From Bacteroidia bacterium (GTDB lineage: Bacteria > Bacteroidota > Bacteroidia > JADZBD01): DNA of 64,000 nt. The stretch lies in the NCBI GenBank assembly GCA_020054095.1, contig JAGVMA010000025.1, forward strand, positions 18,321 to 82,320. Reading direction: 5' to 3'. The translations under genes were made by a program, and so were the position numbers. This document shows, piece after piece, positions 1 to 64,000 of the stretch (position 1 is its first letter; every line of letters starts with the position of its first letter). The notes beneath the pieces were generated by a model. The model had not been told where the DNA came from, did no database searches, and worked only from the letters and a program-made list of their open reading frames with translations.

Positions 1-444
1 TTTATTAAGCGGAATATTTATGGCCCAAAAATACCTTAACCTTAATTTAAAATTATTTTTTAAAAAACGTTCTTCAATTCTATATCTGTTCTGAAAAAAA
101 ACACGCTTTACCGCATACTTAGAAATATATTGCTGAAACAAACGATGTTCGGAGTTATTCGATTTTTCTGTTTCAGAAATATATTTTTCGGTATAAATAA
201 AACCATAACCCAGCAGCACGTTATTATTGTTAGGCGTAATATTGTAGCCAATGCCGGTGCGTAACAATAACTGTTCAATATCACCCACAAAATTATAGTT
301 GCGATACTGCACCTCGTTATGCCAATTAAATTTTGAATTAGTGGCATTGTTGCCAAAATACATTAACCAGTTGCCATTATCTTTTGGCTGAGCAAAGCTT
401 ACTGTGCTAAAATAAAGCAGCGCTATAATTATTCTTTTGTGCAT
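1..444 (-). CDS. Secreted hypothetical protein (DUF2490-like?), partial: N-terminus in window, C-terminus beyond window start
   Basis: Own translation of minus strand from ATG at 444: MHKRIIIALLYFSTVSFAQP... Signal peptide, frame stays open to position 1. Not in the supplied ORF track because the stop lies outside the window. Confidence 0.5.
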   Translation of the reverse strand, partial: MHKRIIIALLYFSTVSFAQPKDNGNWLMYFGNNATNSKFNWHNEVQYRNYNFVGDIEQLLLRTGIGYNITPNNNNVLLGYGFIYTEKYISETEKSNNSEHRLFQQYISKYAVKRVFFQNRYRIEERFLKNNFKLRLRYFWAINIPLNK

Positions 445-609
445 AATAACAAGTGTAAAAATACACATTAAGCATATGTCAACTAATTGCATCTGCTTAA
501 CATTAAATTAATATTAGTAACTATTATTTAACATTTGCTTTAATTACAATTTACCTTGTAATGTTTGCTTTGCGTTAATTATTTGTAAAACTAAAACTAA
601 CTGTAAATT

Positions 610-1842
610 ATGAAAATTAAGCTATTGTTAATCGCATTTATTTATTTTGTTCAATTGGCTAATATAAATGCCCAACAAAACATCGCTACCGATTCAATCA
701 CCAAAAAAGAAGAAAAACCGAAAGAGAAAAAGTGGTACGATAACTTTAGCATACGCGGCTATGCCCAAGTGCGTTACAATCGTTTATTCGAAACAAATGA
801 TTCGCTACGATGCGAACAATGCGACAGATCGTGGGGGTTAGATGGCGGATTTTTTTTAAGACGAATGCGCGTAATCATAAGCGGCAATGTGCACGATAGA
901 GTTTACATTTACATCCAACCCGATTTTGCTTCATCGGCATCGAGTACAGGATTACACTTTGGGCAACTGCGCGATGCCTATTTTGATGTATCGCTTGATA
1001 AGAAAAAAGAATTTCGGTTTCGTTTTGGGCAAAGTAAAATTCCTTTCGGTTTCGAGAATATGCAATCGAGTCAAAACCGACTGCCGCTCGACCGTAACGA
1101 TGCTCTAAATAGCTCATTATCGAATGAGCGAGACATGGGTATATTTTTTTACTGGGCTCCCGAAAAAATTCGCAAGCGTTTTGCTTCTCTTGTTAATGAT
1201 GGATTAAAAGGCAGTGGCGATTATGGTGTATTCGGCATTGGTGCTTATAACGGACAAACTGCAAACAAGCCCGAATCAAATGATGCGCCACACATTGTTA
1301 CGCGTTTATCTTATCCGTTTGAATTTAAAAACGGTCAAATTTTCGAAGCGGGATTTCAGGCATATACCGGTGAGTATGTGCTTACCAGCGATCAAATTTC
1401 ATCGGGCGTAAAAATTAATAAAGACAAAACTTATTTAGACCAGCGCATGGCTGCATCATTTGTTTTGTATCCCAAACCATTTGGCATACAAGCGGAATAT
1501 AACGTAGGCAAAGGTCCTGAGTACAATCCGAAAACCGATTCGATTGAAACACAAAATTTAACAGGCGGATACATCACAATGAGTTACATGGTGAAGCTGA
1601 AAAACCAAATTTTAATTCCCTTTGTGCGCGGGCAATATTACGATGGCGGCAAAAAACACGAAACAGATGCGCGCTCATATAAAGTAAACGAAATGGAATT
1701 GGGTATTGAGTGGCAGCCGTATAAAAACTTTGAAATAGTTGCCATGTGGACTATGAGCGAACGCAGATTCGAAGACTATAAACTTCCTGTGAATAACCAA
1801 AAAGGAAGTTTACTCCGATTACAGTTTCAAATGAATTATTAA
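610..1842 (+). CDS. Phosphate-selective porin O/P family outer-membrane porin
   Basis: Signal peptide MKIKLLLIAFIYFVQLANINAQ. Beta-barrel-like composition with FRFGQSKIPFGFEN and Porin_O_P-like motifs. Followed by a strong terminator. Confidence 0.7.
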   Translation: MKIKLLLIAFIYFVQLANINAQQNIATDSITKKEEKPKEKKWYDNFSIRGYAQVRYNRLFETNDSLRCEQCDRSWGLDGGFFLRRMRVIISGNVHDRVYIYIQPDFASSASSTGLHFGQLRDAYFDVSLDKKKEFRFRFGQSKIPFGFENMQSSQNRLPLDRNDALNSSLSNERDMGIFFYWAPEKIRKRFASLVNDGLKGSGDYGVFGIGAYNGQTANKPESNDAPHIVTRLSYPFEFKNGQIFEAGFQAYTGEYVLTSDQISSGVKINKDKTYLDQRMAASFVLYPKPFGIQAEYNVGKGPEYNPKTDSIETQNLTGGYITMSYMVKLKNQILIPFVRGQYYDGGKKHETDARSYKVNEMELGIEWQPYKNFEIVAMWTMSERRFEDYKLPVNNQKGSLLRLQFQMNY

Positions 1843-1867
1843 AAACAGATAGTTATAAAAACAAAAA

Positions 1868-1901
1868 AAGCGGGAGGGCAAATTTGCCCTCCCGCTTTTT
1901 T
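1868..1901. terminator. Rho-independent terminator (bidirectional hairpin gcgggagggca-aatt-tgccctcccgc plus T-tract)
   Basis: Perfect 11-bp GC-rich stem followed by ttttttt, flanked by A-run. Lies between convergent genes. Confidence 0.8.
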
Positions 1902-1918
1902 TGTAAAAGATATAAAAA

Positions 1919-2515
1919 TTATACGCCTAAAGTGCCCAAGCCAAACGCGGCAACCATTATCGAACTTACTATAACACCAATAATTGCATACGCCACTATC
2001 AATGCTAAAATAGATACAATTAAATAAACCACAGTTTTATCTTCAGGTGTTTTTTTCAAAACCGGAATACCTAAATACAAAAGGTAAATACCATACAAAC
2101 CAACCAATACGCCTAACATTGCCAACGATGGCAACACATTTAAAATACCACCCACAAAACCGGGTGTAAATGCATAAGCAACTAATTGTGTTGAACGCGC
2201 AATATTTTTTTCCGAACCAAATGATGGTGCTAATAAATCAACCACAAATGCTGTGATGGTAACACCAAGCAACGAGCCAGCAAAAGCTGTAACAGCATGC
2301 TGTATGCCCCAACTAATGCCAGTCACTTTACCAAAAAACGGAACATTATAGCCAATAAATCCATAACCTATAAATGCTGCAACTGTCGGTATTAATGCAA
2401 GCGGAATTACATAAGAAATTATCACGCTTGCCATTGTAGCTTCTTCCTCGGCCACCTTGCCCCATTCTTCTTTAGGGTTAATGATTATATTTTTTGCTCG
2501 TTCTACTAAATTCAT
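1919..2515 (-). CDS. Yip1-domain integral membrane protein
   Basis: 198 aa with 5 predicted TM segments. Yip1/DUF1282-like pattern: hydrophilic N-terminus then Gly-rich TM helices. Confidence 0.6.
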   Translation of the reverse strand: MNLVERAKNIIINPKEEWGKVAEEEATMASVIISYVIPLALIPTVAAFIGYGFIGYNVPFFGKVTGISWGIQHAVTAFAGSLLGVTITAFVVDLLAPSFGSEKNIARSTQLVAYAFTPGFVGGILNVLPSLAMLGVLVGLYGIYLLYLGIPVLKKTPEDKTVVYLIVSILALIVAYAIIGVIVSSIMVAAFGLGTLGV

Positions 2516-2551
2516 ATTCTATAATTTTAATAAAGTGTAAATGTAAAAAAT

Positions 2552-2989
2552 CTATTTATAATCAGCGACAATCATTTCGGCCACTTTTTTATCTATTGGA
2601 AAAGTAAATATATCGGCACACAGTTCCTCTAATGTTACCCACCTGAACGAAAACACATCGCCATTGGTAGTTTCAAATTGCATTTTTTGTTTCGAGGTTT
2701 TAAATTCTATTGCCGAGTTAAATTTCACTAAATAGTAAATACTTATTACCTGACTTTTTTTATCGAAAGCGGAAGGCACAAAAAAATCAGTAGTAAAAAA
2801 ATGGTTGAGTACTTCCACTTTTTGCCCTGTCTCTTCCATAAACTCACGCGCAAGGCAATCTCTTGTTCCTTCGCCAAATTCTAAACCACCACCGGGCAGC
2901 TTGGTAATTTCCATTCCTTTTATGCGCTCATCGGCAACCAATAAATTACCCTCCTGAATGCAAATACCATACACACGAACATTAAACAT
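2552..2989 (-). CDS. NUDIX hydrolase
   Basis: Canonical Nudix box GGGLEFGEGTRDCLAREFMEETG. Confidence 0.85.
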   Translation of the reverse strand: MFNVRVYGICIQEGNLLVADERIKGMEITKLPGGGLEFGEGTRDCLAREFMEETGQKVEVLNHFFTTDFFVPSAFDKKSQVISIYYLVKFNSAIEFKTSKQKMQFETTNGDVFSFRWVTLEELCADIFTFPIDKKVAEMIVADYK

Positions 2990-3142
2990 TTTTTAAAACT
3001 AAAGAATAAAGTATTAAGTACAAAGTATTTTGTATTAAGGTTGCAAGCTACAAGAGGTATGACATAGTATCCAAAACTTGTCATTCTGAACGAAGTGCAG
3101 AATCTCTAAAACAAATAAAATTACAACTCCGATATATTGGAA

Positions 3143-3877
3143 TTATAATTTTATTGCCCTCAGCATTTCGCGTTTGCCGGGTGGGCCTTGCAGTTTTTCT
3201 GTTTTAAATCCAGCTGATTGCATTGCTCTGCGAACATCGCCTTTAGCGCAATAGGTAACCAATGTTCCACCTGTATTAAGCAGCGTGTGCATTTTACCGA
3301 AAATTTCCTGCGTCCACATTTCGGGTTGAACACGCGGAGCAAAAGCATCAAAAAATATTAAATCGTAATTTTTATATGGCACAAAACATTGCACCGATGT
3401 GCTGATTTTTGTGAGCCAAAATTTTTCAGTGATTTTTTCTGCAACATCCCAATTGGGGTTGTGCAATTTTTCAAAATAATTATTGCCATCGGCAACTTGT
3501 GTTGCATAATTTAACCGGGCAATAATAGCAGCATTAAGCGGAAATGCCTCCAATGCATCGTAACTAACATTACAATTTAACTGTTCGGCTGCAATGCAAG
3601 TTAGCAATGCATTAAGCCCGGTGCCAAAACCAATTTCTAAAATATTTATTTCTTGATTATGGATGCTTCGGCTACGCTCAGCATCCTTATTGATATTACT
3701 GTGGATGCTGAGCGTAGCTGAAGCATCGGGAGAAGTGTCAATGAAATAATTAAGTCCATTATTTATAAAAACATACAAGCTCTCTTGCACCGCACCGTGC
3801 CGCGAGTGATAAGTTTCATCAAGCACAGCATTATATATGCTGTGCGACCCATCGGTGGTTGTAATTAATTGTAGCAC
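3143..3877 (-). CDS. MnmC2/MnmD-like SAM-dependent tRNA (mnm5s2U34) methyltransferase; contains an in-frame palindromic insert
   Basis: Motifs IGFGTGLN and FFDAFAP...W...GG..TY, as in the MnmC C-terminal (Methyltransf_30) domain. Insert at 3661..3727. Confidence 0.6.
   Translation of the reverse strand: MLQLITTTDGSHSIYNAVLDETYHSRHGAVQESLYVFINNGLNYFIDTSPDASATLSIHSNINKDAERSRSIHNQEINILEIGFGTGLNALLTCIAAEQLNCNVSYDALEAFPLNAAIIARLNYATQVADGNNYFEKLHNPNWDVAEKITEKFWLTKISTSVQCFVPYKNYDLIFFDAFAPRVQPEMWTQEIFGKMHTLLNTGGTLVTYCAKGDVRRAMQSAGFKTEKLQGPPGKREMLRAIKL
3661..3727. repeat. 66-bp nested inverted-repeat element inside the mnmC2-like CDS (24/25-bp arms, each arm itself a 6-bp-stem hairpin)
   Basis: ggatgcttcggctacgctcagcatcc ...16 nt... 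ggatgctgagcgtagctgaagcatc. Length is a multiple of 3 and encodes DASATLSIHSNINKDAERSRSIH. Confidence 0.7.
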
Positions 3878-3916
3878 GAATACTTAATCTTATCACCAAA
3901 TAAATTACAATATATT

Positions 3917-5983
3917 CTACTTACTCAAAATCTCAAATTCGGTTCTGCGGTTATTTTGCAGTCCTTCTTCGGTATCGTTACTGTCAATAGGTTTGGTTTC
4001 GCCATAGCCGGCAGATTTTAATCGGTCTTTGCTAATGCCTTTTGCCACTAAATAATCTACCACGGCTTTTGCGCGCGCATCAGATAATTTTAGGTTATGG
4101 TCATCGCTGCCGCGGCTATCGGTGTGTCCGCTTATTTCTATTTTAAGTGTAGGTATATCGTTAAGCAATTTTATAAGGCGCTCCAATTCGGCAGTACTTT
4201 CTGATCGCAAGGTAGATTTATCGGTATCGAAGAAAATATTTTTCAATACAATTTTACTTCCCACCTTCACGTTTTTAAGTTGCACATCTTTGTTCACTTC
4301 TTGGTAGCCGTTGGTTAGTGGTATGTCAAAATTTTCGGAGTGAAATAAATAGCCCTCGCATTTAACGGCAATACCATAATTTTTTCCGGCCGGCAGTGAT
4401 ACTAAGTATTTGCCCGTGCTTCCGTTAGATTGGAAAGTGGCAATAATTTCGTTTTTAGTATTATCCACTAATTCAATGGTTGCTTGCAGTGGTTTTTGAG
4501 TAATGGCATCGGTAATAATTCCTTTTAATAAAGTAAGTTGCGGCACGGTAACGTCCACTTTTTGCATCACCACGGTTTCTTTAATAGGCGCTGTAAGCGA
4601 AGCCAACAAATTATCTTCGTTACTCATTACGGGTGGTTTTTCGGCACCCAAAAAAGTAATCATGTACACATCGGCATCGCCTTTTCCATCGGGCTTAATA
4701 GATGTGTAATAACCATGTTTACCACTTGCTGATAGTACAAAGAAAACATCTTGATCGGGCGAGTTAATGGGATAGCCCATGTTTTCGGGCTTGCTCCATG
4801 TTTTAGTTTTTTCATCGTACACAGTTTTAAATACGTCTAATCCGCCCATTGAGTTATGTCCTTCTGATGAAAAATAAAGTGTTTTGCCATCGGGGTGAAT
4901 AAAAACCGCATCTTCATCATAAGCAGTATTAATGCCTGTGCCCAAACTAACGGGCGCTCCCCATTTTCCTTTTTCATCCAGTTTGCTCATAAAAATGTCG
5001 TGCTTGCCAAGTCCTCCCTCAGGTTTATCGCTGGTAAAATAAATAGTTTTGCCATCGGGCGAAATACATGCGCCTGATTCGTGATAATCCGAATTAATAT
5101 TTTTATTCAGCTTTTCGGGTTTGCCCCACACGCCATTTTTATTTTCGCAGATATAAATATTTCCGCTTCCGTTTTTCTTGTCGTCCAAATAAATTAAAAG
5201 TGTTTGTCCATCGGCACTTACCGATGAAACTGCATCGTGCCTGTTTTTAGTATTCACGGGTTCGCCCATATTCACGGATGTTATCCATTGTCCGTTTTTG
5301 CGGTAGGTGATATAAATATCTTCGTAATGCTGATTAATTTCAATATCCATGCCGCCACCGGTAGTAGTGTTTCTGCGCGATGTAAACATCATCACACTTT
5401 CATCGGCCGAAATTACGGCACCGTATTCAGGGTCGGCTGAGTTAACTGTTGAGCCAATGTTATCAATAAAAACTCGCACCGGTTTTTGCACCAATTCTTT
5501 TCCATTTTTGCACTCGGTAATTTTTTTACCTGCCGTTTGGTAAAACTCGGTATTGTTCATCTCTTTTGCCACAGTCAAAAACTTTTGATACGATGCAATA
5601 GCTTTATCCCACTCCATAGAAAGGTGATATGTGCGTGCCAACCAATAGTGAATATCGGGCGCTACAATGGGATTAAGTTTATAAGCCAATTCTAAATAAG
5701 TGGTGGCTTTGCCTTTAAAACTACTGTGCAGGTAACACAAGCCAATTTTAAAATTTAAAAGCGCATTGTTAGGATTAAAATCATTCGCTTTGATATAAAA
5801 CGGTAATGCCGATGAATAATAAGCTGTGCTTCGCCCAAAAAAATCATCGCCATTTTCGATATTATTAATGGCATCTTTTAATTCGTCTTTTCGGTCTTTA
5901 AAATTTTCTTTTTTAAATTCCACGTTCACTTGCGCAACTATTGCAAGCGGAAAGAAAAGAAGGGTGTAAAATATTTTTTTCAT
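3917..5983 (-). CDS. OmpA-family protein (signal peptide, TPR, WD40-like/PD40 beta-propeller repeats, C-terminal OmpA_C peptidoglycan-binding domain)
   Basis: OmpA_C signature NIFFDTDKSTLR...ISGHTDSRGSDDHNLKLSDARAKAV...NRRTEF. Repeated PD40-like blocks. Start set at MKKIFYTLLFF (signal peptide). Confidence 0.8.
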   Translation of the reverse strand: MKKIFYTLLFFPLAIVAQVNVEFKKENFKDRKDELKDAINNIENGDDFFGRSTAYYSSALPFYIKANDFNPNNALLNFKIGLCYLHSSFKGKATTYLELAYKLNPIVAPDIHYWLARTYHLSMEWDKAIASYQKFLTVAKEMNNTEFYQTAGKKITECKNGKELVQKPVRVFIDNIGSTVNSADPEYGAVISADESVMMFTSRRNTTTGGGMDIEINQHYEDIYITYRKNGQWITSVNMGEPVNTKNRHDAVSSVSADGQTLLIYLDDKKNGSGNIYICENKNGVWGKPEKLNKNINSDYHESGACISPDGKTIYFTSDKPEGGLGKHDIFMSKLDEKGKWGAPVSLGTGINTAYDEDAVFIHPDGKTLYFSSEGHNSMGGLDVFKTVYDEKTKTWSKPENMGYPINSPDQDVFFVLSASGKHGYYTSIKPDGKGDADVYMITFLGAEKPPVMSNEDNLLASLTAPIKETVVMQKVDVTVPQLTLLKGIITDAITQKPLQATIELVDNTKNEIIATFQSNGSTGKYLVSLPAGKNYGIAVKCEGYLFHSENFDIPLTNGYQEVNKDVQLKNVKVGSKIVLKNIFFDTDKSTLRSESTAELERLIKLLNDIPTLKIEISGHTDSRGSDDHNLKLSDARAKAVVDYLVAKGISKDRLKSAGYGETKPIDSNDTEEGLQNNRRTEFEILSK

Positions 5984-6002
5984 AACAGATATAATTAATG
6001 AG

Positions 6003-7040
6003 TTAATCGCAAGTTGAAGAATAAGTTTTACCATCGGCTACGCCTAATTTTTGGGCTGTTTTCCAATCGGCACAGCAACTGTCATCGCGCAGCATTTGCT
6101 TGGCAATACCACGATTTAAAAACGCTTCGCCATAATTGCTGTTAAGCTGAATGGCTTTATCGCAATCAGCAACAGCGCCTTTGTAATCTTTTAATTTAAT
6201 TTTTGCACCCGCACGATTATTGTATGCAAAAGCATAATCGCTTTTTATTTTTATTGCCAAATCAAAATCGTTAATCGCATCTTGGTATTGGCCATCGTCA
6301 TACTTGGCACTGCCTCTGTTGTTGTAATAAAGTGCAGTGGGCTTTAATTTAATTGCATTGGTATAAGCATCTATCGCTTGTTTGTAATCGCCTTTTTTGC
6401 GGTAAACGCTGCCCAAATTATTCCACACAAAATCTACATTCATATCAATAGATATAGCGCTTTTATAATCAGTAATAGCGCCTGTGTAATCATCAATCAT
6501 TCGCTTGGCGCTCGCGCGGTCGTTATAGGCATACATATAATCGGATTTATTAGTGATGGCGCTTGTGAAATCGGCAATAGCGCCTTTGTAATCTTTGTTT
6601 TCAAATTTTATTCCGCCACGGTAATAGTATGCTTGCGCGTATGCCGGATTATTTTCGATACACTTGGAGTAATCGTTAAGTGCATCGTCTTTTTTACCTG
6701 TAGCATAATTTGCTTGTCCACGACTAAAGTATGCCACATCGCTTTTAGCATTTAGCTCAATAGTTTTGTTGTAATCGGCAATAGCACCTTGCACATCTTT
6801 GAGTTCAAATTTTGTAATGCCACGGTTGTAGTATGCTTTTTCAAAATCGGGCTTGGCGGTAATTGCCTGATTAAAATTAGCAAGTGCTTCGCTGTACTGC
6901 TTATTAGCAAAATAAGTGATGCCTGTGTTGTAAAAATTTTCAGCATCTTGGTTTATCCCGCCCACTTTCACAGTGTCTTGAGCATTTGCCGCCACCGAAA
7001 AAAACAGAACGGCAGCAAGTAGTTTTATTTTTCTTATCAT
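6003..7040 (-). CDS. TPR-repeat protein (secreted/lipoprotein-like)
   Basis: Signal peptide plus about 9 tandem 34-aa TPR units (AYYNRG.../A.DYNKAI... pattern). Confidence 0.75.
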   Translation of the reverse strand: MIRKIKLLAAVLFFSVAANAQDTVKVGGINQDAENFYNTGITYFANKQYSEALANFNQAITAKPDFEKAYYNRGITKFELKDVQGAIADYNKTIELNAKSDVAYFSRGQANYATGKKDDALNDYSKCIENNPAYAQAYYYRGGIKFENKDYKGAIADFTSAITNKSDYMYAYNDRASAKRMIDDYTGAITDYKSAISIDMNVDFVWNNLGSVYRKKGDYKQAIDAYTNAIKLKPTALYYNNRGSAKYDDGQYQDAINDFDLAIKIKSDYAFAYNNRAGAKIKLKDYKGAVADCDKAIQLNSNYGEAFLNRGIAKQMLRDDSCCADWKTAQKLGVADGKTYSSTCD

Positions 7041-7092
7041 AACTAAAATATTGAAGCGTTAAAGTAGTAATTATAGTAAAAAGTGCAAAAAT

Positions 7093-7410
7093 CTAATGTG
7101 CATCAAAATAAAAAGAGCCGGCAGGTGAATCGAAAATTGCTTTTTCGAGTTTCATGATTGCATCTTCTACCAAATGATTGTTATTGACTTCTTGCGCCAA
7201 AAGTTCGGCTACAGCCGATGTGTTTATTTGCGTAAGCGGAGTTTGCAACAGCAGCAGCACATCTTGTGTTGCGCGTTTATAATACAGTACCACGAAATAT
7301 GAAACATCTATTTGCAAAACATGAGTAAACGATTGCTTGTAGCCATTGGCAGGAATTTGATTTTTCTCGATAAAATCAAAAACAAAAGCCGGATTAGTGT
7401 TTAATTGCAC
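7093..7410 (-). CDS. Hypothetical protein (105 aa)
   Basis: ORF with reasonable codon usage between flanking genes. No recognised motif. Confidence 0.35.
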   Translation of the reverse strand: MQLNTNPAFVFDFIEKNQIPANGYKQSFTHVLQIDVSYFVVLYYKRATQDVLLLLQTPLTQINTSAVAELLAQEVNNNHLVEDAIMKLEKAIFDSPAGSFYFDAH

Positions 7411-7478
7411 AGTGTAAAAATATTATAAATGTTTTAGTATTTTTGGATGCTATAAAACAAATAACAATACAATAATAA

Positions 7479-8090
7479 ATGGCAGCAGTTTATCGTTTCA
7501 GAATTACGTTCGAAGAGTTTGATGATGTTTACCGAGAAATAGAAATAAAATCAACTCAAACTTTTTTTGATTTTCACAATGCAATACAAAAGGCAATAGG
7601 ATTTGACAACACAAAGGATGCATCGTTTTTCATGAGTGATGATAACTGGGGCAAAAACAATGAAGTAGCTTTGTACGAACGCAAAGGGCAAAAGGTGCGA
7701 ATGATGGATGCCGCAAAAGTTTCGTTATTTATTGAGCAGCCGCGCCAAAAAATATTATACTTATTTGATCCTGAAAAAGAATGGACATTTTTGATAGAGC
7801 TTATAAAAATAACCGAAGAAAATGCCAAAGTGAGCTACCCTGCGTGTGTGCGGCAAATAGGCATGGCGCCTAAGCAGTATAAGAACGTAACACCTCCTGT
7901 TCCGGATGAAGATGAGGAAGAAGAATTGCCAACTGATAAAAAAGAAAAAATATTTACCAGCGAAGAGGGTTATGATGAAGAGGAAAAAGATGAAGACATG
8001 ATGGAAGATGGTGCTGAAAGTGAAGAGGGCGAAGAAAAAGGTGAAGAAGAAGAAACGGCAGAGCATGGCGAAGAATCGGATGAGATATAA
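7479..8090 (+). CDS. pRiA4b ORF-3-like family protein with poly-acidic (E/D-rich) C-terminal tail
   Basis: N-terminal VYRFRITFEEF..REIEI...FHNAIQKAIGFD...SFF...DDNW and LYLFDPEKEWTFLIELI match the PRiA4_ORF3-type pattern. Last 60 aa are about 60% Glu/Asp. Stop overlaps the miaA start (TAAATG). Confidence 0.5.
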   Translation: MAAVYRFRITFEEFDDVYREIEIKSTQTFFDFHNAIQKAIGFDNTKDASFFMSDDNWGKNNEVALYERKGQKVRMMDAAKVSLFIEQPRQKILYLFDPEKEWTFLIELIKITEENAKVSYPACVRQIGMAPKQYKNVTPPVPDEDEEEELPTDKKEKIFTSEEGYDEEEKDEDMMEDGAESEEGEEKGEEEETAEHGEESDEI

Positions 8091-8990
8091 ATGTTACAAA
8101 AGAAATTAGTTTGTATAGTAGGTCCTACCGCTATTGGCAAAACGGCTGTGGCAATTGAGCTTGCTAAGTTTTTAAATACCGAAATTGTTTCGGCTGATTC
8201 CAGACAAATTTTTAAAGAAATGCAAATAGGCACTGCTGTGCCATCGGCCGCTGAGCTGGCCGCTATTAAACATCATTTTATACAATCGCACAGGGTAACA
8301 GAAAATTACAATGCCGGAAAATACGAAGCGGAGGCAATTCAATTGCTTGATGAATTATTTAAAAAACACGATACGCTGGTAATGGTTGGCGGTAGCGGAT
8401 TATACATAGATGCCGTGAGTAAAGGTTTTGATAAACTGCCAAGTGTGGAAGAAAAAACAAGGAATGAGTTGATTGAACTTTATGCTAAAAAAGGAATAGA
8501 CGCTTTGCACGAATTATTAAAACAACACGATAAAGATTATTATAATGAAGTGGATTTGAATAATCCACACCGCATTATGCGCGCACTCGAAGTGTGTTTA
8601 ACAACCAACATGCCCTACTCTGCTTTGCGAACAAAAACCGATAAGAAAAGGAGTTTTAAAACCATTTTTATTGGCTTGAATACTGAGCGAGACATTTTAT
8701 ACAAGCGAATAAATAACCGTGTGGATGAAATGATGGAAAACGGATTGCTTGCCGAAGTAAAATCGCTTTTGCATTTAAAAGATTGCAATGCACTGCAAAC
8801 AGTAGGTTACAAGGAGTTATTTGAGCACTTAGGGGGTAAAACAAATTTGCAAGATGCAATAACCAAAATAAAACAAAACACCCGCAACTTTGCTAAACGA
8901 CAAATCACTTGGTTTAATAAAAACAATACAACTCAGTGGTTTGCACCTAACGAAATAGAAAATATAATAAAAGCTGCTGCCGCAAACTAA
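8091..8990 (+). CDS. miaA: tRNA dimethylallyltransferase
   Basis: P-loop VGPTAIGKT plus SADSRQI[FY]K.M.IGTA signature. Full-length 299 aa. Confidence 0.9.
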   Translation: MLQKKLVCIVGPTAIGKTAVAIELAKFLNTEIVSADSRQIFKEMQIGTAVPSAAELAAIKHHFIQSHRVTENYNAGKYEAEAIQLLDELFKKHDTLVMVGGSGLYIDAVSKGFDKLPSVEEKTRNELIELYAKKGIDALHELLKQHDKDYYNEVDLNNPHRIMRALEVCLTTNMPYSALRTKTDKKRSFKTIFIGLNTERDILYKRINNRVDEMMENGLLAEVKSLLHLKDCNALQTVGYKELFEHLGGKTNLQDAITKIKQNTRNFAKRQITWFNKNNTTQWFAPNEIENIIKAAAAN

Positions 8991-8993
8991 GAA

Positions 8994-10265
8994 ATGCCAC
9001 ATTCAAAAAATAAAATAAAAGATTTAATTACCGAATATGTTCGCCTCGATTCTTCTATTTTAAATTTAATTTGGGCTGAGTTTTTTTTGCAACTCATCAA
9101 TTCCTCTTTTTTGGCAATACTGCCACTCTACATGAAAAAAGAAGGATATACCGATGGAATGATTGCCGATGCAACAAAATACAGATACTTGGGTGTATTG
9201 GTTTTAGCACTCATAGTGGGTTACCTTATTAAAAACAGAAAGTTGAAACCATTTTTTTTGCTCTCCACCATTTTAGTTCCCTCATTTGCAATTGGAATTT
9301 TATATACCGTGCAAACACATGCCAATATTACCAACCATGCCATGCAATTTATGTGGGGCGCTTCGTTCACGCTTATGCAAATACCGGTGCTGCCATATAT
9401 ATTGCGAAACTCTCCGGCAGAAAATCACACGGCAGGTATTTCGCTTAGCTATGCTACCTGGAGCTTAGGCACTATTGCAAGCAGCATTATAATATCGGCA
9501 TTATCGCAAATAGATGCAGTAGTATTTGACGAGCGCACCATTTTATATGTAATTACTTTTTCGAGCTTTATTGGCATTTATCTTATTTCGAAAATTGAGA
9601 TGGATGAAAAATTATCTGAACAACAGATAATTGAAAATAAAAATGAAAAACACACAAATGCCGATTGGATACTAATTACAAAAGCATTAATACCTACACT
9701 AATAATAGCCATAGGTGCCGGATTCACCATTCCATTTATCAGTTTGTTTTTTAATACCGTTCACAATTTAGATGCATCACAATTCGCATCCATTAATTTA
9801 ATTGCTTCTATATTAGTTGCAATAGGTTCGCTGATGGTGCCAAACATAAAAAAAACAATGGGTTATACACGCGCCATTCCGCTTACGCAATCGTTAGCAA
9901 TAGTTGCTTTAATTTTTATGTGTACTACCGAGTATTATAAAGAAATGCAAGTAGCCGTTTATGTTGCAATAGTATGTTATTTGTTAAGGCAGCCGCTAAT
10001 GAACTTAGCCGGACCAATGACATCGGAAGTGGTGATGAAATATGTGGGCAAACGCAACCGCGAGAAAGTAAGTGCCATTACATCGGCAATATGGAGCGGC
10101 TCGTGGTTTTTTAGCGGATTAATTTTTGGCGTTTTGCGTAACGAAGGAGTAAGTTATTCCAATGTATTTTTAATTACCGCAGCCATGTATATTGTTGGCG
10201 TAGCATGGTATTACATCCTTATTTTAGATTACAATAAAAGAGTGAGAGAAGGGTTGGTTGACTAG
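8994..10265 (+). CDS. MFS-type transporter (12 TM)
   Basis: About 12 hydrophobic segments in a 6+6 arrangement with a central hydrophilic loop. Confidence 0.55.
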   Translation: MPHSKNKIKDLITEYVRLDSSILNLIWAEFFLQLINSSFLAILPLYMKKEGYTDGMIADATKYRYLGVLVLALIVGYLIKNRKLKPFFLLSTILVPSFAIGILYTVQTHANITNHAMQFMWGASFTLMQIPVLPYILRNSPAENHTAGISLSYATWSLGTIASSIIISALSQIDAVVFDERTILYVITFSSFIGIYLISKIEMDEKLSEQQIIENKNEKHTNADWILITKALIPTLIIAIGAGFTIPFISLFFNTVHNLDASQFASINLIASILVAIGSLMVPNIKKTMGYTRAIPLTQSLAIVALIFMCTTEYYKEMQVAVYVAIVCYLLRQPLMNLAGPMTSEVVMKYVGKRNREKVSAITSAIWSGSWFFSGLIFGVLRNEGVSYSNVFLITAAMYIVGVAWYYILILDYNKRVREGLVD

Positions 10266-11179
10266 AAATAAAACGCTTTTGCTTTTATTTTATTTCGGCT
10301 AAACTCTAATGCCGGGGCAGGAAATTTTATGATGCTGATGGCATTAAATAGCGATTTCAAAAATTTATTTTTTGTTTTTATTTTTCTTAAATCAAAATCA
10401 ATCGAGAGGTAATATTGCCTGTAACGCTCAAAGGCTATTACGCTCGTGCCAGATATAATTATAGGATTGTATGAGCCGCCTATCATTCCTTCGGCACTAT
10501 AGCCAAGTGCAATGTTCAACCATTTCGGGAAACGTGTATCGGCAGTTAAAAAATCGGCAATATTCACTGATAGCCAATAGGTTTGGCCGTTGTAATCTTT
10601 TAAAATTTGTTGTACTGTGTTTTTACCTAAAAGTGCAGGGCGATATTTTGCATAAATACTAGGATGAAAAGAGAACTTGAGTAAAATACGTTGCTCTCCC
10701 CATAATAGTTCTTGAGCATTAAGTATAACAATGCCACCAATATTTGCTGCCATATCACCCATAGAAAAACCCCAGCCGCTGGAATATCCGTCAAGCATTT
10801 CGAGCGAGGTTAAATAAAACAAGCTAACTGCACTGCCAATAAATGCATTTTTTTTTGTGCTATTATATATGCCGCACCAATTATACATATTTGTAGTTAA
10901 TCGGGCTATATTATATGCTGTAACAGCATGGCCGGCTTTATCCATTTGCAACCATTCATTGTTATCATTAAAAAAATGGAAATTAGTAACTGCATTATCA
11001 GTGTACCACACCTGGCGCAATGCCGAAAAAGATATTCCGTATAAAACTGCATGTGCTGTGGAAACAAAAGCAGTTCGCTTGTTGCGCTTCCGCTCCACAT
11101 TGTTTTCAAAATCAAAATTAACTTGTGCAAATAAAAATGAATTGGCACAAATAAAAATTTGTAGTAATCTCCATTTCAT
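10262..11179 (-). CDS. Hypothetical secreted protein (DUF2279-like predicted periplasmic lipoprotein)
   Basis: Signal peptide MKWRLLQIFICANSFLFAQ. Start chosen at M4 of the track ORF. K-rich C-terminal tail reads into AT-rich sequence. Confidence 0.4.
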   Translation of the reverse strand: MKWRLLQIFICANSFLFAQVNFDFENNVERKRNKRTAFVSTAHAVLYGISFSALRQVWYTDNAVTNFHFFNDNNEWLQMDKAGHAVTAYNIARLTTNMYNWCGIYNSTKKNAFIGSAVSLFYLTSLEMLDGYSSGWGFSMGDMAANIGGIVILNAQELLWGEQRILLKFSFHPSIYAKYRPALLGKNTVQQILKDYNGQTYWLSVNIADFLTADTRFPKWLNIALGYSAEGMIGGSYNPIIISGTSVIAFERYRQYYLSIDFDLRKIKTKNKFLKSLFNAISIIKFPAPALEFSRNKIKAKAFYF

Positions 11180-11194
11180 GGAATACAAAGGAAC

Positions 11195-11228
11195 TAAAAA
11201 AGCCCCGCTGTAAGCGGGGCTTTTTTTT
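11195..11228 (-). terminator. Rho-independent terminator of the PKD/T9SS gene (gccccgc-tgtaa-gcggggc plus T8)
   Basis: Perfect 7-bp GC stem flanked by A6 and T8. Symmetric. Confidence 0.75.
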
Positions 11229-11242
11229 ATAATTATAATTTA

Positions 11243-14200
11243 TCATCTAACTACGCTAACGTGGCCAATGTAATTGTGCTTTTTATCAAACACATCTAAT
11301 ATCACTACTTTCCACACGTAAGTATCTTCTTGTACTAATGTTTTTCCATCACCTCGGCTAAGCATTTTAGCATCCCATCCTTTGTTCATGTCTTCTGTCC
11401 ACCAAATTAAATCGCCCCAACGGTCGAAAATCATGAGCTTGTATGTTTTCCATCCAATACCGTAAGTGAAGAAGAAATCATTTATTCCGTCATCATTAGG
11501 TGTAACGGTATTGGGAGCGAAGAAAGTGAATTCGGGAATAATCTCCACTATGTGTTGTACTGTATCCACGCATCCGTTTCCATCAACAATAGAAAGTGTT
11601 ACCAGATATTGGTTAATGCCCGTGTTATCAGCGGGGAATAAGTGTGAAGGATTTTGGATTGTATCGTAACCCTGAGAGCCATCACCATAGGTCCAAGTCC
11701 ATTCTACCGGATTGCCTTGTGATAAATCAGTGAAGTTTACATTTGGATCAAGAACAGTAGTGGGGTTTGGTGATGAACTAAATTCTGCAACCGGTAAAGG
11801 GAACACAGTGATATAACCATTTTTAACAAGTGTAGCCGTACATCCGTTATTGGTAGTAACCGTGAGCGTTACAGTATAAGTACCTGCATTGGTATAGCAA
11901 TAGTTAGGGTTTTGTTGTGTGCTTGTACTACCATCGCCAAAATCCCAAGCCCAACCTGTAATGGTACCGGGTGTAACGGTTGATAAATCGGTAAAATTTA
12001 CACAGTGTGTAACGCAACCTGCAGTATCATCAGCAGTAAAGTTTGGTGTTGGCAGTGGATTAACTGTTACTGTTTGCATGATGCTATCAATACATCCGCC
12101 AGCAGAAGTTACTACCAAAATCACATTGTAAGTTCCTGGAGCTGTGTAAGTGTGCGGTGGACTTTGCGAGGTGGAATTAGTGTTATCTCCAAAATCCCAA
12201 GCCCATCCTGTTATATTGCCTGGGTTAACAGTTGACTGATCGGTAAACTGAGTTGAAGCATTTAAACAAACAGAAGTATTAGTGAACGCAGCTGTAGGTA
12301 AAGGATTAACATTTACTTGTTGAGTAATGGTTTGCGAACAACCATTGTTAGATGTAACGACTAATGTAACTGTATAGTTACCTGCAGCTAAATACGTGTA
12401 TGATGGGCTTTGTTGACCAGATGTTTGTGTGTTACCGAAATCCCAAGCCCAAGATGTTATATTTCCTGAGCTGATAGTTGATTGGTCAGTAAATACAGTA
12501 GGATTGCCAACACAAACTGTAGTTGCTATGAACTGTGCTGTAGGACCCGGATTAACTATAACCTGTAATGTAGTGGTTGCAGTACATCCGCCTTGCCCAG
12601 TTACAACAAGTGTAACCGTGTAAGTGCCATCGGTTGCATACGGGTGTGTTGGATTTTGTGTATTTCCTGTTGTATTATCGCCAAAGTCCCAAGCCCATTG
12701 TACTGCATTAGTTGATAAATCAGTAAACACGGTAGGTGCATTTACGCACACAGTAGTTGCTGTAAATTGGGCGGTAGGTTGTGGATAAACCACCACTTGC
12801 AATGCAAAAGTGCTTTGGCAACCTTGGTTAGATGTTACAGTCAATATTACGCTGTACGTGCCGGCAGCTGTAAATGTGTGCGTAGGGTTTTGAACAGTAG
12901 AAATATTATTGGGTCCCGAGTTAGGATCACCAAAATTCCATGCCCATGAAACGATATTTCCACCAGATATTGTTGACTGATCAGTAAATGTAGTTACTTG
13001 ACCTTCGCAAACGGTGGTGGCTGAAAATTGTGCTGTAGGCAGCGGATGAACTGTAACTTGATTATAAATTGTATCCGGACAAGGTGATGAACTGTTAATT
13101 ACCAACATCACGTTGTATGTACCTGCGGTACTGTAAGTGTGTGTAGGGTTTTGAAGGTTAGATACGTTATTAGGGCCAGATGATGGCTCATCAAAATTCC
13201 AATCCCACTGTGTAGCTTGTGTAGACTGATCGGTAAATACAGTTGGATTATTTAAACATACCGCAGTGCTGGTAAACTGTGCAGTTCCACCATTGCTTGG
13301 CGAAACAGGTACCTGTACGGAGTCGACACAACCATTGGAGGAGGTAACTATGAGCGTAACTGTGTAATTTCCTGTATTGACATAACTATGCGTTGGATTC
13401 TGATTGTAATCTATGGGAGTGTTATCACCAAAGTTCCATGTGTACGTATTCCCCCCCGTGGACGTATTGGTAAACTGAGTGTTCATTGAACAAACTGGAT
13501 TATTTACCGTGAAACTTGCAACCGGAGCAGGATAAACAACTACTGTACGGCAAATTTGTGTTGTGCAGTTTGCAACCGATGTCATTGTACAGCAGTATTG
13601 GCCACCAGTAGTAACTGTTATTGATTGTGTAGTTTGATTACCCGGAGTCCACAAATATGAGTTTGCACCTGCAGGTGCAGAAAGTGTTACTGATCCTCCT
13701 TGGCATAGTGAATCGTTTTGAACCAATGTTAATGGCGAGCAGCGGGCATCAACATAAGCATAACCATAGTGACCACCGTAGCAGCAATCACCAACCGTAA
13801 AACGAATAGTTACGTTTTGACCAATGTATGCTTGCAAGTCAATACTCACAGGGGTCCAAGGGCGAACATACACATCATTGAATCCACAAGTAGTAGAAAG
13901 TGTAAAGTTTGGAATATTTGGACCACCAACCACTACATAGTTTCCGCAAAGGATTGGATTACCAGCTTGGTCAAACATGTCGGCACGGAAAAATGGTTGT
14001 TCGTTATTTGCGTGCAATGCGTCTTGAACCACCACTGCATAATAATAAGTAAAAATCGCATTGTTATTTGCAACAGTAAAAGTTTGTTCTAAGCGCGCAG
14101 CTCCGTAACCGGAAACAGCTCCATCACCTAAGCGTGCAGAGCAAGTACCGCCAGGGTTTACAACCGGAAATTGTCCGCAAGGGTCTAATCCATTACCGGT

Positions 14201-14656
14201 CATGATGGTATGCTGTGGGGCGCCAACTACAGTTGATGTTTGAGTATAAACTGGGTGTGGTGCGTTAGCTGCACCACACACTTGGGTATTGCCTTGCCCG
14301 CCTGTCCAACCGGTGTAGTTACACATTTCAAAATCTTCGTTAGTACAAGGAACCATCATTTGTGGTGTGCTGCTTTGATTATAATTTCTGAAATAACCGG
14401 GGTATTTATTTTCCAAAAATTCATTGATTTTCTTTTGCAAGTAACTGTTTATTAGTTGCGGATATGCATTGGGCTCACGCGAACTAATTTCGCTGATGTG
14501 TTGTTGCGCATCAAAACCATCCAAACTATCGGCCGGTAATGTAAAGTTGTGCGTTGATAAAAAGCTTTGAGCTGATACGCTGCCGATGCAAAGTATTGCA
14601 GCAGCGAATAATGACCTTTTAAGTTTTTTCGTCATTGAGGATTTGTTTTTTTTCAT
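11243..14656 (-). CDS. Large secreted PKD-repeat protein with T9SS type-B C-terminal sorting domain (gliding-motility-associated CTD)
   Basis: Signal peptide, Cys-rich N-terminal about 330 aa, then about 8 PKD-like repeats (WAWDFGD / WNFGD motifs). C-terminus FFAPNTVTPNDDGINDFF...W is the TIGR04131-type CTD. Confidence 0.8.
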   Translation of the reverse strand: MKKNKSSMTKKLKRSLFAAAILCIGSVSAQSFLSTHNFTLPADSLDGFDAQQHISEISSREPNAYPQLINSYLQKKINEFLENKYPGYFRNYNQSSTPQMMVPCTNEDFEMCNYTGWTGGQGNTQVCGAANAPHPVYTQTSTVVGAPQHTIMTGNGLDPCGQFPVVNPGGTCSARLGDGAVSGYGAARLEQTFTVANNNAIFTYYYAVVVQDALHANNEQPFFRADMFDQAGNPILCGNYVVVGGPNIPNFTLSTTCGFNDVYVRPWTPVSIDLQAYIGQNVTIRFTVGDCCYGGHYGYAYVDARCSPLTLVQNDSLCQGGSVTLSAPAGANSYLWTPGNQTTQSITVTTGGQYCCTMTSVANCTTQICRTVVVYPAPVASFTVNNPVCSMNTQFTNTSTGGNTYTWNFGDNTPIDYNQNPTHSYVNTGNYTVTLIVTSSNGCVDSVQVPVSPSNGGTAQFTSTAVCLNNPTVFTDQSTQATQWDWNFDEPSSGPNNVSNLQNPTHTYSTAGTYNVMLVINSSSPCPDTIYNQVTVHPLPTAQFSATTVCEGQVTTFTDQSTISGGNIVSWAWNFGDPNSGPNNISTVQNPTHTFTAAGTYSVILTVTSNQGCQSTFALQVVVYPQPTAQFTATTVCVNAPTVFTDLSTNAVQWAWDFGDNTTGNTQNPTHPYATDGTYTVTLVVTGQGGCTATTTLQVIVNPGPTAQFIATTVCVGNPTVFTDQSTISSGNITSWAWDFGNTQTSGQQSPSYTYLAAGNYTVTLVVTSNNGCSQTITQQVNVNPLPTAAFTNTSVCLNASTQFTDQSTVNPGNITGWAWDFGDNTNSTSQSPPHTYTAPGTYNVILVVTSAGGCIDSIMQTVTVNPLPTPNFTADDTAGCVTHCVNFTDLSTVTPGTITGWAWDFGDGSTSTQQNPNYCYTNAGTYTVTLTVTTNNGCTATLVKNGYITVFPLPVAEFSSSPNPTTVLDPNVNFTDLSQGNPVEWTWTYGDGSQGYDTIQNPSHLFPADNTGINQYLVTLSIVDGNGCVDTVQHIVEIIPEFTFFAPNTVTPNDDGINDFFFTYGIGWKTYKLMIFDRWGDLIWWTEDMNKGWDAKMLSRGDGKTLVQEDTYVWKVVILDVFDKKHNYIGHVSVVR
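11900..13480. repeat. Intragenic tandem repeats of about 245 bp encoding PKD domains
   Basis: Recurring ccaaaatcccaagccca (WAWDFGD, minus strand) at about 245-bp intervals. Confidence 0.6.
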
Positions 14657-14904
14657 GGGCAGATGAATAAAAAATTAATTTATTTTTAAACAACAACTTC
14701 ACTAATTATCAATAATGCGAACCAAAGTAAACCAACTTATGTAGAAAAGCAAGTTTGTTTCGGTATTTTTATTAACCACGTTATTGCTATTTAGTTGCAT
14801 TGCTTTTTTATAGACAGTAAATAGTTGCATTAAGTTGCATCTATCTATCTGATTTACATGCAAATGTTGCTTTTTAAATTAGAAGTTGAAAGGACGGAGA
14901 AATG

Positions 14905-15804
14905 CTAAACATCAGACCACTGAATGCCTTTTCTTAAGAATGTAACTGTTTGATTTTCAAGGCTATTACGAATCGGGAGGTGATTGTATATCCAATTTGC
15001 CTGAGGAGGTAAGCTCATAAGTATTGACTCAACTCTTCCGTTGGTTTCTAATCCAAATTTTGTTCCCCTATCGTAAACCAAATTAAACTCAGCGTAACGG
15101 CCGCGCCTTAAAAATTGCCATTGTTTATTTTCGGCAGTAAAGGCGAGATTGCGCTTTTTGCCGATAATTTGAGTGTAAGTAGGAGCAAAACTGTTTCCTA
15201 TTTCTTTCACAAAAGCAAATAGCTTTTCCTTTGTTTTTCCGCTATTCAGTTTATCAAAAAATATACCGCCAATACCTCTGGTTTCGTTGCGGTGTTTTAT
15301 AAAAAAATAATCATCGGCCCATTTCTTAAAATCAGAATAAAAATTAGGGTCGTGCTTATCACAAGCAATTTTTAACTGATTATGAAAAAAGTGCGCTTCC
15401 TCTTTATCCACATAAATGGGAGTTAAATCTATACCTCCGCCAAACCACCATGTATTTTCGTCTATTTCAAAATAGCGCACATTCATGTGAATAATGGGCA
15501 CAAAAGGATTTTCGGGGTGAATAACGATGGATACTCCCGAAGCAAAAAACCGCGAATTATTGCTACTAAGATTTAACTCTTTAACCAACATTGCCGGTGC
15601 ATTGCCCCATACTGCCGAAAAGTTGACACCGCCTTTTTCTATCACATTGCCATGTTGCACAATGCGCGAATCGCCACCGCCTCCCTCTTCTCTGCTCCAT
15701 TTATCCGAACTGAATTTTGCTTTTCCATCGGCAATTTCTAATGCTTGGCAAGTTTCCAATTGCAATTGTTTAAACCAATCTGCAATATTTTCTTTCGTTA
15801 GCAT
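14905..15804 (-). CDS. hemF: Oxygen-dependent coproporphyrinogen III oxidase
   Basis: Strong HemF similarity (VIHPENPFVP, MNVRYFE, WFGGGIDLTP). Confidence 0.9.
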   Translation of the reverse strand: MLTKENIADWFKQLQLETCQALEIADGKAKFSSDKWSREEGGGGDSRIVQHGNVIEKGGVNFSAVWGNAPAMLVKELNLSSNNSRFFASGVSIVIHPENPFVPIIHMNVRYFEIDENTWWFGGGIDLTPIYVDKEEAHFFHNQLKIACDKHDPNFYSDFKKWADDYFFIKHRNETRGIGGIFFDKLNSGKTKEKLFAFVKEIGNSFAPTYTQIIGKKRNLAFTAENKQWQFLRRGRYAEFNLVYDRGTKFGLETNGRVESILMSLPPQANWIYNHLPIRNSLENQTVTFLRKGIQWSDV

Positions 15805-17477
15805 TATTTGTTTACCTTAATTAAGGTGCTATTAGCGTATTGTAAAATAAATACGCTTTTGTTTTCGTAGCCGCTTTCTACCGATGATTTATAAAACCAA
15901 TAGCCGCTGTGCGAGCCTTGCCAATTGGTAGCTACAAAGTTTTCCATTATATTTCCTTCTCCGTATTTTTTATAGGCAGCCATAAAATAATAAGCTAAGT
16001 CAAAACCATGGTAGCTGTACTCGGTAGGTTCTGTTTTGTATTTAGTGCGGTAATTTGCAATTAGTTGTTTCACTCCGGGCAAAGTGTAGTTTACAAAATG
16101 TGTTTCCGGAATATGAACATGCAGGTTATTGAGGTATTCAATATCAATACTCTCAATGCTTTGCCATGCATTCATACCAAAAACCAGTATGCTGTCTTTT
16201 CTGCCATCTTTCATTTTATTTAGCTTGGAAAGTAAATCGGTGGTTTGCGATGGATTAGAATTAGTGATGATGATGATATTTATTTTACCGGGCTTTAAAT
16301 TATCGGCAATTCCTTTTAGTGTATTAACGAGCATAACTGTATCGGTGCTGTTTTTGTTTTTCACAGTTGTGTTAATGCCATTTTTTATGGTATTGCTGTA
16401 AACCGTTTCTTTCGGGTTATTATTACCGAGCATCATTATATTTTCGGTTGCGTAGTTATTACCGATGTAAAACGCCATTTGCTCCACCTGTGTAATAACC
16501 GATGGTGTGGCTTTTATAACCCATTCGTTTCCTAAAAGTATTTTATTATTTTGGCTGAGTGCCGATATAATGGGAATATTTTTTTGTTTGGCATAAGCCG
16601 ATATGAGCGAAAAATTATTGGTATAAAGCGGACCAATAATACAATCGGCTAAGGATAATTTGCTTTTTGTTTCTTCCGATAATTTGATGGTAGAATCGTT
16701 TCCTGTATCAAACACATCGAGCGTAACATTTAGCCCTTGCTTTTTCATTGAATCTAAAGCCAATAAAATTCCATTATAAAATTCCACTGCTATTCTTGAT
16801 TTTTCAGGAAAATCGGTTTGGTTCTTTTTTATTTTCTCAGGTTCAATGTTATCTAAGCCAATTAAATAAAACGGAAGAAAAACTGCCATCCTAAATTCGT
16901 TATCGGTTGGCTGATTACCATTGAAACTTGTATTGGTCTTCAATTCGGGTTTCACCTGTTTTATTTCTTTGTCCTTTTTAATATCGTTTAAGTTAACGGG
17001 TTCATTCGTATTCTGAATCTCTTTGGGCAAACCCGGAATAGCAAGCAAGTCGCCTGTTTTAACGCCATCAATCGCATCCGGATTATATTTTAGCACTTCA
17101 TCCACTTTCAATCCGTGCTTTTGTGCGATGCCATAAAGTGTTTCACCTTGTTCCACTTTGTAATAAAAATAGTCACCCTTTAATTGCAGGTTTTTCTTTG
17201 GCATATTGGCTTTCTCTTTTTCTTTATATGGAATTTTTAAAATTTGTCCGGGTTTTATAGATGTAACCGCATCGGCATTAAGCGATGTAATTTCTTCTAC
17301 TTTCACTTCATATACTTTTGATATAGAATAAAGTGTTTGTCCTTTTTCTACGGTGTGCAAATAATAAAACACACCATCAATTACAGCGCTGCTTTTGGTT
17401 TTTTTTATATCACCGGGGCCGGGTTGTGCGTAAGCAGCATTAGCAAATAAAGCTAAAAAACAAATAATGAATTGCAA
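15804..17477 (-). CDS. LysM-domain protein with C-terminal periplasmic-binding-protein-like domain
   Basis: Two LysM repeats (YYLHTVEKGQTLYSISK..., YKVEQGETLYGIAQKHG...). Start moved to in-frame TTG, giving signal peptide MQFIICFLALFANAAYA|QPG. Confidence 0.6.
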   Translation of the reverse strand: MQFIICFLALFANAAYAQPGPGDIKKTKSSAVIDGVFYYLHTVEKGQTLYSISKVYEVKVEEITSLNADAVTSIKPGQILKIPYKEKEKANMPKKNLQLKGDYFYYKVEQGETLYGIAQKHGLKVDEVLKYNPDAIDGVKTGDLLAIPGLPKEIQNTNEPVNLNDIKKDKEIKQVKPELKTNTSFNGNQPTDNEFRMAVFLPFYLIGLDNIEPEKIKKNQTDFPEKSRIAVEFYNGILLALDSMKKQGLNVTLDVFDTGNDSTIKLSEETKSKLSLADCIIGPLYTNNFSLISAYAKQKNIPIISALSQNNKILLGNEWVIKATPSVITQVEQMAFYIGNNYATENIMMLGNNNPKETVYSNTIKNGINTTVKNKNSTDTVMLVNTLKGIADNLKPGKINIIIITNSNPSQTTDLLSKLNKMKDGRKDSILVFGMNAWQSIESIDIEYLNNLHVHIPETHFVNYTLPGVKQLIANYRTKYKTEPTEYSYHGFDLAYYFMAAYKKYGEGNIMENFVATNWQGSHSGYWFYKSSVESGYENKSVFILQYANSTLIKVNK

Positions 17478-17539
17478 ATTGCAGATTGCAGATTTTGCAT
17501 CACAGTTTGTGCGCTGTACTTTACACATTATGCTGTTAA

Positions 17540-19081
17540 CTATTCCCATTCAATGGTGGCGGGTGGTTTTGAACTTATATCGTAAACTACACGGTTAATG
17601 CCTTTTACTTTATTTATTATTTCGTTTGATACTTCTGCTAAAAATTCATACGGCAAATGACACCAGTCGGCAGTCATTCCATCGGTAGAAGTTACGGCAC
17701 GCAACGCCACCACGTTTTCATAAGTGCGCTCATCGCCCATCACCCCCACCGATTGTATCGGCAAAAATACAGCACCCGCTTGCCACACATCTTTATATAA
17801 ATTTTTGGTTTTCAATAGCTGAATAAATATAAAATCTACCTCTTGCAATATTCGTACCTTTTCGGGAGTAATGTCGCCTAATATGCGAATGCCCAAGCCA
17901 GGGCCCGGAAACGGATGGCGACCTAAAATTGCTTGCGGAATTTCGAGCGATGCACCTACTCTTCGCACTTCATCTTTAAAAAGTAAACGCAATGGTTCCA
18001 CTATTTTAAGTTTCATTTTTTCGGGCAAGCCGCCCACATTATGATGGCTTTTTATGGTTGCCGATGGTCCTTTTACCGATATAGATTCAATAACATCGGG
18101 GTAAATGGTGCCTTGCCCCAGCCAAAGTGCATCGGTTATTTGTTTCGATTCTTGGTCAAATACATCAATAAAAGTTTTGCCTATTGCTTTGCGTTTTTTT
18201 TCCGGATCGGTTAATCCTTGCAGTGCATCGTAAAATTGATTTTTGGCATCCACACCTTTCACGTTTAAGCCAAGTGTTTTGTAAGATGCCAATACATCAT
18301 CAAATTCGTTTTTGCGTAGCAAGCCATTATCCACAAAAATGCAATACAAATTAGCGCCTATTGCTTTGTGCAAAAGCACTGCCGCCACCGAAGAATCTAC
18401 TCCGCCCGATAGCGCCATCACCACTTTATCTGTACCTAATTTTTGTTTTAAATCGGCCACAGTTGTATCAATAAACGAATCGGGAGTCCAGGTTTGTGAG
18501 CAACCGCAAATGTTTACTACAAAGTTTTTGAGCAATTCTTTTCCTTCGGTGGTGTGATACACTTCGGGGTGAAACTGAATACCAAAAGTTTTTTCGGCCG
18601 TAAATTCATAGCCCGCAAATTTTACATCTTTAGTGCTTGCTATTATTTTACAATCGGCCGATAGTTCGGTAATTGTATCGCTGTGGCTCATCCACACTTG
18701 CGAATTTGCACTTATGTTTTTAAATAAAGCATTACCGTTTTCAATATGCGATAAATTAGCGCGGCCATATTCTCGGTGCTCAGATGATTGTACTTTTCCG
18801 CCACATTTATGCGCCAATAATTGCGCTCCATAGCACACACCAAGCAGTGGCAATTTGCCTTTTATGGCAGCCAAATCGGGGTTAGGCGCATTAGCTGCGC
18901 GCACCGAAAATGGGCTACCCGACAGGATAACGCCTTTAATGTGCGAAGCCGCAAAATTGGTTTTTTCTATCTCCGTGTACGGATGAATTTCGCAATACAC
19001 ATTTAACTCGCGCACCCTGCGTGCTATCAATTGCGTAAACTGCGATCCGAAATCAAAAATTAAAATAGTGTGGCCTTGCAT
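17540..19081 (-). CDS. guaA: GMP synthase (glutamine-hydrolysing)
   Basis: GATase-1 domain, PP-loop SGGVDSSV and a conserved GMP-synthase C-terminus. Start set at [14 protein letters not shown]. Confidence 0.9.
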
Positions 19082-19208
19082 AATTGGCGGCAAAGATAAA
19101 AAATTGCGGCAATTGCCGGTTTGGACTATTATGTATTAAGCTGCCTATTGGTGTTCCGTTTCAAACCAAAGTGTACTGATTTAAAATAAAAGAATAGAGA
19201 CAAGGCGT

Positions 19209-19253
19209 AAAAAAACAAATCGCCCTTTCAGTTACAATTACCAAAAGGGCGAT
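19209..19253 (-). terminator. Rho-independent terminator downstream of rpmH
   Basis: Minus strand: atcgcccttt ...loop... aaagggcgat followed by ttgttttttt. Confidence 0.6.
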
Positions 19254-19278
19254 AAATTTATAGTTGGAACTATGAAAA

Positions 19279-19437
19279 TTAGCGCTTGTGCAATTTTTTG
19301 CTCGATACAGTTAATGCTCTACGGCCCCTTTTTCTGCGTGCAGCCAATGTTCTTCTGCCATTAGCAGATGCCATACGCTTACGGAAACCATGTTTGTTTC
19401 TACGTTTGCGCTGCGAGGGTTGGAATGTGCGTTTCAT
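19279..19437 (-). CDS. rpmH: 50S ribosomal protein L34
   Basis: Own translation: [52 protein letters not shown] (52 aa). Below the 60-aa ORF-track cutoff. Confidence 0.85.
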
Positions 19438-19545
19438 TGTTATTTTTTAATTAGATACTGTTATTAATTTTTTAAAACGGGCTGCAAATATAATGAGGTT
19501 TTGTAAACCACAAAATTTATTCTTAAAGATGGTTATATTCGCAGC

Positions 19546-21426
19546 GTGAAAATAGAGGAAATACTAAGCCAAAGCATTATAAATGCACTGAAAACTTTAT
19601 ATACCGCTGATTTTGATAAATCGGCAGTGGTTTTTCAGAAAACCAACCCCGATTTTGAAGGCGATATAACACTGGTGGTATTTCCGTTTTTAAAAGCATC
19701 TAAAAAAAATCCGGAGCAAACCGCTGCCGATATTGGCAACTACCTTAAAAGCAACTGTGCCGATGTAAGTAATTTTAATGTGGTGAAAGGTTTTCTTAAT
19801 TTGGTGATAGCCGATAGTTATTGGCTAAACAGTTTTATAGCAAAAGAAACTACCAGCCAAGAGCAAAAAGCAGAAATAATGGTAGAATATTGCTCTCCTA
19901 ACACCAATAAACCCATTCATTTAGGTCATGTGCGTAATATTTTATTGGGCTGGAGCATGGCGCAAATTTTAGAAGCCAATGGCCACAAAGTAATAAAAGC
20001 AAACTTAGTGAACGACCGCGGTATACACATTTGCAAAAGCATGCTTGCATGGCAAAAGTGGGGAAAAGGCGAAACACCTGAAAAAGCAGGCATAAAAGGC
20101 GACCATTGGGTAGGGAAATATTATGTGATGTTTGAGCAAAAACTACTTGGTGAACGATCTGAAATATTAGAAAGTGAATTTGCACATGTACAAGATTTAA
20201 ATGCGGCTGAAAAGGAGGAAGTTTTCAATTTATATTCAATTGCGAAAAACTTAGATGAGAAAGAAGAAATAAAAAAAAATGCATGGGAGAAGTTAAACGA
20301 ACTAGCACGACTCCATGCTGATTTATCGAAAGGAGTACAAGAGATGCTTCGCAAATGGGAAGCCGGTGATGAGGCGACCATTGCGTTATGGAAAAAAATG
20401 AACGGCTGGGTTTACGATGGCTTTGCCGAAACTTTTAAATGCATTGGCATCCGTTTCGATAAAACATATTACGAAAGCCAAACTTATTTGCTCGGCAAAA
20501 AAGCAGTGGAAGAAGGATTGGCAAAAAATGTATTTATAAAGCGCCCTGATGGCTCGGTAATTATTGATTTAAAACAAGAAAAATTAGACGAAAAAGTGCT
20601 TTTGCGTTCAGATGGCACTTCGGTTTACATTACCCAAGACATAGGCACTGCCATAGAACGCCACAAAGAATTCCCTAATGTGAAAGGGTTTATTTACACA
20701 GTGGGCAACGAGCAAGATTATCATTTTAAAGTGCTTTTTAAAACCCTCAAAAAACTTGGCTACGCCTGGGCAGATAATTGCTACCACCTTTCTTATGGCA
20801 TGGTAGAGTTGCCCGAAGGTAAAATGAAATCGCGCGAGGGCACCGTGGTGGATGCCGATGAATTGATAAAAGAAATGATTGACACAGCTCGAGAAACTAC
20901 ACAGGCGCTCGGTAAAATAGAAAACTTTACAAGCGATGAGGCCGAAAACCTTTACCGCATGATAGGTCTTGCGGCATTAAAATATTTTATTTTAAAAGTT
21001 GACCCGAAAAAGAAAATGCTTTTCAATCCGAAAGAAAGTATTGATTTTAATGGCAACACCGGCCCGTTTATACAGTACACGTATGCACGGATTAAATCAA
21101 TTATCCGCAAAGCGGAAACTGCGAGTGAACAAAATTACAGCGCAGCGCATATTAATTTAGATGCAAAAGAAAAGACTTTAATAAAACTACTTTACCACTA
21201 CCCTGCCCTGCTCGCGCAAGCGGCTAAAGAATATAACCCATCGGTTATTGCGGCTTATACTTACGATTTGGCTACGGCTTACAATAGTTTTTATCACGAT
21301 ATACATATCCTGAAAGAAGAAAACCGCAACTTAAAAAACTTCCGCATAGCATTATCGTTAAAGGTAGCCGAGCAAATAAAACAAGCTATGCAGCTTTTGG
21401 GAATTGAAGTTCCGGAACGAATGTAA
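19546..21426 (+). CDS. argS: Arginine--tRNA ligase
   Basis: Class-I HIGH-type motif PIHLGHVRN, DALR anticodon-binding C-terminus. GTG start. Confidence 0.9.
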   Translation: MKIEEILSQSIINALKTLYTADFDKSAVVFQKTNPDFEGDITLVVFPFLKASKKNPEQTAADIGNYLKSNCADVSNFNVVKGFLNLVIADSYWLNSFIAKETTSQEQKAEIMVEYCSPNTNKPIHLGHVRNILLGWSMAQILEANGHKVIKANLVNDRGIHICKSMLAWQKWGKGETPEKAGIKGDHWVGKYYVMFEQKLLGERSEILESEFAHVQDLNAAEKEEVFNLYSIAKNLDEKEEIKKNAWEKLNELARLHADLSKGVQEMLRKWEAGDEATIALWKKMNGWVYDGFAETFKCIGIRFDKTYYESQTYLLGKKAVEEGLAKNVFIKRPDGSVIIDLKQEKLDEKVLLRSDGTSVYITQDIGTAIERHKEFPNVKGFIYTVGNEQDYHFKVLFKTLKKLGYAWADNCYHLSYGMVELPEGKMKSREGTVVDADELIKEMIDTARETTQALGKIENFTSDEAENLYRMIGLAALKYFILKVDPKKKMLFNPKESIDFNGNTGPFIQYTYARIKSIIRKAETASEQNYSAAHINLDAKEKTLIKLLYHYPALLAQAAKEYNPSVIAAYTYDLATAYNSFYHDIHILKEENRNLKNFRIALSLKVAEQIKQAMQLLGIEVPERM

Positions 21427-23007
21427 ATGCGCCTATTACTTGCCATATCATTACTTTTAACGCAACACATACTTGCACAATGCGACTTAAAATTGTCGCA
21501 AAAAGCACCCCTTGATTCATTATTTATTAAACTAACGTGTGATAAAACAGACACAACTAAAGTAAAAATTGGTGTATTAATAAGCCAAGCATATATAGAA
21601 ATTGGCGCTTATGATAGTGCATTGTACTATGCTGAGGCAGCGATAGCGCTGTCTGAAAAAATTGGCTATAAATCAGGAATTATCTCAACTTACTTTCAAA
21701 AAGGAGTGTATTTTGAAGCAATTGACAATCACATAAAGGCAATTGAACTTTTTAACATTGCCTCAAAAAAAGCGCAAAGTGACGGGAATTTCGTGAAGCT
21801 GGCACAGTGCTACAACAATATTGGAAACAACTACATGAACATGGCTCAATATGATAAAAGTATTGAGTATTTTAATCTATCACTCAAGATTCGCGAACAA
21901 TTAAAAGATGATAAAGGCATTGCACGAGTATATAACAACATAGGTAATGTTTACCTGTCGCAATCAAATTATAAAATTGCATTAGACTACTTTTTAAAAT
22001 CAATGGTTATAAAAGAAAAGCTAAATGTAAAACCAGAGCTTATTAACGCTTACCATAACATGGGTGCGGTTTACCTGGAGATGCGCGACTACGATAAATC
22101 AATCAACTATTTCAGAAAAAGTTTAAACATCAGTAACGAATCCAAAAACGCAACAAAGGCAGGCAATGCCGCAACAGCCTTGGCTACCGTAAAACAAATT
22201 ATGTTACAATACGATTCGGCTTTTTATTTTTATAGAATAGCGGATCGCTTATATGCTGTTAATAATAATAAAACTCAACTCGATTTGTTTTACAGAAACT
22301 ATGGCGATTTGTATTTGAGTACAAACAAGCCCGATTCAGCAATTTTTTATTTTAACAAAGCATTATCGTGTGTGCGCACAAGTAAAAACAGTAGTAACCA
22401 GTGCGATTTATATAATGCCTTAGCAAAAATGTATAATAAGCAAAGGCGATACGAAATTGCAATAGCGTATTTAGACTCTGCTGTTGTTTTACTTAAAAAC
22501 TTTTCGGCACCCAGACTACTAATGAATGCGTATGGCGAATATGCAATTTCTCATGAAGGGTTAGGGGATTATAAAAAAGCATACAGCTATCATGTTAAAT
22601 TCAAAAACCAAAACGATAGTATTTATAATCTTGAAAACTCAAAAGAACTTAGCTCTTTAAAAACACAATACGAGGTGGATAAAAAAGCAGCCGAATTAAG
22701 TGCTAAAGCAGAAGCCGAAAAACTTGCTCAGAAGGCAATTGACGGAAAAGAACAAATAATAAAAAACATCATCATTGTCTCAATTGCAATAATACTTATA
22801 GTAGTGATCATTTTTACATACATCACTTTCATGCGATTAAGAACTACACGAAAACAAAAATCAATTATTGAAATTCAAAAACTTTTAGTAGATGAGAAGC
22901 AGAAGGAGATACTAGATTCTATACATTACGCCAAAAGAATACAAGATAGTTTACTCCCAACCGAAAAATATATTGAACGAAAGTTAAAAGAACAACGGAA
23001 AAACTAA
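21427..23007 (+). CDS. TPR-repeat/TM/coiled-coil sensor protein: truncated paralog of the RsbU-like phosphatase at 32889..34919
   Basis: Same N-terminal architecture as the 676-aa paralog (signal peptide, about 8 TPR units, TM, coiled-coil). Ends at ...YAKRIQDSLLPTEKYIERKL*, just after the A..IQ..LLP motif that opens the PP2C/SpoIIE domain. Confidence 0.6.
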   Translation: MRLLLAISLLLTQHILAQCDLKLSQKAPLDSLFIKLTCDKTDTTKVKIGVLISQAYIEIGAYDSALYYAEAAIALSEKIGYKSGIISTYFQKGVYFEAIDNHIKAIELFNIASKKAQSDGNFVKLAQCYNNIGNNYMNMAQYDKSIEYFNLSLKIREQLKDDKGIARVYNNIGNVYLSQSNYKIALDYFLKSMVIKEKLNVKPELINAYHNMGAVYLEMRDYDKSINYFRKSLNISNESKNATKAGNAATALATVKQIMLQYDSAFYFYRIADRLYAVNNNKTQLDLFYRNYGDLYLSTNKPDSAIFYFNKALSCVRTSKNSSNQCDLYNALAKMYNKQRRYEIAIAYLDSAVVLLKNFSAPRLLMNAYGEYAISHEGLGDYKKAYSYHVKFKNQNDSIYNLENSKELSSLKTQYEVDKKAAELSAKAEAEKLAQKAIDGKEQIIKNIIIVSIAIILIVVIIFTYITFMRLRTTRKQKSIIEIQKLLVDEKQKEILDSIHYAKRIQDSLLPTEKYIERKLKEQRKN

Positions 23008-23624
23008 CACGGCAGATAAATGATTTTTTTAGTTTCAAAAAAATCTTCTTTAAAATATTCAGTCAAATTATAAGTTATAATCTGCTTTTTAAAAGCACTT
23101 AGCTCCTCAGATAAATCGCCCCCCTTCAAGTAGAGTATCCCATTAGGTAAGGCATTAATATGTTTTTTAGAAAACTTGTGTTGAACCCATTTGTAAAATT
23201 CCGGAAATTGTGTAACGGCACGGCTAATTACAAAATCGAATATATCGCTTATGTTTTCTGCACGCTCGTGCATGGTTTTTATATTTTTTAGCTGTAACGC
23301 TGCAGCTACCTCATTCACCACTTTTATTTTTTTGCCTATTGAATCTACTAACGTAAAATAGCAATCAGGAAAAAAAATAGCGAGCGGCACACCCGGGAAA
23401 CCTCCGCCTGTGCCCACATCCAAAATTTTGGTGCCGGGTTTAAAATTTATTGCTTTGGCAATAGCCAACGAGTGCAACACGTGATGAAGCATAATGTTAT
23501 CAATATCTTTTCTGGAAATAACATTGATGCGTGCATTCCACTCGGTGTACAAAGACGGCAAATTGTTGAACTGCGCCAATCGGTTGGCATCTAAATCAGG
23601 AAAATAATTTTCGATTAAACTCAT
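23004..23624 (-). CDS. rsmG: 16S rRNA (guanine527-N7)-methyltransferase
   Basis: ILDVGTGGGFPGVPLAI SAM motif. GidB-family length. Confidence 0.85.
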   Translation of the reverse strand: MSLIENYFPDLDANRLAQFNNLPSLYTEWNARINVISRKDIDNIMLHHVLHSLAIAKAINFKPGTKILDVGTGGGFPGVPLAIFFPDCYFTLVDSIGKKIKVVNEVAAALQLKNIKTMHERAENISDIFDFVISRAVTQFPEFYKWVQHKFSKKHINALPNGILYLKGGDLSEELSAFKKQIITYNLTEYFKEDFFETKKIIYLPC

Positions 23625-23630
23625 GCCGGC

Positions 23631-24251
23631 TTATATTTTGCCTTCGGCATTTTTTAAAATGTTTTGTAAAAAGTCGCGCGCCCTAAATAATTGCGCTTTT
23701 ACGGTGCCTAAAGGTATTTCCATCTCTTCCGAAATTTCTTCATACGATTTTTCTTCGAAATACCGTTTCTCTATCAATGCTCGGTAACGTGGCTTAAGTT
23801 TTTCTACAACTGCACGCAATGCCTCCACTTTTTGCTTTTTTACCATGCTATCTTCCGGATCGGGTTCATCGGCTTTTACTTCCATCTGCATTTCGCCACC
23901 TTCATCGTTTTTAATGGTTCTGTCTATTGATAGTAAATTTTTCTTGCGCTTGTTTCGCATAAAATCAATGCAGTTATTAGTAGCAATTTTAAAAAGCCAG
24001 GTACTAAAAGCGTATTCGGGCGTGTACTGATGCAATCGTTTAAAAGCTTTGCCAAATGCTTCAATGGTTAAATCATCGGCATCTTCTTTATTGTTTACCA
24101 TTTTGAGTAACATAAAATAAACCGATTCGCGGTACCTTTCCATCAGCTCGGCATAAGCTTTTTGGTCGGCATCGCGCAAAGCACGGTTTACCAGTTTTAT
24201 GTCATAAACGGCTTTTGCCGTAAGTTCTCTGCTATTTATGTTTTCGTCCAT
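23631..24251 (-). CDS. ECF-type RNA polymerase sigma-70 family factor
   Basis: Region 2 (FSTWLFKIATNNCIDFMR) and region 4 HTH (SYEEISEEMEIPLGTVKAQLFRAR). Confidence 0.8.
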   Translation of the reverse strand: MDENINSRELTAKAVYDIKLVNRALRDADQKAYAELMERYRESVYFMLLKMVNNKEDADDLTIEAFGKAFKRLHQYTPEYAFSTWLFKIATNNCIDFMRNKRKKNLLSIDRTIKNDEGGEMQMEVKADEPDPEDSMVKKQKVEALRAVVEKLKPRYRALIEKRYFEEKSYEEISEEMEIPLGTVKAQLFRARDFLQNILKNAEGKI

Positions 24252-25375
24252 TTACTTTTTTTAACAAACAATTTTGATACCATTACTAAAGGATAAAAAA
24301 ACATCAGCATCAGTTCGAAAAAAGGCGTTAGCCATATTAAATCATTTTCGCACAGCTTATCCATTGATAACTTAAATACAATTAATTGCACCAGCAATCT
24401 GAAACCAAACAAACAAAGCGGAACATAATACGGAAACTGCTGAACCGGAATAAGCAACGTGGCAACTAAGCCAATGTATAATATCCATTGGCTAAAAAAC
24501 AACATTCCTAATCTGAACTTTGTTTTAAAATTATAGAACGATGATGTACTAACGTGTCTGCGTTTTTGGCGCAGCCATTCGCGGTAACTTGTTTTAGGTT
24601 TTGAAACCGTATGACTTTGCACTGCAATTTCTACTTTTGAGTTACGTTTGGTTGCAGCCTCGTTTACAAACAGGTCATCATCGCCACTCTCAATAAAATA
24701 GTGCGATGCAAAGCCTTTTATCTTAAAAAAGAGCGATTTTTTGTACGCCAAATTTCGACCTACGCCCATATAAGTTCGCCCTGCCAAACAAAATGAAAGG
24801 TACTGCTGTGCTATTTGAAAGGTATCGAATCGGATGAGTTTGTTAAGCAATCCTTTTTCTTTTTCATAACCACCGTAACCCAATACAATTTCGGCTTCGC
24901 CTTTTAATTCACAAATCATATTTTTTATCCATTGGTCGCTGTTGGGCTTGCAGTCGGCATCAGTAAAAAGTAAGTCTTCATACTTGGCGCCTTTTATACC
25001 CACCATTATCGCAAATTTTTTTCCGTGCTTGTAATATTCATCTTCCTTTATAGTGATGGTTCTGAAATTACTGTGTTTCTTTTCAAACTCTTTAAGCACA
25101 TCGGGCGTATTATCAAACGAACAATCGTTTACCACTATCACTTCGTATTCGGGATAATCTTGCGCCATGATAATGGGCAAATATGCTGTTAGGTTATCGT
25201 CTTCGTTACGAGCACAAATAATAATAGAAACAGGCGGTGTGTTTCCCTTACAAGGTTTTTTTCGGTAAAAAGCTAAGCGCGAGAAAATAAAGAGATAGTA
25301 AAACAATTGAATAAGAAACCCGAAACAGAATACTGAAAATATTATTAGCTGGGGCGATAAAGGTGGCAACTGCAT
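24236..25375 (-). CDS. Family 2 glycosyltransferase (membrane-anchored)
   Basis: VSIIICARNE...VIVVNDCSFDNT GT2 signature, flanked by TM segments. 16-nt overlap with the downstream sigma gene. Confidence 0.75.
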   Translation of the reverse strand: MQLPPLSPQLIIFSVFCFGFLIQLFYYLFIFSRLAFYRKKPCKGNTPPVSIIICARNEDDNLTAYLPIIMAQDYPEYEVIVVNDCSFDNTPDVLKEFEKKHSNFRTITIKEDEYYKHGKKFAIMVGIKGAKYEDLLFTDADCKPNSDQWIKNMICELKGEAEIVLGYGGYEKEKGLLNKLIRFDTFQIAQQYLSFCLAGRTYMGVGRNLAYKKSLFFKIKGFASHYFIESGDDDLFVNEAATKRNSKVEIAVQSHTVSKPKTSYREWLRQKRRHVSTSSFYNFKTKFRLGMLFFSQWILYIGLVATLLIPVQQFPYYVPLCLFGFRLLVQLIVFKLSMDKLCENDLIWLTPFFELMLMFFYPLVMVSKLFVKKSKWTKT

Positions 25376-25481
25376 TTAGCAAACAAATTTAGCTGCATTG
25401 CCAAGCACCAATAGTGCTATCTTTGTGATGATTTAAACAAAGTAATTAACAGCTGTTTATTGTAAAAGCATTTCGTTTTTT

Positions 25482-26612
25482 TTGAGGTTCAACTTACAAC
25501 ATACCGATACGCATTCAAAAGCACGTGCGGCAGAGATAGAAACTGCACACGGAAAAATTCAAACTCCCATTTTTATGCCGGTGGGCACAGCCGGAACAGT
25601 AAAAACGGTTCACCAACGCGAATTGGCCGATGATATAAAAGCACAAATAATTTTGGGCAACACTTACCATCTTTATCTTAGGCCAGGTTTAAAAGTTTTT
25701 AAAAATGCAGGTGGCTTGCACCAATTTATGAATTGGCAAAAGCCCATTTTAACCGATAGTGGCGGCTATCAAGTTTACTCGTTAGCAAATTCAAGAAAAA
25801 TAAAAGAGGAAGGCGTAAAATTTGCTTCTCATATTGATGGCTCAAAACACCTCTTCACTCCTGAAAATGTGATGGACATACAGCGAACAATTGGTGCCGA
25901 TATTATTATGGCTTTTGATGAATGTACGCCCTATCCTTGCGAATACGATTACGCAAAAAAATCAATGCAAATGACGCACCGATGGTTAACACGCTGCATC
26001 AATCAATTTGATAAAACCGAGCCACTTTACAATTATGAGCAAGATTTATTTCCGATTGTGCAAGGAAGCGTTTACAAAGATTTGCGGCAGCAATCGGCCG
26101 AATTTATTGCAGCGCAAAACAGAGCAGGAAATGCCATTGGCGGCTTATCAGTAGGCGAACCGGAAGAAGACATGTATGCAATGACTGATTTGGTTTGCGA
26201 AATTTTACCTAAAGACAAACCGCGCTACCTCATGGGCGTGGGCACACCTTGGAATATTTTAGAATGTATTGCATTAGGCATAGATATGTTTGATTGCGTA
26301 ATGCCCACCCGAAATGCAAGGCATGGCTTATTGTTTACTTACAATGGCATCATCAATATTAAAAACGAGAAATGGAAAAATGATTTTTCGGTGATTGATG
26401 CCGATGCCGATTGCTTTGCCGATAAGCAATATTCAAAGGCATATTTGCGCCACCTCATGCACGCCAACGAAATGCTTGGCGCACAAATTGCTACCATACA
26501 CAACCTGCATTTTTACCTTCACTTGGTCACCCAAGCCCGTACTAAAATTATTGATGGTACATTTGCATCGTGGAAAACACAGTTAATTCCACGCTTAAAA
26601 ACCCGACTTTAA
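25482..26612 (+). CDS. tgt: Queuine tRNA-ribosyltransferase
   Basis: TPIFMPVGTAGTVK, ILGNTYHLYLRPG, zinc site CxCxxC...H. TTG start. Confidence 0.9.
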   Translation: MRFNLQHTDTHSKARAAEIETAHGKIQTPIFMPVGTAGTVKTVHQRELADDIKAQIILGNTYHLYLRPGLKVFKNAGGLHQFMNWQKPILTDSGGYQVYSLANSRKIKEEGVKFASHIDGSKHLFTPENVMDIQRTIGADIIMAFDECTPYPCEYDYAKKSMQMTHRWLTRCINQFDKTEPLYNYEQDLFPIVQGSVYKDLRQQSAEFIAAQNRAGNAIGGLSVGEPEEDMYAMTDLVCEILPKDKPRYLMGVGTPWNILECIALGIDMFDCVMPTRNARHGLLFTYNGIINIKNEKWKNDFSVIDADADCFADKQYSKAYLRHLMHANEMLGAQIATIHNLHFYLHLVTQARTKIIDGTFASWKTQLIPRLKTRL

Positions 26613-26618
26613 AATACA

Positions 26619-27698
26619 ATGCTTAAAAAAATTGACTGGTATATTTTAAAAAAATTTTTCGGGACATTTAATCTCGCCATCATTTTAATAATGATGATTG
26701 TTATTGTTTTTGATGTATCAGAAAAGATAGAAGATTTTATAGATAAAGATGCTCCCATTAATGCCATCGTTGGCGATTACTACTTGAACTTTATACCCTA
26801 TTTCGCTAACCAATTCAGTCCGCTGTTTTGTTTTATATCGGTTATTTTTTTTACATCGCGCATGGCAAGTAAAACCGAAATTGTTGCCATACTTAGTTCG
26901 GGCATTAGCTTCAAAAGATTTCTATTGCCATTTATGATAGGTGCAATGATAATTACACTTGGATCGCTTTATCTTAATCATTTTGTTATACCTCATGCCA
27001 ATCGCTTACGAAACGATTTTGAAGATGCATATATACGTAACCAGTATCATAACAATGAGATTAACATTCACCGACAAATAAACCCCGGCACATTTATATA
27101 CTTTAACAGTTACAACAATATTAAAAACATTGGCTACCAATTTTCGATGGAAAAAATACATAACGGAAACCGTATGTATTACCTCCGTTCAGATTATGTG
27201 AAGTGGGACAGCGTAACAAGCAGATGGTCTATCAATAACTATTTTATCAGATACATTAACGGAAACGAAGAGGTGATAAAAAAAGGGCAGCAACTTGATA
27301 CGGTGCTTAATTTTAAACCTTCCGATTTTGGCAAGCGCATCCAAGCAATTGAAAATTTGAATTTCTCTGAACTAAACAGCACCATCGAAACCGAAAAAGA
27401 AAAAGGAGCTACTAATATTGAGCAATACGAAGTTGTAAAATATGGGCGTACGGCTTTCCCATTTGCTACTATTATTTTAACATTAATTGCAGTAGCTATT
27501 GCAAGCCGCAAGGTGCGTGGCGGTATTGGTTTGCACTTAGGCGTGGGGCTTGGGCTAGGTTTTTCGTATGTGATGCTTATGCAAGTAGCCACACAACTTA
27601 GCTTACGAGCAGGCGTGCCTGCTTATTTGGGAGTTTGGATGCCGAATGTTATTTATCTCTTCATTGCAATATGGCTCATAAGCCGTGCCCAAAAATAA
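26619..27698 (+). CDS. LptF/LptG-family LPS export permease
   Basis: YjgP/YjgQ-type topology: N-terminal TM cluster, periplasmic beta-jellyroll region, C-terminal TMs. MLKKIDWYILKKF start. Confidence 0.75.
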   Translation: MLKKIDWYILKKFFGTFNLAIILIMMIVIVFDVSEKIEDFIDKDAPINAIVGDYYLNFIPYFANQFSPLFCFISVIFFTSRMASKTEIVAILSSGISFKRFLLPFMIGAMIITLGSLYLNHFVIPHANRLRNDFEDAYIRNQYHNNEINIHRQINPGTFIYFNSYNNIKNIGYQFSMEKIHNGNRMYYLRSDYVKWDSVTSRWSINNYFIRYINGNEEVIKKGQQLDTVLNFKPSDFGKRIQAIENLNFSELNSTIETEKEKGATNIEQYEVVKYGRTAFPFATIILTLIAVAIASRKVRGGIGLHLGVGLGLGFSYVMLMQVATQLSLRAGVPAYLGVWMPNVIYLFIAIWLISRAQK

Positions 27699-27743
27699 TA
27701 TAGCCAATTAAAAGCAATAGCATAATAATATGTGTTTATTGGG

Positions 27744-27898
27744 TTTTGTCTCTCAATCGTGGCACAAGTTTCCAAACTATAAATACCCAAGATTTATCCA
27801 AAGGCATTTATTTCATCGAAATTTTAACCAACGAAGGCAAGCAAAAAATAAAGTTTGTAAAAAATAAAACAATAGTTTTTGGTCAATTTTTAAGGTGA
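27744..27898 (+). pseudogene. Remnant of a T9SS type-A C-terminal sorting domain (gene fragment, no start codon)
   Basis: Own translation ...SLNRGTSFQTINTQDLSKGIYFIEILTNEGKQKIKFVKNK...* matches the last about 35 aa of Por_Secre_tail CTDs (I.ts.LskGiYfv.i.t..G...kK.ik). Frame opens right after the preceding gene stop, with no ATG. Confidence 0.5.
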
Positions 27899-27933
27899 AA
27901 AGCCCTGTATAAAAATATGCAGGGCTTTTTTGG
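27899..27933 (+). terminator. Rho-independent terminator (agccctg-loop-cagggct plus T6)
   Basis: 7-bp stem, 12-nt AT loop, ttttttgg. Confidence 0.7.
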
Positions 27934-27982
27934 CATAATTTTAGTAAGTTTGCAGCAGAAATTTAAAACCAAAACATAAAAA

Positions 27983-28387
27983 ATGAAAAAAATCACATCA
28001 CTCTTGGCAGCTGTGGCTATTATCGCAGCATCAATCACATCTTGTGGAAAATATGAAGAAGGTCCAAAACTTTCATTACGCAGTAAAAAAGGCCGCTTGG
28101 CTGGCGACTGGTTATTACAATCAGTAGAAGTAAATGGAACAGCCGTTAATTTTACTAATTCGGACTATTGGACTTTTGATAAAGACGGCACTTACAAATA
28201 CACAGCCGGCAACCTATCGGTATCAGGAACATGGGTATTTACTGATGATAAATTAGGAATAATTACCGAGGTTTCTGGCAACAAAGACACAATGTCAACA
28301 CTTATTAAATTAACTAATAAAGAAATGTGGTTTAAAGATGTGGACGGTGCCAACACTACAATAACCAAAATGAAAGCAAAAGAATAA
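27983..28387 (+). CDS. Small lipoprotein (paralog 1)
   Basis: Lipobox ITSC. Shares L.L/FRS.KGR.AG.W and TW.F motifs with the next gene. Confidence 0.6.
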   Translation: MKKITSLLAAVAIIAASITSCGKYEEGPKLSLRSKKGRLAGDWLLQSVEVNGTAVNFTNSDYWTFDKDGTYKYTAGNLSVSGTWVFTDDKLGIITEVSGNKDTMSTLIKLTNKEMWFKDVDGANTTITKMKAKE

Positions 28388-28523
28388 TTACACATAGTCT
28401 TTAATAATAAAAAGCCCCGCTAAATTGCTGGGCTTTATATTTAAAGATTTGATAATTAACCGAGCAACCAAATTCATATATTTGTGTCAAGAAATTTAAA
28501 CCAACCCAAAAACAAAAAACAAA

Positions 28524-29129
28524 ATGAAAAAACTTGCAATTATTGCTGCTGTTGCTGTTATAGCATCGGCCACATTTTTAGAAAGCTGTAAAAAAGGTGA
28601 AAACGACCCGTTTTTATCATTCCGTTCGCGCAAAGGCCGTGTAGCCGGTGAGTGGAAAGTGTCATCAGGATCAGGATCGTCAACCAATGGTCAAGGAGTA
28701 TCATCTACATGGACTTTTGACGGTACCACATTAACACAAATCCAAGGAAGTAACCCCAGTACAACTCCTTATACAATTGAATACACGTTTGATAAAGATG
28801 GTTCGTTTACTCAGATTGACGTTACATCAGTTGGTCAAACAACTTTAACAACCACTACATCAGGTACGTGGAACTTCACAGGCAAAGTTGGCGAAGACAA
28901 AAACAAAGATCGTATTGTGATGCGTACACTATCTGAAGTTACAACATCGGTAAATCCGGCATCTACATCTACAATTACCTATACAGGCGATGATGCCCCT
29001 TCAGACATTATGTACATTGATCAATTAAAAAACAAAGAAATAATTTTCAAATTTAAAGGATCGCAAACTTCAGGTAACCCAGCTACAACTGATAGTAACG
29101 AAGGCACTTACACTTTAACTGCTAAATAG
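28524..29129 (+). CDS. Small lipoprotein (paralog 2, Ser/Thr-rich)
   Basis: Lipobox LESC. Same N-terminal motif family as 27983..28387. Confidence 0.6.
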   Translation: MKKLAIIAAVAVIASATFLESCKKGENDPFLSFRSRKGRVAGEWKVSSGSGSSTNGQGVSSTWTFDGTTLTQIQGSNPSTTPYTIEYTFDKDGSFTQIDVTSVGQTTLTTTTSGTWNFTGKVGEDKNKDRIVMRTLSEVTTSVNPASTSTITYTGDDAPSDIMYIDQLKNKEIIFKFKGSQTSGNPATTDSNEGTYTLTAK

Positions 29130-29138
29130 TGGCAATCT

Positions 29139-29183
29139 ACAAAGCAAAAAACCCCGAGCAATGCTCGGGGTTTTTTGCTTTGT
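29139..29183. terminator. Rho-independent terminator with unusually long 21-bp perfect stem
   Basis: acaaagcaaaaaaccccgagc-aat-gctcggggttttttgctttgt. Confidence 0.8.
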
Positions 29184-29257
29184 ACACATTTGCAAATACC
29201 ATATAATAAGTTATTTTTGTACACACTCATTAAAATAACACGAATTAGAATAAACTA

Positions 29258-30607
29258 ATGGCGAATACCGAACTGTTGATGCCCAAAATGGGCGAAAGCG
29301 TTGCAGAGGCAACAATTATAAAATGGCTTAAAAACGAAGGCGATAAAATTGCCATGGACGAACCTGTATTGGAAATTGCAACAGATAAAGTTGATTCAGA
29401 AATTCCATCAACAGCCGAAGGCGTGTTAATTAAAAAACTTTTTAAAGAAGGAGAAGTGGTGCAAGTAGGCAAAGCAGTTGCTCTAATTTCGAGCGATGTG
29501 AATGTTAAAGTCGAGCATCCAAAAGAAACTGCGCCAGTTACAGTTCAAAAAGAAAGCCAGCATACATCTGTACAAAAACAAGTAGCCGAAACAGCGATTG
29601 CAAATATTAAGATAGAAAAGCAATCGGCAGCAGGTAAATTTTATTCGCCATTAGTGCGCAATATTGCTAAAGCAGAGGGCATTGGAATGGAAGAGTTAGA
29701 AACCATTGTAGGCAGCGGGCTTGAAGGAAGAGTTACAAAAAACGATATACTTGCTTATTTGCCAAACAAAGGAAAAGGAAAAACGCTAAGTACAAATCTA
29801 AGTACAAATGGCGCATCCACAAGTGTACAAACCAATAATAGCTCAAGCAGTTCGCAACAAACAGTGGTTGTAAATAAACCTGTAGTATCTGTAAGCGCAG
29901 GCGATGAGATAATTGAAATGGACAGAATGCGAAAACTCATTGCCGATCACATGGTGATGAGCAAACACGTATCGCCACACGTTACATCATTTGTTGAAGC
30001 CGATGTTACTAATCTTGTAATGTGGCGCGATAAAATTAAAAAACAATTTGAAAAACGCGAAGGCGAAAAAATAACTTTCACGCCTGTTTTTATTTGGGCA
30101 GTAATACAAGCCATAAAAGATTTCCCGATGATAAACGTATCGGTAGATGGAACTAAAATCATCCGCAGAAAAAACATAAACATAGGAATGGCCGCAACAT
30201 TACCTACAGGTAATTTAATAGTACCCGTAATTAAAAATGCCGACCACCTTAACTTGCTTGGTTTAACCAAAGCAGTTAACGACTTGGCTAACCGTGCACG
30301 TCAAAACAAGTTACAACCCGATGAAATTTCAGGCGGAACTTATACTTTAACCAATGTGGGTTCGTTTGGAAACGTAATGGGAACACCCATCATAAACCAA
30401 CCACAAGCCGCAATAATGGCAACCGGTGCAATTAAAAAGAAACCGGCAGTAATTGAAACACCTAACGGTGATACAATAGGAATAAGACAGATGATGTTCC
30501 TCTCCCACTCTTACGATCACCGTGTGGTAGATGGTGCACTTGGCGGAAGTTTTGTGAGACGCGTAGCCGATTATTTAGAAAATTTTGATGTGAATACACT
30601 GATTTAA
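29258..30607 (+). CDS. 2-oxoacid dehydrogenase complex E2 component (dihydrolipoyllysine-residue acyltransferase)
   Basis: Lipoyl domain (IATDKVDSEIPS), E3-binding domain, catalytic domain with DHRVVDG. Confidence 0.85.
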   Translation: MANTELLMPKMGESVAEATIIKWLKNEGDKIAMDEPVLEIATDKVDSEIPSTAEGVLIKKLFKEGEVVQVGKAVALISSDVNVKVEHPKETAPVTVQKESQHTSVQKQVAETAIANIKIEKQSAAGKFYSPLVRNIAKAEGIGMEELETIVGSGLEGRVTKNDILAYLPNKGKGKTLSTNLSTNGASTSVQTNNSSSSSQQTVVVNKPVVSVSAGDEIIEMDRMRKLIADHMVMSKHVSPHVTSFVEADVTNLVMWRDKIKKQFEKREGEKITFTPVFIWAVIQAIKDFPMINVSVDGTKIIRRKNINIGMAATLPTGNLIVPVIKNADHLNLLGLTKAVNDLANRARQNKLQPDEISGGTYTLTNVGSFGNVMGTPIINQPQAAIMATGAIKKKPAVIETPNGDTIGIRQMMFLSHSYDHRVVDGALGGSFVRRVADYLENFDVNTLI

Positions 30608-30616
30608 AGAACAGTT

Positions 30617-32878
30617 ATGCGAATAGTAAAACTCATCCTATCAGCACTACTTTTTTCGCAATTATTATGGGCAGGTGCCGATGCCGAATTAAAAAGAAAA
30701 TTTACAGACGCAGAGATTTTTTTTGCTGATTCTAATTATGCTTCGGCACTACCGCTATACTTAGATATATTAAACAGCAAAACCGATAACGCCAATTTAA
30801 AATATAAAATTGGCGTTTGTTATTTACACTCATCAAACGAAAAAAATAAAGCATTCGAGTATCTCGACTTTGCCACAAAAAACACATCAGACAATTGTGA
30901 TGAATCATCCTTCAAAGAAAAAAATGCGCCCGTCATTTGCTTTAAATATTATGCCGATGCTTTGTTGCTCAACTACCGACCTAAAGATGCGCTCACCTAT
31001 TACGAGCGCTTTAAAGAGTACATTCCGGATAATGATAAAGTGATGATAACTGAAGTAACTCAGAAAATGGAATACTGTTACAATGCCATCGAATTGATGA
31101 AATACCCGAAAAATTATATAATAAAAAATTTAGGACAAAAAGTAAATTCAAAATTTGCCGATTACTCTGCTGTTATTTCTGCTGATGAATCAGTGCTGGC
31201 ATTTACCTCCAGAAGAGAAGGTACAAGTGGAGGCAAAATGGATTTTAGAGATAATTTATTTTTTGAAGACATTTATATATCAGCAAAAAACGACACTACT
31301 TGGAACGATGCAAAAAATATAGGTGCGCCAATTAATACTGCCGGGCACGAAGCCACAGTTGCAATATCTGTAGATGGTCAGCAAATTTTAATTTACAAAG
31401 ACGACCAAGGAGATGGAAACATTTACACCACCTCGCTCAGCGGAGATATATGGTCAACTCCACAAAAACTAAACGATTTTATAGATTCAAAATCGTGGGA
31501 ACCAAGTGCATGTTTTACCGCTGACGGACGAACAATTTATTTTGTGAGCAACCGTAAAGGCGGTTATGGCGGGCGCGATATTTACCGATGCGTACTTTTA
31601 CCGAATAACCAATGGAGCTTTCCGCTTAACATGGGGCCTGATGTGAATACCCCGTTTGATGAAGATGCGCCATTTATGCACCCCGATGGTGTAACATTAT
31701 TTTTCAGTTCAAAGGGACATAAATCAATGGGCGGCTTTGATATTTTTTATGTTACTAAAACCGAAACCGGTTGGGAAAAACCTACTAACATCGGCTATCC
31801 GATTAACACAACAGATGACGATTTATTTTACGTGCTATCTGCAAGCGGCAAGCATGCATATTACTCGGCTAACAAACCAGAAGGATTTGGCGACAAAGAT
31901 ATCTACGTTATATCTTACGATACCATTGCAGTTGATCCGGTGGTGCTTGTAAAAGGATTTGTAACAGCAAATGGCTCAGAAAATGTTCCGGAAGACACGA
32001 AGATTACACTCTTCGATCCGGAAACGGGAAATATTATTCAGGAAATAAAACCAAATAAATCAACGGGGAAATATTTATTTACAATGAATACCGTTAAAGG
32101 AAAGAAGAACTATATTTTAAAATACGAAGCGCCCGGCTACAAAACCACATCCGAACCATTTGACATTGATGTGCAATCATCTTATCAAGAAATAGAACGC
32201 CCGGTTGATTTGAGACGCGTGAATATTATGCCAATGGGAATTGGCGCACTATCTGTGTACGGAAAAATTGCCGACATGGAAAACAATGTGATAAAAGGTG
32301 GACGTGTAGTAGTTACAAATTTAACTACCGGCAAAGTTGACACACTGATAAATGCAAATAAAACCACAGGCGTTTATAATTTCATTATCAAAAAAGGAAA
32401 CAACTATAATGTTTCGTTTGAAGCCGATGGTTATTTATTTCACACCGAAAATATTCAATTACCAAAAGAGGAAGGCACAACTGAATTAGAGAAAAACATA
32501 CAACTCGACAAAATTAAACAAGGTGCTAAAATTATATTGAACAATATCTTTTTTGATAATGCAAAAGCTACGCTAAGAAAGGAATCAATGTCTGAACTTG
32601 ATAAACTGCTTGCATTCTTAAAAACAAATTCTGCAATCACCATTGAATTATCAGGCCATACAGACAGCAACGGAAACGATAATGCTAATTTAAAATTATC
32701 GCAAGACAGAGCTCAGGCAGTAGTAAGCTACCTCATTAAAAACGGAATTGACAAAAGCAGATTAGTTGCAAAAGGATATGGCGAAACGCAACCTATTGCC
32801 CCAAACATGGGCGCTGATGGCAAACCCGAAAAAAAGAATATGCAACTCAACCGAAGAGTTGAGATGAAAATTTTATAA
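30617..32878 (+). CDS. OmpA-family protein (TPR, PD40 repeats, carboxypeptidase-regulatory-like domains, OmpA_C). Paralog of 3917..5983
   Basis: Same architecture and OmpA_C signature NIFFDNAKATLR...LSGHTDSNGNDNANLKLSQDRAQAV...NRRVEMKIL. Confidence 0.8.
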   Translation: MRIVKLILSALLFSQLLWAGADAELKRKFTDAEIFFADSNYASALPLYLDILNSKTDNANLKYKIGVCYLHSSNEKNKAFEYLDFATKNTSDNCDESSFKEKNAPVICFKYYADALLLNYRPKDALTYYERFKEYIPDNDKVMITEVTQKMEYCYNAIELMKYPKNYIIKNLGQKVNSKFADYSAVISADESVLAFTSRREGTSGGKMDFRDNLFFEDIYISAKNDTTWNDAKNIGAPINTAGHEATVAISVDGQQILIYKDDQGDGNIYTTSLSGDIWSTPQKLNDFIDSKSWEPSACFTADGRTIYFVSNRKGGYGGRDIYRCVLLPNNQWSFPLNMGPDVNTPFDEDAPFMHPDGVTLFFSSKGHKSMGGFDIFYVTKTETGWEKPTNIGYPINTTDDDLFYVLSASGKHAYYSANKPEGFGDKDIYVISYDTIAVDPVVLVKGFVTANGSENVPEDTKITLFDPETGNIIQEIKPNKSTGKYLFTMNTVKGKKNYILKYEAPGYKTTSEPFDIDVQSSYQEIERPVDLRRVNIMPMGIGALSVYGKIADMENNVIKGGRVVVTNLTTGKVDTLINANKTTGVYNFIIKKGNNYNVSFEADGYLFHTENIQLPKEEGTTELEKNIQLDKIKQGAKIILNNIFFDNAKATLRKESMSELDKLLAFLKTNSAITIELSGHTDSNGNDNANLKLSQDRAQAVVSYLIKNGIDKSRLVAKGYGETQPIAPNMGADGKPEKKNMQLNRRVEMKIL

Positions 32879-32888
32879 TCATTCGTTC

Positions 32889-34919
32889 ATGTTTAATCGT
32901 GCGATTCTCATAGTAACATTTTTGTTTTCCGCTGTACTGTCATCGGCACAAAACAAACGACTGATTGATTCGCTTGAACGGATGTTGCCACAAGGCGATG
33001 ATCTAAAGAAAGTAACACTTTTTGTTGCCTTAGCCGAAGAATACAGATACTACGATTTTTCAAAATCAAAAAACTATTGCAACCAGGCATTGCAAATTGC
33101 TACCGACCTTAACAGCGATACACTGATTGCAAATGCTAACCGACAAATGGGAGCAATATTCAACCAATCGGGCGACTACGAAAGGGCAGTGCAATATCTT
33201 ATAGCAGCACTATCGGTTTACGAAAAACATAAAATTAACCCGGGCATTGCTATGACAAAACTTGGGCTTGGATTATCGTATCAAAATTTAAAAAAGTACG
33301 ATGAGGCACTGAAGTATTATTTTGAAGCACTCGCCATACAAGAAAAAGTTGCAGGCGGCAAAAAAATATTGGCAAATTTATACAACAACATTGCCATCAT
33401 CTATAAATTTAAAAACGATCCTAATTTATCGCTCGATTATAATTTTAAAGCATTAAAAATAAGAGAAGATGCCGGAGACAAAAGAGGTGTGTCATACTCA
33501 TACAACAATATTGGTGTGATATATGAAGATTTAAAAATGCCGAAAAAGGCATTGGAATATCATTACAAATCGCTTGAAATGAAAAAAGCGAATAAAGACT
33601 TAAAAGGAATGGCAAGCAGCCACATTAACATTGCCTCTAACTTGCGAAAAAGCGGCAAAAATGCCGAAGCGGAGCAAAACATAGTGGCTGCAATAAAATA
33701 TGCCGAACAAATAGGAGCTAAAGATTTTATGCTTGATGCCTATGAAGAGGCCGCTAATATTTATAAAGCAATGGGGAAATTTGAATCGTCAACTACTTTT
33801 CTCTCAAAATTTGTTGAACTAAAAGATTCATTATTCACTGAAAAAAACAACAAGCTTGTTGAAGAATTAAAAGTAAAATACGAAAGCGAGAAAAAAGAAG
33901 GTGAAATAGAATTGCTCAAGCAGAACAAAAAATTGAGTGACGACCAACTTGCTGAGTCAAATAAAAGAAATACACTTTTAATTTTACTCGGGCTGGCTTT
34001 GGCGGCTATGGCAGTTTTTGCTTACAGCAGGTATAGGATTAAGCAACGTACCAACGAAAAATTAGAAGTAGCAAACACGCAGTTGCAGCATTTAAATGAG
34101 CTGGTTAACAACCGAAAGCTTGAAATAGAAAAACAGAGTAAAGAAATCCAATTAAAAAACAAAGATATTACCGATAGTATTATCTATGCTAAAAGAATAC
34201 AGAGCGCAATAATGCCTCCACTAAACGAACTTTATCAAACTTTTCCTAATTCATTTGTTTATTACAGCCCGCGAGATATTGTAAGCGGAGATTTTTATTG
34301 GTACTCATCATCGGGCGAGACTATGTTAATTGCTTGTGCAGATTGTACAGGTCATGGCGTTCCGGGTGCATTTATGAGCATGATATGTGTGCAAATATTA
34401 AACTTGGTGGTGAAAAACAGCAATGTAACTGCTCCTGAACAAGCGTTGCAATTACTGGATTACGGTGTGCGTAAAGCGTTGCGACAAAGCGGTGCTGATA
34501 ATGATACTACTGATGGGATGGATGTGGCACTGTGTGCCATACATTTAGAAAAGGGATTAATACAGTATTCCGGAGCTTATAGGCCGCTGTATATTATACG
34601 CGATAACAATCTATTAGAGTTTACTGCAAATAAATTTTCAATAGGCGGACACAAGCAAATTGAAAAAAAATTTACCGGACACGAAATAAAATTTCTGAAA
34701 GGTGATAAGGTATATATGTTTACCGATGGTTATGCCGATCAATTTGGAGGACCCGATGGTAAAAAGTATAAAATAAAAAATTTCAAGAAAATGCTTTCGT
34801 CCATTTCGCACCTGCCAATGGCTGAGCAAAATAAAAAAATAGAAGCCGAGTTAAAAAATTGGAAAGGCGAACACGAACAATTAGACGATATACTTGTAAT
34901 TGGATTTGAAGTAAACTAA
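32889..34919 (+). CDS. TPR-sensor / PP2C-type (SpoIIE, RsbU-like) serine phosphatase
   Basis: Signal peptide, TPRs, TM, coiled-coil, then SpoIIE domain (GDFYWY, DCTGHGVPGA, FTDGYADQFGG). Confidence 0.8.
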   Translation: MFNRAILIVTFLFSAVLSSAQNKRLIDSLERMLPQGDDLKKVTLFVALAEEYRYYDFSKSKNYCNQALQIATDLNSDTLIANANRQMGAIFNQSGDYERAVQYLIAALSVYEKHKINPGIAMTKLGLGLSYQNLKKYDEALKYYFEALAIQEKVAGGKKILANLYNNIAIIYKFKNDPNLSLDYNFKALKIREDAGDKRGVSYSYNNIGVIYEDLKMPKKALEYHYKSLEMKKANKDLKGMASSHINIASNLRKSGKNAEAEQNIVAAIKYAEQIGAKDFMLDAYEEAANIYKAMGKFESSTTFLSKFVELKDSLFTEKNNKLVEELKVKYESEKKEGEIELLKQNKKLSDDQLAESNKRNTLLILLGLALAAMAVFAYSRYRIKQRTNEKLEVANTQLQHLNELVNNRKLEIEKQSKEIQLKNKDITDSIIYAKRIQSAIMPPLNELYQTFPNSFVYYSPRDIVSGDFYWYSSSGETMLIACADCTGHGVPGAFMSMICVQILNLVVKNSNVTAPEQALQLLDYGVRKALRQSGADNDTTDGMDVALCAIHLEKGLIQYSGAYRPLYIIRDNNLLEFTANKFSIGGHKQIEKKFTGHEIKFLKGDKVYMFTDGYADQFGGPDGKKYKIKNFKKMLSSISHLPMAEQNKKIEAELKNWKGEHEQLDDILVIGFEVN

Positions 34920-35800
34920 TAAGGTGTAAAAACCGAAGTGTCCTTTTTTATTGTAGGAATAATACTCAAAACCGGAATATCAGAATTGGTAATTATTTCC
35001 TGAGCCGATGAGCCAATGAAATAAGGGGTAAACTCTACCTCTTGCTGAGTCATTATCATTATCAAATCACCTTCCACTCGCTTTGAATAATCAACTACAT
35101 AATGCGCCAAATTACCTTCCGATTTACGTCCTTTTATTAATTCGGCAGTGCACTTTACTCCCGCTTTATCAATAAAAGTTTTTACTTGCCCTAATTGGCG
35201 AACTAATCTGTTTAAAATAAATTCATCTGTGGTAAATAAAACCGAAACCACACGAATTACGGCTCCGTTGTATAAGTTAGAAAGCCATAATGCTTTGCTA
35301 ACTTTTTCTTTTGTCTCTTTTGTTAAATCGAGCGGCAACACAATATTACTGCAACCTTGCCGGTGATGCTTACCTTTTATGGAAATAACCGGCACCGCAG
35401 ATTGTTTTACTACCTTCACAGTATTTGAGCCGAGTAGTTTTCTTTTTAGTCCCTCCGCCCCATTGCAGCCCATTACAATAAAAACAGCGTTTAGCATTTC
35501 TGCCACTTCGCTTATTTTATCATACGCTGTACCGTAACCAATCATTGTTTCAATCGCAAAACTTGTTTCATTTTTTGCCTCAGCCACTAATTTATCCAAT
35601 TCTTGCTGTGCATGTTTTTTCATCTGCTCTTTTTGCTCTGGCGATAAAAAGTTAGCAACAAAACCGCTGTCATCTATTACATGTAGCAGCACAATTTCGG
35701 CTCCAATTTGTTTTGACAGGTTATACGCTTGACCAAGCGCCACGTGCGATTGCTCAGAGAAATCTACAGCTACAAGTACTTTCTTTTGCGATGTGCTCAT
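34916..35800 (-). CDS. Universal stress protein (tandem UspA domains)
   Basis: Two Usp-like halves (VLVAVDFSEQS..., ...GSSAQEIITNSDIPVLSI). Confidence 0.75.
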   Translation of the reverse strand: MSTSQKKVLVAVDFSEQSHVALGQAYNLSKQIGAEIVLLHVIDDSGFVANFLSPEQKEQMKKHAQQELDKLVAEAKNETSFAIETMIGYGTAYDKISEVAEMLNAVFIVMGCNGAEGLKRKLLGSNTVKVVKQSAVPVISIKGKHHRQGCSNIVLPLDLTKETKEKVSKALWLSNLYNGAVIRVVSVLFTTDEFILNRLVRQLGQVKTFIDKAGVKCTAELIKGRKSEGNLAHYVVDYSKRVEGDLIMIMTQQEVEFTPYFIGSSAQEIITNSDIPVLSIIPTIKKDTSVFTPY

Positions 35801-35895
35801 ATACTTTCGGGTGTTATATCTTCACTAAAATAAGTATTAAACAACTTGTTAATTGCTATTTTTTCTGAAATTAGCAACATAATTATTAACCAAAT

Positions 35896-36768
35896 ATGAT
35901 TGCTGAAACCGAACTTATTTTAACGCCACAGGGCTGTATTTATCACCTGAATTTAAAACCCGAAAATATTGCCGACAGTATTATTGTTGTGGGCGACCAA
36001 TCGCGTGTTGCAGATATTTCAAAGCATTTTGATGAAATAGAATTTCAAACACAAAACAGAGAATTTGTAACGCATACAGGAGTGTATAAAGGCAAAAGAA
36101 TTACTGCGCTATCAACCGGTATAGGCACCGATAATATTGATATTGTGCTAAACGAGCTAGACGCATTGGCAAATATTGATTTAAAAACACGTGAAATAAA
36201 TGCGAAAAAAAAATCGTTGAACATTGTTCGCATTGGTACATCCGGAGCGCTGCAAAAAGCAATTGAAATTGATACTTATGTAGCCTCATCGCACGGAATT
36301 GGTTTTGATGGCTTACTGAATTACTACGATGCCCTTGATACAGTAAATGAAAACGAGATTAGCGAGGAATTTATTAGGCAAACAAATTGGCAAAAAAAAT
36401 TGCCCTATCCTTACATTGTATCTGCTGATGTAGGTTTATTAAAAATTGTTGGTGCAGATTATCGCCAAGGAATTACGGCTACAGCTCCAGGCTTTTATGG
36501 CCCTCAGGGTCGTACATTAAGGCTAAATCCGTTAATGCCTGATTTAAACGAAAAATTAACCGACTTCTCTTTTCAAAATTATAAAATAACAAACTTTGAA
36601 ATGGAGACTTCAGCGCTCTACGGTTTATCAAAACACATGGGACACAGAGCGTGCACGGTATGTGTTATAGTTGCAAATAGAATTACCAAAACATTTACAA
36701 AAAATTACCATCCGGCAATGGACAAGTTAATTGTTCAAACCCTCGACAGATTAACAACTATCGGTTAA
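35896..36768 (+). CDS. Nucleoside phosphorylase family protein (PNP/UDP type 1)
   Basis: GDQSRVADI, LSTGIGTDNIDIVLNEL, GTSGAL and EMETSAL motifs. Confidence 0.65.
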   Translation: MIAETELILTPQGCIYHLNLKPENIADSIIVVGDQSRVADISKHFDEIEFQTQNREFVTHTGVYKGKRITALSTGIGTDNIDIVLNELDALANIDLKTREINAKKKSLNIVRIGTSGALQKAIEIDTYVASSHGIGFDGLLNYYDALDTVNENEISEEFIRQTNWQKKLPYPYIVSADVGLLKIVGADYRQGITATAPGFYGPQGRTLRLNPLMPDLNEKLTDFSFQNYKITNFEMETSALYGLSKHMGHRACTVCVIVANRITKTFTKNYHPAMDKLIVQTLDRLTTIG

Positions 36769-36821
36769 AAAGTAAAATTGCCGCCAACATGTATTTGCTT
36801 TATCCCCACTAAATTTGAATA

Positions 36822-37688
36822 GTGGAAAAAGCAGAAATACAAGCACTCATTAGTTTATTAGATGATCCTGATGCTATAATTTTTGAGCAAATCAGAGACA
36901 AACTACTTTCCATCGGCCAGGACGCAATACCGGCATTAGAAAACGCTTGGGAAAATTCGTTTGATACGGTAATACAAAATCGAATTGAGCTTATTATTCA
37001 TAAAATTCAATTTAAAGAAATACAGGCAGCGCTGAGGATGTGGGCTAAGCCCGAAAATCAAAAACTACTTGATGGTGCTATTTTAATAGCGCGTTACCAA
37101 TACCCCGATTTGGATGTTGAAAAAATATATACGAAAATCCAACAAATAAAACAAGATGTGTGGCTTGAGTTGAATGATAATTTAACTGCATTAGAAAAAG
37201 TAAAAATCATTAATCATCTGCTTTTTGATGTACACGGATTTAGCGGCAACACAACCAACTATCATGCTCCGCAAAATTCATACATCAACAATGTACTTGA
37301 AAGCAAGAAGGGAAATCCACTTTCAGTATCTATGCTTTATTCTATTATAGCTCAAGATTTGCAAATACCAATTTATGGAGTAAATCTTCCCGAGCATTTT
37401 GTACTTGCTTATGTTGATATGCACAACAATATTTTTGATCAAACGAATGAATTTGGAAATTCAGTTTTATTTTATGTTAATGCATTTAGCCGAGGAACCG
37501 TGTTCAGTAAAGGCGAAATAGATTCCTTTTTAAAACAGTTGAAATTGCAGCCACAAGCTATTTTTTATGAGCCGTGCTCAAATCTTGACATGATAAAACG
37601 GCAAATAAGAAATTTAATTAACTCTTATGAAAAGTTGGGCTACCCCGATAAAGTAAGAGAGCTTGAAAGTTTGATTGCCATTATTTAA
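36822..37688 (+). CDS. Transglutaminase-like (Transglut_core2-type) family protein
   Basis: Pattern ...NYHAPQNSYINNVLESKKGNPLSVSMLYSIIAQ... GTG start. Confidence 0.45.
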   Translation: MEKAEIQALISLLDDPDAIIFEQIRDKLLSIGQDAIPALENAWENSFDTVIQNRIELIIHKIQFKEIQAALRMWAKPENQKLLDGAILIARYQYPDLDVEKIYTKIQQIKQDVWLELNDNLTALEKVKIINHLLFDVHGFSGNTTNYHAPQNSYINNVLESKKGNPLSVSMLYSIIAQDLQIPIYGVNLPEHFVLAYVDMHNNIFDQTNEFGNSVLFYVNAFSRGTVFSKGEIDSFLKQLKLQPQAIFYEPCSNLDMIKRQIRNLINSYEKLGYPDKVRELESLIAII

Positions 37689-38271
37689 TAACTTTAATAA
37701 TGGTTTTAAAAATAATTTTAATATCTGAAAGTAAATTATTTTCCCTCACGTATTTCAAATTAAGTGCAAGTTTAGCAGGCATAATTTTATGAATGTAATC
37801 CACCTCCGGATTGTCAGACTTACCTAAAATTTCATTTTCGTTCACATACTCAATTGAAGCATAATCGGTGATGCCGGGTTTTATTTCTAAAACTTTTTGT
37901 TGTTCTGCAGAATACATGTCTACATATTTTCTCACTTCAGGGCGAGGGCCAACTAAACTCATATCGCCAATCAGGACATTAATCAACTGTGGCAATTCAT
38001 CAATTTTATATTTACGCAAGTAGTATCCAATTTTTGTAACCCTATTGTCTTTTCCTCCAATCGTTAGCAACCCTTGTTTATCAGAATTAACAAGCATTGT
38101 TCTAAATTTAAATAGAAAAAAATCTTTGTTATAACAACCTACTCTGCTTTGCAAATAAAAAACAGGAAACCCACTATCAATAAATACTAAAATGCCTATT
38201 AAAACAAAAAATGGAGACAGCAGGAGTAACCCAAAGAATGAAAAGAAAATATCGAACAGGCGCTTTAACAC
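37681..38271 (-). CDS. Initiating sugar phosphotransferase (bacterial sugar transferase, WbaP/PglC-like)
   Basis: FKFRTM, DELPQLINVL.GDMSLVGPRP signature. Single N-terminal TM. Confidence 0.85.
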   Translation of the reverse strand: MLKRLFDIFFSFFGLLLLSPFFVLIGILVFIDSGFPVFYLQSRVGCYNKDFFLFKFRTMLVNSDKQGLLTIGGKDNRVTKIGYYLRKYKIDELPQLINVLIGDMSLVGPRPEVRKYVDMYSAEQQKVLEIKPGITDYASIEYVNENEILGKSDNPEVDYIHKIMPAKLALNLKYVRENNLLSDIKIIFKTIIKVIK

Positions 38272-39479
38272 TAAATAGTTTTATTTACTGCTCCTACAAC
38301 AGCGTCAATAATCAACTTAATTTGCTCATTAGTTAAATCAAAAAAAACAGGTAAAGAAATTTCGCGCGAAAAATTACTGTACGTAATAGGATAATTTTTT
38401 ATGTCATACCCCATTGATTTGTAAAAACTCATCACCGGAACTGGAATAAAATGTACGTTCACTGAAACATCTGCATCAAATATTTTCTGAATAATTGCAT
38501 CGCGCTGATGTTCTGTTATATTTTTAATTCGAATCGGATAAAGGTGATAAGATGTTTCTGCAATGTCATTTTTTAATACCGGTATTTCTGCCCAATCATA
38601 CTCGCTAAATGCTGAAGAATACGCTTCGCAGATTTCTTTCCTGCGTTTTAAAGTATCGCTGTAGCGAGCCAGTTCAATTAAGCCAATAGCAGCCGATAAG
38701 TCCGTCATGTTACATTTATAGCCAGCTTCAATAATATCGTACTTCCAATTTCCTTTTTGCATTTTTGCCAATGCATCTTTGTTTTGGCCGTGCAATGTTT
38801 TTACACATAAATATTTATATATTTCATCGTTATTCAATGGCTCGGGTAAGTTTAACGCAATGGCACCACCTTCGGCAGTGGTTAAATTTTTAACGGCATG
38901 AAAAGAAAAAACCGAAACATCTGTTAAGCTACCTGTAAGTTTGCCATCATAAGTTGCACCAATGGAATGTGCGGCATCGCTCAGTACTAAAATTCGATTT
39001 AGATTTTTTTGTTCATCTGTAGCTGCAACAAATTTTGATTTAATATCCAAGCGATTAACCAGATGATTAATTTTATTGTAGTCGCATGGATAACCGCCAA
39101 AGTCAACGGGCATTATAACTTTTGTTCTACTTGTAATTGCTTTTTCTATTTCAGTAACCGAAATATTAAAATCATCGGGGTTTACATCTACAAAAATAAC
39201 TTTTGCACCGCAGTGCACTACCACATTAGCAGTAGCCGAATAGGTATAAGCCGGTAAAATAACTTCATCGCCTGCGCCTACTCCATACCAGCGCAAAATA
39301 ATTTCAAGGCCGGCAGTAGCAGAGTTAAGGCACAGTGTGGACTTACTACCGGTGTATGCAGTTAATTTTTTTTCAAAATCTTTTGTTCTCGGTCCGGTAG
39401 TTATCCATCCCGACTTTAATGCAGTAGTAACTTCATCAATAATTTTCTGATCAATGTGTGGTGGTGAAAATGGTATCAT
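38271..39479 (-). CDS. DegT/DnrJ/EryC1/StrS-family PLP-dependent sugar aminotransferase
   Basis: Full-length 402 aa. PLP-lysine region SFHAVKNLTTAEGG. Confidence 0.85.
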   Translation of the reverse strand: MIPFSPPHIDQKIIDEVTTALKSGWITTGPRTKDFEKKLTAYTGSKSTLCLNSATAGLEIILRWYGVGAGDEVILPAYTYSATANVVVHCGAKVIFVDVNPDDFNISVTEIEKAITSRTKVIMPVDFGGYPCDYNKINHLVNRLDIKSKFVAATDEQKNLNRILVLSDAAHSIGATYDGKLTGSLTDVSVFSFHAVKNLTTAEGGAIALNLPEPLNNDEIYKYLCVKTLHGQNKDALAKMQKGNWKYDIIEAGYKCNMTDLSAAIGLIELARYSDTLKRRKEICEAYSSAFSEYDWAEIPVLKNDIAETSYHLYPIRIKNITEHQRDAIIQKIFDADVSVNVHFIPVPVMSFYKSMGYDIKNYPITYSNFSREISLPVFFDLTNEQIKLIIDAVVGAVNKTI

Positions 39480-40490
39480 TTAGCGCGTAAGTTTTGATTT
39501 TCTTGAATTTGGTTTTCTGTTTAAAATTATAAAATTTAATAGTCCTTCTATATAACCCAAGCCATAGCTTATATGCAAGATTAAAAATGTCCAAACGGTT
39601 GCAAATGGTTTTCGTTTAGATAAAATATTCGATAGTGCGGCAAATAATGCTGTAAATAAATAAACAAATAATACAGCTATATATACAATTGAAATATATA
39701 TTGAAAAAAACGATGCGATAATTCCCATGAAAAGAAACAATACAAAACAAGCAGGAACCAGTTGCCTGATGGTTGTAATTGAATTATGCTTTTTATTTAC
39801 AAATACTTTCCAGTAGCCATATTGAAAATATTGGTGAAATAATTTACTGAATGATGAACGAACATAGTAAGTGGATTTTATTTCAGGATTGAGATAAATT
39901 TTGAATCCACTTTTTAATATGCGGTAATTAAATTCATCGTCCTGGTTGCGCGTTAAATCTTCGTCAAAATAGCCACACTTATCAAAAACATTTTTTTTAT
40001 ACGCTCCAAATGCAACAGTATCAACATATCCCACTTTGTTGCCTGTTCTAAAGTGTGCATTGCCTACACCAAAGGAGGATGACATTGCTGCTGCAATAGT
40101 TGAAGTAGTATCATCTTCTGAAACGCTATTCAAAATTCCGCCAACACAACCGATAGAATTGTCAATTGAAAATGTGTCAACACATTTAGAAACATAATCA
40201 GGGGCAATTTCAGCATGTGCTCCTAAAATTATTGCGATGTCAAACTCGCGGCAGTTTATTCCAAGGTTGAGCGCAAATGGAGCCGTTTGCATTAAATTGT
40301 CAACGCGTTTTATGAAAGGATATTTATTTTCAAAGTCGGCAATTATATTTCGGGTTTTATCGGTACTCATTCCATCGCAAACTGCTACAAATAGTTTATC
40401 TTGAGGATAATCTGAATTAACGATTGACTGTAAGCACCTTGCAATATACTTCTCCTCATTACGGCATGGTATAGATATGGTTACATTCAT
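39480..40490 (-). CDS. Family 2 glycosyltransferase
   Basis: ISIPCRNEEKYI...VAVCDGMSTD, with C-terminal TMs. Confidence 0.8.
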   Translation of the reverse strand: MNVTISIPCRNEEKYIARCLQSIVNSDYPQDKLFVAVCDGMSTDKTRNIIADFENKYPFIKRVDNLMQTAPFALNLGINCREFDIAIILGAHAEIAPDYVSKCVDTFSIDNSIGCVGGILNSVSEDDTTSTIAAAMSSSFGVGNAHFRTGNKVGYVDTVAFGAYKKNVFDKCGYFDEDLTRNQDDEFNYRILKSGFKIYLNPEIKSTYYVRSSFSKLFHQYFQYGYWKVFVNKKHNSITTIRQLVPACFVLFLFMGIIASFFSIYISIVYIAVLFVYLFTALFAALSNILSKRKPFATVWTFLILHISYGLGYIEGLLNFIILNRKPNSRKSKLTR

Positions 40491-40547
40491 TAAAGAATAA
40501 ATATATTTGTAAAAATTAAGACAAATATACTTACTTAGCAGGGATAG

Positions 40548-51024: not shown

Positions 51025-51456
51025 TTAAAAAGAAATTTCGTTACTCAATTCGTTTTCGTCATTCTCTTGCAGCGGAAAATATTTTTTTAGTTGAACACCT
51101 GCACTTATAATGGCGAGAATAAGCCCATCGGTAAAATTCCCTTTGGCAAAATCTTCTTCCATTTTGTTTTTTATCAAGTCCCAAAAATCGGCAGGCACTT
51201 TGCTGTTTATGTCTTCATCGCTCCACACTGCAAATTTTTTATCTTTTACTGCAATAAAAAAAAGTACCCCGTTGCGCTGGGCTGTATTGTGCATGCCTAA
51301 TTTAGAAAACAGCATTTTAGTTTCTTCAAGCGCATCGCCATTACACCTGTTTTCAACGTGCACACGTATCTCGCCCGATGTGTTTCGCTCAGCTTGGGTA
51401 ATTTCAAATTTTATTTTTTGCTTTTGTTCTAAACTAAAAAAATTGGCTGCCGACAT
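51025..51456 (-). CDS. TPM-domain protein (cytoplasmic/short form)
   Basis: GEIRVHVE...VLFFIAVKDKKFAVW pattern of the TPM/DUF477 family. Confidence 0.6.
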   Translation of the reverse strand: MSAANFFSLEQKQKIKFEITQAERNTSGEIRVHVENRCNGDALEETKMLFSKLGMHNTAQRNGVLFFIAVKDKKFAVWSDEDINSKVPADFWDLIKNKMEEDFAKGNFTDGLILAIISAGVQLKKYFPLQENDENELSNEISF

Positions 51457-52061
51457 TATTTTTTATTGAAATCGAATTTCACATCCGGAGCTTTATCGGC
51501 ACCTTCTTGCATTTTAAAGTATTCTCGTTTCTCAAAATGAAAAATACCCGACCAAATATTACGCGGAAACAGTTGAATAAAAGTGTTGTATTCTTGCACC
51601 ACATCGTTAAACTTTTTACGCTCGTTGGCTATTTTGTTTTCAGAATTTGAGAGTTCAACTCGCAAATCGCCAAAACCCTGGTTAGCTTTTAAATCGGGGT
51701 ACTGCTCCGATACAACCATTAATTTACTTAATGCCGAAGTTAATGAACCTTGCGCCTGCTCAAATTTTTGCAATTGCTCGGCATCTAATTTACTTGCATC
51801 AATTGTAATTTTAGTGGCATTAGCACGTGCATTTATAACAGCTTCGAGAGTTGATTTTTCAAAATCGGCATAACCTTGCACGGTGGAAACCAAATTGGGA
51901 ATTAAATCCATTCTGCGTTGGTAAACATTTTCTACTTGCTGCCATTGCGAAGTAACGCCTTCATTTTTCTTTACCATGCTGTTATACGAACTGCAACCAT
52001 TCATAAGGGCAATAGCAATAAATGCTACAAAAGCCCACATAATTATTTTTCCTGAATTCAT
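51456..52061 (-). CDS. LemA-family protein
   Basis: N-terminal TM then conserved LemA core (W..VEN.YQRR.DLIPNLV.TV.GYA.FE..TL..V..AR). Confidence 0.85.
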   Translation of the reverse strand: MNSGKIIMWAFVAFIAIALMNGCSSYNSMVKKNEGVTSQWQQVENVYQRRMDLIPNLVSTVQGYADFEKSTLEAVINARANATKITIDASKLDAEQLQKFEQAQGSLTSALSKLMVVSEQYPDLKANQGFGDLRVELSNSENKIANERKKFNDVVQEYNTFIQLFPRNIWSGIFHFEKREYFKMQEGADKAPDVKFDFNKK

Positions 52062-52179
52062 TTTTTGTTTTTTGGTTTGTAAAGTTAAATCAATTTTTAG
52101 TCCTATTTAATATAAATGACAGCGTGTCATTTATACCTGACGATTAGAAAGCAGGAATATGACAAAGAATTAGAAAAAA

Positions 52180-54063
52180 CTATTTGCGATATTTTTTTAA
52201 CAACACCGCCATTTGGTTTGATTTCTCAATGTTACCAACCGCTTTGTAGCAAATCATCAGGTTATTAATCACATCGGCATTGTTTTGGTGATTAGCAAAA
52301 AACTTTTCGTAAAACAAAATAGCTTGTTGCATATCGTTTAAGTATTGGTTAATCAAGCCCATTTTAAAATTCAAATCCATAAAATTGCCATCAATACCAA
52401 CTGCTTTGCTCCAGTATTCTTTTGCTTTGGGGTAATCTTTTTTCACATAATAGGCAACTCCTAAATTATAAACGCTATTGATGTATTTGGGGTTAAGCGC
52501 AAATGAACTGAGGTAAAAAGAATCGCGCGATGCTTCTTTGTTTTGATAGTTTAGAACCACTGCCAAATTATAATGATCGAGGTATTGCTTGCTCCAAATA
52601 GAAATTGCCTTGCGAAACAGTCCTTCCGATTCGAGTAAATACTGTTTTTTAAGATTAGGATCTTTTTCCTGCTCGGCTTTTTTTAACACTTCCCATGCGT
52701 AAGCCGAATTAGTACGATAGGAATTAGGCGATGCTTCGGCACCAGATTTAAACAAGGTGTAATTTGTTTGCCAATCATAGTTTCGGTTGTAAGTCATTAT
52801 TGAAAAAATAAAAACCACCGGAATTATAATTGCAAAAACAGTGGTGCTTTGTTTTAATTCGTTGCCCGATGATAAATACTTCAAAAGGAAATATGCCACC
52901 ATTACGCAAAATGCAATGGATGGAATAAACAAAAATCGTTCGGCCATAACAGCTGATATTAAAACAAATGCATTGGATGTGAGCGCAATAGTGGCGAAGT
53001 AAAACAAAATAAAATACGATCCTATTTTTCGCGCTTTCAATCCCTTTAATGCAAAAAATGCAAGTGCGCCATGGATAAGCAAGGATGCAATAACAAATAG
53101 ATTAGAAAATTGTTGCAGCGGAATTTGGTTGTAGCCATAATCCCAAGTTAATGGTATTGGATAAAAAAACATTTTTATATTTTGGAGTAAAACATAAAAA
53201 ATAGTTGCAAATTTTTCACCGAGACCACTGGCTTCAACAAGGGTATTGTTGATTACCGGCATAAATCCTTTGTTTGCATCTAACACATTATAACGAGCAT
53301 AGAGATAGACAAAAGCGCATACTGCAAGGCCCCAAGTGCAGTTAAGCACCTGCTTAAAATTCATGCTACGAAAAAAATATAACGCGAGAGGAATTAAAAC
53401 TACAAAAACTATTGAACCCTCTTTAGAAAATGATGCACAAAGAAAAAAGAGATTGGCAAAAACCAATCGGTTTGCATTTCTACCATCAATGTATTGCAGA
53501 AAAAAAAATACAGATGATAATAAAAATGTCAAGCTCAATAATTCATCACGACTTTTAATAAACGCTGCTACTTCGGTGTGCAGCGGATGCGCAGCAAATA
53601 ATAACGTGGCTACGAATGGTAGTAATGGATGATAGTTATTAAGCAATTGTGTTAAAACAAAAAACAAAAGCAAACAGCATAATCCATAAAGTGCAATGTG
53701 GGTTAATCGCTGGCCTTTGGGCGTAACAGTGGGAACACCGGGTTTCACTTTCATTTTATAAAAATCGTATTCAAAAGCATAAGTGGCCATTGTAAGCGGC
53801 CGGTAAGTACCGTAGTTTTCTTTTGTTGCCCCATAAACCGATGACTCTTTAAAAAACTGTTTCATGCCTTTGTAACCCATTCTTGTGGTGGCGTTATCGG
53901 TAATCACAGCACCATCGTCCATCACATATCCATTATCAATTGTATTAGAATAAAGCAAACAAGCAAATGCAAAAATAAGCCATGGCATCCACTTGTGCTT
54001 TTGCTTTGCAACGGTGGCTTGCGCTGATTGATTTTTATTCTGATTTTTTTTGTTTTTGCTCAC
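52180..54063 (-). CDS. TMTC-like membrane protein (DUF1736-type polytopic N-domain plus C-terminal TPR repeats)
   Basis: N-terminus with YRPLT motif and about 10 TM. C-terminal about 200 aa of TPR units. Confidence 0.55.
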   Translation of the reverse strand: MSKNKKNQNKNQSAQATVAKQKHKWMPWLIFAFACLLYSNTIDNGYVMDDGAVITDNATTRMGYKGMKQFFKESSVYGATKENYGTYRPLTMATYAFEYDFYKMKVKPGVPTVTPKGQRLTHIALYGLCCLLLFFVLTQLLNNYHPLLPFVATLLFAAHPLHTEVAAFIKSRDELLSLTFLLSSVFFFLQYIDGRNANRLVFANLFFLCASFSKEGSIVFVVLIPLALYFFRSMNFKQVLNCTWGLAVCAFVYLYARYNVLDANKGFMPVINNTLVEASGLGEKFATIFYVLLQNIKMFFYPIPLTWDYGYNQIPLQQFSNLFVIASLLIHGALAFFALKGLKARKIGSYFILFYFATIALTSNAFVLISAVMAERFLFIPSIAFCVMVAYFLLKYLSSGNELKQSTTVFAIIIPVVFIFSIMTYNRNYDWQTNYTLFKSGAEASPNSYRTNSAYAWEVLKKAEQEKDPNLKKQYLLESEGLFRKAISIWSKQYLDHYNLAVVLNYQNKEASRDSFYLSSFALNPKYINSVYNLGVAYYVKKDYPKAKEYWSKAVGIDGNFMDLNFKMGLINQYLNDMQQAILFYEKFFANHQNNADVINNLMICYKAVGNIEKSNQMAVLLKKYRK

Positions 54064-54087
54064 AGCGTAAAAATATAAAATTAGGTA

Positions 54088-55299
54088 TTAGCTTTTTCTC
54101 ATTTTAGCCATGTAAAATCCATCAAATCCCTGCGAAGGCATTATAATGCGCTCATCTAAAAATTGAAATTGCTGATGTGCTGCCAAAAACTGTTTTACCT
54201 GATTTGCGTTTTCGGATGGAAGGATGCTGCAAGTGCTGTAAATAAGCAGCCCGTCTTTTTTTAGCATGGTGCTGTAATCGGTTAAAATTTGCTGTTGCTT
54301 GGCACGCACCTCATCAATAAATGTGGCAGATAATTTCCATTTCGCATCGGGGTTGCGCTTTAGTACGCCCAACCCCGAACAAGGTACATCGAGCAATAAT
54401 CTATCTGCGCTGTTCTCTAATCTCTTCAAGGCTTTAGCGCCATCTAATATTCTGGTTTCTATATTTTGAGCATTGGCACGGGCAGCTCGTTTTTTTAGTT
54501 CGTTAAGTTTCCACTGCTCCACATCAAGTGCAACTATTTTCCCCTTGTTTTGCATGAGTGCTGATAAGTGAAGTGTTTTCCCGCCTGCTCCGGCACAAGC
54601 ATCAATCACTCGCATGCCTGGTTTTACATCAGCAAAAATGCCCACCTCTTGCGATGATGCGTCTTGCACTTCAAAGTATCCCTGCTTAAACTCCGGTAGT
54701 CTAAAAACATTTTGGCGCTCGGCTAAAACAAGCGCATCGCTATCATCGCCATTCAAAGATTGAAACATAGATGCTTCTACGCCATGCTGCCTAAGTAAAA
54801 CTTTTAATTGCTTGGCAGATGTTTTAATCGTATTGGCTCGCAAAACCACTGCAGCTGAGGTATTGAGTGCTGCCATTTCTTTTTCCCACACTCGTTCGCC
54901 TAATTCATCGGTTGCAATTTTATCCATCCAGTCCGGAATACTTTCGCGTGTGGTGCGATATTGAAGAAGTTTACTAAGTCGCTCGGCAATTTTATTTGTG
55001 TTTATGTTTTCGATAAACGGAGGTAACGAGTAATTTTTCCAAACGCACCAAGCGGCAAATACTTTACGAAAATCGGCATCTGTAAACTTTTCTGCCTCAG
55101 CAGCTTTAGCCAATAATCGCCACCAGCGAATAATATCGTAAGTAGTTTCGGCTACAAAGCGCCTATCGCGCCCACCCCAGCGCGGGTTAGATTTCAGGTG
55201 ATATTCTATTGTTTTATCAGCGTAACGCTTGTGTTCAAATACCTGCACAAGTATTTCAACCACCGCATTTACCAAATTCCGATGAAAGCGTATTTCCAT
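54088..55299 (-). CDS. 16S rRNA (cytosine-C5) methyltransferase, RsmB/Sun (NOL1/NOP2) family
   Basis: VIDACAGAGGKT (SAM) and DVPCSGLGV...PD (catalytic Cys) motifs. Confidence 0.8.
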   Translation of the reverse strand: MEIRFHRNLVNAVVEILVQVFEHKRYADKTIEYHLKSNPRWGGRDRRFVAETTYDIIRWWRLLAKAAEAEKFTDADFRKVFAAWCVWKNYSLPPFIENINTNKIAERLSKLLQYRTTRESIPDWMDKIATDELGERVWEKEMAALNTSAAVVLRANTIKTSAKQLKVLLRQHGVEASMFQSLNGDDSDALVLAERQNVFRLPEFKQGYFEVQDASSQEVGIFADVKPGMRVIDACAGAGGKTLHLSALMQNKGKIVALDVEQWKLNELKKRAARANAQNIETRILDGAKALKRLENSADRLLLDVPCSGLGVLKRNPDAKWKLSATFIDEVRAKQQQILTDYSTMLKKDGLLIYSTCSILPSENANQVKQFLAAHQQFQFLDERIIMPSQGFDGFYMAKMRKS

Positions 55300-55440
55300 A
55301 AATGGCGAAAGTACCGATTTTTCGGGTTACGGGTTGCGAGTTACTTGTTGCGAGTTATGGATTACGTTTACTGACACGATAATCCTTTTACTTTGTACTT
55401 TGTACTTTGTACTTAATACTAAATACTCAGTACATAATAA

Positions 55441-55614
55441 TTAATTCACCAGTGTCGTAAATAAGGTCCCTTTTTCCGATTTAGTAACTTTTAGCGCTTT
55501 TGAGTAAGCCAGTATGTTGCTGATAACCGATGGAGAAGGCAATAATTGCTCTTCCTTTTTTGCTTTTTTTTCGGTTTTTACTGATGTGGTGGTTTGAGTA
55601 GAGATTTTTTGCAT
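55441..55614 (-). CDS. Small hypothetical ORF (57 aa) immediately downstream of the ECF sigma gene
   Basis: Own translation MQKISTQTTTSVKTEKKAKKEEQLLPSPSVISNILAYSKALKVTKSEKGTLFTTLVN. No motif recognised. Confidence 0.25.
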   Translation of the reverse strand: MQKISTQTTTSVKTEKKAKKEEQLLPSPSVISNILAYSKALKVTKSEKGTLFTTLVN

Positions 55615-55728
55615 AGGCAATTTTTAGTGTTTTTACACTATGCTAACGGCACGATTATGAAAATATTGTGTGCCAACTAAAAATAGTTTATTAACAGGTT
55701 TTAACCCCAAGGTGAAAAAAGGCAAAAA

Positions 55729-56358
55729 CTACTGTCCCACCTGCTGCAATCGCTTTAATTCATCATTAAGCACAATGCTGGTTTTAGCCATTTTCTTCAA
55801 ACTCATTAAAGCATAATGCATGCGGCCAAGTGCCGTGTTTACGTTAAGGTTAAACATTTCGCCTATTTCGCGATACGACATGCCAAAGTAAATGTGGAGA
55901 ATCACTATTTGCCTTTGTTCTTTGGGCAATAGTTTTACCATTTGCCTTAATTCGCGCATCTCTTCTTGTGCTTCCCATTTATTCACATGGTTAGCTCCTT
56001 CTATATCTAAAACCGAGAAAATGTCTTTTTCTTCGCCACCATTTTTACTGCTAACATGCGATACCGATGGCATTTTACGCGATTCGCGGTAATGATCAAC
56101 AAAAATATTGTAAGCTATCCGCAATACCCAATGCACAAAGCGGCCTTCATCGGCATATTTGCCTTCTTTTATTTTTTGCACCACTTTAAAAAATGTATCC
56201 TGAAAAAGGTCATCGGCTAATTGCCTGTCTTTTACAAGTTTCATTATGTATCCAAATACATTGCTTTGATGCCTGGCAATTAAATGAGCTATTGCCGTTT
56301 CGTCACCTTTTACGTAACGCTTAACCAGCTGGTTGTCAGTAACTTGCTTATCTTTCAT
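55729..56358 (-). CDS. ECF-type RNA polymerase sigma-70 family factor
   Basis: Region 2 (FVHWVLRIAYNIFVDHYR) and region 4 (SYREIGEMFNLNVNTALGRMHYAL). Confidence 0.8.
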   Translation of the reverse strand: MKDKQVTDNQLVKRYVKGDETAIAHLIARHQSNVFGYIMKLVKDRQLADDLFQDTFFKVVQKIKEGKYADEGRFVHWVLRIAYNIFVDHYRESRKMPSVSHVSSKNGGEEKDIFSVLDIEGANHVNKWEAQEEMRELRQMVKLLPKEQRQIVILHIYFGMSYREIGEMFNLNVNTALGRMHYALMSLKKMAKTSIVLNDELKRLQQVGQ

Positions 56359-56626
56359 GCAAATTTACGCTTTAAGTCCGTAACCAATTGGGCGCAATGC
56401 CAATAGCAGCGGAGTTGTTTAACAAAATTTAATTAAAACTTAAGCGTAAAAATTTGTTCGATATGGGTTGTTTTACATTTAACGTATGGCTAAATGGGGT
56501 GTAGCCGTTCTTTGTTTGTAAATAGACTATGATTTAGTAAAAAGGTTGCTTATACGTTATTGTTTTTTTTGTTTGAGCAGGACAAAAATAGGGATTGTAT
56601 TCAATTATGCAAATATTGTGTGCAAT

Positions 56627-56675
56627 AAAAAAGCGGCATTCACTTTTACATGAAAGGCCGCTTTTTAGTCTTAAT
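56627..56675 (-). terminator. Rho-independent terminator downstream of rplI
   Basis: Minus strand agcggcc...ggccgct hairpin followed by ttttttatt. Confidence 0.6.
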
Positions 56676-56681
56676 GCTCAA

Positions 56682-57128
56682 TTATTCGGCTACCACCTCA
56701 AATTGAAGTTTAACTATCACTTCTTTGTGCAAACGCAGTGAAGCATCGTAAGTGCCAAGCGTTTTAATTGACTCTTCGTTCATAGTAATGTTTTTTCTAT
56801 CAACGGTAACGCCTTGCTTAGCTAATGCCTCGGCTAACTGCAATGCGTTAACCGAACCGAATATTTTACCCGAATCGCCAACTTTTGCAGTTACTTTCAC
56901 TGCTTTTGATTGCAATGTTTCTGCTATAGCTTGTGCATCTTTTTTAAGTTTTTCTTCTTTATGAGCACGTTGCTTTAAAAGTTCGGTAAGTGCTTTTTTC
57001 TTTGATGCATCGGCAGCAGTTGCTAAACCGCGAGGTATCAAAAAATTGCGTGCATAACCCGGCTTCACTTTTACAAGCTCATCTTTGTAGCCTAAGTTTT
57101 TCACATCTTGTTTTAATATAATTTCCAT
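56682..57128 (-). CDS. rplI: 50S ribosomal protein L9
   Basis: MEIILKQDVKNLGYKDELVKVKPGYARNFLIPRGLA. Confidence 0.9.
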   Translation of the reverse strand: MEIILKQDVKNLGYKDELVKVKPGYARNFLIPRGLATAADASKKKALTELLKQRAHKEEKLKKDAQAIAETLQSKAVKVTAKVGDSGKIFGSVNALQLAEALAKQGVTVDRKNITMNEESIKTLGTYDASLRLHKEVIVKLQFEVVAE

Positions 57129-57155
57129 TGTACTATTTTTTTAGTAGTTAATTTT

Positions 57156-57422
57156 TTATTTCATTAAATCGGCCACATAAGGCATTAAAGCCAAATGGCG
57201 TGAACGCTTAACGGCTTGCGCCACTTTGCGCTGGTATTTTAATGAAGTTCCGGTTAATCTGCGAGGTAAAAGTTTGCCTTGCTCGTTAACAAATTTCAAT
57301 AAAAAGTTAGGGTCTTTGTAATCAATATACTTGATACCGCTTTTTTTAAAGCGGCAGTATTTTTTCTTTTTAACCTCGGCCGTTGGCGGGTTTAAGTATC
57401 TTATTTCTGATGCAGATGCCAT
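57156..57422 (-). CDS. rpsR: 30S ribosomal protein S18
   Basis: YIDYKD...LLKKF..E.GKI.PRR.TG......QR.LA.AIKRAR.LAL.PY. Confidence 0.9.
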
Positions 57423-57442
57423 GTTTAAATAGAGTTTAAAAA

Positions 57443-57802
57443 TTAAGCGTTAGCCGCTTCTTTTTTGGTTTGTTTTGCTTTGTTTTTACGTTTTTCGGCA
57501 TACTCAATTGCATGCTTATCTAGCTTAAGCGTTAAGAAACGTAGGATGCGCTCATCGCGCTTGTATTCTACCTCTAATTTACTGATGGTTTCACCGGAAG
57601 CAGTAAATTGGAATAAATGGTAAAAACCTGTGCTTTTCTTTTGGATGGGGTAAGCCAGTTTTTTCAAGCCCCAATGCTCTTCATTCAGGATTTTTGCACC
57701 TGCATCTACAAGTAACTTTTTGTACTTGCTTACCGCCTCCTTTGCCTGCTCATCAGACAAAACGGGAGTTAAAATGAAGACGGTTTCATAGTTGTTTTGC
57801 AT
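57443..57802 (-). CDS. rpsF: 30S ribosomal protein S6
   Basis: YE.VFIL.P.LS...........K.....GA.I......G...LAY.I............F. Confidence 0.9.
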
Positions 57803-57855
57803 TTTACTTTTGTTTTTTATTGGTTATTAATTGTTTATCCCTTAAAAAAGGGATG

Positions 57856-57886
57856 CAAATGTAATAAAATTGGCATAACGAGCAAA
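57856..57886 (-). promoter_or_regulatory. Bacteroidetes sigma-A-type promoter of the rpsF-rpsR-rplI operon (TTTG-N19-TAcaTTTG)
   Basis: Minus strand atatTTGctcgttatgccaattttatTAcaTTTGcatccc. Spacing and motifs fit TTTG/TAnnTTTG. 5'-proximal hairpin atccctttttt aagggat follows. Confidence 0.45.
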
Positions 57887-58034
57887 TATTGTTTTGTTCT
57901 TTTTGGGACATTTAAAAGAATTATCTTTTAGCTAATTCAATCAATAATTTTACTCGCACTATCGTATAAAAAGTATTTTTCAACATATTGCCCTACTTAT
58001 GCCGAAGCACAGCAATTTTCTTGGCTTGGTATTG

Positions 58035-58043
58035 TATATTTGG
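58035..58043 (+). promoter_or_regulatory. Candidate -7 box (TAtaTTTG) upstream of the Type IIL RM gene
   Basis: gtaTAtaTTTGgaaac, 17 nt upstream of ATG 58060. Weak -33 TTG. Confidence 0.3.
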
Positions 58044-58059
58044 AAACTTTTATAGCAAT

Positions 58060-60879
58060 ATGACCAAAGAGCAGGCAAAAGCCACGATAGATAAACTTGT
58101 TGAACGATTTGAGGAACACCGCAAAGAATACCATTTGCCCGATTATAACGAGCAAAAGGCTCGGCAGGATTTTATTAATCCGTTTTTTAAAGCACTTGGT
58201 TGTGACATTGATAACGAAAAAGGAGCATCCGAAGCATATCGCGAAGTAATTTACGAAGACAAAGTAGTAGTGCGTGGAAAAGCAAAAGCACCCGACTATG
58301 GTTTTCGTTTGGCAGGAAGCGGAAAAAAAAGATTGTTTTTTGTTGAAGCAAAAAAACCATCCGTTGTGCTAAAAACAAATAAAGAATCCGCATATCAATT
58401 AAAACGGTACGGAAGTAGCGCACAGGCTCATGTTTCTATTCTCACAAATTTTGAAGATTTTATTGTTTACGATTGTTCACGAGTTCCAAATCTTAACGAC
58501 AGTGCAAGCGTTGCACGTTTAAAGCACATTCATTTTCAAGATTACGGAAAAGAATTTGATTTTATTTACGACACATTTTCGCACGAAGCAGTTACAAAAG
58601 GACGTTTTGATAAATTCGTACAAAGTGATGCCAATAAAAAAGGAACCGACACGCTGGATAAACGATTTGTAAAAAGTCTTGATGAGTGGCGTTTGTATCT
58701 TGCTAAAAGCATTGCATTTAATAACCGAAAACTGAACGATGAAGAAATAAATTTTTCCGTTCAGCAAACGCTCGACCGTTTAATATTCATGCGCTTTTGC
58801 GAAGACCGCGCAGTAGAGCCCGATGCTCAATTGCAAAAAGCAGTTTCCAAAGGCGATTCATATAAAAATCTTGTTGATCTTTTTAAACAAGCCGATGATA
58901 AATACAATTCCGGACTTTTCGATTTTAAGAAAGACGTAATCACTCCCAAACTTAAAATTGATAACAAAGTTTTAAAAATCATCATTAACGAATTATATTT
59001 TCCATTATGTAATTTCGATTTTCGTGTAATGCCCGTTGAAGTATTGGGTAATGCCTACGAGCAGTTCCTTGGAAAAGTAATACGCACAACACCTGCACGC
59101 AGTGTAAAAATTGAAGAAAAACCCGAAGTGCGAAAAGCGGGCGGAGTATTTTATACACCACAATACATTGTTGAATATATCGTAAAAAACACAGTAGGAA
59201 AATTAATTGACGGAAAATCGCCAAAGGAAATTGAGAAAATAAAAATTGTTGACCCTGCCTGTGGTAGCGGTTCATTCTTGGTTGGAGCATTTGAATATTT
59301 GCTCAATCATCACGTTAATTATTACCACAAAAAAGGATATGCCACCCGAAAAGGAAAAGATAATCCTTTTACCACGCAAGGAACACTAACTACACACGAA
59401 AAAAAACGCATCCTTATCAATAATATTTTTGGTGTTGATATTGATGCCAATGCAGTTGAAGTAACCAAGCTGAGTTTGTTGCTCAAATGTATGGAAGGCG
59501 AAACAGCCGCCAGTATTCAGCATCAAATGAGTTTGTTTCACGAGCGAGTATTGCCTAACATTGACAACAATATTAAAGATGGTAACAGTTTAATTGATAC
59601 TGACATTTATGATAGTGAAATTGATTTAGGTTACGAGAAAAAAATTAAGCCTTTCTCTTGGAAAAAAGGATTTCCTGAAGTATTTAAGCAAGGTGGATTT
59701 GATGTAGTTATTGGAAATCCGCCTTATGTAATGCTTCAAAATTTAGAAACAAGAGAAGCATTTGATTATTGTTTAAAGAAATTTCAGTCTGCTAAATACA
59801 AAATCGACACGTATCAACTTTTTACTGAGCAATCTCTCAAACTTATAAATGATAAAGGTGTTTTAGGATTTATTACTCCAAATACTTTTCTTAAAAATAT
59901 TCATGCTGAACCTTTAAGGAAATTTATCCTCAATAATGCTATTATAAATGAAATATTATTATTTAAGTATCCTGTATTTGTAGATGCAAGCGTTGACACT
60001 TGTGTATTTGTATTTGAGAAAGGGAAATCCTCATCTAAAAATGAATTAAGTGTAAAGCAATCTGAAATTTCTTTTGAGATAAAAGAGCTAAGCTCCGTTA
60101 AGCAAGCGGACTTTATAAAAAATAATAGAACTGATTTTAATCTTTTAATTTCAGGTAAGGATTCTGAAATACTTAACAAAATAAATAAGGTATCGGAGCC
60201 TCTTGAAACATTTTGCGATGCATATTTTGGCATTCAAACTTTTGACAGAGAAACATTTGTAAGCACCAAAAAAATAAATAAAAATTATGAACCCGTTATT
60301 GATGGCGGAAATATTGAGCCATATTATCTCAAACCATCAACGGATTATGTAAATTATATTCCTTCTTCAATAAAGAGTGGAGGTAACGAGTCTATTTATA
60401 GACAAAACAGGGTTTGTATTCGACAAATAGGAGCATATCCAATCGCAACCTTTGTTCCAGCAGGGATTTTTACTCTTAATACAATCTATAATGTTTATTT
60501 AAAAGAGAAGGATGCCGCTAATCTAAAATTCATACTTGGAATTATTAACTCAAGCACAATACAGTTCTTTTGGAAAAAAAATAATTCTGACGAGAAAAAA
60601 ACCTTTCCGAAAATCAAAAAGGAAGCCATCCTTTCAATTCCAATTCCAATGGTAAAGAAAGATGTTAAAAGAAAACAAAGTCATGATGAAATAATAAAAA
60701 ATGTTGAGTTCCTTTTAAAATTAAACGAAGAAATAAGAGCAGAAAAACTTCAAACTAAAATTGAGCAGTTAAAACTGCGAATTGAACATAGTGAGGAAAA
60801 AATAAACCAATTAGTTTATGAACTATACGATTTAACAGAGAAAGAAATCGCCATTATAGAAAATGCAGGCAAAAACTAA
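58060..60879 (+). CDS. MmeI-family Type IIL restriction-modification enzyme (N-terminal PD-ExK nuclease, helical linker, gamma-class N6-adenine MTase, C-terminal TRD)
   Basis: PDYGF...FFVEAKKP (PD...EAK). LDRLIFMRFCEDRAVEP (MmeI/PglX LxRLxFxxFAED hallmark). FYTPQYIV, IVDPACGSGSFLV (motif I), VIGNPPYV (motif IV). Start set at MTKEQAKA. Confidence 0.75.
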   Translation: MTKEQAKATIDKLVERFEEHRKEYHLPDYNEQKARQDFINPFFKALGCDIDNEKGASEAYREVIYEDKVVVRGKAKAPDYGFRLAGSGKKRLFFVEAKKPSVVLKTNKESAYQLKRYGSSAQAHVSILTNFEDFIVYDCSRVPNLNDSASVARLKHIHFQDYGKEFDFIYDTFSHEAVTKGRFDKFVQSDANKKGTDTLDKRFVKSLDEWRLYLAKSIAFNNRKLNDEEINFSVQQTLDRLIFMRFCEDRAVEPDAQLQKAVSKGDSYKNLVDLFKQADDKYNSGLFDFKKDVITPKLKIDNKVLKIIINELYFPLCNFDFRVMPVEVLGNAYEQFLGKVIRTTPARSVKIEEKPEVRKAGGVFYTPQYIVEYIVKNTVGKLIDGKSPKEIEKIKIVDPACGSGSFLVGAFEYLLNHHVNYYHKKGYATRKGKDNPFTTQGTLTTHEKKRILINNIFGVDIDANAVEVTKLSLLLKCMEGETAASIQHQMSLFHERVLPNIDNNIKDGNSLIDTDIYDSEIDLGYEKKIKPFSWKKGFPEVFKQGGFDVVIGNPPYVMLQNLETREAFDYCLKKFQSAKYKIDTYQLFTEQSLKLINDKGVLGFITPNTFLKNIHAEPLRKFILNNAIINEILLFKYPVFVDASVDTCVFVFEKGKSSSKNELSVKQSEISFEIKELSSVKQADFIKNNRTDFNLLISGKDSEILNKINKVSEPLETFCDAYFGIQTFDRETFVSTKKINKNYEPVIDGGNIEPYYLKPSTDYVNYIPSSIKSGGNESIYRQNRVCIRQIGAYPIATFVPAGIFTLNTIYNVYLKEKDAANLKFILGIINSSTIQFFWKKNNSDEKKTFPKIKKEAILSIPIPMVKKDVKRKQSHDEIIKNVEFLLKLNEEIRAEKLQTKIEQLKLRIEHSEEKINQLVYELYDLTEKEIAIIENAGKN

Positions 60880-60957
60880 AAACATGACGATTCGCGAACA
60901 CATATATTCAAAAAACAAGAGTGATCAAATTAAAATTGTGGAGGATAAAAGTGCGTA

Positions 60958-61568
60958 GTCCCGTAGGGACGTACAGTTTGTAGAAAAATAAAAACATATA
61001 GAAAACAAGCTCCGTAGGAGCGACCTGAAAATGCCTAATACCTATACACAACTATATATTCAAATTGTTTTTGCCGTAAAGGGACGTGAGAATTTAGTTT
61101 CAAAAAATAACCGAGAAGAATTACATAAATACATTACGGGTATTGTAAAAAATAGGGGGCAAAAGATGATATCTGTTTTTTGTATGCCCGATCATACACA
61201 TTTGTTGGTTGGCATAAAGCCATCTATTTCAATTTCCGATTTAGTAAGAGACATTAAGGCCGGTGCTTCAAATTTTGTGAACGAGCAGAAATGGGTAAAA
61301 GGAAAATTTAATTGGCAGGAGGGGTTTGGAGCATTTTCTTATTCAAGAAGCCAAGTTGATACTGTAGCCCAGTACATTTTAAACCAAGAGGAGCATCATA
61401 AAAAAAATACTTTTAAAGAAGAATACATTGATTTTCTTGAAAAATTTGAAATTGATTACGATGAAAAATATTTGTTTGAATGGATTGCATTATGAACACA
61501 TACCGCTCCTACGGAGCTTATAACGGAATGGAATTGTTTTTCTACAAACAGATTGCTCCTACAGAGCA
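60958..61568 (+). mobile_element. IS200/IS605-like or RAYT-like element: Y1 HUH transposase flanked by REP-like 13-bp palindromes in inverted orientation
   Basis: Left: gtcccgtagggac, cagtttgtagaaaaa, agctccgtaggagcg. Right: cgctcctacggagct, tttttctacaaac, tgctcctacagagca. Exact inverted matches. No TSD, as expected for this family. Confidence 0.7.
61031..61495 (+). CDS. tnpA: IS200/IS605-family Y1 (HUH) transposase TnpA / REP-associated tyrosine transposase-like
   Basis: HuH motif MPDHTHLLV. Catalytic Tyr region VAQYILNQEEHH. 154 aa, typical size. Confidence 0.8.
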   Translation: MPNTYTQLYIQIVFAVKGRENLVSKNNREELHKYITGIVKNRGQKMISVFCMPDHTHLLVGIKPSISISDLVRDIKAGASNFVNEQKWVKGKFNWQEGFGAFSYSRSQVDTVAQYILNQEEHHKKNTFKEEYIDFLEKFEIDYDEKYLFEWIAL

Positions 61569-61611
61569 ACAGGTAAAAATGCAGGATAATTTTTATTTTA
61601 AGATAAAACAA

Positions 61612-61713
61612 CGGATTGAACATAGTGAAGAAAAAATAAACCAATTAGTTTATGAGCTTTACAATTTAACCGAGAAAGAAATCGCCATAATCGAAAATTC
61701 AAACAAATACTAA
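61612..61713 (+). pseudogene. Diverged duplicate of the 3' end of the Type IIL RM gene (C-terminal tail remnant)
   Basis: Encodes ...KQRIEHSEEKINQLVYELYNLTEKEIAIIENSNKY versus RM C-terminus LRIEHSEEKINQLVYELYDLTEKEIAIIENAGKN. About 88% nucleotide identity, continuing past the stop for about 80 bp. Confidence 0.55.
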
Positions 61714-61786
61714 AACATGGCGATTCGCGAACACATAAATATTTTAAACTCAAGTGAGCAAATTAAAATAATAGAAGGAGGGACGA

Positions 61787-62791
61787 ATGAGTAGTAACTC
61801 TATTATTCTTTATACAACACCACAAGGCAACATTAAAGTAGAAGTTATTTTTGAGGGTGAAACTTTTTGGCTTACTCAAAAAGCAATGACAAAACTGTTT
61901 GGAGTTGAAGTGCCTGCAATAAGCAAACATTTAAAAAATATTTTTGAAACAAAAGAGTTGAATCAACCTTCAGTTGTTTCCAAAATGGAAACAACTGCCG
62001 CTGATGGTAAAAACTATGCAACTACATACTACCGCTTGGAAGCAATTTTAGCAGTTGGCTATCGGGTTAATTCAACTGAAGCTACTCAATTCAGAATTTG
62101 GGCAACCAATACGCTTAAGGAATTTGTTACTAAAGGTTTTGTGTTGGATGATGAACGCCTTAAGCAAGGGAAAAATTTTGGAAAAGATTATTTTGATGAG
62201 CTACTGGAACGAATACGAGAAATTCGTGCGAGCGAAAGAAGGTTTTACCAAAAAATTACTGACCTATATGCACTTAGTATTGATTACAATAAAGAAGATA
62301 AAACCACACAAGATTTTTTTTCATCAGTACAAAATAAATTACATTGGGCTATTACGGGCAAAACCGCAGCCGAAATAATTTATACCAAAGCTGATGCAAA
62401 AGAAATTTACATGGGTTTAAAAACATGGAAATTTGCCCCTCATGGAAAAATTTTGAAAAGCGATGTGTCGGTTGCAAAATACTATTTGAACGAAGCACAT
62501 ATTTCTGAGCTTAATCGCATTGTTTCTGCTTATTTAGATTTAGCTGAAAACAATGCTCAGAGACAACAACTAATGTACATGAAAGATTGGAACAAATTTC
62601 TTTCCAACTTTTTACAATTATCCAACTACCCAATTTTGAAAGATAAGGGAAAGGTAACTATGTTGGAAGCTAAACTGAAAGCCGAAACCGAATATGACAA
62701 ATACAGAATAATACAAGATAAAAATTACGAATCGGATTTTGATAAGGAAATAAAAAAAATAAGGAATAGAAAAGGAGGGGCGAATGAGTAA
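61787..62791 (+). CDS. RhuM-family (virulence protein RhuM) protein
   Basis: N-terminal EV.FEGETFWLTQKAM..LF.V......H..NIF..EL and YRLEAILAVGYRV.S...TQFR.WAT..L.E match the Virulence_RhuM family. AGGAGGG RBS 6 nt upstream. Confidence 0.7.
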   Translation: MSSNSIILYTTPQGNIKVEVIFEGETFWLTQKAMTKLFGVEVPAISKHLKNIFETKELNQPSVVSKMETTAADGKNYATTYYRLEAILAVGYRVNSTEATQFRIWATNTLKEFVTKGFVLDDERLKQGKNFGKDYFDELLERIREIRASERRFYQKITDLYALSIDYNKEDKTTQDFFSSVQNKLHWAITGKTAAEIIYTKADAKEIYMGLKTWKFAPHGKILKSDVSVAKYYLNEAHISELNRIVSAYLDLAENNAQRQQLMYMKDWNKFLSNFLQLSNYPILKDKGKVTMLEAKLKAETEYDKYRIIQDKNYESDFDKEIKKIRNRKGGANE

Positions 62792-63173
62792 CGACCCACG
62801 TATACGCCTTGCGCTTGATAATTGGGATGCCTATGTAGCGCAATTAGCAACCATGCCCGATAAAAAATTGGTTGAAAAATTAGAAGTAATTAATATGCAG
62901 GCGGTAATTGCACAGGAAAAAAATATAACTTCTTCCTCAGCATTGCTTGAAATTTGGTGGCGACAAGTAGTTGAAGCCCGCACCTACAAAGCAGAAAACA
63001 ATATTCCGGATGCGCCAAATGAAATTGAATTAGCTATTGCCGATATTGAAACGTATGTTGCAAAATCGGAAGAACGCCAGGAACTGCTAAATGAATTTAC
63101 GCAACCTGTTCAACAATTTCGCCCAAAAATTCAGCAGCAACAGGGTAGCGATAGCCAACTAAGTTTGTTTTGA
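62784..63173 (+). CDS. Hypothetical 129-aa protein translationally coupled to the RhuM-family gene
   Basis: ATGAGTAA overlap with the RhuM-family gene stop. Near-identical RBS/start context GGAGGGGCGAATGAGTA. Helical, no TM. Confidence 0.4.
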   Translation: MSNDPRIRLALDNWDAYVAQLATMPDKKLVEKLEVINMQAVIAQEKNITSSSALLEIWWRQVVEARTYKAENNIPDAPNEIELAIADIETYVAKSEERQELLNEFTQPVQQFRPKIQQQQGSDSQLSLF

Positions 63174-63175
63174 AC

Positions 63176-64000
63176 CTATTTTGCCAAATACATTACATCT
63201 TTAACGGCTGCCACTGTTTTTGCCAAATTAGGCAATGCCACTTCAATTAAAGTGGGTGCATAAGGCAGTGGCACATCGGCACTCACTACCCTGCGAATGG
63301 GAGCATCTAAATAATCAAATGCATTTTTTTGCACCATGTAGGTGATTTCGGTGGCAATAGAGCTAAGCGGCCATGCTTCTTCTACAATTACCAGCCGGCT
63401 TGTTTTTTTCACTGAATTAATGATGGTGTTGTAATCTATAGGACGTACGGTTCGCAAGTCTATTACTTCTGCATTAATGCCTTCTTTTGCTAATTCAGCA
63501 GCGGCAGCCATAGCCACTTTAAATATTTTACCAAACGAAACAATGGTAACATCGGTGCCTTCTTTACGCACATCGGCCACCCCAAGCGGAATGATGTATT
63601 CTCCATCGGGCACTTCGCCTTTTTCGCCATACATTACTTCGCTTTCCATAAAAATAACGGGGTCGTTATCGCGGATTGCAGATTTTAAAAGTCCTTTGGC
63701 ATCGGCCGGATTGCTGGGCACTACAACTTTTAAACCCGGACAATTGGCATACCAATTTTCAAATGCCTGCGAGTGTTGTGCGCCAAGCATGCCTGCATTG
63801 CCCGTGGGGCCTCTAAAAACCATAGGCATAGGAAACTGGCCGCCACTCATGCTATACATTTTAGCAGCCGAGTTTATAACTTGGTCAATAGCTACTAACG
63901 AAAAATTAAAAGTCATAAATTCTACTATCGGGCGTAAGCCATTCATGGCTGCACCCACAGCTATACCTGCAAAGCCAAGTTCGGCAATGGGTGTATCAAT
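63176..64000 (-). CDS. 2-oxoacid (pyruvate/acetoin-type) dehydrogenase E1 component beta subunit, partial (N-terminus beyond window end)
   Basis: Transketolase-like pyrimidine-binding and C-terminal domains (...FRGPTGNAGMLGAQHSQ..., ...IDLRTVRPID...). Confidence 0.8.
   Translation of the reverse strand: MDTPIAELGFAGIAVGAAMNGLRPIVEFMTFNFSLVAIDQVINSAAKMYSMSGGQFPMPMVFRGPTGNAGMLGAQHSQAFENWYANCPGLKVVVPSNPADAKGLLKSAIRDNDPVIFMESEVMYGEKGEVPDGEYIIPLGVADVRKEGTDVTIVSFGKIFKVAMAAAAELAKEGINAEVIDLRTVRPIDYNTIINSVKKTSRLVIVEEAWPLSSIATEITYMVQKNAFDYLDAPIRRVVSADVPLPYAPTLIEVALPNLAKTVAAVKDVMYLAK

Follow-up and report, generated by a model that had tools for sequence, protein, structure and literature searches.

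A nested palindrome resembling a REP dimer, probably inserted in frame, lengthens a loop of the tRNA methyltransferase MnmC2 in a Bacteroidota-like genome

The gene at 3143..3877 on the minus strand of the window (the whole 64-kb stretch of DNA that was analysed) is 735 bp long, begins with a GTG start and encodes a standalone tRNA (mnm5s2U34) methyltransferase, MnmC2/MnmD, of 244 aa. The window was traced to contig Ga0394682_010277 of JGI metagenome 3300038435. Comparison of this open reading frame with NCBIfam NF033855 yielded a score of 203.8 bits relative to a cut-off of 136 (E = 2.7e-60), confirming the mnmC2-like assignment of the earlier note, and a match to Pfam PF05430 was also obtained. 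The NF033855 match was split into two stretches, one on each side of an insert. SAM-binding motif I, GFGTGLN, was present at residues 83-89 (3611..3631, minus strand), 10 residues downstream of this insert, in columns that were invariant in alignments; all of the invariant and catalytic residues of the protein were intact. An AlphaFold2 model, built on 77 sequences, had a mean pLDDT of 91 and a pTM of 0.89 and superposed on E. coli MnmC and Aquifex MnmC2 with TM values of 0.72-0.75 (Foldseek: 2qy6, 3ps9 and 3vyw). A score above the model cut-off, the SAM motif and the methyltransferase fold all identified the host gene as MnmC2/MnmD.

The insert is a 66-nt in-frame block at 3662..3727 of the minus strand, corresponding to codons 51-72 of the gene and encoding DASATLSIHSNINKDAERSRSI. 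The earlier note had described an in-frame block of this length, 22 codons; its peptide was correct for these 22 residues, but the 23-residue string given there took in the following His73. A direct reading of 3661-3728 gave GGATGCTTCGGCTACGCTCAGCATCC, a 16-nt spacer and GGATGCTGAGCGTAGCTGAAGCATCG. The left arm (3661..3686), which is in the R orientation on both strands, has the loop TCGGCTACGCTC and specifies the peptide DASATLSI on the coding strand. The right arm (3703..3728) contains the left-arm unit in the F orientation, with the loop GAGCGTAGCTGA on the plus strand and one mismatch relative to the left arm; on the coding strand, GAGCGTAGCCGA is present in the other arm and encodes DAERSRSI. 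The AT-rich spacer between the arms (3687..3702) forms the loop of a long hairpin.

A repeat finder paired 25 nt of each arm (3662-3686 and 3703-3727), 24 of which (96%) were complementary across a gap of 16 nt, in agreement with the nested palindrome that had been reported. This pair was the longest short-range inverted repeat within the 64-kb window, where most other inverted repeats were bidirectional terminators or AT-rich sequence. Searches of the window with the arm 26-mer found nothing beyond the two arms themselves, and 100 shuffles produced no match. Each arm alone, as had also been claimed, folds into a hairpin in which 7 bp (GGATGCT/AGCATCC) enclose a loop of 12 nt, the loop of the unit being GAGCGTAGCCGA. 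The RNA folding prediction that had been proposed as a check yielded one long hairpin for the mRNA strand, with an energy of -49.1 kcal/mol relative to -15.4 +/- 3.1 for shuffled sequences (z = -10.8); the same block folded as DNA gave -27.4 kcal/mol (z = -10.7). No Rfam family was matched by the region or by 11 related loci, for which only sub-threshold matches to generic miRNA hairpins were obtained, and a scan placed neither a terminator-like nor a promoter-like site on the element, the hairpin being without an adjacent U tract.

The sole mismatch between the arms falls in a synonymous TCA (Ser) codon, and if the partner arm were altered instead to restore pairing, a TGA stop would result. 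As read from the sequence, this pattern would fit selection that keeps the frame open. Stop codons are lacking from five of the six frames of the unit and from three of the six frames of the 66-mer; hence, an open in-frame insertion is not improbable, given a length that is a multiple of three.

Alignments with orthologues, another of the proposed checks, indicated that the 22 residues are absent from the nearest relatives of this protein. Of 120 homologues, about 100 had 17-22 aa between GL and ILEIGF, and the five closest (58-63% identity) were among them; deletion of the 22 residues gave GLNYFIDTSPDNQEINILEIGF, with a loop of the same length as that of Formosa. In the comparison with E. coli YfcK/MnmC, 38 residues were present between the aligned blocks here and 16 there, an excess of 22 residues where about 20 had been estimated for the loop preceding GFGTGLN. 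In the model, the insert is positioned between a helix (29-48) and a strand (76-82) that runs into GFGTGLN. The insert was the only low-confidence stretch of the model, with a pLDDT of 53-58 relative to values above 85 in the flanks; this finding and the orthologues lacking the segment bore out the suggestion of an insertion tolerated in a surface loop. No empty site was found at nucleotide resolution, the nearest orthologue being only ~60% identical, and no target-site duplication was detected, the flanks (...TCTCCC before and ATAATC... after the element) containing no direct repeat.

Further copies of the element within the genome, which the earlier note had considered worth seeking, were not found: no other copy of the arm unit was present in 71 kb (the window and 6.8 kb more of the contig). 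As no second copy exists in the 71 kb that were readable, the repeat nature of the element is established from other genomes only. A 22-nt core, ATGCTGAGCGTAGCNGAAGCAT, was used in a scan of metagenome contigs and had exact matches in >120 of them. The exact arm was much rarer, with only five occurrences in 185,579 species genomes (two Flagellimonas genomes, one Bacteroidetes MAG, twice, and one Spirochaetes MAG), and the exact doublet had no match in the same 185,579 genomes. A BLAST search with the element returned one 23-nt match, on a Hymenobacter plasmid, and no phage matches, and a scan of 2.9 million viral contigs for the unit produced one match. The unit is, therefore, not phage- or plasmid-borne, being nearly absent from phage, plasmid and viral collections. 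A literature search on the sequence strings of the unit retrieved only chance matches to primers.

Tags and doublets were counted for 157 units at 104 distinct loci among the matches listed. Immediately 5′ of the core, CGTC was present in 92 of the 157 units (59%) and TGTC in 24 (15%), together 74%. Among the same listed matches there were 41 inverted doublets, 72 singletons and 3 direct pairs; all 41 doublets were in the F-R polarity with 30-58 nt between cores, and ~90% of the listed metagenome copies were located outside long open reading frames. The stem of the unit elsewhere starts with AT, the family core being a 5-bp stem (ATGCT/AGCAT), and the 3′ tail is mostly CTC; a wider definition of the family is stem, GAGCGNAGNCGA, stem. 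By its tag, its AT-start stem and its short tail, the unit fits, at the level of sequence, a member of the CGTC REP superfamily. The arms in mnmC2 are a minor, tag-less variant of this unit with an extended perfect stem (GG-ATGCT...AGCAT-CC): the 5′ flanks of the two arms are AAGG and GTGG, and the CGTC/TGTC tag is absent from both.

CGTC repeats have been described in five phyla, including the Bacteroidetes, with intragenic, in-frame REP singletons and dimers, the dimers encoding 20-30 aa; no dedicated transposase is known for these REPs, and Rickettsia RPE-4 and RPE-6 were reclassified as CGTC REPs (Di Nocera, De Gregorio and Rocco 2013, BMC Genomics 14:522; PMC3733652). The element in mnmC2 resembles CGTC/GTAG REPs in having a short hairpin unit, inverted dimers that form a longer hairpin and a minority of copies in frame within genes. 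Each arm has the short palindromic stem-loop (20-40 bp) of a CGTC REP, and the unpaired tetranucleotide tag of such REPs (CGTC, also TGTC or CCTC) is present at one end of most copies of the family but not on the copy here. The four published families have a stem of 8-9 bp and a loop of 4-5 nt, whereas the unit here has a stem of 5-7 bp (8 'pairs' with tandem G.A) and a 12-nt loop; the tandem G.A follows after only five Watson-Crick pairs, and the published families have shorter loops. The polarity of the dimer (R-F, with 20 nt between cores) is opposite to that of the 41 doublets of the same unit among the matches listed, and many dispersed copies per genome would be expected of a CGTC REP, in contrast to the single copy in 71 kb of contig.

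Other known systems were less similar. Two inverted REP units with a short spacer, forming one long hairpin, are a feature shared with REPINs, the polarity here being R-F. REPINs, which Bertels and Rainey are said to have described in 2011, are reportedly REP doublets that form hairpins and are mobilised by RAYT transposases. They are extragenic, occur in hundreds of copies per genome and are accompanied by a cognate RAYT gene that has the same REPs on its flanks. An extragenic site, hundreds of copies and a cognate RAYT were all absent from the window. A MITE is likewise a small element without coding capacity but with terminal inverted repeats, and in-frame fusions are known for some MITEs. 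Here, the 'terminal repeats' occupy almost all of the element and are each a hairpin, and neither a target-site duplication nor a related autonomous IS was found in the window. Because there is no target-site duplication, a REP dimer describes the element better than a MITE; of the earlier label of a MITE/REP-like element, the REP-like part is retained, with the core in >120 contigs and mostly intergenic, and the MITE part is not. Rickettsia palindromic elements (RPE; Ogata et al. 2000; PMC10969869) are similar in being palindromic repeats located in frame, at fold-compatible sites, in unrelated housekeeping genes. A fold-compatible in-frame insertion is also what was found here, and the likeness may be read as a functional analogy only: RPE-1 is ~150 bp long and specific to Rickettsia, while the element here is 66 bp long, belongs to a Bacteroidota-like genome and is unrelated in sequence.

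A canonical, TGTC-tagged REP singleton, TGTCATTCTGAACGAAGTGCAGAATCTC, lies at 3079..3106 on the plus strand, 37 nt beyond the mnmC2 stop codon in the adjoining spacer. It differs in sequence from the arm unit, and its 26-mer is found again in a distantly related orthologue (L128), within the insert of the MnmC2 loop. The only two REP-type elements in the 64 kb are thus both located at mnmC2, <650 bp apart. The window contains a single Y1 transposase (61031-61495). It is an IS200/IS605 TnpA (68 bits; cut-off, 55) that scored 31.8 with REP_Tyr_transpos, below the cut-off of 80, and is bordered by unrelated GCTCCGTAGGAGC hairpins. Mobilisation by this local IS200-type transposase is unsupported, as its end hairpins are unrelated to the element.

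Copies of the unit were also found inside other proteins. In 14 of the 111 distinct metagenome contexts among the matches listed, the unit was spanned by an open frame that continued for 40 codons or more in both directions. Pfam searches were performed on nine of these 14 and on two further proteins from a scan of genome contigs, and most of them proved to be real proteins. At least seven real proteins had the unit in frame, three T9SS C-terminal-domain proteins being among them; the alpha/beta spacer peptide of a penicillin amidase contained two units, a VapE/PriCT-2 primase had the unit in an inter-domain linker, and a DUF3575 protein and a BT4734-like protein also carried the unit in frame. 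The peptides encoded were DAERSRSI and DASATLSI, as here, or those of a neighbouring frame, MLSVAEAS and MLRLRSAL.

The T9SS genes were informative with respect to the conservation of the unit, which was identical at 25 of 25 positions in genes whose flanks were only 66-75% identical. Two paralogues from one MAG (L124 and L125) had identical stems and a 12-nt loop that was exactly reverse-complemented; their identity was 70% upstream and 97% downstream of the unit. Across 120 members of the T9SS family, the hairpin mostly differs by a single loop change and specifies DASTTLSI; the flipped form, DAERSRSI, was seen in two. This pattern could reflect nucleotide-level conservation, concerted evolution or repeated insertion at the same site. 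A tyrosine-recombinase site was considered, prompted by an integrase beside the T9SS family, and was rejected: nothing comparable is present near mnmC2, and inverting the DNA between two such sites would leave the orientation of a loop unchanged with respect to the gene that contains it. As the unit remains 25/25 between T9SS genes with diverged flanks, near-perfect arms are not proof of a recent event; the arms in mnmC2 need not be recent, since inverted repeats can be homogenised.

Examination of MnmC2 homologues indicated that this loop has repeatedly acquired inserts. Inserts of 16-32 aa were present in exactly this loop in about 20 of the 120 homologues; no other part of the protein carried inserts of this size. 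In a neighbour-joining (NJ) tree constructed with the loop masked, the carriers were distributed over at least five separate clades (the query alone; P0078; P0029/64/68/119; P0082/94; and a Flavobacteriaceae clade). Among 131 representatives of 50%-identity clusters, 118 had short loops and 11 (8%) had long ones. The DNA composition of the insert was checked in eight orthologues. Some inserts contained TGTC-tagged modules, such as TGTCATTCTGAACTCGTTTCAGAATCTC, whose peptide HSELVSES was matched to the published CGTC-2 peptide RHSELVSGS (PMC3733652), and in P0028 and P0083 modules were nested within the loops of other modules. The P0029 insert was an unrelated CCTCCCTCTTC...GGAGAGGGAG hairpin, and that of P0082 was a GC-rich hairpin with an energy of -46 kcal/mol. 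Most of the orthologue inserts were decayed, with fold z-scores near 0 (-0.9 to +1.0). The earlier note had argued that an ancient loop would appear in unrelated genera as a segment of the same length without palindromic DNA; the orthologue inserts differ in length and sequence and are themselves palindromic modules, so that the insertion reading survives. As different element families are involved, a permissive loop acting as a selective filter is favoured over DNA targeting as the explanation for the recurrent inserts.

We consider it probable that a REP-type dimer was inserted in frame into mnmC2 and is carried in a permissive loop of the protein. The event is of a known kind, that of intragenic REP dimers and RPE-like protein-coding palindromes, and the element itself is most likely a neutral passenger. 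The element would comprise two REP-type units in opposite orientations, 16 nt apart, within the mnmC2 coding sequence. The unit, as proposed, has a 5-7-bp stem starting with ATGCT and the loop GAGCGTAGCCGA and would be cosmopolitan, mostly intergenic and often arranged in inverted doublets. Insertion of mobile or templated DNA may have brought the element to this site; it could have come already dimeric, or else a singleton could have landed first and undergone inverted duplication or a loop flip. The 22 codons, containing no stop, would be transcribed and translated as part of MnmC2, producing a 22-residue, probably disordered excursion from the variable loop between the helix at 29-48 and the first beta-strand of the SAM fold. 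Persistence of the insert would be due to the tolerance of this loop for changes in length, and the protein presumably stays active. Modulation of translation or mRNA stability by the strong mRNA hairpin predicted from folding is possible, and any such effect would be at most modulatory.

A variant of this explanation, in which the REP origin is kept, is that a single unit was present first and that the dimer was generated locally, through inverted duplication (by fold-back or template switching) or through a tandem duplication and a later loop flip. The tag-less GGATGCT...AGCATCC copies elsewhere, among the matches listed, were all singletons, and R-F doublets were absent both from the 44 pairs among the matches listed and from the 185,579 genomes; the exact inversion of the 12-nt loop between the L124 and L125 paralogues indicates that the orientation of a unit can change. 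However, no one-unit intermediate allele was found and the 16-nt spacer has no recognisable source, and local dimerisation is a tentative and, on balance, somewhat unlikely route.

The hairpin might alternatively have been co-opted as a selected RNA element, for example as a ribosome pause before the SAM fold, as an RNase III or stability determinant or as an attenuator of mnmC2. A role of this type would account for the high stability of the hairpin (-49 kcal/mol; z = -10.8), for the synonymous nature of the sole arm mismatch, for the palindromic inserts at the same loop in at least five lineages and for the nucleotide-perfect unit in T9SS genes with diverged flanks. The inserts of the other lineages are, however, unrelated in sequence and have decayed (z of -0.9 to +1.0), as neutral passengers would, and neither an Rfam match nor a terminator-like U tract was detected for the element. 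Selection for an RNA function is, hence, improbable.

We regard as equally doubtful a more far-reaching reading of the recurrent inserts, namely that the units may integrate preferentially, stay nucleotide perfect and flip the 12-nt loop (between S[A/T]TL and ERSR), varying protein loops or controlling expression. Hints in this direction are the at least five independent palindromic inserts at one loop, the location at mnmC2 of both REP-type elements of the 64 kb, the 25/25 conservation of the unit in T9SS genes with 66-75% identical flanks, the exact loop inversion in paralogues together with a second flipped member of the family, and the nesting of modules in the loops of other modules. If true, this reading would represent an unrecognised bacterial route to protein-loop variation or to control of expression by mRNA hairpins.

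In contrast to translation of the insert as an in-frame loop, a reading in which it is not translated, owing either to a ribosome hop (as for T4 gene 60 and the mitochondrial 'byp' elements) or to mnmC2 being a pseudogene, is very unlikely. Matching codons (GAT GCT ... / AGC ATC) are present at the ends of the arms, 42 nt apart with a strong hairpin between them, and this likeness to take-off and landing sites is formal only. The unit is open in five of six frames, and the catalytic and invariant residues are intact; because the insert is in frame and without a stop codon, no bypass is needed. An ancient, lineage-specific loop under protein-level selection, with the palindromic nature of the DNA being coincidental, is hardly credible: the loop is variable, and long versions occur in ~8-17% of MnmC2 lineages, but the arm was reproduced in none of 100 shuffles, its core is identical to a repeat in >120 unrelated contigs, and the closest orthologues do not contain the segment. 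An assembly or amplification artefact can be dismissed for practical purposes, as chimeric reads can yield palindromes but independent assemblies of three other sequencing runs contained the 735-bp gene without a single difference, the element therefore being real and stable in the population, and the unit is known from many other assemblies.

As an in-frame REP-type insertion, the element would add a clear example from the Bacteroidota to the few 'protein-coding palindromes', which have so far been mainly the Rickettsia RPEs and the intragenic REPs of Opitutus and proteobacteria. Very different bacteria have exact copies of one small hairpin unit in common, and many proteins can carry it in frame. 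The recurrent use of the MnmC2 loop marks a natural permissive site that could serve for engineered insertions into the enzyme, and it provides a test case for distinguishing inserts that are filtered by selection from inserts that are targeted. For annotation, such inserts account for odd low-confidence loops and for the strings DAERSRSI, DASATLSI, MLSVAEAS and HSELVSES.

The hairpin unit of the mnmC2 arms was also present, in frame, in the genes of small T9SS C-terminal-domain proteins at L124 (2778-2802), L125 (7284-7308) and L018 (about 466-500), and it occupied one position in the proteins of all three loci. Comparison of the L124 and L125 genes, which are paralogues from one MAG, indicated that the 12-nt loop was exactly reverse-complemented, with a reading of DAERSRSI in one versus DASATLSI in the other, and that identity rose from 70% to 97% in a step located exactly at the hairpin unit. 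The L125 and L018 units were identical at 25 of 25 positions, while their flanks exhibited 66 to 75% identity. A DASTTLSI variant was found in a T9SS-CTD protein of 165 aa, identical among loci L139 to L144 (for example, L139, 4937-7370). The gene order at these loci was conserved, the T9SS-CTD gene being first and followed by a 46-aa ORF, a NusG-like gene and a tyrosine recombinase gene. This gene unit occurred on many contigs with differing neighbours, restriction-modification or defence genes being frequent among them, and homology among the copies started about 116 to 120 nt 5′ of the T9SS-CTD gene. The unit has the appearance of a cassette that is mobile or anchored by an integrase.

Two adjoining hairpin units were detected in a penicillin amidase gene (L095, about 12620), the first being GACCCC-TCGGCTACGCTC-GGGGTC and the second AATGCT-GAGCGTAGCCGA-AGCATT. 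The stems differ and the loop sequence is the same, a pattern of stem covariation around a conserved loop. Both units form part of the translated alpha/beta spacer peptide, directly ahead of the catalytic Ser-Asn. Nested modules were observed in the MnmC2 loops of two orthologues, P0028 (L130) and P0083 (L127), in each of which a second, different hairpin unit is inserted into the loop of an outer unit, TGTCACCTTGAGCG...CAGTCGAAAGGTTG. These nested modules suggest that the loops of such units themselves serve as insertion targets.

The only REP-type elements in the 64-kb window were the intragenic mnmC2 dimer and, within 650 bp of it, a canonical TGTC-tagged singleton, TGTCATTCTGAACGAAGTGCAGAATCTC, on the plus strand of the spacer that separates mnmC2 from the NUDIX gene (3079-3106). 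The 26-mer of this singleton recurs in a distant MnmC2 orthologue, as part of its loop insert (L128, 1876-1901).

The mnmC2 start in the JGI gene call (227 aa) was 17 codons too late (window 3826-3877). Initiation at the GTG at 3877 yields an N-terminus, MLQLITTTDGSHS..., alignable with those of orthologues, and the NCBI/Logan call is of 244 aa. A perfect 9-bp hairpin in the conserved N-terminal region at the mnmC2 5′ end, GCACAGCAT TATAT ATGCTGTGC (3823-3845), is probably due to chance.

Elsewhere in the window, GCTCCGTAGGAGC-type hairpins were located on either side (61009 and 61505) of an IS200/IS605-family TnpA gene (61031-61495). This gene is bracketed by a direct repeat of ∼105 bp (60800-60905 and 61636-61740), whose sequence is a copy of the 3′ end of the Eco57I/MmeI-like methylase gene located upstream (57988-60879). 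The next gene after this 60800-61740 region is of the RhuM family (61787-62791).

What the first reader, a model, noticed from the sequence alone, without database searches (positions are those of the whole stretch)
60775..61790. IS200/RAYT-like transposase with REP-like palindromes, bracketed by diverged copies of the RM gene 3' end
Three families of 13-15-bp palindromes on the left (gtcccgtagggac, cagtttgtagaaaaa, agctccgtaggagcg) recur as exact inverted counterparts on the right (cgctcctacggagct, tttttctacaaac, tgctcctacagagca). This is the REP/RAYT or IS200 subterminal-hairpin architecture. Unusually, the element sits between two about-180-bp direct repeats of roughly 88% identity: 60775..60957 is the authentic 3' end of the Type IIL RM gene plus about 80 bp downstream, and 61612..61790 is a second copy that runs straight into the RhuM-family gene start. 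The IS200/IS605 family makes no target duplications, so this looks like recombination between two RM-RhuM-like loci or an old segmental duplication. The copy-A junction (ggaggataaaaGTGcgtagtcc) is disrupted exactly at the position of the RhuM-family gene RBS/ATG in copy B.
Basis: seen in the sequence. Interest (0 to 1): 0.6.

Follow-up and report, generated by a model that had tools for sequence, protein, structure and literature searches.

The report
Hairpin-flanked Y1 transposase gene in swapped restriction locus
A single-copy, conserved IS200-like "tyrosine transposase" gene with two hairpins on each side sits at the end of a restriction-enzyme gene, and the 180-base repeats around it are most likely two different versions of that gene's tail left behind by recombination between strains, not marks of transposition; it is an instructive but largely ordinary piece of defence-locus turnover.

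Summary
A 154-aa Y1/HUH transposase ORF (61031-61495) lies between two 65-nt arms that are inverted copies of each other. The module is bracketed by direct repeats, 60767-60957 and 61601-61794 (87% identity in the coding part, 81% in the rest).

The protein is IS200-like (Quentin subclass 1.2: DHTH, WQ, Y---Q--HH), not a canonical RAYT. It is under strong purifying selection and widespread in Bacteroidota. The hairpin pairs recur beside most relatives, yet they cluster next to the gene rather than dispersing: there are none elsewhere in this window.

Related operons have the Type IIG RM gene overlapping a 128-136-aa ORF (orf129), with no rhuM and no Y1 gene. Here that junction has accumulated a 75-nt older terminus scar, rhuM and the Y1 module.

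A near-identical strain (L001) differs only in a mosaic 2.7-kb tract, 58951-61623. This tract replaces the RM specificity half and ends inside copy B.

The repeats are therefore best read as two alleles of the RM tail retained by recombination, not target duplication. How the first duplication arose is unresolved. An unrelated locus (L063, xdhA) shows the same bracket.

The parts
58060..60879 (+). Type IIG restriction-modification gene (939 aa from the ATG; the ORF is open from TTG 57988).
   Evidence: Pfam Eco57I 1.6e-44, TaqI_C, N6_Mtase, MmeI_Mtase. PADLOC REase_MTase_IIG 9e-197. It is a full-length ortholog of P0122, P0123 and P0125 with the same specificity half.
58951..61623 (.). Tract that differs from the otherwise identical strain L001; it is a mosaic recombination tract. 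Divergence is 8% in 58951-59729. The specificity half 59730-60955 is unalignable. Divergence is about 14% in the left arm, 2.5% in the 5' part of the Y1 gene, and about 20% in 61318-61623.
   Evidence: There are 2 mismatches in 57752-58950 and none in 61624-63017. Y1 dS is 0.09 for codons 1-96 and 0.95 for codons 97-150.
60767..60879 (+). Copy A, coding part: the last ~37 codons of the live RM gene (..LRIEHSEEKINQLVYELYDLTEKEIAIIENAGKN*).
60880..60958 (+). Copy A, 'scar1': a degenerate older RM terminus (small ORF MTIREHIYSKNKSDQIKIVEDKSA*). Its TAG (60956-60958) abuts and overlaps the first hairpin.
   Evidence: It aligns with copy B, with L172 (RM-scar1-orf127) and with L083.
60958..61022 (+). 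Left arm. It contains hairpin GTCCC-GTA-GGGAC (60958-60970), motif CAGTTTGTAGAAAAA (60974-60988) and hairpin GCTCC-GTA-GGAGC (61009-61021).
   Evidence: The same layout is found beside relatives.
61031..61495 (+). Y1/HUH tyrosine transposase homolog (154 aa). Motifs: HUH = DHTH, WQ, and catalytic Tyr in YILNQEEHH.
   Evidence: PF01797. NCBIfam transpos_IS200 scores 68 bits against a cut-off of 55. The best PDB matches are the ISDra2 and IS608 TnpA structures, with the motifs aligned. dN/dS is 0.04-0.14.
61504..61568 (-). Right arm, the inverted copy of the left arm. It contains hairpin GCTCC-TAC-GGAGC (61505-61517), motif TTTTTCTACAAACAG (61537-61551) and imperfect hairpin GCTCC-TAC-AGAGC (61555-61567).
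61570..61600 (+). 31 nt of strongly diverged sequence. It may be the old 5' part of the RM remnant (..VKMQDNFYFK..).
   Evidence: About 60% identical between window and L001, and only weakly similar to RM_A. This reading is an inference.
61601..61713 (+). Copy B, coding part: a dead remnant of an RM 3' end (..KQRIEHSEEKINQLVYELYNLTEKEIAIIENSNKY*). The frame and stop are preserved.
   Evidence: tblastn 86%, E 4.5e-12. pN/pS against copy A is 0.20.
61714..61794 (+). Copy B 'scar1' (MAIREHINILNSSEQIKIIEGGTNE*). It ends in the canonical RM terminus and the overlapping ATGAGTA that now starts rhuM.
61787..62791 (+). RhuM-family gene (PADLOC PDC-S05). It is itself an insertion into the RM/orf129 overlap, flanked by AAGGAGGGrCGAATGAGTA at 61775-61793 and 62772-62790.
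   Evidence: Pfam 2e-107, PADLOC, repeat. rhuM is absent from the canonical operons L162, L163, L166 and L172-L174.
62784..63173 (+). orf129: a conserved partner, of unknown function, of this Type IIG family. In relatives it overlaps the RM stop codon.
   Evidence: No Pfam, NCBIfam or PADLOC hit.

Best explanation
The core is a domesticated-looking, single-copy IS200-like Y1 (HUH) gene. Its cognate DNA sites are an inverted pair of hairpin-plus-CTGTTTGTAGAAAA units on each side, so the layout is that of a RAYT. The module is lodged at the very end of a Type IIG RM gene. In related operons that junction is a tight RM/orf129 overlap. Here it has accumulated, in layers, an older terminus scar, rhuM and the Y1 module.

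The 180-bp bracketing repeats are two diverged alleles of the unit 'last ~37 RM codons + scar'. Copy A is the working end of the present RM gene. Copy B is a dead remnant. They differ because this locus is repeatedly overwritten by homologous recombination with DNA from related lineages. Those exchanges swap the RM specificity half, and the Y1 module rides along. The left crossover falls in the conserved methylase part. The right crossover falls in the conserved tail sequence kept in copy B.

Shown:
- the identity of the parts;
- conservation of the hairpin layout across the family;
- the canonical empty architecture;
- the 2.7-kb mosaic exchange tract ending inside copy B;
- the excess of synonymous differences between A and B.

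Inferred:
- that A and B were never identical at this site, i.e. that they are alleles from different lineages;
- that the enzyme still binds or cuts its hairpins as ssDNA, as IS608, ISDra2 and TnpA-REP do;
- how the very first junction arose.
For: - Family and activity motifs. Purifying selection, dN/dS 0.04-0.14.
- More than 8000 homologs in Bacteroidia.
- Perfect GC-rich proximal hairpins lie upstream at 60 of 86 related loci and downstream at 69 of 86. Stems carry compensatory changes (GCTCC, GCCTC, GCCCC, ACCCC, GCACC, GTCCC).
- Canonical RM/orf129 overlap without rhuM or Y1 in L162, L163, L166 and L174, and RM-scar1-orf127 in L172.
- L001 is identical in the flanks and carries a mosaic divergent tract 58951-61623 with a different specificity half.
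- A versus B in the RM frame gives 8 synonymous and 7 non-synonymous differences, pN/pS 0.20, p 0.003 against equal rates.
- Similarity jumps from about 50% to 88% at ~61601.
- Allelic substitution of the specificity domain in Type IIG genes is a described phenomenon (PMC2853133).
Against: - Among the nine RM tails sampled, A and B are each other's nearest relatives (88% against 83% or less). That fits an in-situ duplication as well as exchange between close lineages.
- No donor allele was found.
- Homologous exchange explains why the copies differ. It does not explain why a gene tail came to stand on both sides of the module in the first place.
- A second, unrelated locus has the same bracket (L063: xdhA tail on both sides of the Y1 module). 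This hints at a mechanism tied to the element itself.
- L001 is a short Logan contig from a metagenome run, so a chimeric assembly path cannot be fully excluded.
- The pN/pS test rests on 15 differences.
Confidence: 0.55

Rival explanations
1. In-situ 'insertion with long target duplication'. The Y1 module (612 nt plus ~31 nt) entered the RM tail once and duplicated about 190-230 nt of target. The two copies then drifted apart and were partly re-homogenised by gene conversion.
For: - A and B are mutual nearest neighbours among the sampled alleles.
- Both share the lineage-specific scar1.
- Long, variable target duplications are described around RM genes (PMC2853133).
- Here such repeats surround rhuM in 12 of 68 loci, at 78-94% identity.
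- L063 shows the same bracket around the Y1 module.
- The old-looking part 61570-61600 fits an ancient event.
Against: - pN/pS of 0.20 between a live gene end and a supposedly neutral remnant is lower than the ~0.55 expected. I estimate p of about 0.04 from the counts.
- Copy B keeps its frame and stop with no indel over 111 nt.
- The Y1 family makes no target duplication in its characterised relatives (established knowledge of IS200/IS605).
- The mechanism of long target duplication is itself unknown.
Confidence: 0.27
2. Flank-carrying transposition by the Y1 enzyme. The left cut is made at a pseudo-site ~190 nt upstream, inside the neighbouring gene. The excised single-stranded circle therefore carries that gene's tail. 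When it integrates at the same site of an orthologous gene, it rebuilds the gene and leaves the resident tail as the right-hand copy.
For: - Two unrelated genes (RM here, xdhA in L063) show tail-module-tail with the module exactly at the novel joint.
- The divergence pattern looks like donor against recipient.
- GTAG, the motif in every hairpin loop and in the linear motif, also precedes the left junction (GCGTAG|TCCC) and the equivalent point of copy B (GAGTAG|TAAC).
- Y1 genes also lie inside other RM operons: hsdS upstream at 3 loci, hsdR downstream at 4, and a different Y1 subfamily at the same RM end in L083.
Against: - Only 2 independent loci of about 58 tested show such a bracket.
- L001 has ATAG, not GTAG, at the junction.
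- No circle, no cleavage data and no second copy are available.
- The family behaves as single-copy and syntenic within Chryseobacterium and Flavobacterium, sitting between a 3-hydroxyacyl-CoA dehydrogenase gene and a thiolase gene in 19-21 loci.
- Landing in the orthologous site of another genome would need more than a 4-nt target.
Confidence: 0.1
3. It is an ordinary active IS200/IS605 insertion sequence that transposed here recently, and the flanking similarity is just conservation among RM gene tails.
For: NCBIfam and PDB place the protein with IS200-type TnpA. RM tails of unrelated alleles are 70-83% identical to one another.
Against: - The arms are inverted, not in the same orientation as IS200/IS605 ends.
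- There is one copy in 64 kb, and no second copy or solo arm.
- The copy in a strain with identical flanks is 2.5-20% diverged, so the insertion is old.
- Copy B lies downstream of a complete RM gene and includes the non-coding scar, which gene conservation cannot explain.
- The family is nearly absent from plasmids (2 of 72,556) and absent from phages.
Confidence: 0.03

Closest known systems
TnpA-Y1 subclass 1.2 of Quentin et al. 2018 (PMC6006769)
   Same: It has the HuH motif DHxH, the WQ motif and the signature Y---Q--HH (here YILNQEEHH). It is ~150 aa long with a specific C-terminal tail, has low copy number, and occurs in Bacteroidetes.
   Different: [quoted passage not shown] Here, most of the 86 related loci (the 84 relatives fetched, plus the window and L001) carry conserved inverted hairpin pairs, with GTAG in the loop and a CTGTTTGTAGAAAA motif. 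The central HuH residue is Thr rather than Ile or Val.
RAYT / TnpA-REP with REP and REPIN sequences (Nunvar 2010 PMC2817692; Corneloup 2021 PMC8266576)
   Same: It is a Y1 gene flanked by two hairpin units per side in inverted orientation, with GTAG-containing units. It is single-copy, syntenic within genera, and under purifying selection. Occasional extra doublets and arrays lie near the gene (L012, L025, L028, L031, L168-L170).
   Different: - The protein falls below the RAYT model cut-off (32 against 80 bits).
- GTAG lies in the loop and in a separate linear motif, not at the 5' foot of the hairpin.
- The units are not dispersed. There are 68 within 400 nt of the gene, against 7 in 620 kb farther away, 0 in 605 kb of unrelated Bacteroidota-rich loci, and 0 elsewhere in this window.
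IS200/IS605 insertion sequences (IS608, ISDra2)
   Same: These give the best structural and sequence matches, with the HUH and Tyr aligned. The NCBIfam IS200 model is passed. The element is small with subterminal hairpins and is co-oriented with its neighbours.
   Different: The ends are inverted rather than in the same orientation. There is no multicopy behaviour and no tnpB. The insertion is old and vertically kept, and it is bracketed by long repeats that the IS family does not make.
Allelic substitution of the Type IIG specificity domain, and 'insertion with long target duplication' at RM loci (Furuta, Abe & Kobayashi 2010, PMC2853133)
   Same: Strains with near-identical flanks differ in the specificity half of a Type IIG gene. 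The inserted DNA is flanked by direct repeats longer than 30 bp that correspond to a single copy in 'empty' relatives such as L172.
   Different: The bracketed insert is a Y1 module, not R and M genes. The repeats are 13-19% diverged. The exchange tract carries a transposase-like gene along with the specificity domain.

Membership tests
Y1_Tnp / HUH single-Tyr transposase superfamily (PF01797) | Full-length match to the domain model above its curated cut-off. | tested here: met
   86.1 bits against a cut-off of 23, profile positions 2-121 of 121.
Y1_Tnp / HUH single-Tyr transposase superfamily (PF01797) | HUH motif and catalytic Tyr present. | tested here: met
   DHTH aligns with the DHVH of ISDra2 TnpA, and the Tyr of VAQYILN aligns with the Tyr of IQKYIES in that chain, which I take from memory to be the catalytic Tyr. 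L001 has DHTY.
TnpA-Y1 subclass 1.2 (Quentin 2018) | Y---Q--HH signature, WQ motif, DH[IV]H, ~148 aa. | tested here: met
   YILNQEEHH, NWQEG, DHTH (Thr variant), 154 aa.
TnpA-Y1 subclass 1.2 (Quentin 2018) | Low copy number; found in Bacteroidetes or Cyanobacteria. | tested here: met
   One copy in 64 kb. Only one genome appears twice among the 80 best genome hits, nearly all of which are labelled Bacteroidota. The whole source genome was not available.
TnpA-Y1 subclass 1.2 (Quentin 2018) | No cognate REP or terminal secondary structures, as reported for the subclass. | tested here: not met
   Conserved inverted hairpin pairs lie beside most relatives. This contradicts a description, not a definition.
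RAYT / TnpA-REP | Gene flanked by REPs in inverted orientation. | tested here: met
   Two units on each side, with the arms inverted. The same holds in relatives.
RAYT / TnpA-REP | RAYT-specific protein motifs (family model). | tested here: not met
   NF047646 REP_Tyr_transpos scores 31.8 bits against a cut-off of 80.
RAYT / TnpA-REP | Cognate REPs present in many copies across the genome. | tested here: not met
   There are none elsewhere in the window. In relatives they are about 60-fold concentrated within 400 nt of the gene. The full genome was not available, so this is not final.
IS200/IS605 insertion sequence | Transposase passes the IS200 family model. | tested here: met
   NF033573 scores 68.4 bits against a cut-off of 55.
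IS200/IS605 insertion sequence | Left and right subterminal hairpins on the same strand and in the same orientation. | tested here: not met
   The arms are reverse complements of each other (I1, I3, I4).
IS200/IS605 insertion sequence | Several near-identical copies per genome, showing recent mobility. | tested here: inconclusive
   There is a single copy in the window. The copy in a strain with identical flanks is 2.5-20% diverged. The whole genome was not seen.
Insertion with long target duplication (Nobusato 2000 / Furuta 2010) | The insert is flanked by direct repeats longer than 30 bp that align to one copy at an empty site. | tested here: met
   The repeats are ~190 nt. L172 has a single RM-tail-scar1 unit followed directly by the orf129 homolog. 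L172 is only a distant relative (77% RM identity).
Insertion with long target duplication (Nobusato 2000 / Furuta 2010) | The insert carries R and M genes and no other mobile element. | tested here: not met
   The insert is the Y1 module.

The most novel reading that the evidence does not exclude
The hairpin-flanked subclass-1.2 Y1 module may be a 'self-repairing' passenger. It would move, or be moved between genomes, together with the 3' end of the gene upstream of it. On arrival it would rebuild that gene and leave the resident tail as a scar. This would explain how the module can sit inside operons (RM-rhuM, xdhA-xdhB, hsdS-hsdR, and dehydrogenase-thiolase fatty-acid gene pairs) without killing them. 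It would also make the module a carrier of RM specificity cassettes between strains.
Probability: 0.1. Interest if true: 0.75.

Novelty: new variant of a known kind. Interest (0 to 1): 0.4.

Why it matters
Three things would matter.

First, a large and very conserved Bacteroidota branch of IS200-like proteins (subclass 1.2) was described as having no cognate DNA structures. It turns out to carry a conserved hairpin-pair signature. That gives biochemists defined substrates for an enzyme of unknown role.

Second, the locus is a clean natural example of how restriction specificity is exchanged between otherwise identical strains. It also shows how dead gene tails persist as homology arms.

Third, long diverged direct repeats around inserted genes recur: around the Y1 module at two unrelated loci, and around rhuM at 12 of 68 loci. 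This suggests a common, still unexplained insertion route at defence loci.

None of this overturns current views. The element itself is a known kind.

Tried and rejected
- Exact-protein look-up of the Y1 gene found nothing, although the cluster table lists it on a 137,782-bp contig. The source genome could therefore not be scanned for further hairpin units.
- The source species is not among the GTDB representatives. The best Y1 hit was 84% identical.
- The metagenome scan with RhuM found no close allele of this locus. The best was 85% at protein level.
- scar1 and the duplicated RBS junction were searched in all fetched loci and occur only in L001.
- Rfam gave no match in 60500-62000.
- The sigma-70 promoter scan was at background. 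The terminator-like hits are simply the hairpins read on the minus strand.
- Direct-repeat screening around all Y1 loci was confounded by extra hairpin doublets, so a protein-level screen replaced it.
- A covariation test on hairpins that had been pre-selected for perfect pairing would have been circular, so it was dropped.
- The exact look-up for orf129 gave only a 1.3-kb fragment.
- Rejected: a recent IS insertion, a chance similarity of the repeats, and a phage or plasmid origin.

Full report
**Observation.**
- ORF 61031-61495 (+, 154 aa) is a full-length Y1_Tnp domain (PF01797, E 2.6e-24).
- It is flanked by a left arm (60958-61022) and a right arm (61504-61568), each 65 nt. The two arms are reverse complements in layout: outer hairpin, linear motif C(A/T)GTTTGTAGAAAAA, ~20 nt, inner hairpin GCTCC-GTA-GGAGC.
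- The inner hairpins match exactly over 16 nt. The linear motifs differ at one base. The outer hairpins are analogous but have different stems.
- As single-stranded DNA each arm folds into the two predicted hairpins, z -2.3 to -3.5.
- The module is bracketed by direct repeats, 60767-60957 and 61601-61794. Identity is 87% over the 115-nt coding part and 81% over the next 58 nt; blastn gives E 1e-33.
- None of the hairpin or motif sequences occurs elsewhere in the 64-kb window.

**The protein.**
- It passes NCBI's IS200 model (68 bits, cut-off 55) and fails the RAYT model (32 bits, cut-off 80).
- Its best solved relatives are the ISDra2 and IS608 TnpA structures, with the HUH (here DHTH) and the catalytic Tyr aligned.
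- The motifs DHTH, WQ and YILNQEEHH are the signature of subclass 1.2 of Quentin et al. 2018. That subclass was described as low-copy, restricted to Bacteroidetes and Cyanobacteria, not IS-like, and without REPs (PMC6006769).
- The family is very large (more than 8000 hits, many at 80-90% identity).
- It is under strong purifying selection, dN/dS 0.04-0.14 with synonymous sites saturated against other genomes.
- It is almost absent from plasmids (2 of 72,556 records) and absent from phages.

**The hairpins are a family trait but are not dispersed.**
- In the 86 loci analysed (the 84 relatives fetched, plus the window and L001), a perfect GC-rich 5-bp/3-nt hairpin lies within 45 nt upstream of the ORF in 60 and within 60 nt downstream in 69.
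- Stems are mostly GCTCC, with compensatory variants GCCTC, GCCCC, ACCCC, GCACC and GTCCC. The outer unit 'hairpin + CTGTTTGTAGA' recurs with still more stem variants.
- Some genomes carry extra doublets or short arrays next to the gene (L012, L025, L028, L031, L168-L170).
- Strictly defined units number 68 within 400 nt of the gene. Only 7 occur in the remaining 620 kb of those loci, and none in 605 kb of RhuM-selected loci.
- The layout is therefore that of a RAYT: a gene between inverted REP pairs (PMC2817692). High-copy dispersal, which defines REPs, is not seen in the data I could reach.
- The gene sits in different places in different lineages. In 19-21 Chryseobacterium/Flavobacterium-type loci it lies between a 3-hydroxyacyl-CoA dehydrogenase gene and a thiolase gene. 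It lies downstream of glyS in its closest relatives. In 3-4 loci it lies beside type I restriction genes (hsdS upstream in 3, hsdR downstream in 4). It is nearly always co-oriented with its neighbours.

**The locus.** The closest homologs of the Type IIG RM protein (P0122 88%, P0123 83%, P0125 76%, P0127 72%) share its specificity half over the full length.
- In each, a 127-136-aa ORF follows and overlaps the RM stop codon (..EIKIIEGGGNE*, with ATGAGTAA overlapping). That ORF is the homolog of window orf129 (62784-63173). These operons have no rhuM and no Y1 gene, and they sit in unrelated genomic contexts.
- L172 shows an intermediate: RM (..IIENSNNN*), then a 70-nt 'scar1' that ends in a second, canonical-looking terminus (..QIAIVEGGSNE*), then the orf129 homolog.
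- The '80 bp downstream' in both copy A and copy B of the window is this same scar1.
- rhuM (PADLOC candidate PDC-S05) is itself an insertion into the terminus/orf129 overlap. The sequence AAGGAGGGrCGAATGAGTA stands both before rhuM (61775-61793) and at its 3' end before orf129 (62772-62790).

**Comparison with a sister strain.** L001 is a 5.2-kb Logan contig found through the identical RhuM protein.
- It has 2 mismatches to the window in 57752-58950 and none in 61624-63017.
- Between these blocks lies a mosaic tract: 8% divergence in 58951-59729, and an unalignable specificity half in 59730-60955 (22-36% amino-acid identity). Divergence is about 14% in the left arm, 2.5% in the first two thirds of the Y1 gene, and about 20% from 61318 to 61623.
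- Y1 dS is 0.09 in codons 1-96 and 0.95 in codons 97-150.
- The right end of the tract lies inside copy B, at the start of the conserved ..IEHSEEKINQLVYELY.. block.
- In L001 the RM gene has no scar1. Its stop codon TAG directly abuts the first hairpin, at the same position as the TAG that ends scar1 in the window.
- Both alleles thus carry the Y1 module at the end of an RM terminus, and the whole block 'RM specificity half + tail + Y1 module' has been exchanged by recombination.
- The L001 Y1 gene has DHTY in place of DHTH.
- Substitution of the specificity domain of Type IIG genes between strains is a described phenomenon (PMC2853133).

**What copies A and B are.**
- In the RM frame they differ by 8 synonymous and 7 non-synonymous changes: pS 0.40, pN 0.08, ratio 0.20, p 0.003 against equal rates. 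My estimate against the ~0.55 expected for a live end versus a neutral remnant is p of about 0.04.
- Copy B keeps its frame and stop without any indel.
- Similarity to the RM gene jumps from about 50% to 88% at ~61601. The 31 nt between the last hairpin and that point are also very different between window and L001.
- This fits an old junction whose right-hand remnant has been partly renewed by exchange or conversion with live RM tails.
- Against this, A and B are each other's nearest relatives among nine sampled tails (88% against 83% or less), and no donor was found. An old in-situ duplication therefore remains possible.

**A second case, and a wider pattern.** A protein-level screen of 60 Y1 loci for remnants of the upstream gene's tail downstream of the module found the window, L001 and one unrelated locus.
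- That locus, L063, reads: xdhA, hairpin pair, Y1, hairpin pair, a 95-nt in-frame remnant of the xdhA tail (64% amino-acid identity, pN/pS 0.35), a second copy of the left hairpin pair, then xdhB.
- Separately, 12 of 68 RhuM loci have direct repeats of local sequence around rhuM, 26-185 nt at 78-94% identity. None of 68 mismatched controls did.
- L083 combines both themes: the end of an RM gene, a Y1 gene of another sub-lineage (46% identity) with its own hairpins, scar1, a 29-codon fragment of the orf129 homolog, rhuM, scar1 again, and the orf129 homolog.

**Mechanism.**
- Best supported (about 0.55): the module is an old resident of this RM terminus. The locus is repeatedly overwritten by homologous recombination that swaps RM specificity. 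Copy B is a dead tail that serves as right-hand homology, and copy A is the tail of the currently installed allele.
- What the enzyme does is inferred from its relatives: binding and cleavage/joining of its hairpins as single-stranded DNA, as shown for IS608, ISDra2 and TnpA-REP (PMC8266576).
- Rival 1 (about 0.27): a single insertion with long target duplication, followed by drift.
- Rival 2 (about 0.1): the enzyme mobilises the module together with the upstream gene tail. This would account for L063 and for GTAG at the left junction, but it has no direct support.
- Rival 3 (about 0.03): a recent ordinary IS insertion. This is contradicted by the inverted arms, the single copy and the age of the insertion.

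**Novelty and caveats.**
- The element is a known kind, a subclass-1.2 Y1 gene in a RAYT-like layout.
- The new points are the conserved hairpin-pair signature of a subclass reported to lack one, the module's inclusion in an RM specificity-exchange tract, and the recurrent long diverged brackets.
- The full source genome was not available.
- L001 is a short metagenomic contig.
- The selection tests rest on 15-18 differences.
- The hairpin counts use strict patterns that undercount diverged units.

Noticed in passing
window 61775-61793 and 62772-62790; loci L083, L085, L086, L093, L105, L112 and others: RhuM-family genes (PADLOC candidate PDC-S05) are often bracketed by long, diverged direct repeats of the local sequence. 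This holds at 12 of 68 loci (26-185 nt, 78-94% identity) and at 0 of 68 mismatched controls. It resembles the 'insertion with long target duplication' described for RM genes.
   Followed up: partly
L063 4800-5765: This is a second, unrelated case of the Y1 module bracketed by copies of the upstream gene's 3' end. The order is: xdhA, hairpin pair, Y1, hairpin pair, a 95-nt in-frame xdhA tail remnant, a second copy of the left hairpin pair, then xdhB.
   Followed up: partly
window 62784-63173; L162 7804-8190, L163 7813-8223, L166 7843-8229, L172 5271-5654, L174 6811-7194: A conserved 127-136-aa ORF of unknown function overlaps, or in L172 closely follows, the stop codon of this Type IIG RM family. 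It has no Pfam, NCBIfam or PADLOC hit. The two-gene module sits in unrelated genomic contexts, so it is probably mobile as a unit.
   Followed up: partly
window 60880-60958 and 61714-61794; L172 5202-5274; L083 770-860 and 1960-2040: A ~75-nt 'scar' lies between the RM stop and the next gene. It contains a small ORF (M-x-IREHI...) and ends in a second copy of the canonical RM terminus. In L083 it lies just to the right of a different Y1 module, so it might be the footprint of an excised module.
   Followed up: partly
L001 3330-3345: The Y1 gene of the sister strain reads DHTY instead of DHTH, so the second His of the HUH motif is lost. The gene otherwise shows dN/dS of 0.14 against the window copy. 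It may be a recently inactivated copy.
   Followed up: no
L031 4240-4680: A RhuM gene is truncated at residue ~116 by a hairpin doublet of the same type as the right arm of the Y1 gene 400 nt downstream. This shows that such doublets can be copied to nearby sites.
   Followed up: no
L083 1-48: The first 48 nt of this public metagenome contig are Illumina adapter sequence (..AGATCGGAAGAGCACACGTCTGAACTCCAGTCAC, read in reverse complement).
   Followed up: no
window 60860-60869 and 61576-61585: The exact 10-mer AAAATGCAGG occurs at the end of the live RM gene and again 7 nt after the last hairpin of the Y1 module. It is either a short target-duplication-like repeat or chance (rough p 0.01-0.03).
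   Followed up: no
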